Shown here: in pieces, positions 1 to 64,000 of the stretch
Layout: each line of letters opens with the position of its first letter
Numbering within the stretch: position 1 is the stretch's first letter
Source: Anaerolineales bacterium
GTDB taxonomy: Bacteria; Chloroflexota; Anaerolineae; Anaerolineales; UBA11858
Reading direction: 5' to 3'
Length of the DNA stretch: 64,000 bases
Assembly (NCBI GenBank): GCA_028278545.1
Contig: JANQED010000138.1
Span: 29,237-93,236 of the forward strand
Program-made: the position numbers and the translations under genes
The notes under the pieces: generated by a model
The model's database searches: none
Told to the model about the DNA's origin: nothing
What the model saw: only the letters and a program-made list of their open reading frames with translations

Positions 1-1541
1 GACTCAAGGTAGTCAGATGATTCAAAACAGGCAATAAAATCCAGACGGCCCGTTTCCAGTTCCGCGGACCAAATGCATTTTCCAGAGATATAGGTCAGGC
101 CTTTACCATCTGGCATCCAGGCAAGATCAGTTTTGATCGCGCCATCATTCGTCAATTGCTGCAAATCGCTGCCATCGACGTTCATGACCCAGATGTTGTT
201 ATCATTGATGAAGGCAATTTTGTCGGCACCGCCCAGCGTAAGCGCCTCTGGGGTGCTGGTAGCTGTGGCCTCGGGTGTATCTGTGGGGGGCGCTTCGGTA
301 TTTGTAGGGAGTTCTACGGTCGGTGCTGCCGTATCAGCAACACTGACTACCGCCTCTTCAGGCGTATTGGTGATGCCCGACTCCGACGGATCGGAAGGCT
401 GCAATATCGCGGCGGTTGATGTGGGCGGAGCAAGCGCCGCGGCAAGAGGGCCTCTGCCCTGGTAACCCATGAACGCCACTACAAGTACGATCACAGCCCC
501 AATCCCCAACAGGATAAAGCCGCCAATTGCGAAAGGCAACCAGCTCCTTTTGGGCTTTTCCGACAGGGGTGTCGGGGGAGGCGGCGGTGTCTGCTGGGGC
601 GGGGCAACAGCCTGTTGAGGTGCATAATCCTGTGGAACAGGGGGCTGTTGGGCCAACCGCGTGCCGGGCTCCTGGACGGCCGTCGTATCAGCCGATGCGA
701 GCGCGTGATGCGATCTGCCCTGTGCTGCCGATTGCAGGGCCTCACCCATTTCCTTCGCGGTAGCAAAACGGTCATCGGGGTCTTTTGCCAACGCCTTCAG
801 AAGCCATTGTCCCAACTCCGGCGGTATCTCAGGCATGATCAGAGCAAGATCAGGCACTGGCTCAAGGATGTGCTTCATCATCACTTTTGCCGGGGTGGTG
901 TCCTGATAGGGCGTATCCCCAACGAGCATTTGGTAAAAGATGATCCCTAAAGAATACAGGTCGCTGCGGCCATCTAATTCCTTCTCACCCTGGACCTGTT
1001 CAGGGCTCATATAGGCAGGTGTGCCAATGATGTTTTCACCCGTGAGCGTGTGGCTGCCATGCGTCAACCGGGCAATGCCAAAATCAGATAGATAAGCGTT
1101 ATCATACTGATCGAAGAGGATATTCCCAGGCTTCATATCACGGTGGATAATTCCTTTTCTGTGAGCGGCTTCTAGTCCAGAAGCCAAGCGTTCCGTGATC
1201 TTGGCGGCTTCCTGGAATGACAAGTTCCCGTCTCGGAGCTTGCCCGCCAAGTCCCCGCCTGACATCATGCGCATCACAATATAGGGCTGACCATCTTCCT
1301 CGCCAAAATCATATACCGGGACTATCGCGGCATGCTCCAACGCAGCGACGGTCTTGGCTTCCCGTTCGAAACGCGCTCGGAACTGCGGGTCATGCAAAAA
1401 AGCACGGGGAAGCACCTTGATAGCGACATCCCGTTCGAAGTTGGGGTCGTAGGCATGGTAAACGGTAGCCATCCCGCCACGACCGAGTTCACTTTTTATT
1501 TGGTAGCGACCAATCTTTTCAAGGGACATATCGTCTTCCAT
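1..1541 (-). CDS. Ser/Thr protein kinase (Hanks type): kinase domain, Pro-rich linker, single TM, extracytoplasmic PD40/TolB-like beta-propeller repeats; C-terminal end runs off the window
   Basis: My own minus-strand translation (open to position 1, so absent from the ORF track): MEDDMSLEKIGRYQIKSELGRGGMATVYHAYD, HRDMKPGNIL, DFGIA, GTPAYMSPEQ. TM segment WLPFAIGGFILLGIGAVIVLVVAF. C-terminal ADKIAFINDNNIWVMNVDGSDLQQLTNDG. Confidence 0.9.
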   Translation of the reverse strand, partial: MEDDMSLEKIGRYQIKSELGRGGMATVYHAYDPNFERDVAIKVLPRAFLHDPQFRARFEREAKTVAALEHAAIVPVYDFGEEDGQPYIVMRMMSGGDLAGKLRDGNLSFQEAAKITERLASGLEAAHRKGIIHRDMKPGNILFDQYDNAYLSDFGIARLTHGSHTLTGENIIGTPAYMSPEQVQGEKELDGRSDLYSLGIIFYQMLVGDTPYQDTTPAKVMMKHILEPVPDLALIMPEIPPELGQWLLKALAKDPDDRFATAKEMGEALQSAAQGRSHHALASADTTAVQEPGTRLAQQPPVPQDYAPQQAVAPPQQTPPPPPTPLSEKPKRSWLPFAIGGFILLGIGAVIVLVVAFMGYQGRGPLAAALAPPTSTAAILQPSDPSESGITNTPEEAVVSVADTAAPTVELPTNTEAPPTDTPEATATSTPEALTLGGADKIAFINDNNIWVMNVDGSDLQQLTNDGAIKTDLAWMPDGKGLTYISGKCIWSAELETGRLDFIACFESSDYLE

Positions 1542-1775
1542 CTCCGGCAATGTCTAGGGCTGAGGAAGTATTTTCCAGCGTTTGGATTATACATCAGTTT
1601 TTCTTCAAGAAAGGTGAGGCCTCGCCCTTTTTACGATCATCAGCGAGAGTGCATCCCATACAAAGATTGAATCTGGGTGTCCCAGCTACACGCGCATTTG
1701 GAAGATTGATCCCGGCTAGAGAAAAGGGTATCATTACCAAACCATTCCACGCCAGTCATCCCATGGAAAAGACTT

Positions 1776-2681
1776 ATGGACGTAATTGTCTTTGGCAATG
1801 TCACCCTTGATGTCATATGCTATCCCGTCAATGAAGTCCCCCGGCGGGAATCGATCTCCTTCGAGCAGGTCTCCGTTTCGCCGGGCGGCTGCGCCTCCAA
1901 CGTCGCCATCGGGCTGACGACCCTGGGTGTCCCAACCGCATTGGTGGCCCAAACCGGAGATGACGACTCCGCCGACCTGCTGCATCAATATTGGGAAAGA
2001 GTCGGGGTGGAGACGCGTTTCGTACAGCGCGCCCAAAGTGCGCCTACCGCCGTCAGCGTCGGCCTGGTGGATAGCGATTACCAGCCGCGTTTTGTGCACA
2101 CACCGGGAGCTAACGGCACGCTGGACGCTGAGGCCCTCGATCTTCCCACCCTGGCCGCGGCCGGGGCGCGCTTCCTGCATGTAGCCGGATTTTTCGTATT
2201 GCCCAGCCTGCTCGATGACCGCCTCTCTCGCAAATTGGCCCAGACACAAGGTCTGGGGCTACGCACATCTTTGGACGTGGTTTTCAACGTACGCATGGAT
2301 GACCCCGAATTACGCGCTTCGTTGTGGCAGGCCATGCCCTACCTCGACTGTTTTATGTGCAATGCTTACGAAGCCTTTCGCATGACCGATCTGCGCGACC
2401 CAGAGCAGGCCGCTCGCGCCCTGAAAGAACACGGCGCTGCCAACGTGATCGTCAAACTTGGGGAAAAGGGGTGCTTGATCGAGGGGGATGCTTTTCGCGG
2501 GCGGATTCCCGCTCCCAAAGTGGATGTGGTGGACACCACTGGCGCCGGAGATGCCTTCGCGGCCGGTTTTATCGCGGCCCTGTGCCGCGGTGAAGGCTTC
2601 ACCAGGGCCATCGAAGCCGGGAATCAGGCCGGGGGGCGTGTTGTGGGGGAATTAGGGGCAATCCAAGCCTGGCTGGAATAG
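1776..2681 (+). CDS. PfkB-family carbohydrate kinase (ribokinase-like)
   Basis: 301 aa. C-terminal DTTGAGDAF motif and an N-terminal GG-containing sugar-binding region typical of the PfkB family. Confidence 0.85.
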   Translation: MDVIVFGNVTLDVICYPVNEVPRRESISFEQVSVSPGGCASNVAIGLTTLGVPTALVAQTGDDDSADLLHQYWERVGVETRFVQRAQSAPTAVSVGLVDSDYQPRFVHTPGANGTLDAEALDLPTLAAAGARFLHVAGFFVLPSLLDDRLSRKLAQTQGLGLRTSLDVVFNVRMDDPELRASLWQAMPYLDCFMCNAYEAFRMTDLRDPEQAARALKEHGAANVIVKLGEKGCLIEGDAFRGRIPAPKVDVVDTTGAGDAFAAGFIAALCRGEGFTRAIEAGNQAGGRVVGELGAIQAWLE

Positions 2682-2688
2682 CCGCCAA

Positions 2689-3363
2689 CTACCAATGAAT
2701 GAAATAATCCGGCTCCTCGGGCTTAGCGAAGACTTTCGCCAGCACTACGCCGGCGACAAAGCCACCGATATGCGCCCAGAAGGCCACGCCGCCCACATCC
2801 GGACCGCCCAGGGAAATCACACCTGAGAAGAACTGCAATACAAACCACAACCCCAGCACCAGGGCCGCCGGCAGCATGGACAGACGAATGAAGAACCCCA
2901 GCGGTATCAATGTCAACACCCGGCTCTGAGGATAAAGCACCAGATAAGCGCCCAAAACCGCGCCGATAGCCCCGCTGGCACCCACTGTAGGGATCTGTGA
3001 TGCGGGGTTGGTGAAAATATGGGCCAGTGAAGCCACTGTGCCCCCGATGAGATAAAAAATGAGATAGCGTCCGCGCCCCATGCGGTCTTCGACGTTGTCG
3101 CCGAAAATCCATAAGTAGAGCATATTGCCGCCGATGTGCGCCAGACCGGCATGCATGAACATGCTGGTGAAGATATCGGTGATATCACCGAGGCTGATGC
3201 CGCTGGTGAACTGGAAAGGGATCAGGGCGAACTCGTACACCAAAGCCTGTTCCTCGGCACCCAACATACTCTGAAACAAATAAACCAGCACGTTCACGGC
3301 GATCAAAACGTAATTAACGATGGGCACCCTGCGGGTGGGGATTTCATCGCGCAGAGGGATCAT
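2689..3363 (-). CDS. Rhomboid-family intramembrane serine protease
   Basis: 224 aa, polytopic. GASGAIGAVLGAY (catalytic Ser in GxSG) and HIGGFVAG (catalytic His). Confidence 0.85.
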   Translation of the reverse strand: MIPLRDEIPTRRVPIVNYVLIAVNVLVYLFQSMLGAEEQALVYEFALIPFQFTSGISLGDITDIFTSMFMHAGLAHIGGNMLYLWIFGDNVEDRMGRGRYLIFYLIGGTVASLAHIFTNPASQIPTVGASGAIGAVLGAYLVLYPQSRVLTLIPLGFFIRLSMLPAALVLGLWFVLQFFSGVISLGGPDVGGVAFWAHIGGFVAGVVLAKVFAKPEEPDYFIHW

Positions 3364-3388
3364 GATTCACTCCTACCATTACTAAAGA

Positions 3389-3991
3389 CTACACCTGAGG
3401 ATTCTCCCTTACCAGGTAAATACCCGGCAGGCTGACCAACGTAGTCAATCCCTTGATGATCACATTGCTGACGAAAATCGACCAAACCACAGCATTTGGC
3501 AGCACCCCTCCAAAAGCCAGCCAGCTAAAGAGCAGGCTGTCCAGAGGGATGCTGAAAGCGTTGCTCACCAACACGCGCGCCCATTGATAATCGCGGGTGA
3601 CTCTTTCGACCCACAAACGGTAGCCTTCGGTGTCGACCATTTCCGCGATCACCTCAGCCACAATCGAGGCGAATACGATCCGCCACACGGGAGAGAGCAC
3701 CAGCCCAAACTCGGCTTGAGGGCCAACGGCCAGGTCCGGGGGCAGGATAGATGTCAACCAGAACAAGCCAGCCATGAGCAGGTTGAGCACCGCAGCGCTA
3801 ACGATCAACACCCTGGCGGCCTTAATGCCTGCCGTCTTGTGTACTAAATCCCGTAAAGTGAAAGTAAAAGGGTAGACAAACGTGCCCGCATCGATGGAAA
3901 ACCCGGCGATCATCACAATCCGCAGGCTGGCGACATCGGCCATCATTTGGAAGGCAATATACGCTGCGGATACGATCACTGCTGCTGTCAT
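3389..3991 (-). CDS. Queuosine-precursor transporter-like membrane protein (YhhQ/DUF165, VUT family)
   Basis: 200 aa, about 6 TM. VYPFTFTLRDLVHK block characteristic of the YhhQ family. Confidence 0.6.
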   Translation of the reverse strand: MTAAVIVSAAYIAFQMMADVASLRIVMIAGFSIDAGTFVYPFTFTLRDLVHKTAGIKAARVLIVSAAVLNLLMAGLFWLTSILPPDLAVGPQAEFGLVLSPVWRIVFASIVAEVIAEMVDTEGYRLWVERVTRDYQWARVLVSNAFSIPLDSLLFSWLAFGGVLPNAVVWSIFVSNVIIKGLTTLVSLPGIYLVRENPQV

Positions 3992-4009
3992 TAACGCTTC
4001 CGATATGGC

Positions 4010-4942
4010 CTATGGGTGCGCGAAGACCAGCCGCCAGCCGCCCCAGTAGCGCTCACCCTGATCGTCGGTACACTCCGGCACGAATAAATCCACCGCCTCA
4101 CCCCCCTCGCCGATGTGCAGCGTGTAGCTGATCCCCGTTGTCATGGTGTAATCGGCATACCCCCAACCCATCTCAGGCTTCAATCCGGTGAAGAAGTGCT
4201 CCTCCTGGTTGTCCCAATGGATGATGATCTCCACCCCTGGGATGCCCTCCCCGGCCGCGTTCTGCACGATGATCTGAATCACCGCAACCCCCAGCTCAGG
4301 CTCACAAACCAAGGCCTGCTCTTGCAGCACAAAGGGCGGCGCCAACGTGGGCGTAAGTGTGCGGGTGGGAAGCGGTGTGAAGGTCAGGAAAGGTGTAGGG
4401 GTCAGGGTGGACGTCGGCGAGGCAACAGACGCATCAGTGGGCTGGCCTTCCTCGTCCTCCTCGGGAGTGATCGTCTCGTTTGGGGTCTGTTCTGTCTCCG
4501 AGGGAGTGGGCTCGACCTCCTGCGTGGCAGTGGCCGTATCTTCAGGGATAGGGGTATCCGAGGGGAGCAGCGAGGCCGTAGCTGTGAACGACGCCGGCGC
4601 GGGGACTTCCCCTAGAGCAGCCGATAGCTGGGCCAGCGCCAGGGCCGCCTGGTAAGAAAACCCTTCCGCCAGATACCGCTGACTCTGGGCCGCCAGTACG
4701 CCGGCAGGGTCCCCCTCATTCAATAGAGCCAGGCGAGCCTTGGCACGGGTAAGGTCTTCGGTAGCTAAATAGGCCGAGGCAATTGCCGCCCGGTAGGCGT
4801 CCTTATAATCAGCCCTTAAGGCATCCGGGTGCGTATTGGTGTATTCAGCCGGCGAGACCACCCAGGCAAACAGCAACCCCACAATAAAACCCAGGATCAC
4901 GCCGGTCAGCAAGTACCAGGGGCCGCGCGTCTCACGGGTCAT
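4010..4942 (-). CDS. Hypothetical N-terminally membrane-anchored protein with a Thr/Pro/Glu-rich linker and a C-terminal globular domain
   Basis: 310 aa. TM helix WYLLTGVILGFIVGLLFAWVV. Low-complexity PTPSETEQTPNETITPEEDEE...TPTPFLTFTPLPTRTLTPT. N-terminal domain is paralogous to the upstream gene. 4-nt ATGA overlap with that gene. Confidence 0.6.
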   Translation of the reverse strand: MTRETRGPWYLLTGVILGFIVGLLFAWVVSPAEYTNTHPDALRADYKDAYRAAIASAYLATEDLTRAKARLALLNEGDPAGVLAAQSQRYLAEGFSYQAALALAQLSAALGEVPAPASFTATASLLPSDTPIPEDTATATQEVEPTPSETEQTPNETITPEEDEEGQPTDASVASPTSTLTPTPFLTFTPLPTRTLTPTLAPPFVLQEQALVCEPELGVAVIQIIVQNAAGEGIPGVEIIIHWDNQEEHFFTGLKPEMGWGYADYTMTTGISYTLHIGEGGEAVDLFVPECTDDQGERYWGGWRLVFAHP

Positions 4943-5295
4943 GGCGTTACTCCCTGCGGGTCTACTGACAGGGTGGCGATCCCTTCGTAGAGCAACACTA
5001 ACTTAGCCTGATCCGATTGGGAGTAACCCACCTCCCTGGCAAAGTCGATCACCTCTCCAATGATCGTCAGCGCATCCCTCTCCCCCAAGAAAGCCAGCCG
5101 CCCCACCGCCAGGGCCAGATCACGTTCAAGCTGGTAGGCCTCAGCCACCATGAGTACATAATCCGCCCGATAATCCTGGCGCAGGCTGTCGGGCGTGGTA
5201 TCGGTATAATCCACTGGATCGATCACCCAGCCATAAAACAGACCGAGGCCGATACCGACAATAATGGCGATGATGAAACCAATCCAGCGAGACAT
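4939..5295 (-). CDS. Hypothetical membrane-anchored protein, paralogue of the N-terminal domain of 4010..4942
   Basis: 118 aa. TM helix followed by WVIDPVDYTDTTPDSLRQDYRADY, compared with WVVSPAEYTNTHPDALRADYKDAY in the neighbour. Confidence 0.6.
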   Translation of the reverse strand: MSRWIGFIIAIIVGIGLGLFYGWVIDPVDYTDTTPDSLRQDYRADYVLMVAEAYQLERDLALAVGRLAFLGERDALTIIGEVIDFAREVGYSQSDQAKLVLLYEGIATLSVDPQGVTP

Positions 5296-5441
5296 GAGGA
5301 GTGCGAGTTAGGAGTTAAGAGTTAGGAATTAAGGGTTATTGTGCCATAGAGGTGGTGAAAGGACAAGTTAGGGGGGAAATCATCCATGAACACATCAAGA
5401 ATCACTGAGAACATTTAGCGTGTTCAGGTAAATCCGTTTGC

Positions 5442-6560
5442 CTAAAGCAGTTCTCCCAGAGCCGCCAGCAGCAGAGTCACGTTCTCACGGCGAGCGCTGA
5501 AGCCCATCAAGCCGATGCGCCAAATCTGCCCGGCCAGGGGGCCAAAACCGCCAGCGATCTCGATGTTGTAATCGTCCAACAACCGGCGGCGGATGGCAGC
5601 TTCATCTATGCCGTCAGGGAGCTGCGGCGTGGTCAGCGAAGCCATGCGGTACTCCTCTGGAACGCGCGGCGGCAGCCCCAGGTTCTCCAGGCCAGCCCAT
5701 AGGGCTTCGGCAACCGACCGATGCCGCTTCCAGCGGGCCTCGATGCCCTCCTCAGCCCCCAAACGCAGCGCCTCACGTAAGGCATAGAACATATTGATCG
5801 GCCCGGTATGGTGGTATTTGTGCGGCTCCAGCCAATACTGCGACAGTCCCTGGATATCCAGATACCAGTTGGTGACGCGGCTTTGGCGCTGTCCAAAGAC
5901 TTCCATAGCACGGGCGTTGGCCGTGAAAGGCGCCAGCCCTGGCGGTGCGGACAGACATTTCTGCGATCCGCTGTAGCAGATATCGACATCCCAGCCATCC
6001 ACATCGACGGGCACCCCCCCCAGAGAGGCAACCGTATCCAATACCAGCAGCGCGCCGTGACGGTGAACGACTTCAGCGATCTCAGCTACGCGCGTCTGCA
6101 CGGTGCCAGTCGAGGTTTCGCCATGAACCAGGGTCACCAATCGATAGCCGCCGCCCTTGAGCGCGGCATCAAAATCCTCAGGAGTGAAGATCTCCCCCCA
6201 GGGGCGCTCGAGACGCTCCACCTGAGCGCCGTACCGCGAGGCCATATCGGCGAGGCGCTTTCCAAAGAAACCATTGACAGCCGTAAGCACGCGGTCGCCA
6301 GGCTCGACGAAATTGGCGATGGCTGTCTCCATCCCAGCAGTTCCCGTCCCCGATATGGGGATGGTAAACTCATTCTCCGTCTTGAAGGTATAGCGCAACA
6401 ACTCCTTCAGGTCGGCCATCACCGCCAAGATCTCGGGGTCAAGATACCCTACTGGGGGGTGGGCCAGGGCGCGCAAAACGCGCGGCGATACCATGCTCGG
6501 CCCAGGGCCTAACAAGATACGAAAGGGGAGATTCAAATCTTTGAATCGAGAGGGTTCCAT
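5442..6560 (-). CDS. Class V PLP-dependent aminotransferase (serine-pyruvate / alanine-glyoxylate aminotransferase-like)
   Basis: SGSQKCL PLP-lysine motif and N-terminal LLGPGPSMV. Start moved from 6671 to ATG 6560, which is preceded by AGGAGA. Confidence 0.85.
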   Translation of the reverse strand: MEPSRFKDLNLPFRILLGPGPSMVSPRVLRALAHPPVGYLDPEILAVMADLKELLRYTFKTENEFTIPISGTGTAGMETAIANFVEPGDRVLTAVNGFFGKRLADMASRYGAQVERLERPWGEIFTPEDFDAALKGGGYRLVTLVHGETSTGTVQTRVAEIAEVVHRHGALLVLDTVASLGGVPVDVDGWDVDICYSGSQKCLSAPPGLAPFTANARAMEVFGQRQSRVTNWYLDIQGLSQYWLEPHKYHHTGPINMFYALREALRLGAEEGIEARWKRHRSVAEALWAGLENLGLPPRVPEEYRMASLTTPQLPDGIDEAAIRRRLLDDYNIEIAGGFGPLAGQIWRIGLMGFSARRENVTLLLAALGELL

Positions 6561-6879
6561 ACCATATCTCCTAAGGGCGTCAACGAAGTCTCTATGACAC
6601 AAAGTGTACCCCAATTTTATGTCGCGAGCAGGGGGGAATTCCCAACTTTCAACAGTCAACTGTTCTTTCAATCCGCTACAGCCAGCGAAAAATTCGCTTT
6701 GCGATTCTGCGTCTTTGCGTGAGACCAGCTTTTGTTCAAGCTTCTAGTGATGGGTACAGTTCTTACAACAAATTTTGGAAGTCAGCGTAAAGATGCTTTC
6801 ATCTACTGGCAGGATAGCAACTTCATTAATATAGTGATATGATTTTATGCAATCAGGTTCTCGAACAGGATCAGAAAAG

Positions 6880-7020
6880 ATGAACGAAAACAAGATCGTC
6901 ATTCTGACAGATAGCTCCACCCACATCCCCGAAAGCATCAGAAAAGGGCTAAATATCTCCGTGATCCCCGTCTGGCTGCATTGGGATAACGACCGCTTCC
7001 GTGATGGCGTGGATATCGAT
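6880..7020 (+). pseudogene. Truncated remnant of a DegV-family (fatty-acid-binding) gene; only about the first 45 codons are recognisable
   Basis: MNENKIVILTDSSTHIPESIRKGLNISVIPVWLHWDNDRFRDGVDI matches the DegV N-terminus (xIxIVTDSxxDlP...I.VvPL.v.f.....rDGvDI). Similarity ends there, and the remainder of ORF 6847..7263 is lower-GC filler. Confidence 0.5.
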
Positions 7021-7149
7021 TGGCCGCTCAGCGGATCGGGGCATTCAGTGTCACTTTTTTTGGTTTTAAGTGAAGAGAAATCCACGCCAGGAGGGTGGTT
7101 TCCCCACGAAAAATCGTACAATATGGGGAAAAATTTACAAGTATCCAGC

Positions 7150-7178
7150 TTGATTCTGCATCCAAAATACTATACAAT
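7150..7178 (+). promoter_or_regulatory. Candidate sigma-70-type promoter for spoVS
   Basis: TTGATT (7150-7155), 17-nt spacer, TACAAT (7173-7178), about 40 nt upstream of the spoVS ATG. Confidence 0.4.
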
Positions 7179-7219
7179 AACATCAAGTGACCTAATCACG
7201 GTGGAACAAAGGAATCACA

Positions 7220-7510
7220 ATGGAAACAGTGAACAGCGATACCGGTCACATCGATACAATTAAAGTCGCAGCGAACTCACGAACGTCCGCTGTGGCGGGC
7301 GCGATTGCAGGTGTCTTTCGTGAGCACCAGCGCGCCGAAGTACAGGCAATTGGGGCCAGCGCAGTCAACCAAGCCGTAAAAGCTCTAGCACTCGCCAAAG
7401 GATATCTAGAAGAAGACGGCTTCAACATCGTGTGCATTCCCTACTTTGTCGATGTTGAAATCGATGGCAAAGTGCGCACAGCGATCCGTTTTACTGTCGA
7501 ACCCCATTGA
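7220..7510 (+). CDS. spoVS: SpoVS-family protein (stage V sporulation protein S homologue)
   Basis: 96 aa. IKVAANSRTSAVAGAIAGVFREHQRAEVQAIGASAVNQAVKALALAKGYL...IVCIPYFVDVEIDGKVRTAIRFTVEP is collinear with Bacillus SpoVS. Confidence 0.85.
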   Translation: METVNSDTGHIDTIKVAANSRTSAVAGAIAGVFREHQRAEVQAIGASAVNQAVKALALAKGYLEEDGFNIVCIPYFVDVEIDGKVRTAIRFTVEPH

Positions 7511-7580
7511 CGCCCTAAACACCGAGCAGTTTTATCCCACACTGTAGGGGGTCTTTACGCGTGCAAACAGCCCTCCCGAA

Positions 7581-7609
7581 TTGCGAGTGCTATCGCGGCA
7601 TGGTAGAAT
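7581..7609 (+). promoter_or_regulatory. Candidate promoter for pdxS-pdxT
   Basis: TTGCGA (7581-7586), 17-nt spacer containing TGg, TAGAAT (7604-7609). Confidence 0.4.
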
Positions 7610-7671
7610 CACCCTTGCCTTGGAAAATGCACCAGGGTATTTAACCGATATCTATATCTGAGGAAGAAAAA

Positions 7672-8559
7672 ATGGAAAAACAAGTTGGTACATTTGCAGT
7701 CAAAAAAGGACTGGCTCAGATGCTCAAAGGTGGGGTAATTATGGATGTGGTCACTGCCGAACATGCTCGCATCGCTGAGGATGCCGGCGCAGTGGCCGTA
7801 ATGGCATTAGAACGCGTCCCCGCAGATATTCGTGCCCATGGCGGCGTGGCCCGAATGAGTGATCCCGGGCTGATCGAGGAGATCATGGAAGCCGTCTCTA
7901 TCCCTGTAATGGCCAAAGTGCGCATTGGTCACTTTGTCGAGGCGCAGATTCTCGAATCGCTCGGTGTGGACTATGTAGACGAATCCGAGGTGCTCACCCC
8001 AGCCGATGAAGAACACCACATTAACAAACACGACTTCAAGATCCCCTTTGTGTGTGGCTGCCGGAATTTGGGCGAGGCTTTGCGCCGCATTGGGGAGGGC
8101 GCGGCTATGATCCGCACGAAAGGCGAAGCTGGCACAGGCGATGTCGTCGAAGCCGTGCGCCACGCCCGCGCCGTTCTGGGCGAAATCCGTCGTTTACAGA
8201 ACATGCCCGATGAGGAATTGATGGCTTACGCCAAGAACATCGGTGCACCCTATGAGATCGTCAGGGAAACCAAGGAACTGGGCCGTCTGCCGGTGGTCAA
8301 CTTCGCCGCCGGCGGTATTGCCACCCCTGCGGATGCAGCGTTAATGATGCAGTTAGGCGTCGATGGGAACTTCGTCGGTTCGGGAATCTTCAAGTCTGGT
8401 GATCCCGCCCGGCGGGCTGCTGCCATCGTCAAGGCCACCACCCATTTCAACGATCCTGATATCCTGGCCGAGGTCAGCCGTAACCTGGGTGAGCCCATGG
8501 TGGGCCGTCAGGTGACGGATATCCCCGAAATGGAATTGATCGCCCAGCGAGGATGGTAG
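7672..8559 (+). CDS. pdxS: Pyridoxal 5'-phosphate synthase, lyase subunit PdxS
   Basis: 295 aa. [21 protein letters not shown], highly conserved PdxS/SNZ sequence. Confidence 0.97.
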
Positions 8560-8570
8560 TTTCGACTGGA

Positions 8571-8607
8571 GACGGAAGACCGCGGCGGCACAAATCCGTC
8601 TTCCGTC
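8571..8607 (+). other. Perfect 10-bp stem hairpin in the pdxS-pdxT intergenic spacer
   Basis: GACGGAAGAC (8571-8580) and GTCTTCCGTC (8598-8607) with a 17-nt loop. No U-tract follows. Confidence 0.6.
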
Positions 8608-8627
8608 CACGATCTTCGGTCAACAGT

Positions 8628-9212
8628 ATGAAAGTAGGAGTCCTCGCCCTACAAGGCGACTTTGTCGAACACGTTCATGCACTGCGTCGCATCGGCGTGG
8701 AGGCCAGCGAGGTTCGCCTCCCTGGACAGTTGGGCGTACTCGATGGATTGATCATCCCCGGCGGCGAATCGACCACGATTGGCAAACTGGCTATCGACTA
8801 TGAGATGATGGAGCCGCTGCGCGCCTTTGGGCGCGAAAAAGCCATCTGGGGAACCTGCGCGGGGGCAATCTTCCTTTCCAAGGATGCCCGCCGGAAGCAG
8901 CCCTTACTAGAGTTAATGGATATCACCGTGGAACGTAACGCCTTCGGGCGTCAAGTAGACAGCTTCGAGGTCGATCTGAACGTCCCGGCCCTGGAAAGCG
9001 TTGATCCAAGCGGGTCGCCCTACCACGCGGTCTTCATTCGCGCCCCCCTGATCGAAACCGTCCAGGAGGACGCCCAAAGCCTGGCGACTCTCTCGGATGG
9101 GCGCATCGTTGCGGCCAGTCAAGGCCATTGGCTGGCGACGGTTTTTCACCCCGAACTGACCTCCGACGACCGCTTCCATCGATATTTCCTCGAGATGATC
9201 CGCACGAACTGA
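8628..9212 (+). CDS. pdxT: Pyridoxal 5'-phosphate synthase, glutaminase subunit PdxT
   Basis: MKVGVLALQGDF..., IIPGGESTT, GTCAG (catalytic Cys). Start moved from 8553 to ATG 8628 to match the canonical PdxT N-terminus. Confidence 0.93.
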   Translation: MKVGVLALQGDFVEHVHALRRIGVEASEVRLPGQLGVLDGLIIPGGESTTIGKLAIDYEMMEPLRAFGREKAIWGTCAGAIFLSKDARRKQPLLELMDITVERNAFGRQVDSFEVDLNVPALESVDPSGSPYHAVFIRAPLIETVQEDAQSLATLSDGRIVAASQGHWLATVFHPELTSDDRFHRYFLEMIRTN

Positions 9213-9217
9213 AATCT

Positions 9218-10183
9218 ATGATCCGACCCCTTGGCTGGCGAGACTTGCCAACCCTTTACCGCTATCGCCACCAGGGCGTTTTTTTGAACAGCGCGCTGGC
9301 GGCAACGCGTGGCACCGGGCTGCTCCCCAGCGTTTTATTGGATGGCCTAAGCGGGATCACGTGGGTGTGCATGGAAGATTGCGACGAACAGCCTTTGATC
9401 GGTCAGAGTATGCAAGAGGCATCGTCACCCTCTGCCCGCATTTCTTTCCTGGCTCCCCGGGAGGCCCTGGAGTCACCCAGCACCCAAGAATTGCTTGAAC
9501 AACTCGCTCACCAGGCCGGGCAGCGCGGCGCCTTCCATTTGCTGGCTGAGGTCAATTCAGACTCATCGATTTTCGAGACTTTGCGCAGGGCCGGGTTTGC
9601 CTCATATGCCCGCCAACGAATCTGGCAATGGGATCAAGAAACCCAGAGAGCTACCAGACTGCACTCATGGCGCATCACACAATTTGGCGACCTTCCCCGC
9701 TTGCAGGCACTCTACCGCCAAGTGGTGCCCGAATTCGTGGCGCAGATTGAACCACCTGACGGAGGAACATCCCCGCCTGGGCTGATTTATTATGACGACA
9801 ACGAACTCAGGGGCTTTGCCGTGATCAGCTATGGAGGGCACGGCATCTGGGTGAAACCGTACTTCCAGCCCCATCTGGAGGGAATCGACCATCTGCTCAG
9901 AGACCTCATTGAGAGTATTCCAGACCGGCGCGCCCGCCCCATTTATCTCTGTGTCAGGGCATACCAACCCCATCTGGAACCAGCTCTGGAAGCTATGGGG
10001 GCAACCCCCAGCCCGAGGCAAACGGTGATGGTCAAACATATGGCAGCCCACCATAAACTCAGAGAAACTTTCAAATTGCCTAACTTGAACGGACAACCCG
10101 AGACTCCACTGGCACACACAAGCCAGAACGCCTATTCCAGTGGAGAACTTATCTCTCATGCCAGCACAAAAAATAACCGATGA
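9218..10183 (+). CDS. Hypothetical protein, possibly a tandem GNAT-like acetyltransferase fold
   Basis: 321 aa from ATG 9218 (the ORF-track start 9128 overlaps pdxT). Segments such as [32 protein letters not shown] resemble GNAT C-terminal motifs. The assignment is weak. Confidence 0.35.
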
Positions 10184-11747
10184 CTTAGATGCCCTGATGG
10201 GAGTGCTGCCTTCCGATATCGCCCAGGCGATCGATCAGGCCAATGACAGCAGCAATCTGTTGGAAGTCGTCCTCGACCTGGGGCGCGTCCCAACAGCGCG
10301 TTTCCTGACAGGTGAAGTTGTGCTGCGCGAAGAGGAGGTGGCGCGCGCCGATATCGATTGCGTTGGTTCGCGCGTCAGTGAGTTCGATGACGACAATCGC
10401 GCTGGGCTGGAACGCACGCTGCACCGCATCTCTGCCATCCGCAACCGCCGCGGCGATATCGTCGGCCTGACCTGCCGGGTAGGCCGGGCCGTATACGGCA
10501 CTACGGAGATCATCAAGGATTTGATCGAGGACCATAAAAGCCTGCTGATTCTGGGACGCCCCGGCGTGGGCAAGACCACCATGCTGCGCGAGGCGGCCCG
10601 GATTTTGGCGGAATCGAAACGAGTGGTGATCGTCGATACATCCAACGAGATCGGCGGCGATGGCGACGTACCCCATCCCGCGGTTGGGCGCGCCCGGCGT
10701 ATGCAGGTCGCCAAGCCCTCTTTGCAGCACGAAGTGATGATCGAGGCCGTGGAGAATCACAACCCCGAGGTGATCGTCATCGATGAGATCGGCCGCGAAC
10801 TGGAGGCCATCGCTGCCCGCACCATCGCTGAACGCGGCGTGCAGTTGATCGGCACTGCTCATGGCAACACCCTGGAGAACCTGCTGCTCAACCCCACACT
10901 GTCCGATCTGGTTGGCGGAATCGAGTCCGTTACGCTCTCTGATGAAGAAGCCCGTCGGCGCGGCACACAAAAGACCGTTCTGGAACGTCGCTCGCCGCCG
11001 ACCTTCGATGTGCTCATCGAAATCCAAACTCGCGACCGGCTGGCTATCCATCGGGATGTGTCTGCTTCCGTAGACGCCTTATTACGCGGCCATCCACATA
11101 CTCCGGAAATCCGCTCGCGCGACGAAAACGGTGAGATCCGCATTAAAAAGGGCAGCAAAGCGATACAACTGCACCAACCTATTGGCGGCATGCGGCGCCA
11201 GCACGAAAACGCCGCCTGGGAAGACACCGACACAGGCGAATTGCTCCAAACCCAACTCGAACCACCCCAGCGTGAGCAGCTTCAGGAAATCCGTATTTTC
11301 TCTTACGGGGTCGCCCGCAACCGTTTACGACAGGCGGCGCGGCAGCTCAAAGTGCCCATTCAAACGGAGACCGATCTCTATCAGGCCCAGGCCGTGGTCA
11401 CGTTGAGGCACCACTTCCGCAAGCGCAATCAAGCCATCGTCGAGGCTGAAAATTTGGGCATCCCCATCTATGTGCTGCGTTCTGATACCCGCACCCAACT
11501 GACGCGTTTCCTGAGCGGCCTGTTCAACCTGACTCCAACCCGTCCGGGCAAGCAAGACGACGAAGAAGCACTGCAGCAGACTCAACGCGCCATCAAGACC
11601 GTGCTGGATGGGGAACGCTGGGTCGAACTCGATCCGGCTACATCCTACATCCGGCGGCTGCAGCATCAAATGGCCCGCCAGGCAAATCTGCTCTCCTACT
11701 CCCACGGCAAAGAGCCTCACCGCAGGGTGAGGATTTATCGGGAGTAG
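10140..11747 (+). CDS. Ycf45 / SpoIIIAA-like AAA ATPase with C-terminal R3H (ssNA-binding) domain
   Basis: 535 aa. Walker [39 protein letters not shown], Walker [10 protein letters not shown]-terminal [28 protein letters not shown] is R3H-like. Confidence 0.8.
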
Positions 11748-11921
11748 AAACAAGCCGACGAAACGACCAAATCAATCATCCATGTCCATAGTCATTCAAA
11801 ACTTTGGGCGAAGAGTCAAAACGTCTCAGAGAAGTTGTCAAGCATAGCATATCGTGTTAAGGTATATTCACACTATCTGTTACCAAATAGTCTTATCACG
11901 ACAACTGTGGGAGGAATATTG

Positions 11922-13070
11922 ATGAAAAAGCCAGCATCACTCGACGAATGGTATCGCTTAGTAAATTCAATTTATATGGATCGGAATTTCTATCGCACTC
12001 CAGATTCAGTTTTTACTCATTTGGTTGAAGTGGTAGGAGGGCTTAGTTCATCTGCTAGTCGTAAATTAAAAACGAGGAAAAATGGCGTTACTTATCTGGC
12101 AAAAGCTTTAGGCTGGTGGTTAACGTTGTGCGGGCACATTGGGGTCAGAAGTGTCGAGGCATTGATTTGGAAAAAATTTCCTTATGTATGTCCATATTGC
12201 AGAAAGATTCCTCATGCAAAGCGTGACTGCGAAATTTATCGCGAATCCAATGTAGGAATTGATTGGAATGAACTTGACAACTTGGGAAGAAGAAATAAGC
12301 AAAAACGCCCAAGGGCACTTCGGTCATGGCAAAAAATGTTTGACAACATATACATGATTGATGATTCAGCAGACAGAAAAATAATATTCGGTCGACTGGC
12401 AGAGGAACTTGGGGAACTAGCCGAAGGGATTCGATTGTTACCAGTAAGCCATGCATACTACATGAATGAAGCTGTGGATGTTTTCGCCTGGATAATGCGC
12501 TATGCAAATTTTGAGGAAAGTGAGCGAAAGGCTAGTGCTAATAGTGTTGGGGTGTTAATAGAAGATGCACTTTGGGATGAATACCCTGGTCAATGTAAAC
12601 ATTGTGAAACTGAAGTATGCAAATGTGCTCCTTTTCTCTACGAAAACCTTGGGCGATTATCTCGAGAGATGCCTATTGAGGCTTATCGTGAAGCTGATGA
12701 TCTGAGCCTGTTTACTTTTGAGGAGAAAATCGAAATTTTTAGATATGGGGATACTAATCTGACCGTGGGGAGAAAAACAATCAAACTGACCTCAGAATTA
12801 TTAGAAGAAATGGTGCGTACATCGAGAGCGATTCTTGACAAGGATGAAGAATTGTCCTTGAATCTACCTCAAAACACTCAAGAAGCTTTTCATCAACTAG
12901 CCCATTTAGCTTCTCAACAGCAAGTTACCCAGAAGAGTGTTGACAAACTAACTACTACATTACGAGATGTCCCAATTGATGCCAGAAAACTCATCAGTGA
13001 TTTCCTTTTAGGCATTAGTGCAGGGCTCTGGGCCGAAGCTATTATCTTGTTCCTTAAAAGCATCAAATAA
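11922..13070 (+). CDS. Tandem MazG-like all-alpha NTP pyrophosphohydrolase (module 1 degenerate, module 2 intact), each module ending in a Cys knuckle, plus a helical C-terminal tail
   Basis: 382 aa from ATG 11922 (GGAGGA RBS). Module 2 has RLAEELGELAEG and NEAVDVFAW (EExxE / ExxD metal-ligand motifs), then YPGQCKHCETEVCKC. Module 1 has HLVEVVGGLS and LAKALGWWL (acidic ligands lost), then FPYVCPYCRKIPHAKRDC. The locus is AT-rich. Confidence 0.6.
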   Translation: MKKPASLDEWYRLVNSIYMDRNFYRTPDSVFTHLVEVVGGLSSSASRKLKTRKNGVTYLAKALGWWLTLCGHIGVRSVEALIWKKFPYVCPYCRKIPHAKRDCEIYRESNVGIDWNELDNLGRRNKQKRPRALRSWQKMFDNIYMIDDSADRKIIFGRLAEELGELAEGIRLLPVSHAYYMNEAVDVFAWIMRYANFEESERKASANSVGVLIEDALWDEYPGQCKHCETEVCKCAPFLYENLGRLSREMPIEAYREADDLSLFTFEEKIEIFRYGDTNLTVGRKTIKLTSELLEEMVRTSRAILDKDEELSLNLPQNTQEAFHQLAHLASQQQVTQKSVDKLTTTLRDVPIDARKLISDFLLGISAGLWAEAIILFLKSIK

Positions 13071-13091
13071 TTATCACTACGGAGATGTACC

Positions 13092-13718
13092 TTGAGCTTA
13101 TTCATCACTTTTGAAGGGCCGGATGGTAGCGGCAAGTCTTCACAAATAGCTAAACTAACTAAATATCTAGAAGATAACGGATATTCTGTCATAAATACGC
13201 GAGAACCAGGCGGGACTTCCATTGGGAATCAGATTAGAGATATCGTTTTAAAATCCGAAAATACGGAAATGCACCAACGCGCTGAGATTTTGCTATTCCA
13301 AGCATCGCGCGCCCAACTTGTCGAACAGGTCATCCGGCCCCACTTAGAAAAAGGGGGCGTTGTGCTGTGCGATCGGTACGCGGATTCGACTCTGGCTTAC
13401 CAGGGCTACGGCTATGGGCGCGACATCCACGAACTGCGCGCCATCATCAACTTCGCCACTGGCGGCCTCAAGCCAGACCTGACCCTGCTCCTGGATGTCG
13501 ATGTGAAAATCGGCCTCGCCCGCCGACGGGAAGGCGGTGATGTCAACCGGTTAGATATCTTTGAATTGACCTTCCATCAAAATGTGCGCCAGGGGTACCA
13601 TCAATTAGCCCAGGCAGAGCCGCAACGCTGGGTGACCATCGACGCCGGGCAACCCACAGAGCGGGTACAGAGAAGAATCCGCAAAATCATCCTGGAACGA
13701 CTGCGCGCTCAAGAGTAA
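13092..13718 (+). CDS. tmk: Thymidylate kinase
   Basis: 208 aa, TTG start. FITFEGPDGSGKSSQ P-loop, DRYADSTLAYQG. Confidence 0.95.
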   Translation: MSLFITFEGPDGSGKSSQIAKLTKYLEDNGYSVINTREPGGTSIGNQIRDIVLKSENTEMHQRAEILLFQASRAQLVEQVIRPHLEKGGVVLCDRYADSTLAYQGYGYGRDIHELRAIINFATGGLKPDLTLLLDVDVKIGLARRREGGDVNRLDIFELTFHQNVRQGYHQLAQAEPQRWVTIDAGQPTERVQRRIRKIILERLRAQE

Positions 13719-13755
13719 CAATAACCCACCTGATTAATTTCAATCCGCCCATGAG

Positions 13756-14160
13756 CTAAAAATCCCCACCAAAATCGTCCATCCCGCCTAGACCCCCTTC
13801 ATCGCCTCCTAAATCGGGGATGGCTTTCTCGATCTCATCCGGGCTCTGGCCTTTTTCTAAGCGGTCCACCACTTCATCGAATTCTGGGCCCAAATCTTCC
13901 CCCATCTCACGGCCCATTTTGCGCATCATCCTGCCTAATGCCTGAGGGTCATCTTCCAAACCATCCATCGCTGATGGGTCGGCCAGGTCTTCCAGGCGTT
14001 GATCCTCAGACTTAGCAATCCGCACACGACTGAGACGGCGCTGAACCTGGGCGCTCTCACAATGCGGGCAATTTACAGCATGCTCGCCATACTCTTCATA
14101 GGAAACAAAGATCTCAAAAGCCCTCCCGCACTGCAAACATCGATATTCATATGCTGGCAT
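13756..14160 (-). CDS. FmdB-family putative zinc-ribbon regulatory protein with an acidic C-terminal tail
   Basis: MPAYEYRCLQCGRAFEIFVSYEEY...CPHCES. Start moved to ATG 14160 (GGAGG RBS). Confidence 0.8.
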   Translation of the reverse strand: MPAYEYRCLQCGRAFEIFVSYEEYGEHAVNCPHCESAQVQRRLSRVRIAKSEDQRLEDLADPSAMDGLEDDPQALGRMMRKMGREMGEDLGPEFDEVVDRLEKGQSPDEIEKAIPDLGGDEGGLGGMDDFGGDF

Positions 14161-14204
14161 AGAAACCTCCAACGAAATTATCATCCATATTATAATCCGA
14201 GCGA

Positions 14205-14846
14205 TTGGAGATTGTCATGTCCCTTGAGAATGAAGGTCAATTTCAGAAACACCAACCTGAACCGCTGCTGATCGTGATATCCGGCCCATCGGGCGTGGGC
14301 AAGGACACGGTGGTGGAACGAATGAAAACGCGCGGCTTGCCATTCCACTTCGTCATCACGTCCACAACCAGGCCTCCCCGCCAGGAAGAGACTCATGGCA
14401 TAGATTACTTTTTCTACTCCAAGGATGAATTCGCCGAGATGATCGAGAAGGACGAGCTGCTGGAATACGCTTTTGTGTACAACGATTTCAAGGGCATTCC
14501 GAAATTCCAGGTGCGCCAAGCGTTGGCCAGCGGTAAGGATGTGGTCATGCGCCTGGACGTGCAGGGCGCCGCCACCATCCGCGAGTTATGCCCCGAAGCA
14601 GTGTTGATCTTCTTGACCACCGTGGACGAGGAAGAACTCGTCAACCGCCTCCAGGCCCGCAAGAGTGAGCAGCCAGATGAGTTGAAATTACGCATCGCCA
14701 CAGCCCGCAAAGAACTGGAACGCGTCAAGGAGTTCGATTACGTGGTCATGAATAGAGAGAATAAGCTAGATGAGACGGTGGATGCCATTGAAGCCATCAT
14801 CCAGGCCGAACATCATCGTGTAGAACAACGAAAGGTCACCCTTTGA
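14205..14846 (+). CDS. gmk: Guanylate kinase
   Basis: ISGPSGVGKDT P-loop, TTRPPR, YxF guanylate-kinase signature. An alternative start lies at 14217. Confidence 0.93.
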   Translation: MEIVMSLENEGQFQKHQPEPLLIVISGPSGVGKDTVVERMKTRGLPFHFVITSTTRPPRQEETHGIDYFFYSKDEFAEMIEKDELLEYAFVYNDFKGIPKFQVRQALASGKDVVMRLDVQGAATIRELCPEAVLIFLTTVDEEELVNRLQARKSEQPDELKLRIATARKELERVKEFDYVVMNRENKLDETVDAIEAIIQAEHHRVEQRKVTL

Positions 14847-15637
14847 ACGATCAGTTCCCCCAACCACCCCAGCCGGATGCTCCAGAGCCCAACGTCAGGC
14901 GTGATTCTGTTCCCCGAAGGGAGAGTCAGCCTCCTAAGGCCCCCTCAACTCCCTTTGTAACATACACCATCCTGGGACTATCCATCATCGTCTACCTGCT
15001 GCAGATAGGGTCAGAGTATGCAGTAGGATATGACCTGCCGGCAGCTTTGGGCCTCAAAGTGAACGAACTCATCGCCGCCGGTCAGCTTTGGCGGTTGATC
15101 ACACCGATCTTGCTGCACGGCTCTATTGTGCATATCGGTTTCAATATGTATGCACTTTACCTGTTCGGTCCGCGCCTGGAGAACAACTTTGGGCACTGGC
15201 GTTTTTTGGTCCTCTATTTGATCAGCGGTTTCGCAGGCAATGTGTTTTCAATGATGTTCACTCAAGCCCCCTCGCTGGGATCATCGACAGCCATCTTCGG
15301 ACTGCTGGGCGCCCACGGAATCTACGTCTATCAAAATCGGGCGTTCTTTGGAGAATCGATCACTCGCGCTTCCCTAGGCAGAATCATCCAGGTAGCTGCA
15401 ATCAACCTGCTCATCGGGCTCTCCCCAGGCATCGACAACTGGGGGCATGTCGGCGGGTTGATCGGTGGTACAGTGTTCACCTGGTTTGGCGGGCCATTGT
15501 TGGGGGTCAGCGGCATCCATCCCAATCAATCCATTACCGATCAGCGTGAAAACAGCGAAATCCTGCAGGCTATAGCCATCGCCGGAGGGTTTTTCGTCTT
15601 CCTGGCCGCAGGCGCGCTCTACTTGATGACGCGCTAA
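14843..15637 (+). CDS. Rhomboid-family intramembrane serine protease (second copy)
   Basis: 264 aa. GSSTAIFGLLGA (GxSx catalytic Ser), WGHVGGLIGG (catalytic His). TTG start overlaps the gmk stop by 4 nt. Confidence 0.85.
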   Translation: MNDQFPQPPQPDAPEPNVRRDSVPRRESQPPKAPSTPFVTYTILGLSIIVYLLQIGSEYAVGYDLPAALGLKVNELIAAGQLWRLITPILLHGSIVHIGFNMYALYLFGPRLENNFGHWRFLVLYLISGFAGNVFSMMFTQAPSLGSSTAIFGLLGAHGIYVYQNRAFFGESITRASLGRIIQVAAINLLIGLSPGIDNWGHVGGLIGGTVFTWFGGPLLGVSGIHPNQSITDQRENSEILQAIAIAGGFFVFLAAGALYLMTR

Positions 15638-15664
15638 GAGCGGCGATTTGCTACCTACATTCAA

Positions 15665-15691
15665 AGACCCGGCCTCACTGAGGCCGGGTCT
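15665..15691. terminator. Bidirectional intrinsic terminator between convergent genes
   Basis: AGACCCGGCCT (15665-15675), 5-nt loop, AGGCCGGGTCT (15681-15691). A-run upstream and T-rich downstream. Confidence 0.75.
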
Positions 15692-15721
15692 ATTGGTTCC
15701 GCGCAGATCTACAATGGGGAC

Positions 15722-16102
15722 TCAGAAATCATCTAAATCCCAATCATCACCACTGAGCAATTCATCATCATCCATATAATCGATGCCTACCTCGATGCTG
15801 TCATCTGGGAAGCGCACCCACAAGAGCAGCACTTCGCCCTCTTCGGAATCGAGATGGCGGGCAGCCACGATAGGCACTTCATCGGGCAAGCCTTCCTGTG
15901 TGCGGTATTCCAAGTGAATAGTTTGTTGTTTTTCCCAGGCCCGCTGACAACGGTCAACGAGTTCTTTACCATCAAAAGTCCGCAGACGAGTGGCAACTAC
16001 TTCAGCTTGAAGAGCACCCTCCACCAAACCGTGCACCCAAATATCCGGAATCAACTCGAAGGTTGGTGAAGGCCCTTCGATAATCGTAATCTTATCGTCC
16101 AT
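15722..16102 (-). CDS. Hypothetical acidic protein
   Basis: 126 aa, clean ORF, very acidic C-terminus (DDDELLSGDDWDLDDF). I recognise no family. Confidence 0.5.
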   Translation of the reverse strand: MDDKITIIEGPSPTFELIPDIWVHGLVEGALQAEVVATRLRTFDGKELVDRCQRAWEKQQTIHLEYRTQEGLPDEVPIVAARHLDSEEGEVLLLWVRFPDDSIEVGIDYMDDDELLSGDDWDLDDF

Positions 16103-16257
16103 ACATCCTCAACAATAATCTGATGCCGGAATCTTACCATAAAAGACCCTAAAGAAATCCCTTAAAAAGCTGGTACTCAAAGAGTCATTGGAGAAGTAGC
16201 CAGATTTGGTATCCCCCAAAATCTAGAAGTTACTACGGAAAATTCCAAGCGAGGATT

Positions 16258-16896
16258 CTATCCTGAACTGAGGTTGTTATTGCGGTCAAAGGCCGTGTAG
16301 GTTTCCAAAAGACTCATCATCACCCGGTCGGTGAAGGCAGTGATGCGGCGGAACAGGTTGCTCCAAACGTACGGAGAATCGACGGAAGCTGACTCGTAAA
16401 CGCCATACATGGCATCCAGGAGGCAGGTCCGAAAGAACAGGAAAGCCTGTGCCGCTTCCATAATGCTTAGCTCATATCTACGTGCCCTGACCGCATATTC
16501 ATACCCCAGAGCACGCGCCTCAGCTTCAGCGCCAACGTCGTCGGCAGAGGCGAGAAACGCGCTCAAGCCCTGCACCATCGAGCGTCCACTCAGGCGATAT
16601 TTCTGGCGTGCGCTTTGATCCAATTTTGCATACCAGGACTCGGCCTCCAAGCGGCCTTCGCCAATATGAAAGCGTGTGCGCTGTAAGGCTGTCTTCACTA
16701 CCAACTGGACCTCATCAGGTGTGCTGGCCTGGTGAGCCTGCCTCCACAACTCGACTTCATCGCGACGGAAACGACGGTGTCCGCCGGGCGTGCGGTGAAC
16801 CGGGATGCTCCCTTGATCCGCCCAATTGCGAACGGTACTGGGATGAACACCTAACTCTTTGGCGATCTCACTCAAACTCATCCACTCAGGCGTCAT
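16258..16896 (-). CDS. Excisionase/MerR-type HTH DNA-binding regulator with a helical sensor-like C-terminal domain
   Basis: MSLSEIAKELGVHPSTVRNWADQGSIPVHRTPGGHRRFRRDEV is an HTH_17-type motif. The C-terminal 140 aa are helical (possibly RsbRD-N-like). Confidence 0.7.
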   Translation of the reverse strand: MTPEWMSLSEIAKELGVHPSTVRNWADQGSIPVHRTPGGHRRFRRDEVELWRQAHQASTPDEVQLVVKTALQRTRFHIGEGRLEAESWYAKLDQSARQKYRLSGRSMVQGLSAFLASADDVGAEAEARALGYEYAVRARRYELSIMEAAQAFLFFRTCLLDAMYGVYESASVDSPYVWSNLFRRITAFTDRVMMSLLETYTAFDRNNNLSSG

Positions 16897-16919
16897 ATTC
16901 TCTCCAAATATCTGAGGAT

Positions 16920-18230
16920 TCAGGCATCCCCAGCAAGTGCGGCGCGTTCCACAACTGAGGTCTCGTCAGCTCGCTTGCGAAAAGCGCGCACATCGATATT
17001 TCTCAGCATAATCAGTGTAACAAATACCATAACACCCATCACAGCAAAAACCACGATATACCCCAAAATTGAATCGCCTGTTACCTGGCGAACAACATCA
17101 CGAACAGCACCGCCTAAAATCGAGCCTATCAACCTCGAGATCGCATTTGCCATCCCCCAGGCACCGATGAACAGTCCCACTTGTCCATCAACAGTCATAT
17201 CCAGCATCAGGGATAGATTCGACACCGTGGAAACCCCCGTGCCCAGGCCCAAAAACATCAATCCCGTATAGAACACGCCCGATCGAAGGGTGAAGCCACT
17301 GATTGCGATCATCAAGAAACCAAACAGCACAGCCCAACCACCCCAGGCTGCCAGAGTGCGTTTGTCAAAGCGGGTTTCAAGCCAGCCAGTCAACAGCAGG
17401 GCAACCAGAACAAATACCCCCCAGATGGATGTGATGCGAGTGGTCTCTGTAACGGACATATCGAACGCTTCACCGGCAAAGGGTTCCAGGAGAATGTCCT
17501 GGCCCAAGATAGCCACGAGCAACAAGATCAAGTACCAGAAAAACCTGTATGCCTGAGGGTTGCTCATGACCGCACGGGTCATATGAAGCCAAGAATAGCG
17601 CGATTCAGTCTCCGCATCCGCATCGGCCTGGATTTCTCTCTTTTCAAGCCAAAGCAGCCCGATGAGGCCAAGAGCCAAAGCTGCCCCTCCAATCCATTGG
17701 AAAGATGTCATCAGGGCTTGTGGAGTATATGGATCAACCATTCGACTCAGGGTCACCGAAGTCAGGATGATGCTGACGATCATCATAAACCACATCACCG
17801 CGATGGTCCTCCCGCGGCCCTCTTTGTCAGAGAGCTCAGTGGCCAACGATAGATATGAAACCGCGGCTAAATTGTATCCCATCCCCCAGGCGCCAAAGGC
17901 CACAATGCCCACAAGAATACCCAACCAGAAATTCTCAGCCAGCACGAAAGCCACATAGGGGGACAAAGAGACACCGCCCACACATAATACCAGCCCTAGC
18001 AAGATGTAGGGCGTGCGTCGCAGCCCAAAGAACCGATTGCGGTCGGAATGAGAACCGATATAAACCTGTATTGGAGAGATCAAATAAGGCAGCGAGGCCA
18101 TCAATGCCACCAACGTCGCCGAAATAGCCAGTTCTTTGATCATCACTCGATTGAGTGTGCTGTTGATCGGAACCAGGGTCATTGTGACGGCCACATGAAC
18201 GAGACCTAACTGGATGCGCCTACGAAGCAT
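16920..18230 (-). CDS. BCD/PucC-family MFS transporter
   Basis: 436 aa, 12 TM. LGLVHVAVTMTLVPINSTLNRVMIKELAISATLVALMASLPYLISPIQVYIGSHSDR...LRRTPYILLG is collinear with PucC/LhaA proteins. Confidence 0.8.
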   Translation of the reverse strand: MLRRRIQLGLVHVAVTMTLVPINSTLNRVMIKELAISATLVALMASLPYLISPIQVYIGSHSDRNRFFGLRRTPYILLGLVLCVGGVSLSPYVAFVLAENFWLGILVGIVAFGAWGMGYNLAAVSYLSLATELSDKEGRGRTIAVMWFMMIVSIILTSVTLSRMVDPYTPQALMTSFQWIGGAALALGLIGLLWLEKREIQADADAETESRYSWLHMTRAVMSNPQAYRFFWYLILLLVAILGQDILLEPFAGEAFDMSVTETTRITSIWGVFVLVALLLTGWLETRFDKRTLAAWGGWAVLFGFLMIAISGFTLRSGVFYTGLMFLGLGTGVSTVSNLSLMLDMTVDGQVGLFIGAWGMANAISRLIGSILGGAVRDVVRQVTGDSILGYIVVFAVMGVMVFVTLIMLRNIDVRAFRKRADETSVVERAALAGDA

Positions 18231-18625
18231 ATATTGTTCCTCATGTTATGACAAAAAATCCACCATTTGTCGAATTGCGCAAAAGCCTCCAAAATCTACC
18301 AAAACTCAGCTAACCTGACAATGTAGATTCACTTAGTTTTTCCAACAAGGCGAGTTAGAGACGCCGTCTGGTTTTTCGGAGGGTCAGGCTCAAACTGGGT
18401 TGGGTTATGCATCGAAATACCATGGTGAATGATTAAAACTAACAGATATCGAAAGCCCTTCTTTTGGTATAATGCGCCCTCCCGATGCCCCTCTTGGGCA
18501 GTGAGGACACTCATAGCCCCCGCAACCAGTCTGTGCAAGGGTGTCTCACTCATCGGCACCATCGAAAAATGGAATCCGCTCCCATGCTATAATCTTCAAG
18601 CTCATAGGATGAGTAATACAAAACG

Positions 18626-19564
18626 ATGAATTTTCTAGTTACCGGCGCAGCCGGATTTTTAGGCTCGGCCCTGGCAAATCACCTGGCCCATGACGGACAT
18701 CAGGTGCGCGGCCTTGATGACCTCTCCAAAGGTGATCCCGAGATGCTGGATAAAAGCGTGCACTTCACGCGCGGGGATGTCAACGACCGGCCCAAGCTCT
18801 GGACCCTGCTCCAAGATGTCGATTGCGTCTATCACCTGGCGGCACGGGTTTCGGTACCCGAGTCCGTGCTCTATCCGCGGGAGTACAACGCTGTCAACGT
18901 GGGGGGCACCGTCAGCCTGATGGAGGCTATGCGCGATGTCGGGGTCCGAAGGGTAGTTTTCATATCTTCTGGGGCTATCTACGGGGAACAAGAAGAACAA
19001 CCTCTACACGAGAACCTCACCCCAAACCCGGACTCGCCTTACGCGGTCTCGAAACTATCTTCTGAATTCTATATCCGCACCATCGGACAGCTTTGGGGGA
19101 TAGAGACGGTCAGTTTGCGGGTTTTCAATGCCTACGGCCCAGGTCAGCACCTGCCGCCATCTCACTCGCCGGTAATCCCGAACTTCCTGCGTCAAGCCGT
19201 GCGGGATGGCAGCATCGTCATCCGTGGAGATGGCGGGCAAACCCGCGATTATGTCTATCTCGACGATGTGGTCAGGGCGATGATCGCTGCTTCAACTGCG
19301 CCTTCGGTCGACGGGCAGGTTATCAATATAGGCAGTGGTACAGAAACCAGCGTACGCAGGATAGGCCGTATGGTCATTGAGCTCATCGACAGCCAAGCAG
19401 AGACTATTTTCAACCCCCGATCCAACTCTGGGGTCGCACGTATGTGCGCCGACCTGACTTTAGCCAAAGAGAAATTGGGTTATCAGCCCCAAGTACCCCT
19501 GGATGAGGGTCTGCGCGTGACCATCGAAAAAGACTCGCGCTTCCAGAGAGAAAAGATACTCTAA
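18626..19564 (+). CDS. NAD-dependent epimerase/dehydratase (UDP-sugar 4-epimerase-like SDR)
   Basis: VTGAAGFLGSAL Rossmann motif, YAVSKLSSE (YxxxK). Confidence 0.85.
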   Translation: MNFLVTGAAGFLGSALANHLAHDGHQVRGLDDLSKGDPEMLDKSVHFTRGDVNDRPKLWTLLQDVDCVYHLAARVSVPESVLYPREYNAVNVGGTVSLMEAMRDVGVRRVVFISSGAIYGEQEEQPLHENLTPNPDSPYAVSKLSSEFYIRTIGQLWGIETVSLRVFNAYGPGQHLPPSHSPVIPNFLRQAVRDGSIVIRGDGGQTRDYVYLDDVVRAMIAASTAPSVDGQVINIGSGTETSVRRIGRMVIELIDSQAETIFNPRSNSGVARMCADLTLAKEKLGYQPQVPLDEGLRVTIEKDSRFQREKIL

Positions 19565-19741
19565 ACCACCGTTTCTCATCCCAAGACTCACCACGGGATC
19601 GCTCACGGGGAACTCTCATGCTACGTGTCCCTGGTTTGAGCGTAAATTGGGGCAGACTCCCCCGTCACTAAAAACCACCTTGAGGGGTTAAAGTAGTTGT
19701 TAGAGCCGAGAAGCTTTCTCAGGCAAACCATAATTCCAATG

Positions 19742-19770
19742 AAGATTGAAAAAGCAGATTCTTCAATCTT
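19742..19770 (+). promoter_or_regulatory. 9-bp inverted repeat immediately upstream of the fabI RBS (candidate operator or 5'-UTR hairpin)
   Basis: AAGATTGAA (19742-19750), 11-nt spacer, TTCAATCTT (19762-19770). The fabI ATG is at 19787. Confidence 0.45.
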
Positions 19771-19786
19771 ATACACTGGAGGAAAA

Positions 19787-20584
19787 ATGAAACTACTCAA
19801 AGGAAAAACAGCACTGATCTTTGGCCTGGCCAATAAACGCTCCATCGCCTGGGGAATCGCGCAGGCATTCCATCAGCATGGTGCACAGTTGGGTTTTAGC
19901 TACGCTGGTGAAGCGCTGGAACGACGTGTAAACCCCCTGGCCGATTCCCTGGGAGTGACATTTGTAGAATCCTGCGATGTCTCCAAGGATGAAGACATCG
20001 CCCAAGTTGTCGCCAAAGCAAAAGAAGCCTTCGGTGAGATTGACATCCTCATCCATTCCATCGGTTTCGCTAACCGTGATGAGTTGCAAGGGCCCTACTA
20101 CAACACCAGCCGCGAGGGCTTTCGGTTGGCGATGGATATCAGCGTCTACTCCTTCACCGCCCTGGCCAAGGCCTTCCAACCCATCATCCGCCCTGGCGGA
20201 GCACTGCTGACCCTGACCTACAACGGCGGCGATAAAGTCGCTCCCAACTACAACGTGATGGGCGTTGCCAAGGCAGCTCTGGAGGCCTCGACCCGCTACC
20301 TGGCATACGATCTTGGGCCGCAAAATGTGCGCGTCAACGCCATCTCCGCCGGGCCAATCCGCACGCTGGCCGCGGCGGGTGTTTCGGGCTTCAAGACCAT
20401 GTACCGCCAATTCACAGAGTTCGCGCCCCTGCAACAAGAGATCAGCATCGAAGACGTTGGCAACACGGCGGTCTATTTGTGCTCTGATCTGGCCGCTAAA
20501 ACCACCGGTGAAATCGTCTTCGTAGACTCTGGCTACAATATTTTGGGGGTACCCGCCCCGCGCGAGAAAGAAAGTGAACCCTGA
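19787..20584 (+). CDS. fabI: Enoyl-[acyl-carrier-protein] reductase (NADH) FabI
   Basis: MKLLKGKTALIFGLANKRSIAWGIA..., YNVMGVAKAALE (Y-x6-K). Start moved to ATG 19787 (GGAGGA RBS). Confidence 0.93.
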   Translation: MKLLKGKTALIFGLANKRSIAWGIAQAFHQHGAQLGFSYAGEALERRVNPLADSLGVTFVESCDVSKDEDIAQVVAKAKEAFGEIDILIHSIGFANRDELQGPYYNTSREGFRLAMDISVYSFTALAKAFQPIIRPGGALLTLTYNGGDKVAPNYNVMGVAKAALEASTRYLAYDLGPQNVRVNAISAGPIRTLAAAGVSGFKTMYRQFTEFAPLQQEISIEDVGNTAVYLCSDLAAKTTGEIVFVDSGYNILGVPAPREKESEP

Positions 20585-20660
20585 TGCTGGTGATATAATT
20601 CAACGAGAAGTTATAGCCGAATACCCCTAGAAGTTCATCATTCACGGAGGGTTTTCTGAG

Positions 20661-20990
20661 ATGCAAGTATTTCTAATCCTCTCGCTGATTATCGCCGCTC
20701 TGGCGACAATCTTCGCCGTTCAGAACGCCATCCCTACCACAATAAACTTTCTGGTGTGGGAATTTGAAGGTTCGCTGGCTCTGATCCTGCTGATTGCCCT
20801 CATCGCGGGAGCAATGATAAGTTTCTTCGCATCCCTTCCGACACTCATCAGAAGCAGGCTTACCATCAGCAACCTCAACAAGAAACTGGCCGAATCTGAA
20901 AAGAAAATAGAGCAACAAGAAGCTCAACCAGCAACAGGAACTGGAAAACCAGCCCAAGAGAGCCCGATCGATCCAGAAATCAGCCAGTAA
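20661..20990 (+). CDS. LapA-domain (DUF1049) small membrane protein
   Basis: 109 aa, two TM helices, FAVQNAIPTTINFLVWEFEGSLALILL. Confidence 0.7.
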   Translation: MQVFLILSLIIAALATIFAVQNAIPTTINFLVWEFEGSLALILLIALIAGAMISFFASLPTLIRSRLTISNLNKKLAESEKKIEQQEAQPATGTGKPAQESPIDPEISQ

Positions 20991-21090
20991 ATCGTCAGCC
21001 CGTCAGGTCTCAAAATAAGGGAATCGCGCATCGCGGGGCAGGGATGATGTGATCCTTCTTGCCCTGCCGCATGGTAAACTTCAAAAACCT

Positions 21091-21573
21091 ATGTTTAGAA
21101 AGCGAGACGAAATACCCAAAACAACCGATCTTTCCACACCTGCCGCCCGGGTCACCTCCGTGTTGGGGAATGAAATTGCCTGGAAGGGGGCCATAAGCGG
21201 AAGCGGCGGTGTGCGCGTTGAAGGCGCTTTTGACGGCGATATCAACCTGCGCGGCATGTTTGTGGTCGGGCAGACTGGCCGGGTGACCTGCAAGCACGTG
21301 CGCGCCAATATTGTCATCGTCGCTGGGGCATTGCGCGGGGACATCACCGCTGAAAAGATCGAAATCCGCAGCACAGGCCGGGTGTGGGGTGATGTGGTCA
21401 CAGCCGCCTTCTCCACCGAAGAGGGCGCCTTCTTGCGAGGTCAAATCCGCATGGAAGAGAACATCGAGTTGGATGAGCCTATCGGAACGGAAGAAGAAAT
21501 CGAGGCCGAGGCCGAAGACCAACCCGACTCCGATGTTGAAATCGAAGACCAGGAAGATTCTGCAGAAGATTGA
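21091..21573 (+). CDS. Bactofilin-family cytoskeletal protein
   Basis: Beta-helical repeats: G.I.G.G.VRVEG.F.GDI...V.IVAGALRGDITAEKIEIRSTGRVWGDVV. Acidic tail. Start moved to ATG 21091. Confidence 0.8.
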   Translation: MFRKRDEIPKTTDLSTPAARVTSVLGNEIAWKGAISGSGGVRVEGAFDGDINLRGMFVVGQTGRVTCKHVRANIVIVAGALRGDITAEKIEIRSTGRVWGDVVTAAFSTEEGAFLRGQIRMEENIELDEPIGTEEEIEAEAEDQPDSDVEIEDQEDSAED

Positions 21574-22511
21574 AACGCGGCTGGATTCTCCCCTTTGGAT
21601 TAACGATACTCTTGGGGTTGAGTGCCTGCACACTGAAGGACGCCCCCGCGCAGGTTCCTGTTGATTCGTCCACCCCAGGGATGAGCGCGTCCCCAACAGT
21701 CACTCTTCATGTAACCTCATCACCCACGCCATCCCAAACAGCTTCCCTCACCCCTACAGCGACGCCCACGCCCTCCCCCACCCTCACACCCTCCCCATTG
21801 ACTTGTTGGCATGAAGGGGGGCGCATCGAGAACCAGCAAATCGAAACCGAATTGCTCCCCGAACCCCTGGTATTCCGCGTCTACCTGCCGCCGTGTTACG
21901 ACCAGCAACCCGAGAGGGCATACCCTGTTCTTTATCTGCTGCACGGCCAAACCTACACCGACGATCAATGGGATCGCCTGGGGGTAGATGAGATCGCTGA
22001 CAGGCTGATCGCCATAGGAGAAATCCCCCCTTTTATGATCGTCATGCCCCTCGAGCAAGACGATAGCACGCCCCCTCCCGAAAACCCCTACGGGCAGGCA
22101 TTAGTCAAAGAGCTTATCCCTTACATCGACCAGACCTTCCGCACCCACAGTGAGCGAGCAAATCGGGCCATCGGCGGGCTTTCAAGAGGGGGTAACTGGG
22201 CAGTCCATTTGGGGTTGGCCTACTGGGAAGTGTTCGGGACTCTAGGCGGTCATAGCACCCCCTCCTTCGTCACTGATGGGCCGCCGCGCATCCGCGAATA
22301 TCTCCGGGCCATTCCTGCTGACCAGCTACCGCGTATCTATATGGATGCCGGCGAAGACGACGGGTGGATATTTTATACATACAAGCTAGAAGCAGTTCTC
22401 ACCGAAGAAAACATTCCCCATGAGTGGCATCTCTTTCAGGGAACTCATAACGAAATGTATTGGGCCGATCATATCGAAGATTACCTACGCTGGTATACAC
22501 AGGGCTGGTAA
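21570..22511 (+). CDS. Secreted/lipoprotein alpha/beta-hydrolase (putative esterase, enterochelin-esterase-like)
   Basis: Lipobox LLGLSAC, T/P/S-rich linker, YPVLYLLHG, GGLSRGG nucleophile-elbow-like motif. Confidence 0.75.
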   Translation: MKRGWILPFGLTILLGLSACTLKDAPAQVPVDSSTPGMSASPTVTLHVTSSPTPSQTASLTPTATPTPSPTLTPSPLTCWHEGGRIENQQIETELLPEPLVFRVYLPPCYDQQPERAYPVLYLLHGQTYTDDQWDRLGVDEIADRLIAIGEIPPFMIVMPLEQDDSTPPPENPYGQALVKELIPYIDQTFRTHSERANRAIGGLSRGGNWAVHLGLAYWEVFGTLGGHSTPSFVTDGPPRIREYLRAIPADQLPRIYMDAGEDDGWIFYTYKLEAVLTEENIPHEWHLFQGTHNEMYWADHIEDYLRWYTQGW

Positions 22512-22522
22512 ACTAGGCAGAA

Positions 22523-22531
22523 TGATATAAT
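22523..22531 (+). promoter_or_regulatory. Extended -10 promoter (TGaTATAAT) 6 nt upstream of the gatC ATG; predicts a leaderless mRNA
   Basis: TGATATAAT at 22523-22531 and ATG at 22538. No Shine-Dalgarno sequence can fit between them. Confidence 0.5.
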
Positions 22532-22537
22532 CTCCCC

Positions 22538-22825
22538 ATGACCCTGTCTCTAGAACTCGTCGAACATATCGCTGAACTTGCGCGCCTGGAACTCACCGAT
22601 GAGGAGAGATCCCGCTATCGCCAGCAGTTGTCTGAGATACTGGCATATTTTGAAGAACTACAAGCGGTAAACACAGACGATATTTCCCCGACTGCTGGCA
22701 TGCAGTCTGCAACAAATATGCTGCGCCCAGATGAAATCATCGCCGGTCTGGGCATCGAGGATATCCTCCGCAACGCGCCCGATGACACAGATCGCCAGTT
22801 CCGTGTGCCTCCTGTTTTCGAATAG
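22538..22825 (+). CDS. gatC: Asp/Glu-tRNA amidotransferase subunit C
   Basis: 95 aa. VEHIAELARLELTDEE... Confidence 0.92.
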   Translation: MTLSLELVEHIAELARLELTDEERSRYRQQLSEILAYFEELQAVNTDDISPTAGMQSATNMLRPDEIIAGLGIEDILRNAPDDTDRQFRVPPVFE

Positions 22826-22830
22826 ATGTC

Positions 22831-24327
22831 ATGTCCCAGCCAACCGATCTCAATCTAAACCAGGCCGTCCAGGCCCTCTCGAATGGAGAGACCTCCAGCC
22901 GCGAGCTTACCCAGGCTTACTTGGAGCGCATCGATTTTCTGGAGCCTGAGCTTAACGCTTTCGTCACGCTGGATCACGACGGTGTCCTGGCACAGGCGGA
23001 TAAGGCGGATCAGGTACGGGCGGCCTCGAAGAACGGGGGCAAGGAGCAGCATACAGCCCCTTTGCTGGGTGTGCCCGTCGCTATCAAAGATGTGCTGGCT
23101 GTGAAGGGTTTACGCGCCACTGCTGGCTCGAAGATTCTGGAAAGTTTTGTGCCGCCTTATGACGCCACCGCCGTGGAACGCTTACGTCAAACTGGGGCTA
23201 TCATCATCGGCAAAACGAATACCGATGAATTCGCCATGGGGTCTTCCACAGAGAATTCCGCTTACGGCGTGACGCACAACCCCTGGAATATGCGCAGAGT
23301 CCCCGGCGGCTCCAGTGGCGGCAGCGCGGCGGCGGTAGCAGCGCGCATGGTACCCGTGGCACTGGGGACAGATACAGGCGGCAGCGTGCGCCAACCGGCC
23401 TCGTTTTGCGGCGTAACGGGTCTCAAAACGACATACGGCCGCGTCTCCCGGTATGGATTGATTGCCTACGGCTCCTCTCTGGATACCGTTGGGGTGTTAG
23501 GGCAGAACGTGGCGGATGTGGCATTGATCTATAACCTGATCAATGGGCACGATGAGCGCGATGCAACCAGCGCGCAAATGCCCCAGGATGATACCAACCT
23601 CAATGGAAGTGGGCGCCTCCAGGACGTGCGCGTGGGCATCCCCGATGAATATTTCCGAAGCGGCCTTCAGGCCGAAGTTGAGACCGCCGTACGGCAGGCG
23701 ATCCAGGTGCTGGAATCACTGGGCGCAGAAATCCACACCATTCAGATGCCGCACACCCAATACGCCGTCCCGGTATACTACCTGATTGCCCCAGCCGAGG
23801 CCTCCGCAAACCTGGCGCGTTTTGATGGTCTGCGCTACGGGCCGCGCCTTGAGGGAGACAATCTGCGAGACACCTACACCGGCACACGCGGCCAACTTTT
23901 TGGCCGGGAGACCAAGCGGCGCATCATGCTGGGGACCTACGCTCTTTCGGCGGGCTATCAGGATGCCTATTACGGCAAAGCGCAAAAGGTGCGCACCCTG
24001 ATCCAGAGTGATTTCGCACGGGCCTTTGAAAAGGTAGATTTGATCGCTGCCCCGGTAGCCCCGACAACTGCTTTCGAAATCGGCGCGCACCGTGGGGACC
24101 CTCTGTCGATGTATCTTGAAGACATCTACACACTGCCGGCCAACCTGGCTGGCGTCCCAGGGATCGCCTTTCCAGTGGGCTTTGACTCTCAGGGTCTGCC
24201 CATAGGGATGCAACTAATCGGACCGCATTTTCAGGAGCAAATGCTGATGAGCGTCGCTCACAGCTATCAAACCACAACCGGTTGGCATACCATGAAGCCA
24301 GATTTATCGATGATTACACCATGCTAA
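22831..24327 (+). CDS. gatA: Asp/Glu-tRNA amidotransferase subunit A
   Basis: 498 aa. Amidase signature GGSSGGSAAAVA, TDTGGSVRQPA. Confidence 0.96.
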   Translation: MSQPTDLNLNQAVQALSNGETSSRELTQAYLERIDFLEPELNAFVTLDHDGVLAQADKADQVRAASKNGGKEQHTAPLLGVPVAIKDVLAVKGLRATAGSKILESFVPPYDATAVERLRQTGAIIIGKTNTDEFAMGSSTENSAYGVTHNPWNMRRVPGGSSGGSAAAVAARMVPVALGTDTGGSVRQPASFCGVTGLKTTYGRVSRYGLIAYGSSLDTVGVLGQNVADVALIYNLINGHDERDATSAQMPQDDTNLNGSGRLQDVRVGIPDEYFRSGLQAEVETAVRQAIQVLESLGAEIHTIQMPHTQYAVPVYYLIAPAEASANLARFDGLRYGPRLEGDNLRDTYTGTRGQLFGRETKRRIMLGTYALSAGYQDAYYGKAQKVRTLIQSDFARAFEKVDLIAAPVAPTTAFEIGAHRGDPLSMYLEDIYTLPANLAGVPGIAFPVGFDSQGLPIGMQLIGPHFQEQMLMSVAHSYQTTTGWHTMKPDLSMITPC

Positions 24328-25991
24328 AACGGAGAAAAGAACGCCAGACAGGCCCTTTAGAAGCCGCTAAAGAGACCTCCCAGTTGTATCGTGTTTTGGC
24401 GCGCGCCAACCAGATCGCCAGCACAACCGAGTTAGATGATCTATTGCGGGAGATGCTGGACTTGATCATCACGGTCTGCGGCGCGAATACCGGGACTATG
24501 TACCTGCTCGATAAGGACACAAATGAGCTGGTTTTCCAGGTTGTGCGCGGAGACACAACCGAGTCGACGCTCATTGGCCAAAGAATCAGCGTTAATAAAG
24601 GTATCGTCGGCGAATCGGTTCAGAAAAAAGAAGCCGTTTTAGTCGAAGACCTGGCCAGCGATCCGCGCTGGTATGGTCCAATAGGCGATGAGAAAAATCA
24701 ATTAAAGAATGCCATCACATTTCCTCTCTTATTGCGCGGTGAAGCAATCGGGGCAGTCCAGGTGTTCAATTACACACATGCCCCTCTCCAACTGATGCAA
24801 TTCTTGGGCAACCGCATGACCTCGGAATACGAAAAGGCTATACTGCTTCAAAAGAGTGAAGAGCACAGTCAGCGCCTTCAGGTTTTGATCAGCTTGATCG
24901 CCCAGATCAGTTCTACGTTGGACCGCGACCAAATCCTCAGTCTGATCATCGACGAAGCTCGCGGCCTGCTCAACGCCGAGGCTAGCTCTCTATTCCTGCT
25001 GGATAAAGAGAACAACGATCTTGTCTTACACCTTTCTAAAGACGTGCATAAAACCACCCTCCCCCCGCTGCGCATTCCCGCCGATACCGGGATTATTGGG
25101 CACGTAGTCGAAACCGGAGAGGTCGTCAGCGTAAAAGACGTCAGTGAAGATAAACGCCACTACAAAGGCATAGACGAGATTAGTGGTGTGAACACCGAAT
25201 CCCTGTTAGCCGTGCCATTACAAATCCCCAATGTCGTCTTGGGGAGGGAGCGCGGCACGACTGAGGCTCATATCATCGGCGGGGTGGAGGCGATCAACAA
25301 AATCGATGGTTTTTTTGATGAGAATGATACTGAATTGCTCAGCACGCTGGCTAAACAAGCTGCTACAGTTCTGCATATTGCCCAACTCTACACAAACGCC
25401 GATGAACTCTTCCTGAACACGATCAAAGCCCTGGTGGCCGCCATCGATGCCAAAGACCCCTACACCGAGGGGCATTCCCAACGCGTCAGCGACTACAGCG
25501 TCGCGATGGCTGAAGAACTCGGTTTATCCCCCGAGATCCGTCATCAAATCCGCATCGGTGCCCTTTTACATGATATCGGCAAGATCGGTGTGCCAGATTC
25601 CATCCTTTCCAAGCCAGACTGTCTTACCCCGGAAGAGTATGACGAGGTTAAGAAACACCCCGTCATCGGCGCCAATATCATCAAAGAGGTGCGTCTCTTG
25701 CAAGATGAACTCCCGGCGCTCTCCCAACATCATGAACACATGGATGGCAAGGGGTATCCATATGGCTTACGAGGAGATGAAATCTCACCCATAGCCCGTA
25801 TCGTGGCCGTGGCAGACGTCTTCGATGCCCTGACCTCCAACCGACCTTACCGCGATGCCATGGATGTTGAAACTGCGTTGGACATCCTGCGAAAAGAGGC
25901 CGGAGACCATTTAGACACGCAATATGTGGATACGTTTATTGAGGTCTATACCCAGGGCAAAATCCAACCTCAAGAGCGGAAACTCCCTTAA
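24321..25991 (+). CDS. GAF-GAF-HD-GYP domain protein (putative c-di-GMP phosphodiesterase)
   Basis: Two GAF-like regions, then HSQRVS...LLHDIGKIGVP...HHEHMDGKGYPYGL (HD-GYP). Start is either 24282 or 24321; both overlap the gatA 3' end. Confidence 0.85.
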   Translation: MLKRRKERQTGPLEAAKETSQLYRVLARANQIASTTELDDLLREMLDLIITVCGANTGTMYLLDKDTNELVFQVVRGDTTESTLIGQRISVNKGIVGESVQKKEAVLVEDLASDPRWYGPIGDEKNQLKNAITFPLLLRGEAIGAVQVFNYTHAPLQLMQFLGNRMTSEYEKAILLQKSEEHSQRLQVLISLIAQISSTLDRDQILSLIIDEARGLLNAEASSLFLLDKENNDLVLHLSKDVHKTTLPPLRIPADTGIIGHVVETGEVVSVKDVSEDKRHYKGIDEISGVNTESLLAVPLQIPNVVLGRERGTTEAHIIGGVEAINKIDGFFDENDTELLSTLAKQAATVLHIAQLYTNADELFLNTIKALVAAIDAKDPYTEGHSQRVSDYSVAMAEELGLSPEIRHQIRIGALLHDIGKIGVPDSILSKPDCLTPEEYDEVKKHPVIGANIIKEVRLLQDELPALSQHHEHMDGKGYPYGLRGDEISPIARIVAVADVFDALTSNRPYRDAMDVETALDILRKEAGDHLDTQYVDTFIEVYTQGKIQPQERKLP

Positions 25992-26100
25992 GTCACCGTG
26001 GATGTCCTGATAGTAGTCAGGTGAGAGGCAAGCAAAAAGCCATCGCATATTGGTTAGCGTGGCTTTGAATGACAACGTATGTGAATATCTGAGCGCAGCC

Positions 26101-26925
26101 ATGTCCAAACTCAACGATTCCCAATACTTGCTCAAAGAGCAATACCAGGATGCTGAGAAGCTCAATGCCCGCATCCGTCTGCACGTCGAGTTCAGCACCA
26201 ACAAATACGGCTGGCTTCCCTGGGTTTTCGACCATTACAACCTACCCGAAGAGTGCCGCATCCTTGAGTTGGGCTGCGGACAAGGGGATTTATGGCGGGA
26301 GAACATCGAACGCATCCCGACTGGGTGGGAGGTTACCCTCTCAGATTTTTCACCCGGGATGCTGGCCCAGGCCCGGCAGAATTTGGAGGGGCAGCCCCAC
26401 CCCTTTACCTTCGAAGTCATCGACGCCCAGTCGATCCCCTACGATGACGATCACTTCGACGCTGTGATCGCCAACCACTGCATTTACCATTTCCCCGACC
26501 GGTCCAAAGCGTTCTCGGAGATTCGCCGCACGTTGAAAGCAGGCAGCTACCTCTATGCCACCACAATCGGCAGAGCGCATCTCCAGGGAATGGCGGAATT
26601 AGCTTCCAAATTTGAACATCCAATCGAGAATCTCTTCAACACCGATAATAATCCGTTTACGCTGGAAAATGGAGCACCCCAGCTTCGTGAATGGTTCGCG
26701 GATATAGAGCTTGACCGCTACCCAGATTCATTAGATGTGACCGAAGCCGCACCGCTGGTGGATTTCATCATCTCCAGCGTGCGATTCAGCCTGGACGAAA
26801 CCCGCCATGCTGAGTTTCTGACCTTCGTCGAGCGCGAGTTGACAGCCTCTGGAGGGGTGATCCGCATCAAGAAGGACAGTGGCATATTCAAGGCGCGCAA
26901 ACCCGCCTTACAGCACGAATCTTGA
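26101..26925 (+). CDS. Class I SAM-dependent methyltransferase
   Basis: ILELGCGQGDL motif I. An alternative upstream start lies at 26050. Confidence 0.75.
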   Translation: MSKLNDSQYLLKEQYQDAEKLNARIRLHVEFSTNKYGWLPWVFDHYNLPEECRILELGCGQGDLWRENIERIPTGWEVTLSDFSPGMLAQARQNLEGQPHPFTFEVIDAQSIPYDDDHFDAVIANHCIYHFPDRSKAFSEIRRTLKAGSYLYATTIGRAHLQGMAELASKFEHPIENLFNTDNNPFTLENGAPQLREWFADIELDRYPDSLDVTEAAPLVDFIISSVRFSLDETRHAEFLTFVERELTASGGVIRIKKDSGIFKARKPALQHES

Positions 26926-26950
26926 CGGATATCATTTCCAGTGCTAGACT
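26922..26950 (+). promoter_or_regulatory. Promoter of the Lys-leader/lysX unit
   Basis: TTGACG (26922-26927), 17-nt spacer ending in TGC, TAGACT (26945-26950). The leader ATG is 10 nt after the -10 box. Confidence 0.55.
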
Positions 26951-26960
26951 CCACCCCAAT

Positions 26961-27059
26961 ATGTTGATCTCTTTCGTGCACACCTCCGCCAAGAAGTCCA
27001 AGAAGAGCCAAAAGTCGCTGAGTTTTACGGCTTTCGGTCGTTTGAGGTTGCACGGATGA
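26961..27059 (+). CDS. Candidate Lys-codon-rich leader peptide (32 aa)
   Basis: My own translation: [32 protein letters not shown]. Five AAG codons fall within codons 11-18. The ORF lies between the promoter and an intrinsic terminator. Confidence 0.5.
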
Positions 27060-27104
27060 AATCTCTTACTTGATCGAACCAGTTACGATCTACGAACCGC
27101 CCTC

Positions 27105-27150
27105 TGGATTGAAAGCCGCAGAAGGGCGGTTTTTTGTTTTAGAAATTGGA
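27105..27150 (+). terminator. Intrinsic terminator (attenuator) immediately upstream of lysX
   Basis: AACCGCCCT (27105-27113) pairs with AGGGCGGTT (27133-27141), followed by TTTTTGTTTT. The lysX RBS and ATG follow at 27146-27160. Confidence 0.7.
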
Positions 27151-27159
27151 GGTAGCACT

Positions 27160-28119
27160 ATGACATCCCCGCATATCGGTATTTTATTCTCTCGAGTCCG
27201 CGTAGAAGAGAAATGGATCTTTGGGGCTTTAGAACAACGCGGGGTAAAGTTTACCCGCCTTAAAGACGATCAGATCAGGTTCGATCTGGAAAACAAGGGA
27301 GCCTGGTCACAATTCGATGTCCTCCTGGCGCGCAATCTCAGCTACACGCGCGGATTATACGCTTTGCGGGTGCTCAATTCCTGGGGGATTCCAACCGTCA
27401 ACAGCGCCCATGTGGCAGAGACTTGTGGTGATAAGTTGAACACCACGGCTGCGCTGGCACGCGCTGGGATACCGCAGCCGAAAACAGCAATCGCCTTCGC
27501 GCCAGAATCCGCCTTGGAGGCTATCGAGGAAATTGGCTACCCGGTGGTGCTCAAACCAGTGATCGGTTCCTGGGGGCGCTTACTTTCCAAGATCAACGAT
27601 CGCGATGCCGCCGAAACCATCCTGGAGCATAAATCCCTGCTCGGGTCTTACCAACATTCGGTCTTCTATGTGCAGGAATATATCGAAAAGCCCAGCCGGG
27701 ATATCCGCGCTTTTGTGATCAACAACGAAACAGTGTGCGCGATTTATCGCAACTCCGCTCACTGGATCACGAATACGGCGCGCGGCGCTTCAGGAGAGAT
27801 TTGTGTGGTGACCCCAGAGATCGACGATTTATGCGTGAGGGCCGCGAAAGCCGTAGGCGGCGGCGTCCTGGCGATAGACCTTGTCGAACACCCTCAAGAG
27901 GGCTTGCAGGTTCTCGAAGTTAATCACACCATGGAGTTTCATACGACTGTACCGCTCACGGGCGTAGACTTACCCAATATATTGATCGATTACTTATTGG
28001 ATGTGGCAAAGGGCAAGATAGACGATATCAGACAGCACACAATTGCTCCAGAACCACACCACCCTACGGAAACGATGTATTCCCCAACAACCTCTCGGCA
28101 GGAATCATTTAGGGCATAA
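27160..28119 (+). CDS. lysX: LysX-type ATP-grasp ligase (alpha-aminoadipate--LysW ligase candidate)
   Basis: 319 aa from ATG 27160 (GGAGG RBS). [24 protein letters not shown]..., ATP-grasp core. Close paralogue of 31326..32198. Confidence 0.8.
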
Positions 28120-28133
28120 CATAAAAAATCACC

Positions 28134-28162
28134 TTGACTAATCCATGCTAGGATGCTAGACT
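28134..28162 (+). promoter_or_regulatory. Promoter of the Arg-leader/argG unit
   Basis: TTGACT (28134-28139), 17-nt spacer ending in TGC, TAGACT (28157-28162). Same architecture as the promoter at 26922-26950. Confidence 0.55.
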
Positions 28163-28175
28163 TCGCCCTAATATC

Positions 28176-28265
28176 ATGGCAAACCCAATTATTGCAAACG
28201 TCCGTCGCGCTCGTCCTAAGAACCCGCCCCCCACCCGGGAAGGTCGGGCGTTTGTGTTTGGGTAA
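28176..28265 (+). CDS. Candidate Arg-codon-rich leader peptide (29 aa)
   Basis: My own translation: MANPIIANVRRARPKNPPPTREGRAFVFG. Five Arg codons, including CGT CGC GCT CGT, plus a PPP tract. Followed by an intrinsic terminator. Confidence 0.45.
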   Translation: MANPIIANVRRARPKNPPPTREGRAFVFG

Positions 28266-28304
28266 TCAGTAAAAGCAAACTACACGCTCTATTCTTGTAA
28301 GCAC

Positions 28305-28337
28305 AGCCCTCCTTCCCCAGGAGGGCTTTTTTATTTT
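28305..28337 (+). terminator. Intrinsic terminator (attenuator) upstream of argG
   Basis: AGCCCTCCT (28305-28313), 5-nt loop, AGGAGGGCT (28319-28327), then TTTTTTATTTT. Confidence 0.75.
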
Positions 28338-28411
28338 CGCCCGCGCCCCTCGCTTTCCCTCCCCTTGGGATGCTGGATGCAGCCGGGGTGAGCGCAAAAA
28401 AGGAGTATTTT

Positions 28412-29680
28412 ATGCCTACCCATCCTACCAAACCCGTCGAAAAAGTCGTCCTGGCTTACTCTGGTGGTCTGGACACCTCGGTGATCGTGCCATGGCTCAG
28501 GGAGAATTACGACTGTGAAGTGATCTGCTTCACCGCCGACCTGGGCCAGGGCGAGGAACTGGACGGCCTGGAAGAAAAAGCCCTCGCCAGTGGCGCCAGC
28601 CAACTGATCGTCAAAGACCTGAACGAAGAGTTCGCAAGCGATTTCTTGTTCCCTCTGTTGCGTTCTGGCGCTGTCTACGAGCGTAAATATCTGCTGGGCA
28701 CTTCTGTAGCACGCCCGCTGATCGCCAAGTACCTGGTCGAAGTCGCCCACCAGGTCGGCGCTGACGCCGTTTCCCACGGCGCTACGGGAAAAGGCAACGA
28801 CCAGGTGCGCTTCGAATTGACCGTCATGGCCCTCGACCCACGCCTGACTATCATTGCCCCTTGGCGAGAATGGGACATCCGTTCCAGAGAAGACGCCCTG
28901 ACATTCGCCGAGCAGCACGGCATCCCCGTGCCGAACACGCTCAAATCCATCTACAGCCGCGACCGCAACCTGTGGCATTTATCTCACGAGGGCGGCCCAC
29001 TGGAGGAGACATGGGTGGAGCCGGAGGAGTCTATGTACCTGCTCAGCGCCTCTCCAGAAGATGCCCCCGACCAGCCCGAATACATCGAAATCGAGTTCGA
29101 TGCCGGCACACCCACAAGCCTTAATGGAGAGGAAGTCACCCCAGCTCAATTGATCCACCAGCTCAATACCATCGGTGGCGTGCACGGCATCGGGCGCACA
29201 GACCTCGTCGAAAGCCGCCTGGTAGGCATGAAATCCCACGGGGTCTACGAAACACCAGGCGGCACAATCCTGACAGCCGCCCACCGCGAACTGGAATCAC
29301 TGGTGCTTGATAAAGCCACTATCCAATTCAAAGACATGGTGGCGCTCAAATATGCCGAATTGCTGTACAACGGTATGTGGTTCTCGCCGCTCAAAGAAGC
29401 CATCGACGCCTTCATGGACAACACCCAGGGCCCTGTCACCGGCACGGTACGCCTCAAGCTCTACAAGGGCAATATCATCCCCGTCGGACGCAAAAGCCCC
29501 TTCACACTCTACCGGGAAGACTTCGCTACCTTCGGGCAAGAAGATGTCTACGACCAATCCGATGCCGAGGGCTTCATCCGTCTCTTCGGGCTGCCGCTGA
29601 AAGTGCGTGCCCTCAACAATCTGCCCGTTTCGGGCCTGGATATGCCCAAACCAGACTATTCCAGGTTCAAGAGAGACTAG
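28412..29680 (+). CDS. argG: Argininosuccinate synthase
   Basis: [26 protein letters not shown]. Start moved to ATG 28412 (AAGGAG RBS). Confidence 0.96.
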
Positions 29681-29701
29681 TTCAGCATAACGGAGTGAAC
29701 A

Positions 29702-31081
29702 ATGTCCCTTTGGAAAGGTCGTTTTAACGGAAAGGCCGACGCGCAGATGTGGGAACTCAACGCCTCCATCAGCTTCGACCAGCGCATGGGGGTGCAGGAC
29801 GTGCGCGGCAGCCTGGCCTGGAGCAAGGCCCTGGAACTGGCCGGTGTTTTGACAGCGGACGAGCGGACTCAGCTCGAGGCTGGTCTGAACCAAATTGAGT
29901 CCGAGTTCCGCTTCCAAAAATTTACCTTCGTCCCCGAAGATGAAGACATTCACACCGCCGTCGAGCGCCGCCTGGGAGAATTGATCGGCCCGCTGGCGGG
30001 CAAACTGCACACCGGGCGCAGCCGCAACGACCAGGTTGCCACCGATTTGCGTCTGTGGCTGCTGGATCACCTCCCCAAACTGGTTGCCGCCATCGCCAAT
30101 CTACAGTCCGTCCTCATCCACCGTGCCGAAACAGACTTGGGCACCCTGATGCCCGGCTATACCCACTTGCAGCGGGCGCAGCCGATCCTGCTCAGCCATT
30201 GGTGGCTTTCCCATTTCTGGCCGTTGCAGCGCGACCTGGATCGTCTGGCCGCTTTGGAGCCGCGCATCGCCGTGCTATCCTTGGGAGCAGGCGCTTTGGC
30301 TGGTACTCCCTTCCCTATCGACCGCCACGCCCTGGCCGAAAGCCTGGGATTCGACCACCCAGCGCCCAACAGCCTCGATGCCGTCTCGGACAGGGATTTC
30401 GCCGCTGAATTCCTGTTCATCGCTGCGCTCACAGGCACCCATCTCAGCAAATTGGCTGAAAACATCGTCCTGTTTACCAGTGCGGAGTTCGCTTTCTTCG
30501 AGCTGGACGATGCTTACGGCACCGGGTCGAGCCTGATGCCCCAAAAGAAAAACCCCGACCCCTTCGAACTGGCCCGCGGTAAAGCCGGGACGCTGCTGGG
30601 GTATCTCAGCGGATTAATGGCGACGCTCAAAGGTCTGCCCTCGGCCTACGATAAAGACTTGCAAGAGGATAAAGTGCCCGTTTTTCAGGCCTTCGACACG
30701 TTAATGGCCCTACTGCCGGTCATGGCGAATGCACTGCGCACGCTGACGGTTTACCCCCAGAGAATGGAATCCGCTATCGACGCAGGTATGATGGCCACGG
30801 ACCTGGCAGATTACCTCGTGGGGCGCGGTATCCCCTTCCGGGAAGCTCACACCCTCACAGGTCAAGCCGTGAAGCTGGCCCTTGAAAAAGGGTCAACCCT
30901 GGAGGCGTTGACCCTCTCCGATTACCAGTCCCTCCACCCAGTTTTCGATGAATCCGTCTACGCGGTCTTCGACCCGCGGGGCAGCATCGCCCGTCGCAAG
31001 GCGTTCGGCGGAACGGCACCGGAAGCCGTGAAAGAACAGATCAAACAAGCCAAAGAGAAGTTGCAGGGCAGCAACGGGTAA
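29702..31081 (+). CDS. argH: Argininosuccinate lyase
   Basis: MSLWKGRF..., GSSLMPQKKNPD signature. Confidence 0.96.
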   Translation: MSLWKGRFNGKADAQMWELNASISFDQRMGVQDVRGSLAWSKALELAGVLTADERTQLEAGLNQIESEFRFQKFTFVPEDEDIHTAVERRLGELIGPLAGKLHTGRSRNDQVATDLRLWLLDHLPKLVAAIANLQSVLIHRAETDLGTLMPGYTHLQRAQPILLSHWWLSHFWPLQRDLDRLAALEPRIAVLSLGAGALAGTPFPIDRHALAESLGFDHPAPNSLDAVSDRDFAAEFLFIAALTGTHLSKLAENIVLFTSAEFAFFELDDAYGTGSSLMPQKKNPDPFELARGKAGTLLGYLSGLMATLKGLPSAYDKDLQEDKVPVFQAFDTLMALLPVMANALRTLTVYPQRMESAIDAGMMATDLADYLVGRGIPFREAHTLTGQAVKLALEKGSTLEALTLSDYQSLHPVFDESVYAVFDPRGSIARRKAFGGTAPEAVKEQIKQAKEKLQGSNG

Positions 31082-31149
31082 ACAAGAATTTCCCCTTTAC
31101 TGGTTATCTTGTTTACCTGCTGCTTGCCCACAAGAATAAGGAGTAGAAC

Positions 31150-31320
31150 ATGTCCCAGCTATCTTGCCCCGAATGTGTCGCTGATATCGAATTGGAAGCC
31201 GACACTGAACTAAACGAAATCATCGTCTGCCCAGACTGCGGCGTAGACCTGGAAGTGATCTCCCTGGAACCTCCCGCAGTGGAATTGGCCCCCATGGAAG
31301 AGGAAGATTGGGGCGAATAA
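31150..31320 (+). CDS. lysW: LysW/ArgW amino-group carrier protein (56 aa, below the ORF-track size cut-off)
   Basis: My own translation: [56 protein letters not shown]. CPxC...CPDC zinc ribbon and the hallmark C-terminal EDWGE. AAGGAG RBS. Confidence 0.9.
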
Positions 31321-31325
31321 CCACC

Positions 31326-32198
31326 ATGCCTAAACAACCCCGCATTGGCGTGCTCTATTCGCGGGTGCGCGTCGAAGAGAAGTGGATTTTCGCGGCCCTA
31401 GAGCAGCGCAACGTAGATTACGACCGCCTGGACGACCGCAAAATCCATTTTGATCTGAGCAACCCGGAACCCTGGCTGAAATACGACGCCATCCTGGAGC
31501 GCAGTATCAGCTACGCCCGCGGTCTATACTCCCTGCGTACGCTCAATTCCTGGGGCGTGCCCACAGTCAACACCGCTGCGGTATCTGAGGCCTGCGGCGA
31601 TAAAATCGCCACCAGCACCGCCCTGGCAAAAGCGAAAGTCCCCCAGCCGAATACCAGGATCGCCTTTACCCCTCAGTCAGCGCTGGAGGCTATCGAAACG
31701 CTCGGATACCCCGCCGTGCTCAAACCGGTGGTCGGCTCGTGGGGCCGGTTGCTGGCCAAGATCAACGACCGCGATGCCGCCGAAGCCATCCTGGAACACA
31801 AGGCTGTGCTCGGCTCGTACCAGCATTCGATCTTCTACATCCAGGAATTCATCGAGAAGCCTGGGCGTGACATCCGCGTGTTCGTTGTGGGCGACCAGGC
31901 CATAACCGCCATCTACCGCAAATCTCCGCATTGGATCACGAACACTGCCCGCGGAGGCATCGGTGAGATCTGCCCGCTGACATCAGAATTAGAGACCCTT
32001 TGCGGAGAAGCGGCGCGCGCCGTTGGGGGTGGAGTGCTGGCTGTGGACGTGATCGAGCACCCCGAGCGCGGTTACCTGATCAACGAAATCAATCACACCC
32101 TGGAGTTCAGCACGGCCCAGCCAACATCGGGCGTGGATATCGCCGGGATCATCGCGGATTATGTGATTGAAGTGGCAAAGGGAAGAAGCACAGATTGA
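31326..32198 (+). CDS. argX: LysX/ArgX-type ATP-grasp ligase (glutamate--LysW ligase candidate)
   Basis: 290 aa. [24 protein letters not shown]... Paralogue of 27160..28119. Immediately downstream of lysW, in the arg-leader-controlled unit. Confidence 0.75.
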
Positions 32199-32244
32199 GG
32201 ATCAGGCAATTCAGCCACCAATCTCAGATTCTGAAGGAAAATCT

Positions 32245-33279
32245 ATGATACGAGCAAGCATCATTGGCGGGTCTGGCTACACAGGGGGAGAATTGCTGCG
32301 GCTGCTGATCCATCATCCAAAAGTAGAGGTCATCCAGGCCACCTCGCGCCAGAAGCTGGGTGAGTATGTCTACCAAACCCACCCTAACCTGCGCAAGCAG
32401 ACCAGCCTGAAATTCACCTCTCCTGAGGAGCTTCAATCTACCGACGTGCTCTTCCTGGCTCTGCCTCATGGTCAAGCCCAACATGATATCGAACGGTATG
32501 CTGAACTGGCGGAACATATCATCGATCTCTCGGCAGATTTCCGCTTGCGGAACGCCGATCTCTATCTAAAATGGTACGGGGAAGCCCACGCAGCCCCCGA
32601 TTGGCTGACGAAGTTCGTATACGGCTTGCCGGAGCTGCACCGCACCGAGCTGCGCTCGGCTAATTACATCAGCGGGGTGGGCTGCAACGCCACCGCCGGG
32701 AATCTGGGGCTGCTGCCGCTGATTCGCGCCAACCTGCTTGACAGGGATAAACCCGTCATCATCGAACTAAAAGTCGGCTCATCAGAGGGGGGCGCAGCGG
32801 TGAATCCCGGCTCCCATCACCCCGAGCGCAGCGGCGTGGTACGCACTTACGCCCCTTATGGGCATCGCCACACCGCTGAGGTCATCCAGGAGATGGGGCT
32901 ACAAAACGTCACCCTGACCATGACCTCGGTTGGCATGGTGCGCGGCGCGCTGGCTACCGTCCACGGCTACGTCAACGAGGGTGTGGCACTCAAAGACCTG
33001 TGGCAAGCATATCGGAGCGCCGTCGCTGAGAATCCGTTCCTGCGGGTGGTCAAGGAACGCCGGGGAATCTATCGCGTCCCTGAGCCAAAAATCCTGGCGG
33101 GATCCAACTACGCCGATTTAGGCTTCGATTTAGACCCTGACACAGGGCACGTGATCTCGATTTGTGCCATCGACAACTTGATGAAAGGGGCTTCAGGCTC
33201 GGCCGTGCAGTCGATGAACTTAATGCTTGGCTTCGAGGAAACCCTGGGGCTGGAGTTCCCCGGCCTGCACCCTATTTAA
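32245..33279 (+). CDS. lysY: [LysW]-aminoadipate/glutamate semialdehyde-forming reductase (ArgC/LysY family)
   Basis: MIRASIIGGSGYTGGELLRLL, GCNATAG active-site Cys. Start moved to ATG 32245. Confidence 0.88.
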   Translation: MIRASIIGGSGYTGGELLRLLIHHPKVEVIQATSRQKLGEYVYQTHPNLRKQTSLKFTSPEELQSTDVLFLALPHGQAQHDIERYAELAEHIIDLSADFRLRNADLYLKWYGEAHAAPDWLTKFVYGLPELHRTELRSANYISGVGCNATAGNLGLLPLIRANLLDRDKPVIIELKVGSSEGGAAVNPGSHHPERSGVVRTYAPYGHRHTAEVIQEMGLQNVTLTMTSVGMVRGALATVHGYVNEGVALKDLWQAYRSAVAENPFLRVVKERRGIYRVPEPKILAGSNYADLGFDLDPDTGHVISICAIDNLMKGASGSAVQSMNLMLGFEETLGLEFPGLHPI

Positions 33280-33298
33280 ATTTGGACGAGGAGCAGAT

Positions 33299-34141
33299 AT
33301 GACCAACCCCCGGTCAGGGACATTTGATCACCAATCTATGATCGTTGTAAAGCTCGGCGGTGCTGAGGGCGTGGATTTTTCGGCCATCTGCCAGGATGCA
33401 GCCGCGCTGTTGGAGCAAGGTCAACGCCTGGTTTTGGTGCACGGCGGCTCAGCGGAGGCCAACGCTTTAGGAGAAACTATCGGGCATCCCCCTCGTTTTG
33501 TGACCTCCCCTTCAGGCTTCACCTCCCGCTACACGGACCGCAAAACCCTTGAGATTTTCGCCGCGGCGGTAAACGGTAAGATCAATACCCTTTTAGTGGA
33601 ACAGCTTCAGAGGCTGGGCGTAAACGCATTTGGCCTGAGCGGTCTCGATGGGCGGCTGATGGTCGCCAAGCGCAAGGCTGCCATCCGCATCATTGAAAAC
33701 GGGAAGCGCAAAATATTGCGTGATGACTACACCGGAAAGATCCAACAGGTCAATGCGCAGTGGCTTATGACGCTGTTGGGGTCAGGAATCACCCCTGTGA
33801 TCGCCCCGTTAGCAGTCAGTGAACTGGGCGAGGCCCTCAACGTCGACGCCGACCGGGCAGCGGCCATGATCGCGGCGGCCTTGAAAGTCGATACGCTGTT
33901 GTTGCTGACTGCTGCCCGGGGCCTGCTGAAGGGTTTCCCCGACGAGAGCACGCTCATCAAAAAGATGTCAACGTCAGACCTGGAAGGCGCGTTGGAAATT
34001 GCCCAGGGCCGAATGAAAAAAAAGGTGCTCGGCGCGCAGGAAGCGCTGACAGGCGGCGTGGCTAAAGTGATCATCGCCGACGGACGAGTACAGAAACCTA
34101 TCAGCAACGCATTGGAAGGGAATGGAACGGTAATTCTATGA
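33299..34141 (+). CDS. lysZ: [LysW]-aminoadipate/glutamate kinase (ArgB/LysZ family)
   Basis: IVVKLGGAEG, VLVHGGS amino-acid-kinase motifs. Start moved to ATG 33299. Confidence 0.85.
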   Translation: MTNPRSGTFDHQSMIVVKLGGAEGVDFSAICQDAAALLEQGQRLVLVHGGSAEANALGETIGHPPRFVTSPSGFTSRYTDRKTLEIFAAAVNGKINTLLVEQLQRLGVNAFGLSGLDGRLMVAKRKAAIRIIENGKRKILRDDYTGKIQQVNAQWLMTLLGSGITPVIAPLAVSELGEALNVDADRAAAMIAAALKVDTLLLLTAARGLLKGFPDESTLIKKMSTSDLEGALEIAQGRMKKKVLGAQEALTGGVAKVIIADGRVQKPISNALEGNGTVIL

Positions 34142-34770
<629 letters not shown>

Positions 34771-34794
34771 CTACCAAGTGAACAAGTTAAGCCT

Positions 34795-35952
34795 ATGAGC
34801 ATAAAAACTATCGAAACCCAACACACATCTGGCGTATATGCCAAGCGCGACCTGACCATCGTGCGCGGCGCAGGGGCAACGCTCTGGGATGACCAGGGCC
34901 GCGAGTTTATCGACTGCGTCGGTGGGCAAGGCGCTGCCAACCTGGGCCACACCCATCCGGCCATCGTTGCGGCGCTCACCGAGCAGGCCAATAAACTGAT
35001 CACCTGCCCAGAGATGTTCTACAATGACCGCCGGGCAGAACTGCTCTCCCGGCTGACCAGCCTGGCGCCTAAAGGAATGCAGCGGGCCTTCCTGACCAAC
35101 TCAGGCACGGAAGCCGTAGAAGCGGCCTTCAAGTTCGCCCGCTTCAGCACCCAGCGCAGGAAAATCATCGCCGCAATGCGGGGTTTCCACGGGCGTACCA
35201 TGGGGGCCCTCTCAGCTACATGGAATAAAAAATATCGCCAACCCTTTGCCCCCCTGGTGCCCGATTTTGAACACGTGCCATACAATAACCTGGGAAAGCT
35301 GGCAACTGCCGTAGATAACCAAACAGCAGCCGTGGTTTTGGAAGTCGTCCAAGGCGAAGGCGGTGTCCACCCCGGCACGACTGAATATCTCCAGGGAGCG
35401 CAAAAGCTCTGTCGAGAGCACGGGGCCCTGCTGATCCTGGATGAGGTCCAAACCGGCTTCGGACGCACAGGTAAATTGTTCGCTTTGGAGCATCATGGTC
35501 TGCGCCCCGACCTGCTTTGCCTGGCGAAATCTATTGCTGGAGGAGTGCCCATGGGCGCAGTGCTCCTTGGGGAGCGCGTGAACGAGCTCACCCCAGGCAT
35601 CCATGGTTCAACGTTTGGGGGTAATCCCCTGGCCGCATCCGCCTCCCTGGCAGCGCTGGAAGTGCTCGAAACCGAAACGCTCCCTCAACGAGCGGCGCAA
35701 CTTGGGGATTACTTGATCAACGAACTGCGCAGCATTGAGTCCCCTCTCATCCGCGAAGTGCGTGGCCTGGGTCTGATGGTCGGCATCGAAATCAAAGCTA
35801 AAGTGGCTCCCTACCTGAAAGCGCTGACCAAGCGCGGCGTGCTGGCCCTGCCTACAGGTTTGACCGTTATCCGCCTGCTGCCGCCCTTGGTGATCACGCG
35901 GGAGCAGCTAGCGAGCGTAGCGAGCGCGTTACAAGAAGTGCTGACCGAATGA
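34795..35952 (+). CDS. lysJ: [LysW]-aminoadipate semialdehyde / acetylornithine-type class III aminotransferase (ArgD/LysJ)
   Basis: [31 protein letters not shown] Lys in LAKSIAGG. Start moved to ATG 34795. Confidence 0.88.
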
Positions 35953-37007
35953 CCGACGAACGGTTCGACCACCAGACCCTCATCGAACTCGTACGCCACT
36001 ACAGCCCTTCCGGCTCTGAAGCCCAGGCAGTGGCCTATCTCATCGAACGCATGCAGACTTTGGGGTTCGAGCGTGCCTTTCGAGATGAGGCTGGCAACGC
36101 AGTGGGGATGATCGGCGAGGGACCTCGGCAGGTGATCCTGCTTGGACACATTGACACTGTCCCCGGAGAAATTCCCTTCTGTATAGAAGATGGCACCCTC
36201 TATGGCCGCGGTTCGGTAGATGCCAAAGGGTCTTTGGCCGCCTTTGTGGATGCAGCTACGGCTGTTGGTCCCGTGGAAGGTTGGCAATTCGTGGTCATCG
36301 GCGCAGTAGATGAAGAACGCCATTCCACTGGGGCGCGTTACGTGGCCAATCAATATCGTCCTGATTTCGCCATCATCGGCGAGCCCTCCCGGTGGGACCG
36401 CATTACAACGGGCTATAAAGGCAGCGCCTGGGCCGATATCACCGTACGACGGCCCATGTCTCACACCGCCGGGGGAGATGAGAACGCTCCCGAGGCCGCA
36501 GTGGGAATCTGGAACCGCGTACGTGCCTGGGCAGATGAGTTCAACGCTCAGCACCAGAGAGCGTTCGATCAGGTACTGCCCAAACTGGATAGTATTACCT
36601 CGGGCGACAGTGACTTCGAGACCTGGGCCAAGCTGCGGCTGGGCGCGCGCCTGCCTCTAGCTGTATCCCCAGAAAGCTGGTACCAAACCCTGCAGAGGCT
36701 GGCATCCCCAGAAAAAATCAGCCCCACCGGGTACGCCATCCAAGCATATCGAGCGGAGAAAAACAACTCCCTTGTGCGAGCATTTTTGGGCGGGATTCGT
36801 GCTACAGGGGGCAAGCCGGGATTCGTGGTCAAGACCGGTACGGCTGATTTGAACATCGTCGCGCTAAAATGGGGTTGCCCAGCAGTTGCCTACGGGCCAG
36901 GGGATTCGAACCTGGATCACACCCCCAACGAACATCTTTCATTAACCGAATACCGCCAATCGGTCAACGTCCTTCGACACGTGCTGGGGAGGTTATCGAA
37001 ACGATAA
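35949..37007 (+). CDS. lysK: [LysW]-lysine/ornithine hydrolase (M20 peptidase, ArgE/LysK family)
   Basis: [20 protein letters not shown]20 metal-binding motifs. ATGA overlap with lysJ. Confidence 0.85.
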
Positions 37008-37022
37008 CCCATATGCGCGCCG

Positions 37023-37045
37023 GTCACGCCGTGTGGTGACTTTTT
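37023..37045 (+). terminator. Weak candidate intrinsic terminator after lysK
   Basis: GTCAC / GTGAC 5-bp stem (37023-37027 / 37036-37040) followed by TTTTT. The stem is short. Confidence 0.35.
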
Positions 37046-37093
37046 AGGTTATGATAAGGCGGAAAACCAACCCCAAAACATTTGGAGGGTATC

Positions 37094-38074
37094 ATGCAAT
37101 ACATAAACCTCGGTAATACCGGCTTGAAAGTCTCCCGCCTCTGCCTGGGGATGATGACCTATGGCACACCGAAATGGCGTGATTGGGTGCTGGATGAAGA
37201 AGAAAGCCGCCCTTTCATCCAGCGTGCCCTGGAAGCGGGGATCAACTTCTTCGATACCGCCAACGCATACTCCGCTGGGGTCAGCGAGGAAGTCACTGGC
37301 CGCGCCCTGCGAGAGTTCGCTCGCCGTGAGGAAGTGGTTATCGCAACCAAAGTCTATTTCCCTTACAACGATCAACCTAACCAGGGCGGCCTCTCGCGCC
37401 TGCACATCATGCGGGCAGTTGAAGACTCACTGCGACGCCTGGGGACAGACTATATCGACCTCTACCAGATCCACCGCTGGGACTACGAAACCCCCATCGA
37501 AGAAACTCTCGAAGCCCTGCACGATTTGGTCAAAGCGGGGATGGTGCGCTATATCGGAGCCTCCAGCATGCACACCTGGCAGTTCGCCAAATCACTTTAC
37601 CTGGCCGACCTGCGTGGCTGGACGCGCTTTGTCTCTATGCAGAACCATTACAACCTGATCTACCGCGAAGAAGAACGCGAAATGATCCCCCTCTGCATCG
37701 ACCAGGGCATTGGCATCATCCCGTGGAGTCCGCTGGCGCGCGGCTTCCTGGCTGGCAATCGCACCCGCGACAAATCCGGCGAGACCGCCCGCGCCAAATC
37801 TGATGACTACGCCCACAATATGTATTATCAAGACGCCGACTTCGCCGTCCTTGACAGAGTCATCGAACTGGGACAGCGACACGGCGTAACATCCGCTCAG
37901 ATCGCCCTGGGCTGGATGTTACACAAACCAGGCGTCACTGCTCCCATCATCGGCGCCAGCAAGATGCAACATCTCGAAGAAGCCCTCGCGGCCACCGATC
38001 TCCAACTCGGCGTTGAAGAAATCGATTATCTCGAAGAAGCTTACCAACCCCACCCTGTACTCGGTCACAAATAG
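37094..38074 (+). CDS. Aldo/keto reductase
   Basis: MQYINLGNTGLKVSRLCLG, FFDTANAYS, typical AKR. Start moved to ATG 37094 (GGAGGG RBS). Confidence 0.9.
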   Translation: MQYINLGNTGLKVSRLCLGMMTYGTPKWRDWVLDEEESRPFIQRALEAGINFFDTANAYSAGVSEEVTGRALREFARREEVVIATKVYFPYNDQPNQGGLSRLHIMRAVEDSLRRLGTDYIDLYQIHRWDYETPIEETLEALHDLVKAGMVRYIGASSMHTWQFAKSLYLADLRGWTRFVSMQNHYNLIYREEEREMIPLCIDQGIGIIPWSPLARGFLAGNRTRDKSGETARAKSDDYAHNMYYQDADFAVLDRVIELGQRHGVTSAQIALGWMLHKPGVTAPIIGASKMQHLEEALAATDLQLGVEEIDYLEEAYQPHPVLGHK

Positions 38075-38075
38075 C

Positions 38076-38696
38076 ATGTTCCACAACATTCCCCTGCCCA
38101 TCCTCGACCGCATGACCCAGCTGGAAGAGACGGACACCCGCGATCGCCAGGATGGAACGCCTCGACTTGATAGGCTACGACAAATACCCCCTGAGACGGG
38201 GCGATTCCTGGCCCTGATGGCAGCATCGGCTCCCAAAGGGGAGTTTCTGGAGATAGGCACCTCGGCTGGGTATTCCGCCTTGTGGATTTCGATCGCTCTT
38301 CAAGAGCGTTCCGAGAAGCTCCACACCTTCGAAGCGATGCCTGCCAAAATAACGCTGGCCCGAGAGACTTTCCGCCTCGCCAATGTAGAAAACCAGATCA
38401 AGCTGATTGCTGGAGATGCTCGCGAACACTTGCCGGATTACAAAAATATCGCCTTCTGCTTCCTGGATGCCGAAAAAGAGAGCTACGCCGACTGTTACGA
38501 ACTGACTATCCCCAATCTGATATCTGGTGGCTTATTTCTAGCCGACAATGTGATCAGTCACGGTGATGAGTTAGGGTTTTTCGTAAAGCGTGTCAGCGAA
38601 GACCCGCGCGTTGACGCCGCGGTTGTACCGATTGGCAAAGGGCTTTTACTCTGTCGAAAGAATCTTCAAAAAGCTAGACTTTTTGGAAAAGTTTAG
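38076..38696 (+). CDS. Class I SAM-dependent O-methyltransferase (family 3, caffeoyl-CoA OMT-like)
   Basis: LEIGTSAGYSALW, FCFLDAEKESY. Start moved to ATG 38076, directly after the AKR stop. Confidence 0.75.
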   Translation: MFHNIPLPILDRMTQLEETDTRDRQDGTPRLDRLRQIPPETGRFLALMAASAPKGEFLEIGTSAGYSALWISIALQERSEKLHTFEAMPAKITLARETFRLANVENQIKLIAGDAREHLPDYKNIAFCFLDAEKESYADCYELTIPNLISGGLFLADNVISHGDELGFFVKRVSEDPRVDAAVVPIGKGLLLCRKNLQKARLFGKV

Positions 38697-38891
38697 CTGC
38701 TCACCATGGAGAGAATCGTTTCGTAACAATGGGCGCTTGACTCCGCTTAGGGGAAGCCCTCTCCTGAGATTCCAGTCGATTCCTCCTCCTGAGAGCCCCC
38801 TGCCCTCGGGGGAGTTTTATTTAGCCCTCTCAACATCGAGATGAACGATCAAAAGGTATAATATCCTCAATAACTGAAGGAGCATTCGAGA

Positions 38892-39902
38892 ATGTCGAAT
38901 ACATTGAAAATCGTCATCCCCATGGCTGGCTTCGGCAAGCGGCTGCGACCTCACACCTGGAGCCGCCCTAAGCAGTTGATCAGCCTGGCCGGGAAAAGCG
39001 TGCTTGCCCATCTACTGGACATGTTCTCCACCCTACCCGATCCTGCCAATGTCGAATTCATCTTCATTGTAGGATATCTTGGGGATAAAGTGGAACGCTA
39101 CATGGACGAACACCATCCCGAGTTCAAAGTGCGTTATGTGCTGCAAGAAGAGATGCGCGGTCAATCCCACGCCATTTACCTGACCAAAGAATATCTAGAG
39201 GGCCCGATGTTAATGGTCTTCGCCGATACACTCATCGAGACAGACCTATCTTTTTTAGCGGAAGAAAAGGCTGACATGGTGGCCTGGGTGAAACCCGTCT
39301 CCGATCCACGTCGTTTCGGGGTTACCGAGGTCGGCGAGGACGGCTGGGTAACCCGTTTGATCGAAAAACCCAAAGATGTATCCAACAACCTTGCTGTGGT
39401 GGGGTTCTATTACTTCAAAGATTCCACGGCCCTGCTGGCTGCTATCGAAGAACAGATGCAACAGGGCCGCCAGCTCAAGGGAGAGTTTTATCTGGCCGAT
39501 GCCATCAACATCTTGCTGGAAAACGGGGCCAAAATGCGCACAGAACGGGTACAGATCTGGCTTGATGCCGGGACCCCCGCGGCGGTATTGGAGACCAATC
39601 GTTATCTGCTGAAGCATGGCCATGACAATACGGCCGAGGTTGGCCGCGAGGACAATATCACGGTGATCCCGCCGGTGTTCGTGCACCCGACTGCGATCAT
39701 CGAAGCCTCGGTGATCGGCCCTCACGCTTCCATTGGCGCGGACTGCACCGTCAAAAACAGCGTCGTCCGAGATTCGATTCTCGAAAAAGGTGCCAAGATT
39801 AACGAGATCATCCTGGAAAGCTCGCTGATTGGCGAAAACTCAAGGGTAGATGGAGGCGCGGAACGCCTGAATCTGGGCGATAACTCGGAGGTGAAAATAT
39901 GA
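38892..39902 (+). CDS. Sugar-phosphate nucleotidyltransferase with C-terminal left-handed beta-helix
   Basis: KIVIPMAGFGKRLRP (GxGxRL) motif and C-terminal hexapeptide-like repeats. TATAAT at 38857-38862 upstream. Confidence 0.8.
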   Translation: MSNTLKIVIPMAGFGKRLRPHTWSRPKQLISLAGKSVLAHLLDMFSTLPDPANVEFIFIVGYLGDKVERYMDEHHPEFKVRYVLQEEMRGQSHAIYLTKEYLEGPMLMVFADTLIETDLSFLAEEKADMVAWVKPVSDPRRFGVTEVGEDGWVTRLIEKPKDVSNNLAVVGFYYFKDSTALLAAIEEQMQQGRQLKGEFYLADAINILLENGAKMRTERVQIWLDAGTPAAVLETNRYLLKHGHDNTAEVGREDNITVIPPVFVHPTAIIEASVIGPHASIGADCTVKNSVVRDSILEKGAKINEIILESSLIGENSRVDGGAERLNLGDNSEVKI

Positions 39903-40162
39903 CCGCGGACAGCAAACTACCGGTGGACATCCGCTATCAATCACCGGTGATCGGTGGTCAGGTTCAATGTCATTCAGGTTATGAGTACGCCCAACGTCCA
40001 GTGACTTTCCTCTGGGGAGGTGCACGCGTAGAAGTGGAAGAGATTATCGCCGGTTGGCGTGATCCCAATGGAAAACGTTTCCGTGTCCGCACCGCAAGCA
40101 ATGAATTGTTCGAACTCCATTACAATCAAGCCGAAGATCAATGGAGTGTTCAAAAGAAATAA
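39899..40162 (+). CDS. Hypothetical small protein, translationally coupled between the nucleotidyltransferase gene and gatB
   Basis: 87 aa. ATGA overlap upstream. Its stop is immediately followed by the gatB ATG at 40163. Confidence 0.5.
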   Translation: MTADSKLPVDIRYQSPVIGGQVQCHSGYEYAQRPVTFLWGGARVEVEEIIAGWRDPNGKRFRVRTASNELFELHYNQAEDQWSVQKK

Positions 40163-41614
40163 ATGTATGAACCCATCATAGGCCTGGAAGTCCACGCCGA
40201 AATAGCCACGCACTCGAAGATGTTCTGCGGCTGCCCGGTCGTTGATCTTACTGAGGCCGAGCCGAACAGCGCCGTATGCCCCGTTTGTGCGGGAATGCCG
40301 GGCACATTACCAGTCGTCAACCAACGGGCTGTGGAATACGGTCTGCGGGTGGCGTTGGCTCTGGAGTGCGAGATCGCCCCAGTGAGCATCTTCGCTCGCA
40401 AGAACTATTTTTATCCCGATCTCCCCAAAGGCTACCAGATATCCCAATACAAACAACCCCTGGCGCGCAGCGGTCTGCTGAACATTCGCACCGCGGACAG
40501 CGAACGTCAAGTGCAGATACGGCGCGTCCACCTGGAGGAAGATACCGGCAAACTGACCCACAGCGATGACGACACAAGCCCATACAGCTTAGTTGACCTG
40601 AACCGAGCTGGCGTACCGCTTTTGGAGATCGTCTCTGAACCCGATCTGCGTTCTGCCGAGGAAGCGCGTCTGTATGGAGAAGCGCTGCGAAACCTGCTGC
40701 GCTACCTGGGGGTGAACTCTGGGAACATGCAAAAAGGGGTGCTGCGCTTCGAGGCTAACGTATCGGTGCGGCCATTCGGCGAGGAGGGATTCAGAACCCG
40801 CACCGAAATCAAAAACCTGAACAGCTTCCGCGCCCTGGAGAGGTCCTTATCTTACGAGATCGAACGTCAGAGTGAGCTGCACGGCGTGGGAAAGCCCGTT
40901 GTCCAACAAACCATGGGGTGGGATGAGCGCCGGGAGATCACCGTGCCCCAGCGAGGGAAAGAGGAAGAGGACGATTATCGCTACTTCCCTGAGCCAGACC
41001 TGCCTCCGCTGGTCATCAATGAGAAATGGATCGACGAAATTCGCCTCAATCTGCCAGAACTGCCCCAGGCCAAGTTCCAGCGTTTCCAGGCAGAGTACGA
41101 GTTGGGTGCATACGATGCGGATATCTTGGTGGCCGAAAAGGGAGTGGCCGATTTCTTTGAAGCCCTCATAAAAGCAGCGCCAAAAGTAAGCCCGAAACTG
41201 GCTGCGAATTGGGTGACCGGGGAACTCTTCGGGCTGATGAACCAGGCCGGGGCAGGCCTCAGCAGCCTCAAAGTGAGTCCGCAGGCCCTGGCCGGGTTGC
41301 TAGATATGCTGGTGGATGGGAATATCAATACGCCCACAGCGAAAACCGTCCTGGCGGAAATGTTCGAAAGCGGCCAATCCCCAGAAGCAATCGTGGAGGC
41401 CAAAGGGCTGAGTCAAATCTCAGATGCAGATCATATCGCCAATACGGTTTCCCAGATATTGGATGAGAACCCCGAACAAGTTTCCAAATACCTGGGAGGC
41501 AAAGAGAGCCTCGCAAACTGGTTCTTTGGGCAGGTGATGAGAGCCACCAAGGGAAAAGCCAATCCCCAGGTGGTAAAAAATGAACTCGCAAGACAATTAT
41601 CTTCGAGAAGCTGA
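40163..41614 (+). CDS. gatB: Asp/Glu-tRNA amidotransferase subunit B
   Basis: MYEPIIGLEVHAEIATHSKMFCGC..., 483 aa, canonical GatB. Confidence 0.96.
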   Translation: MYEPIIGLEVHAEIATHSKMFCGCPVVDLTEAEPNSAVCPVCAGMPGTLPVVNQRAVEYGLRVALALECEIAPVSIFARKNYFYPDLPKGYQISQYKQPLARSGLLNIRTADSERQVQIRRVHLEEDTGKLTHSDDDTSPYSLVDLNRAGVPLLEIVSEPDLRSAEEARLYGEALRNLLRYLGVNSGNMQKGVLRFEANVSVRPFGEEGFRTRTEIKNLNSFRALERSLSYEIERQSELHGVGKPVVQQTMGWDERREITVPQRGKEEEDDYRYFPEPDLPPLVINEKWIDEIRLNLPELPQAKFQRFQAEYELGAYDADILVAEKGVADFFEALIKAAPKVSPKLAANWVTGELFGLMNQAGAGLSSLKVSPQALAGLLDMLVDGNINTPTAKTVLAEMFESGQSPEAIVEAKGLSQISDADHIANTVSQILDENPEQVSKYLGGKESLANWFFGQVMRATKGKANPQVVKNELARQLSSRS

Positions 41615-41764
41615 GTGGGAATTTATTCACCCGTGGGAAGTCTGAAAGTCACTTGACGGTGTGTTATGCCTCTGCTACGCTAGTTGCGGATGCTGGCCAA
41701 GCCAGAAGAGACAAAACCATGCGTGTTTTAGTCCAAAATCCTTATTCTGAATAGCACCACACCT

Positions 41765-41788
41765 CGCGGGCACCACGCAGTGCCCGCG
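41765..41788 (+). other. GC-rich hairpin between gatB and gdh
   Basis: CGCGGGCAC (41765-41773), 6-nt loop, GTGCCCGCG (41780-41788). Only a weak T-rich tail follows. Confidence 0.45.
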
Positions 41789-41832
41789 TATTGTTCTATA
41801 AACTTCAAACTCTTGGTAGGAGATACACCAGA

Positions 41833-43116
41833 ATGACAGAACAGATCAATGCTTTCGAGATGGCACAGGCTCAATTCGACAGCGTCGCCGCGATGCTCAA
41901 CCTGGATCCCCAGGCCGCGGCGATGCTGCGCTGGCCAACCCGCGAGTTCCGTTTTCAGATTCCCGTGAGGATGGATGATGGTTCCATCAGGGTTTTCTTC
42001 GGCTACCGGGTGCAGCACAGTGATGTGCGCGGCCCCTCCAAGGGCGGTATTCGTTTCCACCCCTCTGAAACATTGGACACCGTTCGTGCCCTGGCGATGT
42101 GGATGACCTGGAAAACGGCTGTGGCGGATATCCCTCTAGGGGGAGGCAAAGGGGGCGTGGCTGTGGACTCCGCCTCCCTTTCCATCAACGAACAAGAACG
42201 TCTTTGCCGCGGCTGGATCCAACAAATCTACCGCAATGTCGGGCCCCGCCAGGATGTCCCCGCCCCGGATGTGGGCACCAACCCGCGCATGATGGGCTGG
42301 ATGATGGATGAATATTCGAGGTTAGTCGGTGAATACACCCCCGGTGTGATCACCGGTAAACCGGTTGGCGGTGGGGGTTCATTAGGCCGTACCGAGGCGA
42401 CTGGCTTCGGTGTGGTGTACACCATTCGGGAGGCGATGAAACACCTCGACATCGCTCCAGAGAACGCGGTAACCGCCATCCAGGGCTTTGGCAACGTGGC
42501 TCAATACGCGGCCATCGAATTCGTTGACATGGGCGGCAAAGTCGTCTGCGTCTCTTATTGGGACCGTGACGACCAAAAGGCCTACACCGTCAGCCGCGAT
42601 GAGGGTGTTGACCCCCATTTTTTGCAATCCATCACCGACGTTTATGGCACCATCGACAAAGAAAAAGCTCAGGATTCAGGCTATGTCATCGAAGACGAGG
42701 AAGCCTGGATTACGAAAGAGGCCGATATCCTGATCCCCTCCGCTCTGGAAGGGCAAATCAACGCCGAGACGGTGCAGACGATCAGTGATCGCGTCAAGAT
42801 CGTCGCCGAGGGTGCCAACGGGCCAACCACACCGGAAGCCGATACGGCGCTCAAAGAACGCGGCGTGTTCAACATCCCCGATTTTTTGTGCAATGCGGGT
42901 GGCGTTACGGTCTCATACTTCGAAGGCGTTCAAAACGATATGAACTTCTACTGGAGCCACGACGAAGTGCTCAGCAGATTAGACGACAAGATGACCAAGG
43001 CTTTTCACGACGTGTTGGAAATGTCTGAGCGCGAAAACGTGTATATGCGGGATGCAGCCTACATGGTCGCTATCGAGAAGGTCGTCAAAGCGATGGAATT
43101 GAGGGGCTGGTTGTAA
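41833..43116 (+). CDS. gdh: Glutamate dehydrogenase (Glu/Leu/Phe/Val dehydrogenase family)
   Basis: GPSKGGIRFHP, PLGGGKGG catalytic-Lys region. Start moved to ATG 41833. Confidence 0.93.
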   Translation: MTEQINAFEMAQAQFDSVAAMLNLDPQAAAMLRWPTREFRFQIPVRMDDGSIRVFFGYRVQHSDVRGPSKGGIRFHPSETLDTVRALAMWMTWKTAVADIPLGGGKGGVAVDSASLSINEQERLCRGWIQQIYRNVGPRQDVPAPDVGTNPRMMGWMMDEYSRLVGEYTPGVITGKPVGGGGSLGRTEATGFGVVYTIREAMKHLDIAPENAVTAIQGFGNVAQYAAIEFVDMGGKVVCVSYWDRDDQKAYTVSRDEGVDPHFLQSITDVYGTIDKEKAQDSGYVIEDEEAWITKEADILIPSALEGQINAETVQTISDRVKIVAEGANGPTTPEADTALKERGVFNIPDFLCNAGGVTVSYFEGVQNDMNFYWSHDEVLSRLDDKMTKAFHDVLEMSERENVYMRDAAYMVAIEKVVKAMELRGWL

Positions 43117-43144
43117 TTCCTCCCTCGGTCTAAGAATCTTAGCT

Positions 43145-43178
43145 CCTGCGGCGTACTATAGTGCGCCGCAGGTTTTTT
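43145..43178 (+). terminator. Intrinsic terminator after gdh
   Basis: CCTGCGGCG (43145-43153) pairs with CGCCGCAGG (43164-43172), followed by TTTTTT. Confidence 0.8.
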
Positions 43179-43261
43179 AACCGGTTGCGCTCGCCATCAA
43201 AATCTTATACAATCTGAGTGGTTCAAGATGTCGTGATGAACCGATAAGAGATCATATACAG

Positions 43262-43462
43262 ATGACGCTCTCTCCCGAAACGGTGCGTTTACTAATTATT
43301 GGTTGCATGTTCAGCATGACGGTGCTGGCGGTGTTCTACCTCCGCCGCCGGGAGCTCTCACCAATGGCGTTTGTTGCCTGGGGGTTATTGGCATTAATCC
43401 TGCCTGTGATTGGCCCATTTTTAGTGATCTGGTTGCAACCCGGGGAAAAGCGCACCACCTAA
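43262..43462 (+). CDS. Small two-TM membrane protein
   Basis: 66 aa, two hydrophobic helices. No family assigned. Confidence 0.45.
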   Translation: MTLSPETVRLLIIGCMFSMTVLAVFYLRRRELSPMAFVAWGLLALILPVIGPFLVIWLQPGEKRTT

Positions 43463-43536
43463 CCTTCAGCAAACCATCACGCCGATGATATGGGAAGCAC
43501 AGCCTTTGCCTATCCCAGCCTGAAAGGATACTTCTG

Positions 43537-43986
43537 ATGAAACAAGATCGTATGCTCATCGCAATACTGGTAGTCATCCTCATATTGATTGGGGTATCTT
43601 TGACCTTGTTCTTCTTGCGCCGCGGAGATGTGGCCTACGGGCCGGACGATTCCCCTGATGGTGTGGTGCGCAACTATGTGCTGGCACTGCACAAAGAGGA
43701 CTACCCACGCGCTTATGGCTACCTCCAAGATGCCGATAACAAACCCAGCTTGACTGAATTCCGGGGTGAATTCATAGGGTTAAGCTGGAATATCCAAAAC
43801 TCCGGGTTGCAGATCGGCGCGACCGAGGTTTCAGGGGACGAGGCCGTGGTGAGATTGACCATCATCCACGGGGGATCAGAACCTTTCAACAGTTCCTGGC
43901 GTGAGAACAGCGACGCCTGGCTGACCTTGCAGGAAGGGGAGTGGAAACTCACTTATCTGCCATCCCCCTATTGGGGTTGGGAATAG
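43537..43986 (+). CDS. Hypothetical N-terminally anchored protein
   Basis: 149 aa. TM helix MLIAILVVILILIGVSLTLFFL followed by a globular domain. Confidence 0.5.
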   Translation: MKQDRMLIAILVVILILIGVSLTLFFLRRGDVAYGPDDSPDGVVRNYVLALHKEDYPRAYGYLQDADNKPSLTEFRGEFIGLSWNIQNSGLQIGATEVSGDEAVVRLTIIHGGSEPFNSSWRENSDAWLTLQEGEWKLTYLPSPYWGWE

Positions 43987-44007
43987 TATACCGAATAGGA
44001 GGATCCC

Positions 44008-45939
44008 GTGCAAACCATCCGCCGTTTATACCGCTACCTTGTCGCGTTTATCAGTCTGGAAGTCGTACTTTGGGGGTTGATTGAGTTAGTCAGAACGATG
44101 TTTTCGGACGAAGTCATCGGTGAGGGCGTCAGCCAATTGGCGGGGGGGCTGTCGCTGCTCCTGGTCGGGATTCCCGTCTTCCTGCTTCACTGGCTCCCTG
44201 CTCAGAGGAGTGCAACGAAGGATGAAGAAGAGCGTTCCAGCCGCATTCGAGCGATTTTCCTCTATGGCGCGCTGCTGGCCACCTTGATCCCCATCGCCCA
44301 GAATGTATTAGCGCTGATCAACCGCCTTTGGCTGCAACTCTTCCGACTGCCTCTCGATCAGGCTATTTTAGGGGGGGCACAAAACTGGATCGAAAATCTC
44401 ATCGCCATTGTGATGAACAGCCTGATCGCCGGCTATATCTACTATGTGATCCGCAATAATTGGGAAGAGCCCCCAACCGGGGACTCCTTCCCTGAAACAC
44501 GCCGCCTGTATCGCTATATCTGGGTGCTCTACTTCCTGGCGATGTTGGTCGGTGGGTTCACACTGGTTCTGCAATACACCCTCACCATTGGGGAAACCCT
44601 GGGCAGCGGTCCTCAAGCCAGGCTGGCGAACGGGCTTGCGCTGCTGATCGTTGGCGCTCCCTTATGGGCCGTGACCTGGCTGCGAGTTCAGGCCACCCTT
44701 GACCAGCCTGATGAGCGAAGGTCAATTCTGCGCCTGGTGGTCCTTTATCTGCTCAGCTTAATCGGGGTTGGGGGCGTGCTCCTCCCTGCTGGCATAGTAC
44801 TCGATGCGATTTTACGCGCATCCTTAGGGGAGAATCTGCCCCTATCTGGTTTCCTCAACGAAATCAGCATCCCGGTTTCAGCCCTCATCCCCTTAGGGGG
44901 AGTGTGGTTCTATTACGGACGCACCTTATCGACTGAGATCGCATTGCTGCCCGAATCTCCGCGACGCTCCGGCTTGCGCAGGACATATTTCTATATCTTG
45001 GGGTTCTTCGGGTTAGCCGCTTTCGTAATGGGGCTGCACATGCTGTTGGGATTCCTGATCGACCTGCTCCTGGGCACCTCCACCATCGGCGATGTAACGC
45101 TGCGCAATCGGCTAACAGCCGCTTTAGCAACCCTGATTGTGGGCCTGCCGCTGTGGATGCAGACCTGGCGCCCCATGGTCAAAGAAGCCTCCCAAGAAGG
45201 TGAAGCCGGCGACCATGCCCGGCGCTCGCTCGTCCGCAAAATCTATCTTTATCTGGTGCTTTTTGCCAGTGTGATTGGGGTGATGGTCGCTGCCGGGGGG
45301 TTGATCTTCGAGTTGTTAAAAGCGTTGTTAGGCGACCCGGCCACAGACTTGTTGCGCAAAGCTTTGATGCTGCTGGAGATGCTGATTCTCTTCTCGCTGG
45401 TCTTGGCTTATCATTGGAATGCCCTGCGGATCGACAGCCATCTAGCTGCGCGCGCTCTGGCTGAGCGCCACGCCGCTTACCCCGTCTTGGTACTGGCCTC
45501 CGAGATCGGTGAGTTCACTGAAAGCATCATCAATGCCCTGCAACGCGAAGCCGCATCCCTGCCGGTTGCCGTTCACCTGGCGGAGAACGGCGCTCCCGAC
45601 GCAACCCTATCCGAGGCCAAGGCCGTTGTCCTTCCTGGCGAACTGAGCGTATCGCCCCCTGAGGCGTTGCGCTTGTGGCTTAAGGATTTCGACGGCGAGA
45701 GCGTGGTCGCCCCCACCCCCATGGAGCGCTGGCACTGGGTCTACGGTAGTGGGCGTGAACTTCCCAGAGTAGCCCGCCAAACCGCTAAGATCATCCGTCA
45801 CCTGGCCGAAGGGGAAGACCTGCCGGGACCGGCTGACGCATCTACCTGGCGCATTGTGCTTTATGTTTTGGCGGGGATGATCGGCCTCCCCCTGACCTTG
45901 GGCCTGATCGGGATGCTGTTGTCTTTCGTATCTGACTAG
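44008..45939 (+). CDS. Large polytopic membrane protein built from five repeated two-helix modules (DUF5671-like)
   Basis: 643 aa, GTG start. Recurring R-R-x-Y-x-Y-(hydrophobic helix) modules: IRRLYRYLVAF, TRRLYRYIWVLYF, ERRSILRLVVLYL, LRRTYFYILGFF, RRSLVRKIYLYLVLF. Confidence 0.65.
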   Translation: MQTIRRLYRYLVAFISLEVVLWGLIELVRTMFSDEVIGEGVSQLAGGLSLLLVGIPVFLLHWLPAQRSATKDEEERSSRIRAIFLYGALLATLIPIAQNVLALINRLWLQLFRLPLDQAILGGAQNWIENLIAIVMNSLIAGYIYYVIRNNWEEPPTGDSFPETRRLYRYIWVLYFLAMLVGGFTLVLQYTLTIGETLGSGPQARLANGLALLIVGAPLWAVTWLRVQATLDQPDERRSILRLVVLYLLSLIGVGGVLLPAGIVLDAILRASLGENLPLSGFLNEISIPVSALIPLGGVWFYYGRTLSTEIALLPESPRRSGLRRTYFYILGFFGLAAFVMGLHMLLGFLIDLLLGTSTIGDVTLRNRLTAALATLIVGLPLWMQTWRPMVKEASQEGEAGDHARRSLVRKIYLYLVLFASVIGVMVAAGGLIFELLKALLGDPATDLLRKALMLLEMLILFSLVLAYHWNALRIDSHLAARALAERHAAYPVLVLASEIGEFTESIINALQREAASLPVAVHLAENGAPDATLSEAKAVVLPGELSVSPPEALRLWLKDFDGESVVAPTPMERWHWVYGSGRELPRVARQTAKIIRHLAEGEDLPGPADASTWRIVLYVLAGMIGLPLTLGLIGMLLSFVSD

Positions 45940-45950
45940 AAAGACAAAAC

Positions 45951-46703
45951 CTAGGATAGAATTTTATCCAGATCGTAATTCCCGCTATTGAATTCTACAA
46001 GTCTAACCCAATCTATAGAACCGTCATTAGTACAGAATTTTTCAATAAATTCTCTAGTAAATTTGTTCTCAACCCGTGACTTTTCATTATCGAATGTTTC
46101 ATTGTGCTCTCTGGTGCGATAGCCAATAGGTTCAACGATATCAGTATACAAATTCTCGTTTTCGCTGATCAAGTACCAGAAGTCCCGACCAACCACTTGT
46201 AGGTAACCACGAAGATAATTTGTTCGTGGTTTTCCATAGCAAATACCCAGAACGGGCTGAACGTTTTTTCCATGTTGTGATTGTTTAAGGCGAATTACCG
46301 CATTACGCAAATCGTCCGCAAGTTTATTTTGCTGAGAACTGTTTCTCCACTTTGTCCCAGACATTACAGAAACGATGTAAAGGGCCCCCTTTTTCTCAAA
46401 CTCGATGTCAACTCCAGAAGTTGTCGATTCGCGACCATCAAATGTTTGACTTACCACAAATAGTACCAGGTCTTTTAGAAAGTCAGAATATATTTTGTCT
46501 TCGGCCTGTGAAAGGGAAACATCCAGAAGCCTATTTATCAACTCACCCACACCAAAAATTCTCTCTGTCCTGAGCAGATAAGAGTCCATAGCAAGAAGTT
46601 GCGAAAGGGTCTGGCTTTGCAATGATTTAAGCCTGCTTTCATGTAAACTGGAAATCCCATTTTTCACAAAAGCACTAGTATGGTCAAAGGAAAGTGTTCT
46701 CAT
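45951..46703 (-). CDS. Putative PD-(D/E)xK restriction-endonuclease-like protein (family not resolved)
   Basis: 250 aa from ATG 46703 (GGAGGA RBS; ORF-track start is 46730). Core sequence SGVDIEFEKKGALYIVSVMSGTKWRNSSQQNK. AT-rich island. Confidence 0.45.
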   Translation of the reverse strand: MRTLSFDHTSAFVKNGISSLHESRLKSLQSQTLSQLLAMDSYLLRTERIFGVGELINRLLDVSLSQAEDKIYSDFLKDLVLFVVSQTFDGRESTTSGVDIEFEKKGALYIVSVMSGTKWRNSSQQNKLADDLRNAVIRLKQSQHGKNVQPVLGICYGKPRTNYLRGYLQVVGRDFWYLISENENLYTDIVEPIGYRTREHNETFDNEKSRVENKFTREFIEKFCTNDGSIDWVRLVEFNSGNYDLDKILS

Positions 46704-46760
46704 CAGAATCCTCCGAAAAACTATTTTCACCTGTTAAACCGCTTCACTAAATATTGGGGC

Positions 46761-46791
46761 TATACCTTAGCAAACGTTCGTTAAAGGTATA
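46761..46791. promoter_or_regulatory. Inverted repeat overlapping a TATAAT box in the divergent island promoter region
   Basis: TATACCTT (46761-46768), 15-nt spacer, AAGGTATA (46784-46791). TATAAT at 46788-46793. Confidence 0.35.
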
Positions 46792-46830
46792 ATAAATTGC
46801 ATCTCTCTCACCTTAACCTGCTAAAGAGAA

Positions 46831-48027
46831 TTGACTGTGCCAAGAAGAAAAAAGAAGGACAATTTTTCACAAAGATTGATAAATCTTATCTCTGAACCAG
46901 AGTTTATTAAATTTGAGAACATTTTGGGAGAACCCAATTTCTTCAAGATCGTCGGAAGGTCTCATTTTGAACGTTGGCATTCGGCCTTCTTCGGGTGGCT
47001 TTTAGACGCTCAGGGTTCGCATTTACTGTCTGATTACGTACTGCGCCGCTTTCTTATGTTACTCCTTGATGTGGAATGCCTAAACGCCATAAATTCTTCA
47101 GAGGAATTTCTTATAAATACCTTGCCTATTGTAGAATTTTCAGATATCCAAGTTTTTCCAAACGAAAACAGTTCGTCCGAAACCAGTGTTGCTGGAGTTG
47201 GCAGATTCGATGTGTTTTTAACTGCTAACTTCATTGACAACGACGGCAACAGCGGTGATTTAAATATTATTTTCGAATTCAAGATCGACTCCAAACCGAA
47301 CGCCGAGCAATCAGAGAAGTATGCTAATTGGCTTTTCACAAATCATCCTGGAGATGAAAATTTCTTGATATATGTATTACCAGAACTATTACTCGATGCA
47401 AAGTCAACAGTTGGTGATGATAGGTGGCACTGTTTAAATTACCAATTATTGAATGACAAACTTCTTGTTCCAATTCTGAGTCATCCCAATTTAAATGAGA
47501 AAGCAAAGCCTTTCATAATTCAATATGTTAAGAATCTTCAAATCCGTTATAAAGGAATCAAAATGGCAATAACAGATGAAGAAAAACGGTTAGCTTTGAC
47601 CCTATATGAGAAATACAGCGATGTTTTTGATTCCATCTATGATGCGCTCGTCTCAGTCGGGGCTATAGATTCCAGCACGTCTGGCGTTGTAGAAAGTAAA
47701 GGTCGGGAAACAGGACGTTTAGCAGTAAAAGTGGGCAAGAAAGTCTTTTCAAACGAAACCGTGAGGCTCCTGTTTGAAAACATCCTTAGATATATTGTTG
47801 ATAATGATTTTATAGTTAAGTTGCCTTTGCCTTGGGGATCAAGCAAGACCCGTTATATTGTAACTAATGAAGATCCTCCTATTCACCCAAATGGTAGAGC
47901 TTTCTTCTATCCTGTCTCTTACAATGGATATACGATTGAAAGTCACTATCCCCGGGACAGAGCACTAAAAGTTCTTAGTGATTTGTGTAAGAAGCTAGAA
48001 ATAGAGTTTGAAGCAATAGAAACTTAG
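46831..48027 (+). CDS. PDDEXK_4-type (PF14281-like) PD-(D/E)xK nuclease-superfamily protein with an unassigned C-terminal domain
   Basis: 398 aa, TTG start (alternative GTG at 46837). NFFKIVGRSHFERWHSAFFGWLLD and GRFDVFL...LNIIFEFKIDSKPNAEQSEKY motifs. Confidence 0.65.
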   Translation: MTVPRRKKKDNFSQRLINLISEPEFIKFENILGEPNFFKIVGRSHFERWHSAFFGWLLDAQGSHLLSDYVLRRFLMLLLDVECLNAINSSEEFLINTLPIVEFSDIQVFPNENSSSETSVAGVGRFDVFLTANFIDNDGNSGDLNIIFEFKIDSKPNAEQSEKYANWLFTNHPGDENFLIYVLPELLLDAKSTVGDDRWHCLNYQLLNDKLLVPILSHPNLNEKAKPFIIQYVKNLQIRYKGIKMAITDEEKRLALTLYEKYSDVFDSIYDALVSVGAIDSSTSGVVESKGRETGRLAVKVGKKVFSNETVRLLFENILRYIVDNDFIVKLPLPWGSSKTRYIVTNEDPPIHPNGRAFFYPVSYNGYTIESHYPRDRALKVLSDLCKKLEIEFEAIET

Positions 48028-48193
48028 AATTAAAAGTGGGGATGTATTTTCATTGAAAGACTTCACATAAACCATTTCCTTAAATTGTGCAATGAACGTT
48101 TGTTCTATTGTACCCCATCTTGTCTCATTTTATGTGACCGCGACGACAATACAGGCTAATTACCCAAAGAATATACCAAAGACATTTGTCATT

Positions 48194-58927: not shown

Positions 58928-59112
58928 GGGTTCCTCCTGTGGGAATGATCATGAGTTTACTTCTACGGGAGATAACACTCGAACGGCCAGATAGTTTGCA
59001 GCCAATCACATCCTTTGACGGAGCGAAACTTCGTTTCGCTCCGCTCAGGATGCTTCTCACAGAGTCAGCAAACGCCCTGAGCGGACACGAAGTGGTAGTC
59101 GAAGGGGGCGGC
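58928..59112 (-). promoter_or_regulatory. Structured intergenic RNA candidate (3' of the DUF711 gene, 5' of the MFS gene) with mutually exclusive helices
   Basis: Helix B: 59041-59049 pairs with 59076-59084 (9 bp). Helix A: 59009-59014 pairs with 59047-59052 and encloses a hairpin 59020-59028 / 59034-59042 (9 bp). A and B share nucleotides 59041-59049. Confidence 0.3.
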
Positions 59113-60363
59113 TCACGCCAACTGATTACGTCGAGAGATATGAAAAGCCTCATCTCCACCCAATAAACCTCCCAGCGGCTCTGCTTCCAGGGCCATCACG
59201 CGGCTGTTGGCGAAGAAAGCAAAATCAAAGTCGGTGGCGTCTCCAGCCTTCTTCCCAGGGATCGGCATCAGCCGCGCTGTGAGGGGCTTCTCCAAACGCT
59301 GAGCCAGGGCAGCCAGGTCGAGCAGGATAGCAGCGATTTGCTCTGGGGAGGTGTCCCCTGGAAGGGGCACTGTATCCAACCCGGTGCCGCAGACGGCTGA
59401 ATAGAGCAGCAAATCCTTGACCGTCAAATGTCCTGCACCCGCTCGGGCTGCCAGCGTTGAATCTTCCAATACGGGCAGCATCAATCCGCTGAAGCCCGCA
59501 TGAGGAAAGTCGGCCTGATCGATGGTCTCTGCGATCAAAGCAGCTACGGCCAGGGACCCGTGCATCCCAACTGCTGGGACACCCAAGCGTTCAAAGGCGG
59601 TACCTAAAGAGAGTTCTTCCTCTGGAAACGGGGCCAGGGAGAAGTCGATACCGCCAAATTCTGGCGTAGGGCCGCCAGGTCGAATGCGTCTGAGCAAATC
59701 AGCAGCCAGAAAGGTAAGTCTTTGTGCGTGGGATTCGATGGCTTTTTTCAACCGCTTACGGGCATCAGCCAGGTTTAGTGCTTCGCTGAATGCCTCAACA
59801 GCCAAATCTGCGGCCTCGGTAGCCAATGCAAAGGCCGGCCTTCCACCCCCATGATAAGCAGCCGGGAAGAAAGGCGCACCAGGCCCGACGTTAGCCAGGG
59901 CCGCGAAGTAGAGATTGGCAAAACCTTTGGGGTCAACCGGGCCTAAACGATGGATGACCTCAGCGGAGGCCTTTATCGCGGGTAGCGAAATCCCCGTATC
60001 TGCCGAACTGATTACGCCAGAAGCAAATACGTTCTCCGTAGCGGCCAGCACATCTGGGATCAGCGTGTAACTGTCGGGAAAACCGGGGGACGCTGGGCCG
60101 ATAGCAAGGTAGTCATATCCCAGGGGGACAACAGCGGATTCTAAAGCCTGGGCAAGCTCAATCACCTCAAATGCTGAGCCTTTGGAATCCAGACTCACCA
60201 AACGGGGGAAAGGAACCGTCGCTAACCGGGCAGTCTGGACCTGATAGCCCGCAGCTTCAAATACTGGGCGCGCCTCAGTGATGAATCTTCCAGCCTGTTG
60301 GATGACTTCACCGTCAAGAGGCCATTTGGGATCGCAGAAATACGTGATGGAGCGAATCTTCAT
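59113..60363 (-). CDS. UPF0210/DUF711-family protein
   Basis: 416 aa. MKIRSITYF... N-terminus typical of UPF0210. Confidence 0.75.
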   Translation of the reverse strand: MKIRSITYFCDPKWPLDGEVIQQAGRFITEARPVFEAAGYQVQTARLATVPFPRLVSLDSKGSAFEVIELAQALESAVVPLGYDYLAIGPASPGFPDSYTLIPDVLAATENVFASGVISSADTGISLPAIKASAEVIHRLGPVDPKGFANLYFAALANVGPGAPFFPAAYHGGGRPAFALATEAADLAVEAFSEALNLADARKRLKKAIESHAQRLTFLAADLLRRIRPGGPTPEFGGIDFSLAPFPEEELSLGTAFERLGVPAVGMHGSLAVAALIAETIDQADFPHAGFSGLMLPVLEDSTLAARAGAGHLTVKDLLLYSAVCGTGLDTVPLPGDTSPEQIAAILLDLAALAQRLEKPLTARLMPIPGKKAGDATDFDFAFFANSRVMALEAEPLGGLLGGDEAFHISRRNQLA

Positions 60364-60394
60364 GCTTCAACGGATAGCAGTAGTCGGCAACCGC

Positions 60395-61507
<1,113 letters not shown>

Positions 61508-62323
61508 CTAGATTTTGTTGACCAGTGGCTGATCATCCTTTACAGCGACACCCCGCTGCCTGAGGACTTCAAACATCAGGACCGCCCCAGCAGCGGCGGC
61601 ATTAAGCGACTCGATGCCCCCAGGCATCGGGATACAGAGCGTATGATCGGCCAAGCCCCGGGCCTCCGGGCCTGCACCCTGGGCCTCGCCGCCGACGATC
61701 AGCGCCAGCGGGACATTCAGGTCGGTTTGGGAATAGACATGCACCCCGGCAGCATCAGATAAGAAAACTTGCAGAGGGGCGATCATCTCGCGAACTTCAT
61801 CCCAGGTTCCCGTTTGTATGGGCAAGGAGAAATGAGCGCCCATCCCTGCCCGCAATACTTTGGGGGCATACAGGTCCACATTCCCGGGAGGCAACAAGAC
61901 TAAATCCACTTTGGCGGCCAGGGCCGTGCGCAAAAGCGTACCCATATTGCCGGGATCACGCACATTATCAAGTAACAGCACGAAATTCAGATCAGCGGGA
62001 GGAAGAACCTGACTCATAGGCAGCACGGCTAAGATCCCCTGCGGAGTTTGCGTGTCGCTGGCGGCGCGCATCACCTCAGGGCTGATTGGCACGACCTCGA
62101 CATTGCTCTGCCGATAAGCATCCACAATCTCATGCCCGCGTTGGCTGAGATCATCGGTGTAGAAGATGAGCCGGGCCTCCCAATTGGCCTTCAAAGCTTC
62201 TTCTACCAGGCGGACACCCTCCACCACAAAGGCCCGGGCGTCATTCCGGTTGCGGGATCGGGCCTGCAAAGCTCGAACTTGTTTAACTTTTGCATTACTG
62301 GTCGATGTGAGCATAAGGCACAC
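61508..62323 (-). CDS. TrmH/SpoU-family RNA 2'-O-methyltransferase
   Basis: 271 aa. DNVRDPGNMGTLLRTA, LIVGGEAQG, IPMPGGIESLNAAAAGAVLMFE. Confidence 0.88.
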   Translation of the reverse strand: MCLMLTSTSNAKVKQVRALQARSRNRNDARAFVVEGVRLVEEALKANWEARLIFYTDDLSQRGHEIVDAYRQSNVEVVPISPEVMRAASDTQTPQGILAVLPMSQVLPPADLNFVLLLDNVRDPGNMGTLLRTALAAKVDLVLLPPGNVDLYAPKVLRAGMGAHFSLPIQTGTWDEVREMIAPLQVFLSDAAGVHVYSQTDLNVPLALIVGGEAQGAGPEARGLADHTLCIPMPGGIESLNAAAAGAVLMFEVLRQRGVAVKDDQPLVNKI

Positions 62324-62347
62324 GAGGCTAAGGCGCGTGGGAGAACA

Positions 62348-62929
62348 TCATCGCTCCCCTGCACCCTGGCTCCCCGCCCCTCCAAACTTCGTATCCCATA
62401 CCTGGAGGAAAGAATCCAACGTGGGCTGATCGAATAAGACTAAACGAACCTGGGAAAGCCCAGAGCTTTGATGCTTCTCAAAATAGCTTTCAACTGCTTC
62501 AAAAATAATCTTAGCAGCGCGCGCTTTGGGAAACCCAAAAATCCCCGTCGAGATGGCAGGCAAAGCCAGGGATTCTAAGCCTAATTCATCGGCGCGTTGT
62601 AGGGAGCCAAAAACAGCGGCGGCGAGTTTGGCGTCTTCATCCCCAGCACCCCACACAGGCCCGACGGCATGGATCACATAGCGGCAGGGGAGGTCTCCCC
62701 CACTTGTATAGGCGGGTTCAGCATGACTCACTGGGCCATAGTCCCGCACCCATTGATCGGATTCAACTTGAATGACGCGTCCACCGTGCCGCACGATCAG
62801 GCCAGCTACCCCACCGCCATGCTGCAATTGGGCGTTGGCGGCGTTGACAATGGCATCCACATCCTGTTGCGTGATGTCCCCCTGTACGATTTGAAAACGC
62901 TGCCCGGAGGGATAGGTGCATTCGCGCAT
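62348..62929 (-). CDS. Macro-domain protein (ADP-ribose / O-acetyl-ADP-ribose hydrolase-like)
   Basis: QIVQGDITQQDVDAIVNAANAQLQHGGGVAG, ISTGIFGFP. Start moved to ATG 62929 because the ORF-track start 63025 would read through the rplT terminator. Confidence 0.85.
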   Translation of the reverse strand: MRECTYPSGQRFQIVQGDITQQDVDAIVNAANAQLQHGGGVAGLIVRHGGRVIQVESDQWVRDYGPVSHAEPAYTSGGDLPCRYVIHAVGPVWGAGDEDAKLAAAVFGSLQRADELGLESLALPAISTGIFGFPKARAAKIIFEAVESYFEKHQSSGLSQVRLVLFDQPTLDSFLQVWDTKFGGAGSQGAGER

Positions 62930-62981
62930 AACAAATTGATTGTAGCACCCCCAGAATCGAACGTCAACGCGCATTACGACA

Positions 62982-63013
62982 AAACCCGGTTCCTCCATGG
63001 AGGAACCGGGTTT
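62982..63013 (-). terminator. Intrinsic terminator of the infC-rpmI-rplT operon (perfect 32-nt palindrome)
   Basis: AAACCCGGTTCCTCCATGGAGGAACCGGGTTT. On the minus strand it is followed by a T-rich tail (the terminal UUU of the stem continuing into TGTCG). Confidence 0.85.
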
Positions 63014-63035
63014 CTTAGGCATCAATTTAGCAATG

Positions 63036-63389
63036 CTAGACGGCCGCTTTGGCCTGTTCGACGACAGCCGCGAACGCTTTGGGGTCGCGCACTGCCATGT
63101 CGGCCAGCATCTTGCGGTTGATCTTGATCTCCGCTTTCTTCAGCGCATGAATAAAGCGACTATAGGATATACCGTTCTGACGGGCAGCGGCGTTGATGCG
63201 CGCAATCCATAAACGGCGCAGATCGCGCTTGCGATTGCGGCGATCTCGATAAGCGTACCAGAGGCTCTTCATGCGGGCTTCGTTGGCGCGCCGGTAAAGA
63301 CGGCTGCGAGTACCGAATTGGCCTTTGGTCTGTTTGAGGACTTTCTTATGACGTCTTCGTCGAGTATAACCAGTTTTTACACGAGCCAT
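63036..63389 (-). CDS. rplT: 50S ribosomal protein L20
   Basis: [26 protein letters not shown]... Confidence 0.98.
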
Positions 63390-63476
63390 TGAATTCTCTC
63401 CTGCGTGCTGCGGGGCGTCGGCAATTTAACACCGGAGTTGCCCGTTATGTACACCCAACAGCCGCGTACAAAAGTT

Positions 63477-63755
63477 TTATTTATTAGTTTGACCAGTACG
63501 GGCGTTCGGGTTGGCTTTATACTTGTCCATATAGGGGGCCAAACGGCGCACAGTCTGGGAGATCTTCTTGCTTTCCACAGGCTGCATGCGCGTGAATTCC
63601 CTCTTGGTGCGTTTGGATGTCCGCCGGCGCAGGTGGCTCTTACCACCTTTCGTGCGCACGACTTTTCCAGAACCAGTTACCCGGAAACGTTTCGCGGTTG
63701 CTTTGTGGGTCTTGAGTTTATATTTTTTCACTTTCTTCTTCTTTGCCACAACCAA
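63477..63755 (-). CDS. rpmI: 50S ribosomal protein L35 (with a ~20-aa C-terminal extension)
   Basis: TTG start with GGAG RBS. KLKTHKATAKRFRVTGSGKVVRTKGGKSHL... core. Tail YMDKYKANPNARTGQTNK. Confidence 0.92.
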   Translation of the reverse strand: MVVAKKKKVKKYKLKTHKATAKRFRVTGSGKVVRTKGGKSHLRRRTSKRTKREFTRMQPVESKKISQTVRRLAPYMDKYKANPNARTGQTNK

Positions 63756-63903
63756 ACTCCTTCACAAAAACACCGCGGCTCAGGCTTTGATAAACACTGT
63801 CCCTATCCGCGGAGGATTTGCTGATTTTACCATCCTATGATGCAAGCTGCTTCCCAGAATGGCTCATTCTTAATCGCTATCGCTGGCTACCTTGTAAGTG
63901 TCT

Positions 63904-64000
63904 TTACTTCTCTCCTTTATGTGGAGCCAAGATCATAAGCATGGAGCGGCCTTCTCGGGAAGGTTGATACTCAATCATACTCACATCTTGAAGTTCTTCC
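63904..64000 (-). CDS. infC: Translation initiation factor IF-3, C-terminal end only (5' part outside the window)
   Basis: My own translation of the minus strand: ...EELQDVSMIEYQPSREGRSMLMILAPHKGEK*. Classical position upstream of rpmI-rplT. Confidence 0.8.
   Translation of the reverse strand, partial: EELQDVSMIEYQPSREGRSMLMILAPHKGEK

Follow-up and report, generated by a model that had tools for sequence, protein, structure and literature searches.

The locus and the encoded protein

The window, the whole 64,000-nucleotide stretch of Anaerolineales DNA analyzed here, contains an AT-rich tract of about 1.5 kb (11750 to ~13270) between two normally adjacent housekeeping genes, one encoding an R3H/SpoIIIAA-like ATPase and the other tmk (Table 1). 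The tract carries a tandem MazG-like gene encoding 382 amino acids, and tmk begins 21 nt 3' of it, at 13092, with a product that matches the Pfam Thymidylate_kin family as a whole protein (E = 2.5e-52).

Table 1. Features of the cassette, its gene product, and the flanking genes (window coordinates; aa, residues of the 382-aa protein)
Feature	Position	Strand	Basis
R3H/SpoIIIAA-like ATPase gene, resident, left boundary of the insertion	10140..11747	+	Pfam PTPase, R3H, and Spore_III_AA domains; native ~59% G+C
Cassette leader, low G+C, 174 nt	11748..11921	+	Sequence
Tandem MazG-like gene, 382 aa, whole CDS including stop	11922..13070	+	Intact ORF; homologs; AlphaFold
Module 1, degenerate MazG-type helical module, aa 1-85	11922..12176	+	hhalign against module 2; conservation
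Knuckle 1, aa 86-103, FPxxC90-x2-C93-x4-H98-x4-C103	12177..12230	+	Conservation; aligns with knuckle 2 (hhalign)
Module 2, putatively live MazG-type module, aa ~130-220	12309..12581	+	Profile match to PDB 1vmg; ligand conservation
Knuckle 2, aa 221-237, YPxxC225-x2-C228-x4-C233-x-C235	12582..12632	+	Conservation
C-terminal helical domain, ~125 aa	12699..13067	+	AlphaFold helices and one hairpin, pLDDT ~90
tmk 5' part, donor-derived as judged from sequence, codons ~1-60	13092..13270	+	Cassette-like low G+C; best match to L002 tmk
tmk 3' part, resident, native G+C	13271..13718	+	Best matches at uninterrupted sites

AlphaFold models the full-length protein with a pLDDT of 90.1 and a pTM of 0.70, and the core alone as a compact, all-helical fold with a pLDDT of 92 and a pTM of 0.90. 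The first-pass annotation, made from the sequence by a model, had described two MazG-type modules in one chain, and both parts of this description are borne out. In hhalign, module 1 (aa 1-112) aligns with module 2 (aa 125-245) over 92 columns, including the knuckle, with a probability of 97.1% and E = 6.5e-11, and the family profile (alignment A1) matches 1vmg_A, the Sulfolobus MazG-related protein SSO3215, with E = 4e-6 over aa 126-202, in module 2. All the motifs that it quoted are present: HLVEVVGGLS (aa 33-42) and LAKALGWWL (aa 59-67) in module 1, RLAEELGELAEG (aa 158-169) and NEAVDVFAW (aa 182-190) in module 2, CPYCRKIPHAKRDC (aa 90-103) and CKHCETEVCKC (aa 225-235) in the two knuckles, and LLGISAGLWAEAIILFLKSIK at the C terminus.

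The proposal of one dead and one live module likewise agrees with conservation, the acidic ligands being kept in module 2 across the family and lost in module 1. Module 2 presents the EExxE(xx)E and ExxD acidic metal-ligand motifs on neighboring helices (residues E161, E162, E165, E168, R171, E183, and D186). Its six acidic residues are invariant or at least 90% conserved in 79 close homologs, and among 150 diverse representatives five of them are kept in 95 to 99% and E168 in 86%. In module 1, only the equivalent of E161 is retained (E36), V37, G40, and K61 stand where module 2 has E162, E165, and E183, and a deletion removes the counterpart of D186; this module has an invariant set of its own, consisting of N22, H33, E36, K61, W65, W66, W83, and K85. 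As judged from these comparisons, two homologous all-alpha (MazG-type) modules with a predicted NTP-pyrophosphohydrolase function form an intramolecular pseudo-dimer in this protein.

Each module ends in a four-ligand Cys/His knuckle, a feature that is not known from classical MazG proteins. Knuckle 1, with a pLDDT of ~95 to 98, is predicted to be a CCHC zinc site; of the 150 representatives, ~99% keep C90, C93, and C103, and 92% keep H98. All four Cys residues of knuckle 2, a predicted CCCC zinc site, are conserved in 98 to 100% of them. The C-terminal helical domain that follows is common to a subfamily of ~380 aa and to some deaminase fusions, and it has no family match in Pfam, NCBIfam, PADLOC, PHROGs, or a profile search. 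A helical tail with a hydrophobic end had been noted at first pass; it is borne out here by a Kyte-Doolittle 19-residue mean of 1.79 but is not conserved family-wide. A membrane anchor through the hydrophobic C terminus is unsupported, the signal being borderline here and its position not conserved in the 79 homologs.

The protein resembles the all-alpha NTP pyrophosphohydrolases (MazG, PF03819; SSO3215, 1vmg) in its EExxE...ExxD motifs on paired helices, its profile match, and its all-helical model. It differs from MazG PF03819 in being below threshold as a single sequence (11.8 bits, E = 0.3, under the cutoff of 22), in having two modules per chain, the first without ligands, and in its extra C-terminal helical domain; the best-scoring relative, P0125, reaches 20.4 bits (E = 6e-4), still below the 22-bit cutoff. 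No NCBIfam or PHROGs family is matched by the 382-aa protein, and none of the PADLOC-DB v2.0.0 system HMMs gives a hit at E <= 1. The family is covered by no model in Pfam, NCBIfam, PADLOC, or PHROGs and so is overlooked by current annotation and defense-finding pipelines, and we found no description of a tandem MazG-like family in the literature. Foldseek searches of the PDB with the full-length and the core models return nothing at E <= 0.001; in the list for the core model, MazG 3cra stands fourth (E = 0.69) and dimeric dUTPases and 2yxh also appear, none of them significant. Structural neighbors in BFVD are phage NTP-PPase-like proteins, with probabilities of 0.9 to 1.0 but E values of 0.05 to 1. 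These structure searches are suggestive but not significant.

Two MazG-type domains in one polypeptide are also found in Escherichia coli MazG (3cra), which keeps the catalytic motif in both domains. It differs in having no knuckles. In the protein described here, moreover, the N-terminal module has lost the metal ligands entirely. E. coli mazG lies in the relA-mazEF region (10.1101/2022.06.09.495361), whereas the gene described here lies next to tmk.

Insertion at the R3H-ATPase/tmk junction

The G+C content of 11750 to 13091 is 40.5%, compared to 54.6% for the whole window (z = -3.4 against all 1300-nt windows). Hand counts given at first pass, 40% for 12301-12360 and 37% for 12721-12780, agree exactly with the computed values of 40.0 and 36.7%, but the right edge was placed too early, at 13091: low G+C extends through ~60 codons of tmk, to ~13270. 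To the left, we compared the junction in 80 related metagenome contigs with a homolog of the R3H-ATPase (62 to 81% identity). The stop codon of this gene stands directly before tmk in related contigs; among those that can be read beyond it, most have a gap of ~3 to 130 bp, and the tandem MazG-like gene is carried by 0 of the 80. The low-G+C tract and the uninterrupted junction in most relatives support the earlier claim of a foreign insertion: a cassette of ~1.5 kb was acquired horizontally at the conserved R3H-ATPase/tmk junction of an Anaerolineae-like Chloroflexota chromosome. In other genomes, this junction hosts mazEF, an MNT-type nucleotidyltransferase, or a PIN-like cassette. The window has a second low-G+C islet, which contains restriction-type nucleases. 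Flanking repeats, att sites, a promoter, and a terminator were sought around the cassette, and none were found.

The leader of the cassette contains a Shine-Dalgarno sequence, GGAGG (11910-11914), and a loose inverted repeat, ACTAT-N10-ATAGT (11872-11891). An RNA antitoxin or riboswitch in these 174 nt was considered and rejected: an Rfam search gives no match, folding reveals no excess structure (z = -0.41), and comparison with other loci shows no upstream conservation, merely a loose common motif. A consensus promoter is also absent from the leader.

The part played by tmk, both as a chimera and as a recurrent partner, was missed at first pass. Counted in 60-nt steps from its start, tmk has 45, 35, and 37% G+C and then 55 to 62%, and its GC3 is 0.35 in the 5' part versus 0.66 in the rest. 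This difference of -0.31 is the most extreme seen (z = -4.2) relative to 55 tmk genes at uninterrupted sites, in which the mean difference is -0.013 with a standard deviation of 0.071. Since these 55 genes show no such drop, an ordinary start-of-gene effect was rejected as the source of the low-G+C 5' end. The best match of the 5' segment is the cassette-linked tmk of locus L002 (70.5%, rank 1 of 81), and the best matches of the 3' segment are the uninterrupted-site tmk genes of L128 and L118 (72%), with L002 ranking 13th. The foreign tract enters ~180 nt of tmk, and with the right-hand crossover inside this gene, composition and best matches together show a donor DNA that carried the tandem MazG-like gene followed by tmk, leaving the present tmk as a chimera. 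In L014, a low-G+C tmk is followed by a resident high-G+C tmk with a replaced 5' end, and in L005 a tmk fragment of 50 aa precedes the tandem MazG-like gene. The low-G+C tmk of Chloroflexota could partly be due to transfer by homologous recombination between related genomes, with tmk serving merely as a homology arm.

Distribution, neighbors, and fusions of the family

We found 413 homologs of the 382-aa protein, and an exhaustive search gave 419 clusters among 1.84 billion representatives. The family occurs patchily across many phyla, in no fewer than 101 of 185,579 species genomes, and its gene lies more than 5 G+C points under the flanks in 46 of 87 loci and more than 5 points over them in only 1 of 87. 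Rather than being widespread, vertically inherited, and compositionally native, a possibility raised in the first-pass annotation, the homologs are rare, patchy, and usually G+C-poor compared to their flanks. CPR bacteria and DPANN archaea have core-only homologs of ~228 aa whose composition is native and which might serve a housekeeping function.

No relative of the family was found in IMG/VR (2.9 million contigs), in INPHARED (50,697 phage genomes), or among PLSDB plasmids, and an origin from phages or plasmids was rejected on these grounds; the phage-derived alternative offered at first pass finds no support in IMG/VR, INPHARED, or PHROGs. It is highly improbable that the gene is the remnant of a prophage or virus, an auxiliary or antidefense MazG like phage Atd1 or MazZ that became stranded in the chromosome. 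MazG-like enzymes and thymidylate kinases are common in phages, the nearest structural neighbors are, weakly, phage proteins, and Atd1 is a precedent (10.1101/2022.06.09.495361). However, in addition to the empty virus and phage searches, the gene has no phage structural or integrase genes beside it in the window, and the insert consists of just one gene.

Only one kind of neighbor recurs in the family, a Thymidylate_kin-family gene, which is found in ~26% of loci. Among 62 close-family loci, 14 have it no more than 2 ORFs away, to which tblastn adds L012 and L023 for a total of ~16, and L174 is a further locus with such a neighbor. In L034, the partner has 52% and the gene 54% G+C between flanks of 72 to 78%, and the partners in L038, L016, L011, and L032 likewise have the low G+C of the cassette. 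The L023 islet contains two extra Tmk-like genes and a dCTP-deaminase/dUTPase-like gene. About three-quarters of the loci lack a Tmk neighbor, as does every form that has a long C-terminal extension (CHAT and PNP types among those checked).

Such a linkage might reflect a metabolic toxin-antidote (addiction) pair, in which the pyrophosphatase drains dTTP/dCTP and the linked Tmk restores the flux, stabilizing the islet or triggering abortive infection upon imbalance. In many loci, the gene and Tmk are on the same strand with a gap of 12 to 130 bp, classical toxin-antitoxin cassettes occupy the same junction in relatives, and part of the essential tmk has been replaced by cassette DNA, so that loss of the cassette would be costly. 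Nevertheless, most family members lack a Tmk neighbor, L011, L032, and L033 have their Tmk-like gene on the other strand, and the toxicity of the gene is hypothetical; we consider an addiction pair quite improbable.

Defense, toxin-antitoxin, or mobile-element genes are located within ~7 kb in most annotated contexts. These near neighbors include TIR, DUF4145, Mrr, type III restriction-modification, DarT/Macro, AIPR, AbiEii, HEPN/NTase, ABC-3C CTD9/MC5, HicA, SIR2, PIN, Mokosh, MADS, and Upx. The farther flanks contain pAgo-SIR2, Dpd, and DISARM genes (at 5.5 to 10 kb) as well as restriction-modification genes, and many ordinary metabolic genes also occur in the neighborhoods. A census of near versus far ORFs against PADLOC was rejected as a measure of defense enrichment, because both sets contain strong defense hits and the far set is an invalid background; the proximity to defense genes is therefore qualitative.

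In other family members, the ~250-aa core occurs in fusions with a dCMP/cytidine deaminase, a PNP-type phosphorylase, a CHAT protease, a Ser/Thr kinase, or a cyclase. N-terminally extended forms make up 21 of 112 full-core representatives and are mostly dCMP/cytidine-deaminase fusions; the others checked carry a class III cyclase or a Ser/Thr kinase. Cores with 71% identity can have unrelated N-terminal domains, a deaminase in one case and a cyclase in the other. The 382-aa protein itself has no zinc-dependent cytidine/dCMP deaminase domain (HAE...PCxxC) by Pfam, a domain that fused relatives such as P0113, P0125, and P0107 do have.

The rarity and patchiness of the family, a G+C content below that of the flanks, conflict-type fusions, and frequent proximity to defense or toxin-antitoxin genes all support the earlier view that the gene is not a housekeeping one. 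An accessory role in house-cleaning or salvage, rather than immunity, would make it an acquired sanitizer of pyrimidine dNTPs (e.g., dUTP or 5-modified dCTP) that is coexpressed with tmk and tunes the dTTP supply. This is the classical role of the MazG family, human DCTPP1 preferring dCTP and 5-modified dCTP (PMC7162842), and it would suit the operon-like position upstream of an essential nucleotide kinase, the native composition of the CPR/DPANN homologs, and the numerous metabolic genes among the neighbors. We nonetheless hold such a role to be improbable, given that no related contig has the gene at the same site, that the family is rare and patchy with genes systematically G+C-poor relative to their flanks, that some members join the core to CHAT, cyclase, or kinase domains, and that the loci recurrently lie beside defense, toxin-antitoxin, and transposase genes.

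Predicted activity and possible roles in immunity

We give about an even chance to the reading that the horizontally acquired tandem-MazG cassette encodes a defense-type pyrimidine (d)NTP pyrophosphohydrolase that works with Tmk. We see in it a new candidate for an anti-phage system acting on the nucleotide pool, for which we infer both the enzymatic activity and the anti-phage effect. Module 2, with what would be a full acidic Mg2+/triphosphate-binding set, would cleave a pyrimidine (d)NTP into the monophosphate and pyrophosphate, candidate substrates being dCTP, dUTP, dTTP, or a phage-type 5-modified analog. Module 1 would complete a single composite active site, supplying the base pocket and phosphate contacts, or act as an allosteric site, and the knuckles would bind Zn and brace the pseudo-dimer. 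A partner of the thymidylate-kinase family, here the presumably cotranscribed chimeric tmk and elsewhere a dedicated Tmk-like gene, would control the return flux from dTMP/dUMP to the diphosphate. The role would be defense against phages or other mobile DNA by manipulation of the deoxynucleotide pool. A pyrimidine substrate class is suggested, through guilt by association only, by the deaminase fusions, the Tmk partner, and the L023 islet. The reading draws further on the horizontal acquisition, the MazG-type active site, the tmk chimera, and the conflict-type surroundings and fusions, including the toxin-antitoxin cassettes at the same junction in other genomes and the second low-G+C islet. 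Points that weigh against it are the sub-threshold Pfam MazG score, the nonsignificant Foldseek matches in the PDB, the many loci lacking a Tmk neighbor, the possibility that tmk was just a homology arm, the metabolic genes among the neighbors, and the native composition of the CPR/DPANN homologs.

Relatives of the 382-aa protein that have a dCMP/cytidine deaminase domain and adjoin a P-loop nucleotide kinase recall AvcD, in which a kinase-like domain is similarly paired with a deaminase. The kinase here is a separate, genuine Thymidylate_kin gene, and no signal of an AvcI-like small-RNA antitoxin was found upstream by Rfam, folding, or cross-locus comparison. The proposed logic, starvation of phages for deoxynucleotides, is that of the dCTP deaminase/AvcD and dGTPase systems (10.1101/2021.04.26.441389; 10.1101/2021.03.31.437871; PMC10511110), but the predicted chemistry differs, with release of pyrophosphate instead of deamination or removal of triphosphate. 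MazG-like domains have been predicted as NTP-targeting effectors in PUA-HAD defense systems, in the MazG-like variant of the PUA-Calcineurin-HAD type (PMC12871103), and MazG is listed as a predicted, unvalidated defense domain in systems that combine it with a predicted nucleotide kinase ("MazG / MazG-C kinase"; PMC13092281). These systems, also predictions, share with the cassette a MazG-like domain as a proposed NTP-targeting component; their PUA, HAD, or MazG-C domains were not detected here. The linkage with a kinase has a parallel in bacterial viperins, 12% of which adjoin an NMP kinase that supplies the substrate, of the CMPK2 type (thymidylate-kinase superfamily), compared to ~26% for Tmk here (10.1101/2023.09.13.557418). 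Viperin, however, is a radical-SAM enzyme producing chain terminators from what the kinase supplies, whereas the enzyme described here would undo a kinase-fed phosphorylation pathway.

A different possibility, which we regard as unlikely, is that the tandem-MazG core is a sensor or signal-processing module that binds, and maybe turns over, a non-canonical pyrimidine nucleotide reporting infection. The nucleotide would be made by the fused deaminase together with a Tmk-like or phage kinase, and the effectors would be the variable N- and C-terminal domains (CHAT protease, PNP-type nucleosidase, cyclase, kinase, or the helical tail here). The constant ~250-aa core bears swappable domains of kinds typical of immune effectors, a swap between deaminase and cyclase on cores 71% identical was recent, and module 1 is catalytically dead yet strongly conserved, as expected of a ligand-binding site. 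The CHAT, kinase, and cyclase fusions fit better with a sensor than with a simple depletion pipeline. The same trio of deaminase, nucleotide kinase, and house-cleaning NTP-pyrophosphatase fold is used by Kongming (KomA adenosine deaminase, KomB HAM1-like sensor, and KomC SIR2), in which a dead HAM1 domain senses dITP (10.1101/2024.12.20.629578); in the tandem-MazG family, one copy of the pyrophosphatase fold is likewise catalytically dead. In contrast to Kongming, the fold here is MazG and not HAM1, the deaminase of the relatives is of the cytidine and not the adenosine type, a live module is kept, and the kinase is encoded by the host cassette and not borrowed from the phage; no adenosine deaminase, HAM1-like, or SIR2 domain is present in the gene or its neighbors in the window. 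Moreover, nearly all family members keep the catalytic residues of module 2, unlike KomB, the 382-aa protein has only a helical tail and no recognizable effector domain, and the fusions with deaminase and PNP can be understood just as well as consecutive reactions that break down nucleotides.

One could also imagine the core as both receiver and timer of a pyrimidine immune signal, a speculative scheme that is decidedly unlikely to be correct. The deaminase and the cassette's Tmk-like kinase would make a non-canonical dNTP, for example by converting an infection-derived dNMP, such as (hm)dCMP, into dUTP or 5-hydroxymethyl-dUTP. The dead module would bind this signal and thereby turn on one of several exchangeable effectors (a CHAT, PNP-type nucleosidase, cyclase, or kinase domain, or here the helical tail), and the live module would destroy the signal. 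The system would, in addition, spread by recombination into the essential tmk. If true, this scheme would be a self-contained pyrimidine counterpart of Kongming.

Known nucleotide-pool defenses work by deamination (dCTP deaminase and AvcD), triphosphate removal (dGTPase), or nucleosidase activity, and a dedicated (d)NTP pyrophosphohydrolase defense has so far been predicted but never demonstrated; the tandem-MazG family offers a compact, well-modeled candidate. Its built-in pseudo-enzyme, with a live and a dead site and two probable zinc braces, is a tractable case of a homodimeric house-cleaning enzyme turning into an asymmetric single chain, and its effector-swapping architectures could tell whether MazG folds, like the HAM1 fold of Kongming, were recruited to sense non-canonical nucleotides. 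Finally, the link to thymidylate kinase and the chimeric essential gene suggest a route by which small, integrase-free defense cassettes may spread, with a conserved housekeeping gene as the recombination anchor.

A duplicated MazG-type protein with paired Cys/His knuckles

The low-G+C tract upstream of the thymidylate kinase gene tmk contains a single long ORF, with GGAGG placed 7 nt 5' of its ATG, whose 382-aa product has a duplicated MazG-type architecture: one module with a conserved ligand set, one degenerate module, and two conserved Cys/His clusters. Pfam MazG aligns to the single sequence at aa 158 to 209 with E = 0.3, below the curated threshold, and scans of the protein against NCBIfam, PADLOC, and PHROGs gave no match. 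A word-seeded search recovered 413 homologs, and 419 clusters at 50% identity came from exhaustively scanning 1.84 billion representatives. The profile of 79 full-length homologs matches the Sulfolobus MazG-related structure 1vmg (E = 4e-6, aa 126 to 202); MazG membership is seen at the level of motifs and profiles but not of the Pfam curated threshold.

All peptide motifs quoted in the first-pass annotation are present in the protein, and its reading of two MazG-type modules is supported by the 1vmg match and by profile-profile alignment of aa 1 to 112 with aa 125 to 245 (probability 97.1%, E = 6.5e-11, 92 columns). The aligned columns take in the FP/YPxxCxxC knuckle, so MazG helices and knuckle were duplicated together. 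As had been proposed, module 2 keeps the metal-ligand motifs and module 1 has lost them: only E161 has a retained equivalent (E36), E162, E165, and E183 face V37, G40, and K61, the position of D186 is deleted, and E168 has no acidic counterpart. Among 150 diverse representatives, five of these module-2 residues are conserved at 95 to 99% and E168 at 86%. Knuckles closing each module had also been described, and in the same set seven of their eight ligands reach ~98 to 100%, with H98 at 92%. Module 1 has a conserved set of its own (N22, H33, E36, K61, W65, W66, W83, and K85).

AlphaFold modeled the full-length protein with pLDDT 90 and pTM 0.70 and the core (aa 1 to 258) with pLDDT 92 and pTM 0.90, the latter indicating that both modules would form a single compact body. 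The suggested intramolecular pseudodimer thus agrees with the duplication and the core model, and fold searches are only suggestive: a PDB search with the core returned nothing at E <= 0.001, with E. coli MazG at rank 4 and several dimeric dUTPases and Thermotoga MazG-related 2yxh also listed, and the top BFVD matches were phage proteins (probability 0.9 to 1.0, E = 0.05 to 1), mostly NTP-PPase-like where named. The C-terminal ~125 residues are a confidently predicted helical domain with no detected relatives; the helical tail noted earlier therefore stands, but its hydrophobic last helix is unconserved.

A cassette at the R3H-ATPase/tmk junction and a chimeric tmk

The cassette was horizontally acquired. 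Sliding G+C is 58 to 59% in the upstream gene, drops to 40% over 11750 to 13250, and regains 58% by 13250 to 13550; the tract averages 40.5% against 54.6% in the window (z = -3.4 against all 1,300-nt windows). This profile and the ORF table bear out the AT-rich coding tract reported from the sequence, and the two hand-counted G+C values were reproduced exactly (40.0% at 12301 to 12360 and 36.7% at 12721 to 12780). The gene does lie directly upstream of tmk (Pfam Thymidylate_kin, E = 2.5e-52), which starts 21 nt past its stop codon. A loose inverted-repeat motif, ACTATCTGTTACCAAATAGT, lies ~30 to 50 nt 5' of the start codon, and similar repeats occupy like positions in loci L014, L005, and L016, with weak conservation; an operator or promoter function is possible.

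In a comparison set of 80 metagenome contigs encoding R3H/SpoIIIAA-like ATPase homologs (62 to 81% identity), tmk mostly follows within ~3 to 130 bp where the downstream sequence can be read, and the gene is absent from all 80. Direct adjacency is thus ancestral, with 1.35 kb inserted in the window, consistent with the insertion first proposed. The insert is not flanked by repeats, an integrase, or att-like sites. In five related Chloroflexota contigs this junction holds other inserts (see the table), which marks it as a place where small accessory cassettes integrate repeatedly. Homologs of the gene (40 to 62% identity) lie immediately 5' of tmk in five other Chloroflexota loci (L002, L005, L012, L014, and L175), and the R3H-ATPase gene is also seen upstream in L002, L005, L014, and L175.

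Coordinates of the cassette, its neighbors, and related features
Feature	Sequence	Positions	Strand	Remark
R3H-ATPase gene	Window	10140-11747	+	Upstream neighbor
Low-G+C cassette	Window	11750-~13270
Inverted-repeat motif	Window	11872-11891
Tandem MazG-like gene	Window	11922-13070	+	382 aa
tmk	Window	13092-13718	+	Downstream neighbor
Low-G+C tract	Window	6501-7301		<46% G+C
138-aa ORF	Window	6847-7263		Match to DegV N-terminal fragment
Second low-G+C islet	Window	45800-48400		Minimum 37.6% over 1,300 nt
EcoO109I-type restriction endonuclease	Window	45951-46730	-	Pfam E = 1.6e-45
PD-(D/E)XK nuclease	Window	46831-48027	+	Within second islet
Low-G+C tract	Window	54001-54601		<46% G+C
mazEF pair (mazE/mazF)	L119	7587-8466		Junction insert
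mazEF pair (mazE/mazF)	L122	7587-8424		Junction insert
MNT-type nucleotidyltransferase	L108	7602-8041		Junction insert
DUF433/PIN-like pair and NUDIX protein	L155	7635-8791		Junction insert
HtrA-type protease	L136	3631-5130		Junction insert
Tandem tmk genes	L014	8060-9314
Low-G+C islet	L023	4250-8930		Anaerolinea MAG
Cassette-linked Tmk-like protein	L016/L172	11261-12592		Nitrospirota MAG, 443 aa
Homolog with 535-aa fusion and DUF7002 protein	L007	5638-9164		Actinomycetota defense island

The tmk gene itself is chimeric, and the insertion reaches into it. Its first 180 nt have 35 to 45% G+C and the remainder 55 to 62%, with GC3 of 0.35 in codons 1 to 60 and 0.66 thereafter. This difference (-0.31, z = -4.2) is extreme relative to 55 tmk genes at uninterrupted sites (mean -0.013, SD 0.071, minimum -0.165). 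For the N-terminal 62 residues the best match is the tmk of L002, which is low in G+C and linked to the cassette (70.5%, rank 1 of 81), and the C-terminal part is closest to uninterrupted-site genes (72%), with L002 at rank 13. In L014, the gene homolog is followed by a complete, cassette-linked low-G+C tmk (41%) and then by the resident high-G+C copy. In the latter, low-G+C sequence has overwritten the first ~12 codons, no start codon is obvious, and the first P-loop glycine is substituted (ETSEGSGKS); this copy may be decaying. A 50-aa tmk fragment precedes the homolog in L005, and a C-terminal fragment follows it in L023. Together these loci show the same exchange frozen at different stages. 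From the composition and segment relatives of the window tmk and these remnants, we conclude that the transferred unit is gene plus tmk, with tmk as the recombination anchor.

Elsewhere in the window, a second low-G+C islet holds two nuclease genes, a hint that defense cargo is common in the low-G+C islets of this genome. Two shorter low-G+C tracts also occur, one overlapping a 138-aa ORF.

Distribution, fusions, and Tmk linkage of the family

By pattern scan, at least 101 of 185,579 species genomes carry the family, with a scattered distribution that spans Chloroflexota, Acidobacteriota, Nitrospirota, Planctomycetota, Chlorobi, Thermotogae, Actinomycetota, Proteobacteria, CPR bacteria, and DPANN archaea. 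In 46 of 87 loci the G+C of the gene is more than 5 points lower than that of its flanks, and in only one is it more than 5 points higher, in keeping with the foreign origin initially suspected. In CPR bacteria and DPANN archaea (L070 to L091), core-only homologs of ~228 aa share 21 to 30% identity with the window protein. These retain both modules and both Cys clusters, with knuckle 1 made up of Cys alone, and their genes match the G+C of the host genomes; they may thus represent a housekeeping ancestor. A housekeeping role is less well supported for this rare, scattered family.

Its constant element is the ~250-aa core. Of 112 full-core representatives, 58 have the window-type tail, 20 the core only, 21 an N-terminal extension, and 13 a long C-terminal extension. 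Those checked with Pfam are dCMP/cytidine deaminase, class III cyclase, and Ser/Thr kinase at the N terminus and CHAT protease and PNP_UDP_1 phosphorylase at the C terminus; P0113, the one example read, retains both deaminase motifs (HAE and PC...C) intact. Two proteins, one with a deaminase and one with a cyclase fused to the core, are 71% identical over the core but unrelated in their N-terminal domains, which indicates a recent swap.

Clustering of neighbors over 81 loci yielded one recurrent family only, Thymidylate_kin (Pfam, E = 1e-17 to 1e-44). The link to tmk is not invariable: 14 of 62 close-family loci have such a gene no more than two ORFs away (about 16 with L012 and L023, added by tblastn), and L174 is a further case. 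The neighbor occurs only with window-type or deaminase-type members, never with long C-terminal-extension forms. The partner shares the deviant G+C of the cassette in L034 (partner 52%, gene 54%, flanks 72 to 78%) and similarly in L038, L016, L011, and L032. The L023 islet holds tmk, a deaminase-fused family member (425 aa), the tmk fragment, two extra divergent Thymidylate_kin genes (211 and 335 aa), and a dCTP-deaminase/dUTPase-like gene (267 aa), a concentrated pyrimidine-deoxynucleotide toolkit, with all partners predicted to act on pyrimidine deoxynucleotides. In the Tmk-like protein of L016/L172, the thymidylate kinase domain covers aa 13 to 202 only, and ~240 C-terminal residues have no Pfam match.

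Annotated neighbors include TIR, DUF4145, Mrr, type I and type III restriction-modification, peptidase M78, transposases, integrase, HicA, PLD, HEPN/NTase, DarT/Macro, AIPR, HNH, ABC-3C components, and AbiEii; a sample of nearby ORFs adds SIR2, PIN, Mokosh, MADS, Upx, and PD-T4-6, and ORFs 5.5 to 10 kb away include pAgo-SIR2, Dpd, DISARM, PsyrT, and restriction-modification genes, a qualitative association with defense islands. A toxin-antidote role is less well supported. The phage origin first offered as an option found no backing, with no relative in IMG/VR, 50,697 phage genomes, or 72,556 plasmids, and a prophage remnant is likewise less well supported. In one locus, L007, a P-loop kinase/adenylosuccinate-synthetase-like fusion (535 aa) and a DUF7002 protein lie immediately 5' of the homolog on the same strand, a combination of MazG with an AdSS-like partner that is reminiscent of the phage PurZ/MazZ 2-aminoadenine pathway.

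Proposed nucleotide-pool defense and competing readings

The protein is predicted to work like a MazG-family enzyme, as an active (d)NTP pyrophosphohydrolase that requires Mg2+ and has one composite site, with knuckles that probably bind zinc. Its substrate would be a pyrimidine deoxynucleotide, and its role may be defense by altering nucleotide pools, in which Tmk would set the return flux. A similar pairing exists among bacterial viperins, 12% of which are accompanied by an NMP kinase (10.1101/2023.09.13.557418), and the proposed Tmk-linked role mirrors it. The main rival comes by analogy with Kongming, in which a deaminase and a nucleotide kinase make dITP that is sensed by a dead HAM1 pyrophosphatase fold (10.1101/2024.12.20.629578): the dead module would sense a nucleotide and the variable domains act as effectors. 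CHAT, cyclase, and kinase fusions favor some signaling function, but the retained catalytic residues count against a purely sensory one.

The protein belongs to none of the dCTP-deaminase/AvcD, dGTPase, or Kongming families, nor to any PADLOC v2 system. MazG-like domains have been proposed, not validated, as defense components (PMC12871103; PMC13092281), and no description of a tandem, knuckle-bearing, Tmk-linked family was found in the searchable literature. The anatomy and evolutionary behavior of this family are well supported and unusual, and the proposed function is nucleotide-pool defense.

What the first reader, a model, noticed from the sequence alone, without database searches (positions are those of the whole stretch)
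26961..27150. Candidate lysine-sensing leader-peptide attenuator upstream of lysX
A promoter at 26922-26950 is followed within 10 nt by a 32-codon [35 protein letters not shown], with five AAG codons packed into codons 11-18. A strong intrinsic terminator follows (27105-27141 stem plus TTTTTGTTTT), and the lysX RBS comes right after it. Leader-peptide attenuation using tandem Lys codons has been reported for the Thermus thermophilus AAA lysine cluster, and this looks like an analogous device. By eye, CGGCTTTC (27028-27035) is complementary to GAAAGCCG (27121-27128) inside the terminator loop. I could not establish a clean antiterminator alternative.
Basis: partly seen in the sequence, partly recalled or inferred. 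Interest (0 to 1): 0.6.

Follow-up and report, generated by a model that had tools for sequence, protein, structure and literature searches.

The report
Lysine leader-peptide attenuator upstream of lysX
A tiny lysine-rich reading frame and a transcription stop signal in front of a lysine-biosynthesis gene (lysX) of an uncultured Anaerolineae bacterium most likely act as a classical ribosome-operated switch that turns the gene on when lysine runs short. It is an undescribed but not surprising example of a well-known kind of control.

Summary
A sigma-70-type promoter (26922-26950) is followed, 10 nt after its -10 box, by a 32-codon ORF (26961-27059) with five AAG Lys codons in codons 11-18. Then come a strong intrinsic terminator (27095-27131, T-tract to 27140) and the lysX RBS and ATG (27148, 27160).

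All 15 distinct orthologous lysX loci recovered from Anaerolineae carry a Lys-run leader ORF plus terminator at this position, whatever gene lies upstream.

Three mutually exclusive helices are conserved:
- end of the Lys run with segment 2 (27007-16 : 27029-38);
- the terminator itself.

The adjacent argG-argH-lysW-lysX2... operon has a twin device with an Arg run (28176-28265), present in 43 of 48 loci. Related loci show His-run (hisG), Thr-run (aspartokinase) and Lys-run (homocitrate synthase) leaders with the same layout.

The best reading is a ribosome-mediated transcription attenuator that senses Lys-tRNA charging. It is absent from Rfam and is a new member of a known kind. There is no experimental support, and covariation is weak because the sequences are conserved.

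The parts
26922..26950 (+). Promoter: -35 TTGACG, 17-nt spacer, extended -10 TGcTAGACT
   Evidence: Found by the consensus scan. -35 TTGAC and -10 TAAACT/TAGACT are conserved at the same distance from the leader ATG in 12 orthologues.
26961..27059 (+). Leader ORF, 32 codons ([32 protein letters not shown]). It has no Shine-Dalgarno sequence, and its ATG lies 10 nt after the -10 box, so the 5' UTR is inferred to be about 3 nt (near-leaderless).
   Evidence: The ATG is invariant, and the two upstream indels in the alignment (A2) are each 3 nt long.
26991..27014 (+). Regulatory Lys-codon run: AAG at codons 11, 12, 14, 15 and 18
   Evidence: Lys at positions 12, 14, 15 and 18 is kept in at least 10 of 12 core orthologues, with some AAA/AAG synonymous changes, while the spacer codons vary. 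The run is rare in the window.
27007..27016 (+). Segment 1 (GCCAAAAGTC), the 5' strand of the anti-antiterminator hairpin. It overlaps the last Lys codon.
   Evidence: RNAalifold consensus helix. 86.7% of cells are paired, against 20-56% in shifted registers.
27028..27047 (+). Segment 2 (CGGCTTTCGGTC...GAGG). It pairs either with segment 1 or with the terminator loop and 5' arm.
27095..27118 (+). Segment 3: terminator 5' arm (AACCGCCCTCTG) plus the conserved loop (GATTGAAAGCCG). It is the target of segment 2 in the antiterminator.
   Evidence: The loop sequence GGATTGAAAGC is conserved in orthologues whose LysX is as little as 69% identical.
27119..27140 (+). Segment 4: terminator 3' arm (27119-27131) and the T-tract TTTTTTGTTTT
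   Evidence: 89.7% of cells are paired, and 3 pairs show changes on both sides.
27148..28119 (+). lysX paralogue 1: RBS GGAGG at 27148-27152, ATG at 27160, stop at 28119
   Evidence: TIGR02144 LysX, 340 bits against a cut-off of 275.6. The best solved relative is Thermus LysX, 3vpd/1uc8. Orthologues are followed by homocitrate synthase in L201 and L217.
28134..28337 (+). Companion unit on the next operon. It consists of the promoter TTGACT-17-TGcTAGACT (28134-28162), an Arg-run leader ORF at 28176-28265 (MANPIIANVRRARPKNPPPTREGRAFVFG), and a terminator at 28305-28327 plus T-tract. It precedes argG-argH-lysW-lysX2-lysY-lysZ...lysJ-lysK.
   Evidence: An Arg-run leader plus terminator is present in 43 of 48 loci. 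The logic of alternative pairings is the same.

Best explanation
This is a ribosome-mediated (leader-peptide) transcription attenuator that makes lysX expression depend on the supply of charged tRNA-Lys.

Proposed mechanism:
1. Transcription starts a few nucleotides before the ATG at 26961 (inferred), and the 32-codon leader is translated while the RNA is being made.
2. When lysine is plentiful, the ribosome runs through the five AAG codons. Behind it, segment 1 (27007-27016, the end of the Lys run) pairs with segment 2 (27029-27038). The terminator hairpin (27095-27131 plus T-tract) then forms, and most transcripts end at about 27135-27140, before lysX.
3. When lysine is scarce, the ribosome stalls with a Lys codon in its A site and covers segment 1. 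Segment 2 is left free to pair with the terminator loop and the top of its 5' arm as these emerge (27028-27039 with 27107-27118; 27044-27047 with 27101-27104). The terminator cannot close, and RNA polymerase reads into lysX.

Shown here: all the sequence elements, their conservation, and the three mutually exclusive pairings.
Inferred: the transcription start, translation of the leader, the timing of events, and the response to lysine.
For: (1) Anatomy in the window: promoter, ORF, five AAG codons, terminator and lysX RBS.

(2) Conservation. All 15 distinct lysX-paralogue-1 loci with enough upstream sequence have a Lys-run leader ORF followed by a terminator. The core motif is KKxKKxxK in 12 of them. 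Three distant, unalignable leaders (L009, L219, L061) carry KKK, KKKTK and KQKK. The upstream neighbours differ: a methyltransferase, a peptidase-like gene and others.

(3) RNAalifold on the 12 core leaders predicts exactly two helices, segment 1:2 and the terminator.

(4) Percentage of cells paired:
- terminator: 89.7%
- antiterminator: 92.7%
- segment 1:2: 86.7%
- shifted registers: 20-61%
The terminator has 3 pairs with changes on both sides, for example C-G to U-A in L209.

(5) In transcripts truncated before the 3' arm, masking the RNA up to the stalled ribosome makes segment 2 pair with the loop and 5' arm in nearly all orthologues. In the free RNA of 7 of 12 orthologues, including the window, segment 2 is held by upstream sequence.

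(6) The 2:3 duplex is -26 kcal/mol in the window and is matched or beaten by at most 8 of 300 shuffles in 12 of 15 loci.

(7) The amino acid matches the pathway each time in the same architecture:
- Arg-run leader before argG in 43 of 48 loci;
- Lys-run leaders before homocitrate synthase in Thermanaerothrix and L060;
- a six-His leader before hisG and a Thr-run leader before aspartokinase.

(8) In L203 a 1-nt insertion changes the reading frame after the Lys run but leaves the segment-2 nucleotides intact. So segment 2 is conserved as RNA, and only the Lys run is conserved as codons.
Against: - There is no experimental evidence of any kind.
- Covariation is weak. For the 1:2 and 2:3 helices the shuffle controls are not exceeded, so support comes from conserved complementarity, not compensatory change. 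The 12 core sequences are related.
- Equilibrium folds of the full leader keep the very stable terminator even with a ribosome mask, so the model needs a co-transcriptional (kinetic) argument.
- A ribosome parked at the stop codon (27057) does not cover the 12-nt core of segment 2. Folds with that mask still give the antiterminator in the window. Termination in high lysine must therefore rely on the local 1:2 hairpin re-forming first, which differs from the trp textbook picture.
- In 4 of 12 orthologues the free truncated RNA already prefers the 2:3 pairing.
- The leader ORF has no Shine-Dalgarno sequence, so its translation depends on an inferred near-leaderless start.
- One orthologue (L212) has only 3 Lys codons.
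- AAG is not a rare codon here: 221 AAG against 338 AAA.
Confidence: 0.8

Rival explanations
1. The conserved leader RNA is a translation-independent sensor: a new riboswitch, or a target of an RNA-binding protein or tRNA. On this view the Lys-rich ORF is a by-product of an A-rich strand that must pair with GGCUUUY.
For: The segments are conserved at the nucleotide level, and segment 1 (CCAAAAGCC) itself encodes the last Lys. There is no Shine-Dalgarno sequence before the ORF. Covariation cannot discriminate between the models.
Against: - No Rfam family matches: no L-box, no T-box and nothing else.
- The ATG sits at a fixed distance from the -10 box, and the two upstream indels in the alignment (A2) are each 3 nt long.
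- Lys runs recur in leaders with unrelated sequence, namely L009, L219, L061 and the homocitrate synthase leaders.
- The enriched amino acid switches with the pathway (Arg, His, Thr) in the same architecture. A ligand-binding RNA would not produce that pattern.
Confidence: 0.07
2. The hairpin is only the terminator of the upstream methyltransferase gene (26050-26925), and the small ORF is a chance reading frame.
For: No other terminator lies between that gene and lysX. Mechanical ORF lists contain many small ORFs.
Against: - A good promoter lies between the gene's end and the ORF.
- The leader plus terminator travels with lysX next to at least six different upstream genes.
- The terminator loop is conserved and is complementary to the ORF interior.
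- Lys runs are rare: 2 of 667 small ORFs.
Confidence: 0.03
3. The leader ORF is translated and controls lysX, but by another route. It could act through the basic nascent peptide (a KKxKK arrest motif), through general translation status, or through Rho or mRNA stability, instead of sensing tRNA-Lys charging via the intrinsic terminator.
For: Runs of basic residues can slow ribosomes. Arg-codon-dependent uORF control acting through RNA stability and Rho is documented for Salmonella speF (PMC6386406). Leaderless poly-Cys sORFs in mycobacteria act on translation, not termination (bioRxiv 10.1101/834739).
Against: - A canonical terminator with a T-tract lies immediately before an unobstructed lysX RBS, and the alternative pairing targets that terminator, not the RBS.
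- His- and Thr-run leaders of the same design are not basic.
- Peptide sequence outside the run is not conserved between leader groups.
Confidence: 0.08

Closest known systems
Leader-peptide attenuator of the Thermus thermophilus alpha-aminoadipate lysine cluster (Tsubouchi et al., J Biol Chem 2005). Cited from my own knowledge; the paper could not be retrieved.
   Same: Tandem Lys codons sit in a short leader ORF, followed by a terminator, ahead of a gene of the LysW/alpha-aminoadipate lysine pathway. In Thermanaerothrix (L006, L008) and L060 the Lys-run leader also sits before homocitrate synthase, as in Thermus.
   Different: The phylum is different (Chloroflexota, class Anaerolineae). In this window the regulated gene is lysX, not homocitrate synthase. 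The leader is 32 codons with the pattern KKxKKxxK, and its start is near-leaderless. Sequence homology to the Thermus leader could not be tested here.
Classical enterobacterial amino-acid operon attenuators: trpL, hisL, thrL, leuL, pheL (Rfam RF00513, RF00514, RF00506, RF00512, RF01859)
   Same: The four-segment logic is the same (1:2 and 3:4 versus 2:3). The regulatory codons lie in or next to segment 1. An intrinsic terminator precedes the first biosynthetic gene.
   Different: There is no sequence or structure match to any Rfam leader family. Even the obvious six-His leader of L212 scores only 20.6 bits against a threshold of 49. The antiterminator strand pairs mainly with the terminator loop and only 4 nt of its 5' arm. 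The stop codon lies about 17 nt beyond the segment-2 core, so a terminating ribosome does not cover that core. The leader ORF has no Shine-Dalgarno sequence.
Leaderless poly-Cys short ORFs of mycobacteria (Canestrari et al., bioRxiv 10.1101/834739)
   Same: A sensory short ORF begins at or next to the transcript's 5' end. Several operons share the design and respond through ribosome stalling (the 'ribulon' idea).
   Different: Those ORFs unmask a downstream ribosome-binding site, which is translational control. Here the target is an intrinsic terminator. The amino acid and the phylum also differ.
Lysine riboswitch (L-box, RF00168)
   Same: It is the usual lysine-responsive leader upstream of bacterial lysine genes and often acts through a terminator.
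   Different: It is not present: no Rfam hit in the leader or anywhere in the window. The leader here is too short and carries a conserved ORF.
Salmonella speF orf34 (PMC6386406)
   Same: Consecutive Arg codons in an upstream ORF sense arginine through ribosome pausing. This is relevant to the companion Arg-run leader at 28176.
   Different: That system acts through Rho and RNase G on an ornithine decarboxylase mRNA. It does not use an intrinsic terminator before arginine-biosynthesis genes.

Membership tests
Ribosome-mediated (leader-peptide) transcription attenuator | A short ORF starts close behind a promoter, upstream of the structural gene | tested here: met
   Promoter at 26922-26950 and ORF at 26961-27059. 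The layout is conserved in 12 orthologues.
Ribosome-mediated (leader-peptide) transcription attenuator | A cluster of codons for the amino acid made by the regulated pathway | tested here: met
   Five AAG codons within 8 codons. A Lys run is present in 15 of 15 orthologous leaders. Such runs are rare in the window.
Ribosome-mediated (leader-peptide) transcription attenuator | An intrinsic terminator lies between the leader ORF and the structural gene | tested here: met
   Hairpin at 27095-27131 (-19 to -20.6 kcal/mol) plus a T-tract. 89.7% of cells are paired, with 3 doubly changed pairs.
Ribosome-mediated (leader-peptide) transcription attenuator | An antiterminator pairing that is mutually exclusive with the terminator | tested here: met
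   27028-27039 pairs with 27107-27118, and 27044-27047 with 27101-27104. 92.7% of cells are paired, against 27-61% when shifted. The pairing forms in masked truncated folds. Its energy is -26 kcal/mol, matched or beaten by 2 of 300 shuffles. It covers mainly the loop, so exclusion of the stem is partly a steric inference.
Ribosome-mediated (leader-peptide) transcription attenuator | An anti-antiterminator (1:2) that overlaps the regulatory codons, so that a stalled ribosome prevents it | tested here: met
   27007-27016 pairs with 27029-27038, predicted by RNAalifold. 86.7% of cells are paired. A footprint with its A site at codon 14, 15 or 18 covers segment 1 (arithmetic).
Ribosome-mediated (leader-peptide) transcription attenuator | The leader ORF is translated, and read-through rises when the amino acid is scarce | not testable with these tools
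   This needs TSS mapping, ribosome profiling, Term-seq and reporter assays.
Rfam amino-acid leader families (RF00506, RF00512, RF00513, RF00514, RF01859) | Covariance-model match at or above the gathering score | tested here: not met
   No leader family appears even at E<=10 in 26700-27400, and nothing reaches the gathering score in the whole window.
Lysine riboswitch (RF00168) / T-box (RF00230) | Covariance-model match | tested here: not met
Thermus thermophilus lysine-cluster leader | A tandem-Lys leader ORF plus terminator upstream of a gene of the alpha-aminoadipate/LysW pathway | tested here: met
   Orthologous leaders also sit before homocitrate synthase. The description of the Thermus element comes from my own knowledge.
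Thermus thermophilus lysine-cluster leader | Sequence homology of the leader RNA or peptide | not tested
LysX ([LysW]-aminoadipate ligase) | Family model above its cut-off and closest to characterised LysX | tested here: met
   TIGR02144 scores 340.4 bits against a cut-off of 275.6. The top PDB hits are Thermus LysX 3vpd and 1uc8.
LysX ([LysW]-aminoadipate ligase) | Five-residue specificity motif: LysX F-I-T-NS, ArgX I-Y-V-GF, bifunctional Y-I-T-NA (PMC12998189) | tested here: inconclusive
   Paralogue 1 has F185-I195-T206-TT(262-263) and paralogue 2 has F-I-T-TA. Both are LysX-like at three positions. Neither matches a published type at the last two positions. Genomic context favours lysine for paralogue 1, since it sits next to homocitrate synthase in L201 and L217. 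It favours arginine or a dual role for paralogue 2, which follows lysW in the argGH operon.

The most novel reading that the evidence does not exclude
The lysX leader may be one element of a phylum-level set of near-leaderless leader-peptide attenuators in Anaerolineae (Lys, Arg, His and Thr seen here), all sharing one promoter/CCCAAT-ATG/terminator chassis. In this genome two of them would divide a shared LysW carrier-protein pathway:
- the Lys leader gates the lysine-specific ligase;
- the Arg leader gates argGH plus the shared lysW-X2-Y-Z-J-K enzymes.

The Arg leader may take two inputs. 23 of 41 distinct Arg leaders place a Lys codon within two codons after the Arg run, and transcripts released from the lysX attenuator run straight into it. 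If so, the shared enzymes would rise under either starvation. This would also be, to my knowledge, the first leader-peptide transcription attenuator for arginine biosynthesis.
Probability: 0.3. Interest if true: 0.7.

Novelty: new member of a known kind. Interest (0 to 1): 0.5.

Why it matters
Leader-peptide attenuation has been documented mainly in Proteobacteria, Actinobacteria, some Firmicutes and Thermus. I found no description for Chloroflexota in the searchable literature, and nothing in Rfam matches.

The result gives a concrete, testable regulatory model for lysine and arginine biosynthesis through the LysW carrier pathway in a large, mostly uncultured lineage. It shows how a branch-specific enzyme (LysX) can be controlled separately from shared enzymes.

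It also supplies a set of conserved short ORFs that gene callers miss or label hypothetical. Cultured relatives (Thermanaerothrix, Anaerolinea) carry sister elements, so the model can be tested experimentally.

Tried and rejected
- **Metagenome DNA-pattern scan.** A scan for the conserved terminator loop (CCYCYGGATTGAAAGC) returned 120 hits. All were chance matches without LysX.
- **Genome scan with a LysX alignment.** It returned mostly the lysW-linked paralogue 2. Only about 7 of 80 loci were paralogue 1, so further orthologues came from exact-protein look-ups. L204 had too little upstream sequence.
- **Equilibrium folding of the full leader with ribosome masks.** It did not switch off the terminator in most sequences. 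I replaced it with truncated-transcript (co-transcriptional) folds.
- **Rfam.** At permissive thresholds it gave only snoRNA noise.
- **Thermus paper.** Attempts to retrieve the Thermus attenuation paper, or any Chloroflexi attenuator paper, failed.
- **Specificity motif.** Using the published LysX/ArgX motif to assign the two paralogues was inconclusive.
- **Other lysine genes in the window.** A search for homocitrate synthase or homoisocitrate dehydrogenase found none.
- **Hypotheses rejected.** I considered and rejected an L-box riboswitch, a T-box, and a plain terminator of the upstream gene.

Full report
**What is in the sequence**

A promoter, TTGACG-17 nt-TGcTAGACT, lies at 26922-26950 and is also picked up by the consensus scan. 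An ATG at 26961 opens a 32-codon [35 protein letters not shown], with its stop at 27057-59. Codons 11, 12, 14, 15 and 18 are all AAG.

A G+C-rich hairpin (27095/27097-27131, -19 to -20.6 kcal/mol) is followed by TTTTTTGTTTT. Then come GGAGG (27148-52) and the lysX ATG at 27160.

Two coordinates in the finding are wrong by about 10 nt. The terminator stem begins near 27095, not 27105. GAAAGCCG is at 27111-27118, not 27121-27128. There is no Shine-Dalgarno sequence before the leader ATG, which lies 10 nt after the -10 box. If the promoter is real, the 5' UTR is therefore only about 3 nt (inference).

**Is it more than chance?**

- Only 2 of 667 small ORFs (six frames) reach 5 or more Lys in 8 codons, and Lys is 3.4% of codons in long ORFs.
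- A scan of the whole window for a good promoter, an ATG 8-13 nt after the -10 box, a short ORF and a terminator finds exactly two units. One is this one. The other starts at 28176 and encodes MANPIIANVRRARPKNPPPTREGRAFVFG, with an Arg run.
- That second unit sits in front of argG-argH-lysW-lysX2-lysY(argC)-lysZ(argB)...lysJ-lysK.

**Genes and organism**

The gene behind the Lys leader matches LysX (TIGR02144, 340 bits against a cut-off of 275.6). Its best solved relatives are Thermus LysX structures. A second LysX homologue follows lysW in the arg operon.

Homologues place the window in an uncultured Anaerolineae (Chloroflexota) bacterium. Orthologues of paralogue 1 are followed by homocitrate synthase in L201 and L217, which ties it to alpha-aminoadipate lysine synthesis. 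The published five-residue specificity motif (PMC12998189) does not decide the matter: paralogue 1 is F-I-T-TT and paralogue 2 is F-I-T-TA.

**Conservation of the leader**

From the genome scan and exact-protein look-ups I obtained 15 distinct loci of paralogue 1 with enough upstream DNA. All 15 have a short ORF with a Lys run followed by a terminator before lysX.

Twelve are alignable with the window. Examples are MLISTVQTSTKKAKKSQKLLTFSAFGLLRLHG, MNYSIVLSTQKVKKNRKPLSTPAFGHVRLDR and MHNPVYTLVAKKVKKCRKPHPWLSACSG. L212 is the weakest, with 3 Lys. Three others (L009, L219, L061) are unrelated in sequence and led by a Shine-Dalgarno sequence, yet again carry KKK, KKKTK or KQKK plus a terminator.

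The upstream gene differs among loci, so the element belongs to lysX and not to the preceding gene. In the alignment, the -35 and -10 boxes, the ATG, Lys positions 12, 14, 15 and 18, the stretch GGCTTTCGGTC..GAGGTTG and the terminator including its loop GGATTGAAAGC are all conserved. The two indels before the run are each 3 nt long.

L203 has a 1-nt insertion after the run. It changes the downstream peptide but not the nucleotides of segment 2. That region is therefore conserved as RNA, and only the run is conserved as codons.

**Alternative structures**

RNAalifold on the 12 leaders predicts two consensus helices. One is a hairpin joining the end of the Lys run (27007-27016, GCCAAAAGTC) to 27029-27038 (GGCTTTCGGT). 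The other is the terminator.

It is extended by 27044-27047 (GAGG) with 27101-27104 (CCTC) in the 5' arm.

| Helix | Cells paired |
|---|---|
| Terminator | 89.7% |
| Antiterminator (2:3) | 92.7% |
| Anti-antiterminator (1:2) | 86.7% |
| Shifted registers (controls) | 20-61% |

True compensatory changes are few. There are three doubly changed pairs in the terminator, for example C-G to U-A in L209. The shuffle controls are not exceeded for the other two helices, so the structural evidence is conserved complementarity, not covariation.

The 2:3 duplex is -26 kcal/mol in the window, comparable with the terminator. It is matched or beaten by at most 8 of 300 shuffles in 12 of 15 loci.

**Behaviour in folding simulations**

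With the complete leader, minimum-energy folds keep the terminator whatever is masked, as expected for a kinetically controlled switch.

I then folded transcripts truncated just before the 3' arm.
- In the free RNA of the window and six other orthologues, segment 2 is held by upstream sequence.
- Masking the RNA up to a ribosome stalled in the Lys run makes segment 2 pair with the loop and 5' arm in nearly every orthologue.
- A footprint with its A site at codon 14, 15 or 18 covers segment 1 and ends just before segment 2.

One departure from the trp textbook case should be noted. The stop codon is about 17 nt beyond the segment-2 core, so a terminating ribosome does not cover that core. Termination in high lysine must depend on the nearby 1:2 hairpin forming before the distant 2:3 helix (inference). 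Four orthologues already prefer 2:3 in the free truncated RNA.

**Independent support from sister elements**

- The Arg-run unit has the same promoter-to-ATG layout and the same three-way pairing logic. An Arg-run ORF plus terminator precedes argG in 43 of 48 Anaerolineae loci, with the consensus ..LPRTRRPKPTS...
- Lys-run leaders with terminators precede homocitrate synthase in Thermanaerothrix (MNTTIPIIISELKKSKKIQRTPHR) and in L060.
- A leader with six consecutive His codons precedes hisG in L212 (also L002). A Thr-run leader precedes aspartokinase in L077. All use the same -10/CCCAAT-ATG layout.

The enriched amino acid follows the pathway every time. That is what codon-based sensing predicts and what a ligand-binding RNA would not produce.

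**Comparison with what is known**

Rfam has no match in the leader or anywhere in the window. This negative is uninformative about mechanism, because even the six-His leader scores only 20.6 bits against RF00514's threshold of 49.

The closest functional relative is the Lys leader of the Thermus thermophilus lysine cluster. I cite it from my own knowledge, because the paper could not be retrieved. Leaderless sensory short ORFs are known in mycobacteria (bioRxiv 10.1101/834739). Arg-codon sensing by an upstream ORF is known for Salmonella speF (PMC6386406). I found no report of leader-peptide attenuation in Chloroflexota.

**Verdict**

This is most likely a lysine-responsive leader-peptide transcription attenuator (confidence about 0.8). 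It is a new, conserved member of a known kind, not a new mechanism.

What remains unproven is everything dynamic: the start site, translation of the leader, and lysine-dependent read-through.

The more novel possibility is that this leader and the Arg leader together partition a shared LysW pathway, with a Lys codon embedded after the Arg run in 23 of 41 Arg leaders. That idea is a hypothesis only.

Noticed in passing
window 28134-28337 (+): A second attenuator-like unit: promoter TTGACT-17-TGcTAGACT, Arg-run leader ORF at 28176-28265 (MANPIIANVRRARPKNPPPTREGRAFVFG), and terminator at 28305-28327. It precedes argG-argH-lysW-lysX2-lysY-lysZ..lysJ-lysK. An Arg-run leader plus terminator is present before argG in 43 of 48 Anaerolineae loci. 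I know of no described leader-peptide attenuator for arginine biosynthesis.
   Followed up: partly
window 28215-28220; Arg leaders of L001-L080: 23 of 41 distinct Arg leaders have a Lys codon within two codons after the Arg run (mostly ..RRPKP..), against 2.8% Lys elsewhere in these peptides. There is no terminator between lysX (stop at 28119) and the Arg-leader promoter. The shared LysW-pathway operon may therefore respond to both Arg and Lys starvation.
   Followed up: partly
L212 2530-2613 (+); L002 from 5192 (+): An unmistakable His leader (MNTTILICKHHHHHHASTGNSARAGLL) with the same promoter/CCCAATATG layout and a terminator, upstream of hisG. It scores only 20.6 bits against Rfam His_leader, whose threshold is 49.
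   Followed up: partly
L077, minus strand, starting at reverse-complement position 8328 (plus-strand position 531): A Thr-run leader (MHNLLKSTKHGLGTMTTTSGKRRGAFVLGQR) plus terminator, upstream of an aspartate kinase gene (MPEKQTLVMKFGGTSVG...), with the same layout.
   Followed up: no
L006 721-647 (-), L008 720-646 (-), L060 2401-2270 (-): Lys-run leaders (MNTTIPIIISELKKSKKIQRTPHR; MFRDQASILMKAKAKRKPTS...) plus terminators, upstream of homocitrate synthase-like genes. These genomes include cultured Thermanaerothrix. The L060 enzyme carries a C-terminal LysM/RAM-like domain.
   Followed up: partly
window 26951-26963 and 28163-28178; all leaders in related loci: The stretch between the -10 box and the leader ATG is conserved as ..CCNCCCAAT(N)ATG across Lys, Arg, His and Thr leaders of many genomes. 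It never contains a Shine-Dalgarno sequence. It may mark the start site and a near-leaderless mode of initiation, but its role is unexplained.
   Followed up: no
window 34142-34752 (-): A DUF5615 (PIN-like) / DUF433 gene pair, probably a toxin-antitoxin module. It is inserted on the opposite strand between lysZ (ends at 34141) and lysJ (starts at 34687) and interrupts the arg/lys operon.
   Followed up: partly
window 28020-28119: LysX paralogue 1 has a C-terminal tail of about 30 residues (..[32 protein letters not shown]) that is absent from paralogue 2 and from Thermus LysX. Several orthologues are similarly long, at 313-324 aa.
   Followed up: no
L002 3813-3998, L003 3884-3998, L206 1378-1501, L212 1134-1501: In some orthologues 110-370 nt of unrelated sequence lie between the leader terminator and lysX, against about 25 nt in the window. 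The content of these inserts was not examined.
   Followed up: no
L026, L042, L043, L045, L056, L074 (5' ends of the loci): A more distant LysX-like gene (53-59% identical) lies upstream of argG-argH-lysW-lysX2, at the position occupied by paralogue 1 in the window. Its upstream region was cut off, so I do not know whether it has a Lys leader.
   Followed up: no

Follow-up and report, generated by a model that had tools for sequence, protein, structure and literature searches.

How is arginine biosynthesis controlled in the Anaerolineales? The question is raised by the region upstream of argG in the 64,000-nt stretch of Anaerolineales (Chloroflexota) DNA analysed here (the window), where a promoter, a small open reading frame (ORF) with clustered arginine codons and an intrinsic terminator stand in front of a biosynthetic gene cluster. 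The first-pass annotation of this DNA proposed that the arginine-codon leader peptide and the terminator act together as an attenuator of argG, a proposal for which the sequence comparisons and the predicted folds give strong support. The probability that the element is an arginine-responsive, ribosome-mediated transcription attenuator is estimated at about 80% from sequence comparison and structure modeling. The ORF and its arginine codons are conserved, the terminator competes with a covarying antiterminator, and the geometry of these parts fits the footprint of a ribosome.

The argG Leader and Its Predicted Operon

The leader region has a sigma-70-type promoter at 28134–28162 on the forward strand, recognized in a consensus scan by a −35 element TTGACT, a 17-nt spacer and an extended −10 element, TGcTAGACT. 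The leader ORF follows at 28176–28265 (+), with 29 codons and a stop, and encodes MANPIIANVRRARPKNPPPTREGRAFVFG, in which a PPP tract occupies codons 17–19. The regulatory cluster of arginine codons, CGT CGC GCT CGT (R R A R), lies at 28203–28214 (+). An intrinsic terminator hairpin is found at 28305–28327 (+), reading AGCCCTCCT / TCCCC / AGGAGGGCT, and is followed by a U-run, TTTTTTATTTT, that extends to 28337. The argG ATG at 28412 lies 75 nt past the terminator and is preceded by a strong AAGGAG Shine-Dalgarno sequence. The promoter, the 29-codon ORF, the arginine cluster, the PPP tract, the terminator and the argG start codon had all been placed correctly in the first-pass annotation.

The genes downstream, called from ORFs and from Pfam and NCBIfam assignments, include those for making ornithine and lysine by way of the carrier protein LysW. 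They begin with argG (28412–29680, +) and argH (29702–31081, +), both of which exceed the NCBIfam equivalog cut-offs. These are followed by lysW (31150–31320, +), encoding a Zn-ribbon protein with a C-terminal EEDWGE, by a second LysX-family ATP-grasp ligase gene that is putatively argX (31308–32198, +), and by lysY and lysZ, which extend to 34141 (+). After a gap, lysJ and lysK are found at 34687–37007 (+). The regulated operon would be argG-argH-lysW-argX-lysY-lysZ, with lysJ and lysK possibly included, within 28412–37007. The gene order argG-argH-lysW-argX-lysY is kept in most of the loci from relatives with enough sequence.

The first LysX-family gene of the window (27160–28119) lies directly upstream of the arginine leader. 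Between its end at 28119 and the leader there is no separate terminator, so the hairpin at 28305–28327 probably also stops lysX transcripts.

Distribution of the Element

For the genomic comparison, one genome per species was scanned and the best 80 argG relatives were taken, all of them from the Anaerolineales and with ArgG identities of 74–89%; the best identity between the ArgG of the window's host and that of a species genome is 89%. In nearly all 80 loci, argG is preceded by a small ORF that reads R-x-R-R or R-R-x-R around the eighth codon, and then by a strong terminator. A covariance model of the element, R1, was built from 77 copies. In 79 of the 80 loci it finds exactly one copy (28–140 bits), placed directly before argG, and the sole locus that lacks a match has just 77 nt of upstream sequence present. 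The set includes a cultured relative, Longilinea arvoryzae KOME-1 (locus L053), with a leader that reads MYRHLVMPRSRRPHPTS....

An independent scan of metagenome contigs with an exact DNA pattern gave a similar picture. About 70 of 80 readable loci have the leader ORF, and argG is the next gene in all 59 with enough downstream sequence. The roughly ten metagenome matches that do not precede argG are chance matches within high-GC coding sequence and come without a leader ORF. A scan of 81 sources with R1 found no second copies of the arginine leader before other genes, and the weak matches elsewhere are reverse strands of terminators or paralogous lysine and threonine leaders. Judged across these sequences, the arrangement of the element before argG is far beyond chance. 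The comparative alignment of argG upstream regions that had been suggested as a check shows the ORF, the in-frame arginine cluster and the terminator all to be conserved.

A Terminator and a Covarying Antiterminator

As RNA, the terminator is a 9-bp G+C-rich stem, AGCCCUCCU/AGGAGGGCU, closed by a UCCCC loop and followed by the U-run. Across 78 copies, 92.4% of the alignment cells at its pairs are paired and compensatory changes occur at 9 of 10 pairs; none of 500 shuffles scored as high. RNAalifold on the full alignment predicts the terminator as the sole structure, which is expected because two structures compete for the same sequence.

The competing structure is formed by two stretches that can be called segments 2 and 3. 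Segment 2, the 5′ strand of the antiterminator, lies at 28237–28260 (+) within the 3′ half of the ORF and contains GGGAAGG (28237–28243), GGGC (28246–28249) and UGUGUUUG (28253–28260). Segment 3, the 3′ strand, lies at 28298–28317 (+), contains UAAGCACA, GCCC and CCUUCCC, and overlaps the left arm and the loop of the terminator. The core of segment 2 (28237–28249, GGGAAGG..GGGC) is complementary to the core of segment 3 (28306–28317, GCCC.CCUUCCC). In the window the helix is predicted to continue, with UGUGUUUG at 28253–28260 pairing with UAAGCACA at 28298–28305.

The pairing of segments 2 and 3 is found in 88.7% of cells in a MAFFT alignment made from sequence only and in 89.5% of cells in an alignment fitted to the terminator alone. 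Partners slid out of register are paired in 41–70% of cells, and the covariation score was reached by none of 500 shuffles. One pair, at alignment columns 77:196, is G–C in 31 sequences and A–U in 26. Its covariation is not explicable by the terminator alone because the segment 3 partner is a nucleotide of the terminator loop. On this comparative evidence the pairing of segments 2 and 3 is predicted to define an antiterminator that is mutually exclusive with the terminator. No antiterminator had been identified in the first-pass annotation.

The predicted folds change with the portion of the leader that is available. For the complete leader of the window, the minimum free-energy fold has a 5′ helix (28194–28204/28245–28255) and the terminator. 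Removal of the nucleotides up to 28228 mimics coverage by a ribosome stalled on the arginine cluster, and the minimum free-energy fold of the remaining 28229–28340 is the antiterminator, at −34.9 kcal/mol, with the right arm of the terminator present. Under the same masking, with the right arm left out, at least 6 of the 11 core pairs of the antiterminator form in 75 of 77 homologues. The search for RNA-folding alternatives that had also been proposed thus turned up a competing antiterminator, one that covaries and toward which the fold flips under ribosome masking.

In a classical attenuator a third helix, the anti-antiterminator, would pair segment 2 with a segment 1 farther upstream. A candidate segment 1 for the clade of the window is found at 28194–28204 (+), overlapping the first arginine codon, with its partner at 28245–28255; about 15 close relatives retain 7–10 of the 11 pairs of this helix, AAACGTCCG/CGGGCGTTT. 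The largest clade offers another candidate, in which the arginine codons, CGTCGTCC, could pair with GGAYGAYG, a stretch that doubles as the 5′ strand of the antiterminator extension. The C-rich tract CCGCCCCCCACCC at 28224–28236 (+), read as PPPT in the frame of the window, is a possible alternative partner for segment 2. A single family-wide helix between segments 1 and 2, in the register CCCACTTC/GAAGGTTGGG, was rejected, as it is 73% paired and has no covariation. In duplex energy, segment 2 paired no better with the 45 nt upstream than with shuffled sequence (p = 0.49), because the upstream region is simply C-rich. A conserved 1:2 helix is plausible but unproven on these models, and the switch would still work kinetically in its absence.

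A terminator and an antiterminator could also be set by something other than a ribosome. A trans-acting factor or a ligand, acting as an RNA-binding protein or on a riboswitch-like fold, might choose between the two structures and leave the ORF incidental. Such a switch would be in keeping with the terminator and antiterminator being the best-supported parts of the element, and with a classical 1:2 helix that has no statistical support. Against it, no conserved structured domain beyond the two hairpins was found by RNAalifold in the family alignment, and no Rfam family matches the element. At the gathering score, the whole window has no leader, riboswitch or T-box match in Rfam; at permissive E-values there are sub-threshold, terminator-driven matches alone, the best being Phe_leader with 24.6 bits, where the gathering score is 55. 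The behavior of the ORF itself also weighs against a factor or ligand.

Signatures of Translation in the Leader ORF

In 74 of 77 relatives the leader ATG is preceded by a TTGAC(A/G)-N17-TAnAnT promoter, and the ATG itself is unchanged throughout the 78 aligned copies. The distance from the −10 hexamer to the ATG is 13 nt in the window and 10 nt in most relatives, and in most species the context of the ATG is ..ccgcccaatATG, 10 nt after TAnAnT. There is no Shine-Dalgarno sequence before the leader ORF. Because a Shine-Dalgarno sequence is absent and the ATG lies 10–13 nt from the −10 hexamer, the leader mRNA is likely to be leaderless or nearly so. The first-pass annotation had missed the lack of a Shine-Dalgarno sequence.

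Between the ATG and the arginine cluster, the distance changes by whole codons only (18, 21, 24, 27, 30, 33 or 39 nt), and in the aligned leaders the cluster is always in frame. At least three arginine codons fall within five codons in 75 of 77 leaders. The middle codon of the cluster is unconstrained and can specify S, T, A, V, I, P or G. The arginine codons around it vary synonymously within limits: all 222 are CGT (167), CGC (40) or CGA (15), and CGG, AGA and AGG are never used. The genes of the window use CGC for 50% of their arginine codons and CGT for 14%. CGU, CGC and CGA are the codons decoded by the inosine-containing tRNA-Arg (ICG). The preference for CGT in the cluster could partly stem from RNA pairing constraints, not from tRNA choice.

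The 3′ half of the ORF follows a different rule. A GAAGGTYGGG block there is nearly invariant as nucleotides and is read in all three frames across species (30/25/22), giving peptides such as ..EGRAF.., ..KVG.. and ..RRLG... Because three reading frames are used, what is conserved in this half of the ORF is the RNA and not the peptide. The first-pass annotation had counted five arginine codons in the ORF of the window. The count is correct and three of the codons belong to the cluster, but the other two, R21 and R24, are frame accidents inside the RNA-conserved block.

The invariant ATG, the whole-codon insertions and deletions and the synonymous variation of the arginine codons argue that the leader ORF is translated. 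They are hard to reconcile with an ORF that is incidental to a factor- or ligand-driven switch, which would give no account of an ATG at a fixed distance from the −10 element, of whole-codon changes before the cluster, of synonymous changes around a free middle codon, or of an ORF that runs past segment 2.

Lysine and Threonine Leaders of the Same Design

A second leader of this kind is found in the window, 1.2 kb upstream and before lysX, at 26922–27135. It has the same type of promoter, a small ORF and a terminator, and it carries AAG AAG TCC AAG AAG (KK.KK) where the arginine leaders carry CGN codons. Over the 51 positions of its promoter and first codons, CTTGACGGATATCATTTCCAGTGCTAGACTCCACCCCAATATGTTGATCTC, there are only 4 differences from the promoter and start of the arginine leader in one of the related species (L001). 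The 3′ half of the lysine leader gives a weak match to the arginine-leader model R1 (18 bits, E about 1e−4). By these sequence likenesses the lysine leader is a paralogue of the arginine leader with swapped codons, and the two adjacent leaders of the window illustrate the swap. A pattern scan of the 64,000-nt window found no attenuators of this design beyond the lysine and arginine leaders.

In other species, leaders with TTGACA-N17-TAGAAT-accgcccaat-ATG precede a homocitrate-synthase-like gene (..EAKAKR..) and an aspartate kinase gene (..TMTTTSGT..). As far as sequence comparison can tell, the identity of the clustered codon tracks the downstream pathway, which is a prediction of amino acid–specific attenuation. 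A factor or ligand acting on the RNA would leave unexplained why the lysine or threonine codons of the paralogues match the pathway downstream of each, and with the evidence from the ORF this makes a switch set in that way improbable, even as it stands as the best of the alternatives.

A Model for Arginine-Responsive Attenuation

For an attenuator worked by a translating ribosome, the spacing of the parts matters as much as the pairing. In most copies 20–25 nt separate the last arginine codon from segment 2, and with this spacing a ribosome stalled at the cluster would leave segment 2 free. In the window the leader stop codon (28263–28265, +) lies 13 nt past the core of segment 2. The stop comes after segment 2 in 73 of 77 leaders, and in every one of the 77 it is separated from segment 3 by 23 nt or more. 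With the stop codon placed in this way, an undelayed ribosome would occupy segment 2 as the polymerase makes segment 3 and the right arm of the terminator.

In the proposed mechanism, transcription would begin a few bases before the AUG, and a ribosome would load at the 5′ end of the transcript and trail RNA polymerase. When charged tRNA-Arg (the ICG isoacceptor) is plentiful, the ribosome would pass the cluster at 28203–28214, move over segment 2 and arrive at the stop at 28263. There it would cover the 3′ part of segment 2; with segment 2 blocked, pairing with segment 3 could not take place, the terminator would form, and transcription would end before argG. When arginyl-tRNA is scarce, the ribosome would stall on the cluster, covering about 28190–28228 and leaving segment 2 free. 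The free segment 2 would pair with segment 3, the terminator would be prevented, and polymerase would enter argG-argH-lysW-argX-lysY. The start of transcription and leaderless translation, stalling at the arginine codons, the response to arginine in vivo and any role of the 1:2 helix are the steps that we infer from this arrangement.

It is also conceivable that the nascent peptide and not the arginine codons sets the ribosome's pace. A peptide of the form R-x-R-R-P-x-P might sense free arginine or stall intrinsically, in the manner of the fungal arginine attenuator peptide (AAP), TnaC or SpeFL, with PPP adding an EF-P-dependent pause in the window. R.RR followed by P-[KRHQ]-P is indeed common in one large clade, and the leader of the window has its PPP. 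The residues after the cluster vary by clade, though, from RRPK to RRTK, RRKK, RRMI, RRIF and RREN. PPP is rare, with 6 occurrences among 77 genomic leaders and none among 71 from metagenomes, and the proline codons coincide with the C-rich RNA tract. A stall at high arginine would moreover free segment 2 and raise expression of the biosynthetic genes, which is the wrong sign. Sensing by the peptide is accordingly given slightly less weight than a factor- or ligand-driven switch. The C-rich tract is kept across the leaders in composition only, and PPP does not qualify as a conserved feature. It is a clade-specific by-product of reading this tract in frame 0, and other species read the tract in the other two frames. 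The suggestion in the first-pass annotation that a polyproline tract might contribute EF-P-dependent pausing is not borne out by these counts.

A simpler account would have the hairpin terminate constitutively, as the end of the lysX transcript or of a small RNA, with the ORF there by chance and argG controlled elsewhere, for example by ArgR. Constitutive termination and ArgR boxes had both been named at the outset as findings that could overturn attenuation. The absence of a separate terminator for lysX, which ends at 28119 in the window, lends this account some appeal. Among the relatives, however, lysX is upstream in just about 13 of 80 loci, while the element is present in 79 of 80 and has its own conserved promoter, and the covarying antiterminator implies conditional read-through. 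Repression by ArgR/AhrC at ARG boxes is the usual bacterial control of arg genes. A search for an ARG-box palindrome (TNTGAATWWWWATTCANW-like) from −130 to +200 of the leader ATG in 77 loci gave a mean best mismatch of 5.10, against 5.17 for shuffles, and in the window the closest site departs from the palindrome at 5 positions, the consensus scored being of the E. coli type. ARG-box-like sites are thus not enriched near the promoters and leaders, and a constitutive terminator combined with ArgR control is very unlikely.

Least credible is a functional micropeptide, such as one that serves the LysW pathway as cofactor or carrier, or that is the RiPP precursor on which the neighboring ATP-grasp enzyme acts: the ORF of the window does lie directly downstream of a LysX-family ATP-grasp gene, but that neighbor is missing in most loci, the C-terminal half shifts frame among homologues, the N terminus is variable and the arginine cluster alone is kept, the leader peptide has no match in Pfam or NCBIfam, and the true carrier, LysW (..EEDWGE), is encoded at 31150–31320.

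Relationship to Known Attenuation Systems

Attenuation by a leader peptide has been described for Trp, His, Leu, Ile/Val, Thr, Phe, Cys and Lys. A full-text literature search, incomplete in its coverage, found no description of an arginine leader peptide, of argG attenuation or of attenuators in Chloroflexi, and attenuation appears undescribed for arginine and for the Chloroflexota. There is a somewhat better than even chance that the argG element is the first described arginine-sensing leader-peptide attenuator and the founder of a Chloroflexota family of leaderless-ORF attenuators (Arg, Lys and Thr) that share a promoter and start-site module and are respecified by codon swap. If so, arginine would join the amino acids sensed through ribosome stalling, where the textbook contrast is control by the ArgR repressor. 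The Anaerolineales, which are mostly uncultured and environmentally abundant, would control several pathways by attenuation of leaderless transcripts. The lysine and arginine leaders, sharing a scaffold and differing in their codons, would offer a natural example of a change in attenuator specificity. The covariance model could be used to annotate such small ORFs and their regulons in metagenomes, and the element itself would be a compact arginine-responsive switch for engineering.

The precedents that come nearest are found in Salmonella, in mycobacteria and in Thermus thermophilus. In Salmonella, orf34 upstream of speF has consecutive arginine codons that sense arginine through ribosome pausing and alter the mRNA fold, controlling ornithine decarboxylase through RNase G decay, Rho termination and masking of the ribosome-binding site (PMC6386406). 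It differs from the argG leader in having two arginine codons, in being led by a Shine-Dalgarno sequence, in having no intrinsic terminator and in not serving arginine biosynthesis (PMC6386406). In mycobacteria, leaderless polycysteine short ORFs are found as the first cistron, and their consecutive cysteine codons sense cysteine and control the downstream operon (bioRxiv 10.1101/834739). The arginine leader resembles them as a putatively leaderless short ORF with consecutive codons for one amino acid. It differs from them in its clear intrinsic terminator and antiterminator pair, and it comes from a different phylum and from a sequence family unrelated to theirs.

Other systems share the purpose of the element but not its mechanism. 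ArgR/AhrC likewise turns arginine synthesis off when arginine is plentiful, but does so as a protein acting on DNA. In the fungal AAP, encoded in the upstream ORF of arg-2/CPA1, a conserved nascent peptide senses free arginine and blocks scanning ribosomes. There, too, an upstream ORF controls a gene for arginine biosynthesis. In the arginine leader, by comparison, the arginine codons alone are conserved and not the peptide, and the predicted output is transcription termination.

A leader-peptide attenuator for lysine in the α-aminoadipate pathway of Thermus thermophilus was reportedly described by Tsubouchi and colleagues in 2005 (J Biol Chem). Like the leaders described here, it is associated with a gene cluster of the LysW amino-group-carrier type and is found outside the Proteobacteria and Actinobacteria, and the lysine leader of the window can be seen as its direct analogue. 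The Thermus system differs from the arginine leader in sensing lysine and in belonging to another phylum.

In layout the element parallels the enterobacterial leaders trpL, hisL, leuL, thrL, pheL and ilvL. In these, as here, a short ORF has tandem codons for the end product, the antiterminator and terminator hairpins exclude one another, an intrinsic terminator precedes the first biosynthetic gene, and the regulatory codons lie about 20 nt before the 5′ strand of the antiterminator. The geometry of the arginine leader is that of the trp and his attenuators. Unlike the enterobacterial leaders, the element has no Shine-Dalgarno sequence and an ORF at or near what is predicted to be the 5′ end of the transcript, and a conserved 1:2 hairpin is not demonstrable in it. 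It would sense arginine, it has no relationship to them in sequence or in Rfam, and it belongs to the Chloroflexota (Anaerolineales). Its arginine specificity, its apparently leaderless ORF and its place in the Chloroflexota are the three differences that set it apart from the known leader-peptide attenuators.

The Lys Leader and Its Relation to the Arg Leader

The lysX gene (27160-28119) is preceded by a Lys-codon leader at 26922-27135 of the window. It shares its promoter type with the Arg leader, has a start predicted to be leaderless, and carries a terminator. Over the promoter and first codons, it matches the Arg-leader promoter of species L001 at ~92% identity, and the covariance model built from 77 copies of the Arg leader recognizes its 3' half weakly. 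The Lys and Arg leaders are paralogues, which suggests that a change in attenuator specificity came about through duplication combined with codon replacement.

The window encodes two LysX-family ATP-grasp ligases, at 27160-28119 and 31308-32198, each exceeding the LysX equivalog cut-off. At 340 versus 338 bits, the equivalog models do not separate the lysine enzyme (LysX) from the arginine enzyme (ArgX), and the putative labels given to the two ligases rest on the Lys and Arg leaders together with gene order. A 119-aa ORF between lysZ and lysJ (34142-34501, minus strand) lies on the opposite strand and breaks the otherwise codirectional arg/lys gene row.

Transcription Through the Arg Leader

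Only 15 nt separate the 3' end of lysX from the downstream Arg-leader -35 element, and no terminator belonging to lysX is present in this interval (28119-28134). The lysX transcript is probably also ended by the terminator of the Arg attenuator. Transcripts from the Lys-leader promoter would reach the Arg leader, and on them the Arg-leader AUG would be internal and without a Shine-Dalgarno sequence.

Within the Arg leader, the C-rich tract can pair with segment 2, the antiterminator 5' strand. In Longilinea arvoryzae KOME-1 (L053:~3834-3850) and at L075:~3797-3817, a T run follows this hairpin, as in TTCCCAGAGAAGGTTGGGAG CTTTTTGTTT, and a simple terminator finder therefore picks the hairpin instead of the real terminator. 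The hairpin might be a transcriptional pause site that synchronizes ribosome and polymerase.

A Common Promoter and Start Module

The 10 nt from the -10 hexamer to the leader ATG (spacer at 28163-28175 in the window, with its equivalent in the argG loci of 80 Anaerolineales species, L001-L080) are strongly conserved as c/a-c-c-g-c-c-c-a-a-t across Arg, Lys, and Thr leaders in many species. The spacer comprises a G+C-rich discriminator and an AAU-AUG start context, which may fix where transcription begins so that translation can be leaderless, or may instead serve growth-rate or stringent control.

Leaders of the TAGAAT-accgcccaat-ATG design, each with a terminator, were found at L073:~510-696 (plus strand), L037:3445-3620 (minus), and L050:412-590 (minus). 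They encode peptides containing EAKAKR or DAKSKR and precede a homocitrate-synthase/isopropylmalate-synthase-like gene with a C-terminal regulatory domain. They probably act as Lys attenuators in the alpha-aminoadipate pathway. At L074:3479-3640 (minus strand), the leader MYNLLTNTKHGLGMTMTTTSGTHREAFVLGQK combines a run of Thr codons and a terminator with the promoter and start module common to the Arg-leader design, and aspartate kinase is next downstream. It is probably a Thr-specific member of the attenuator family to which the Arg and Lys leaders belong.
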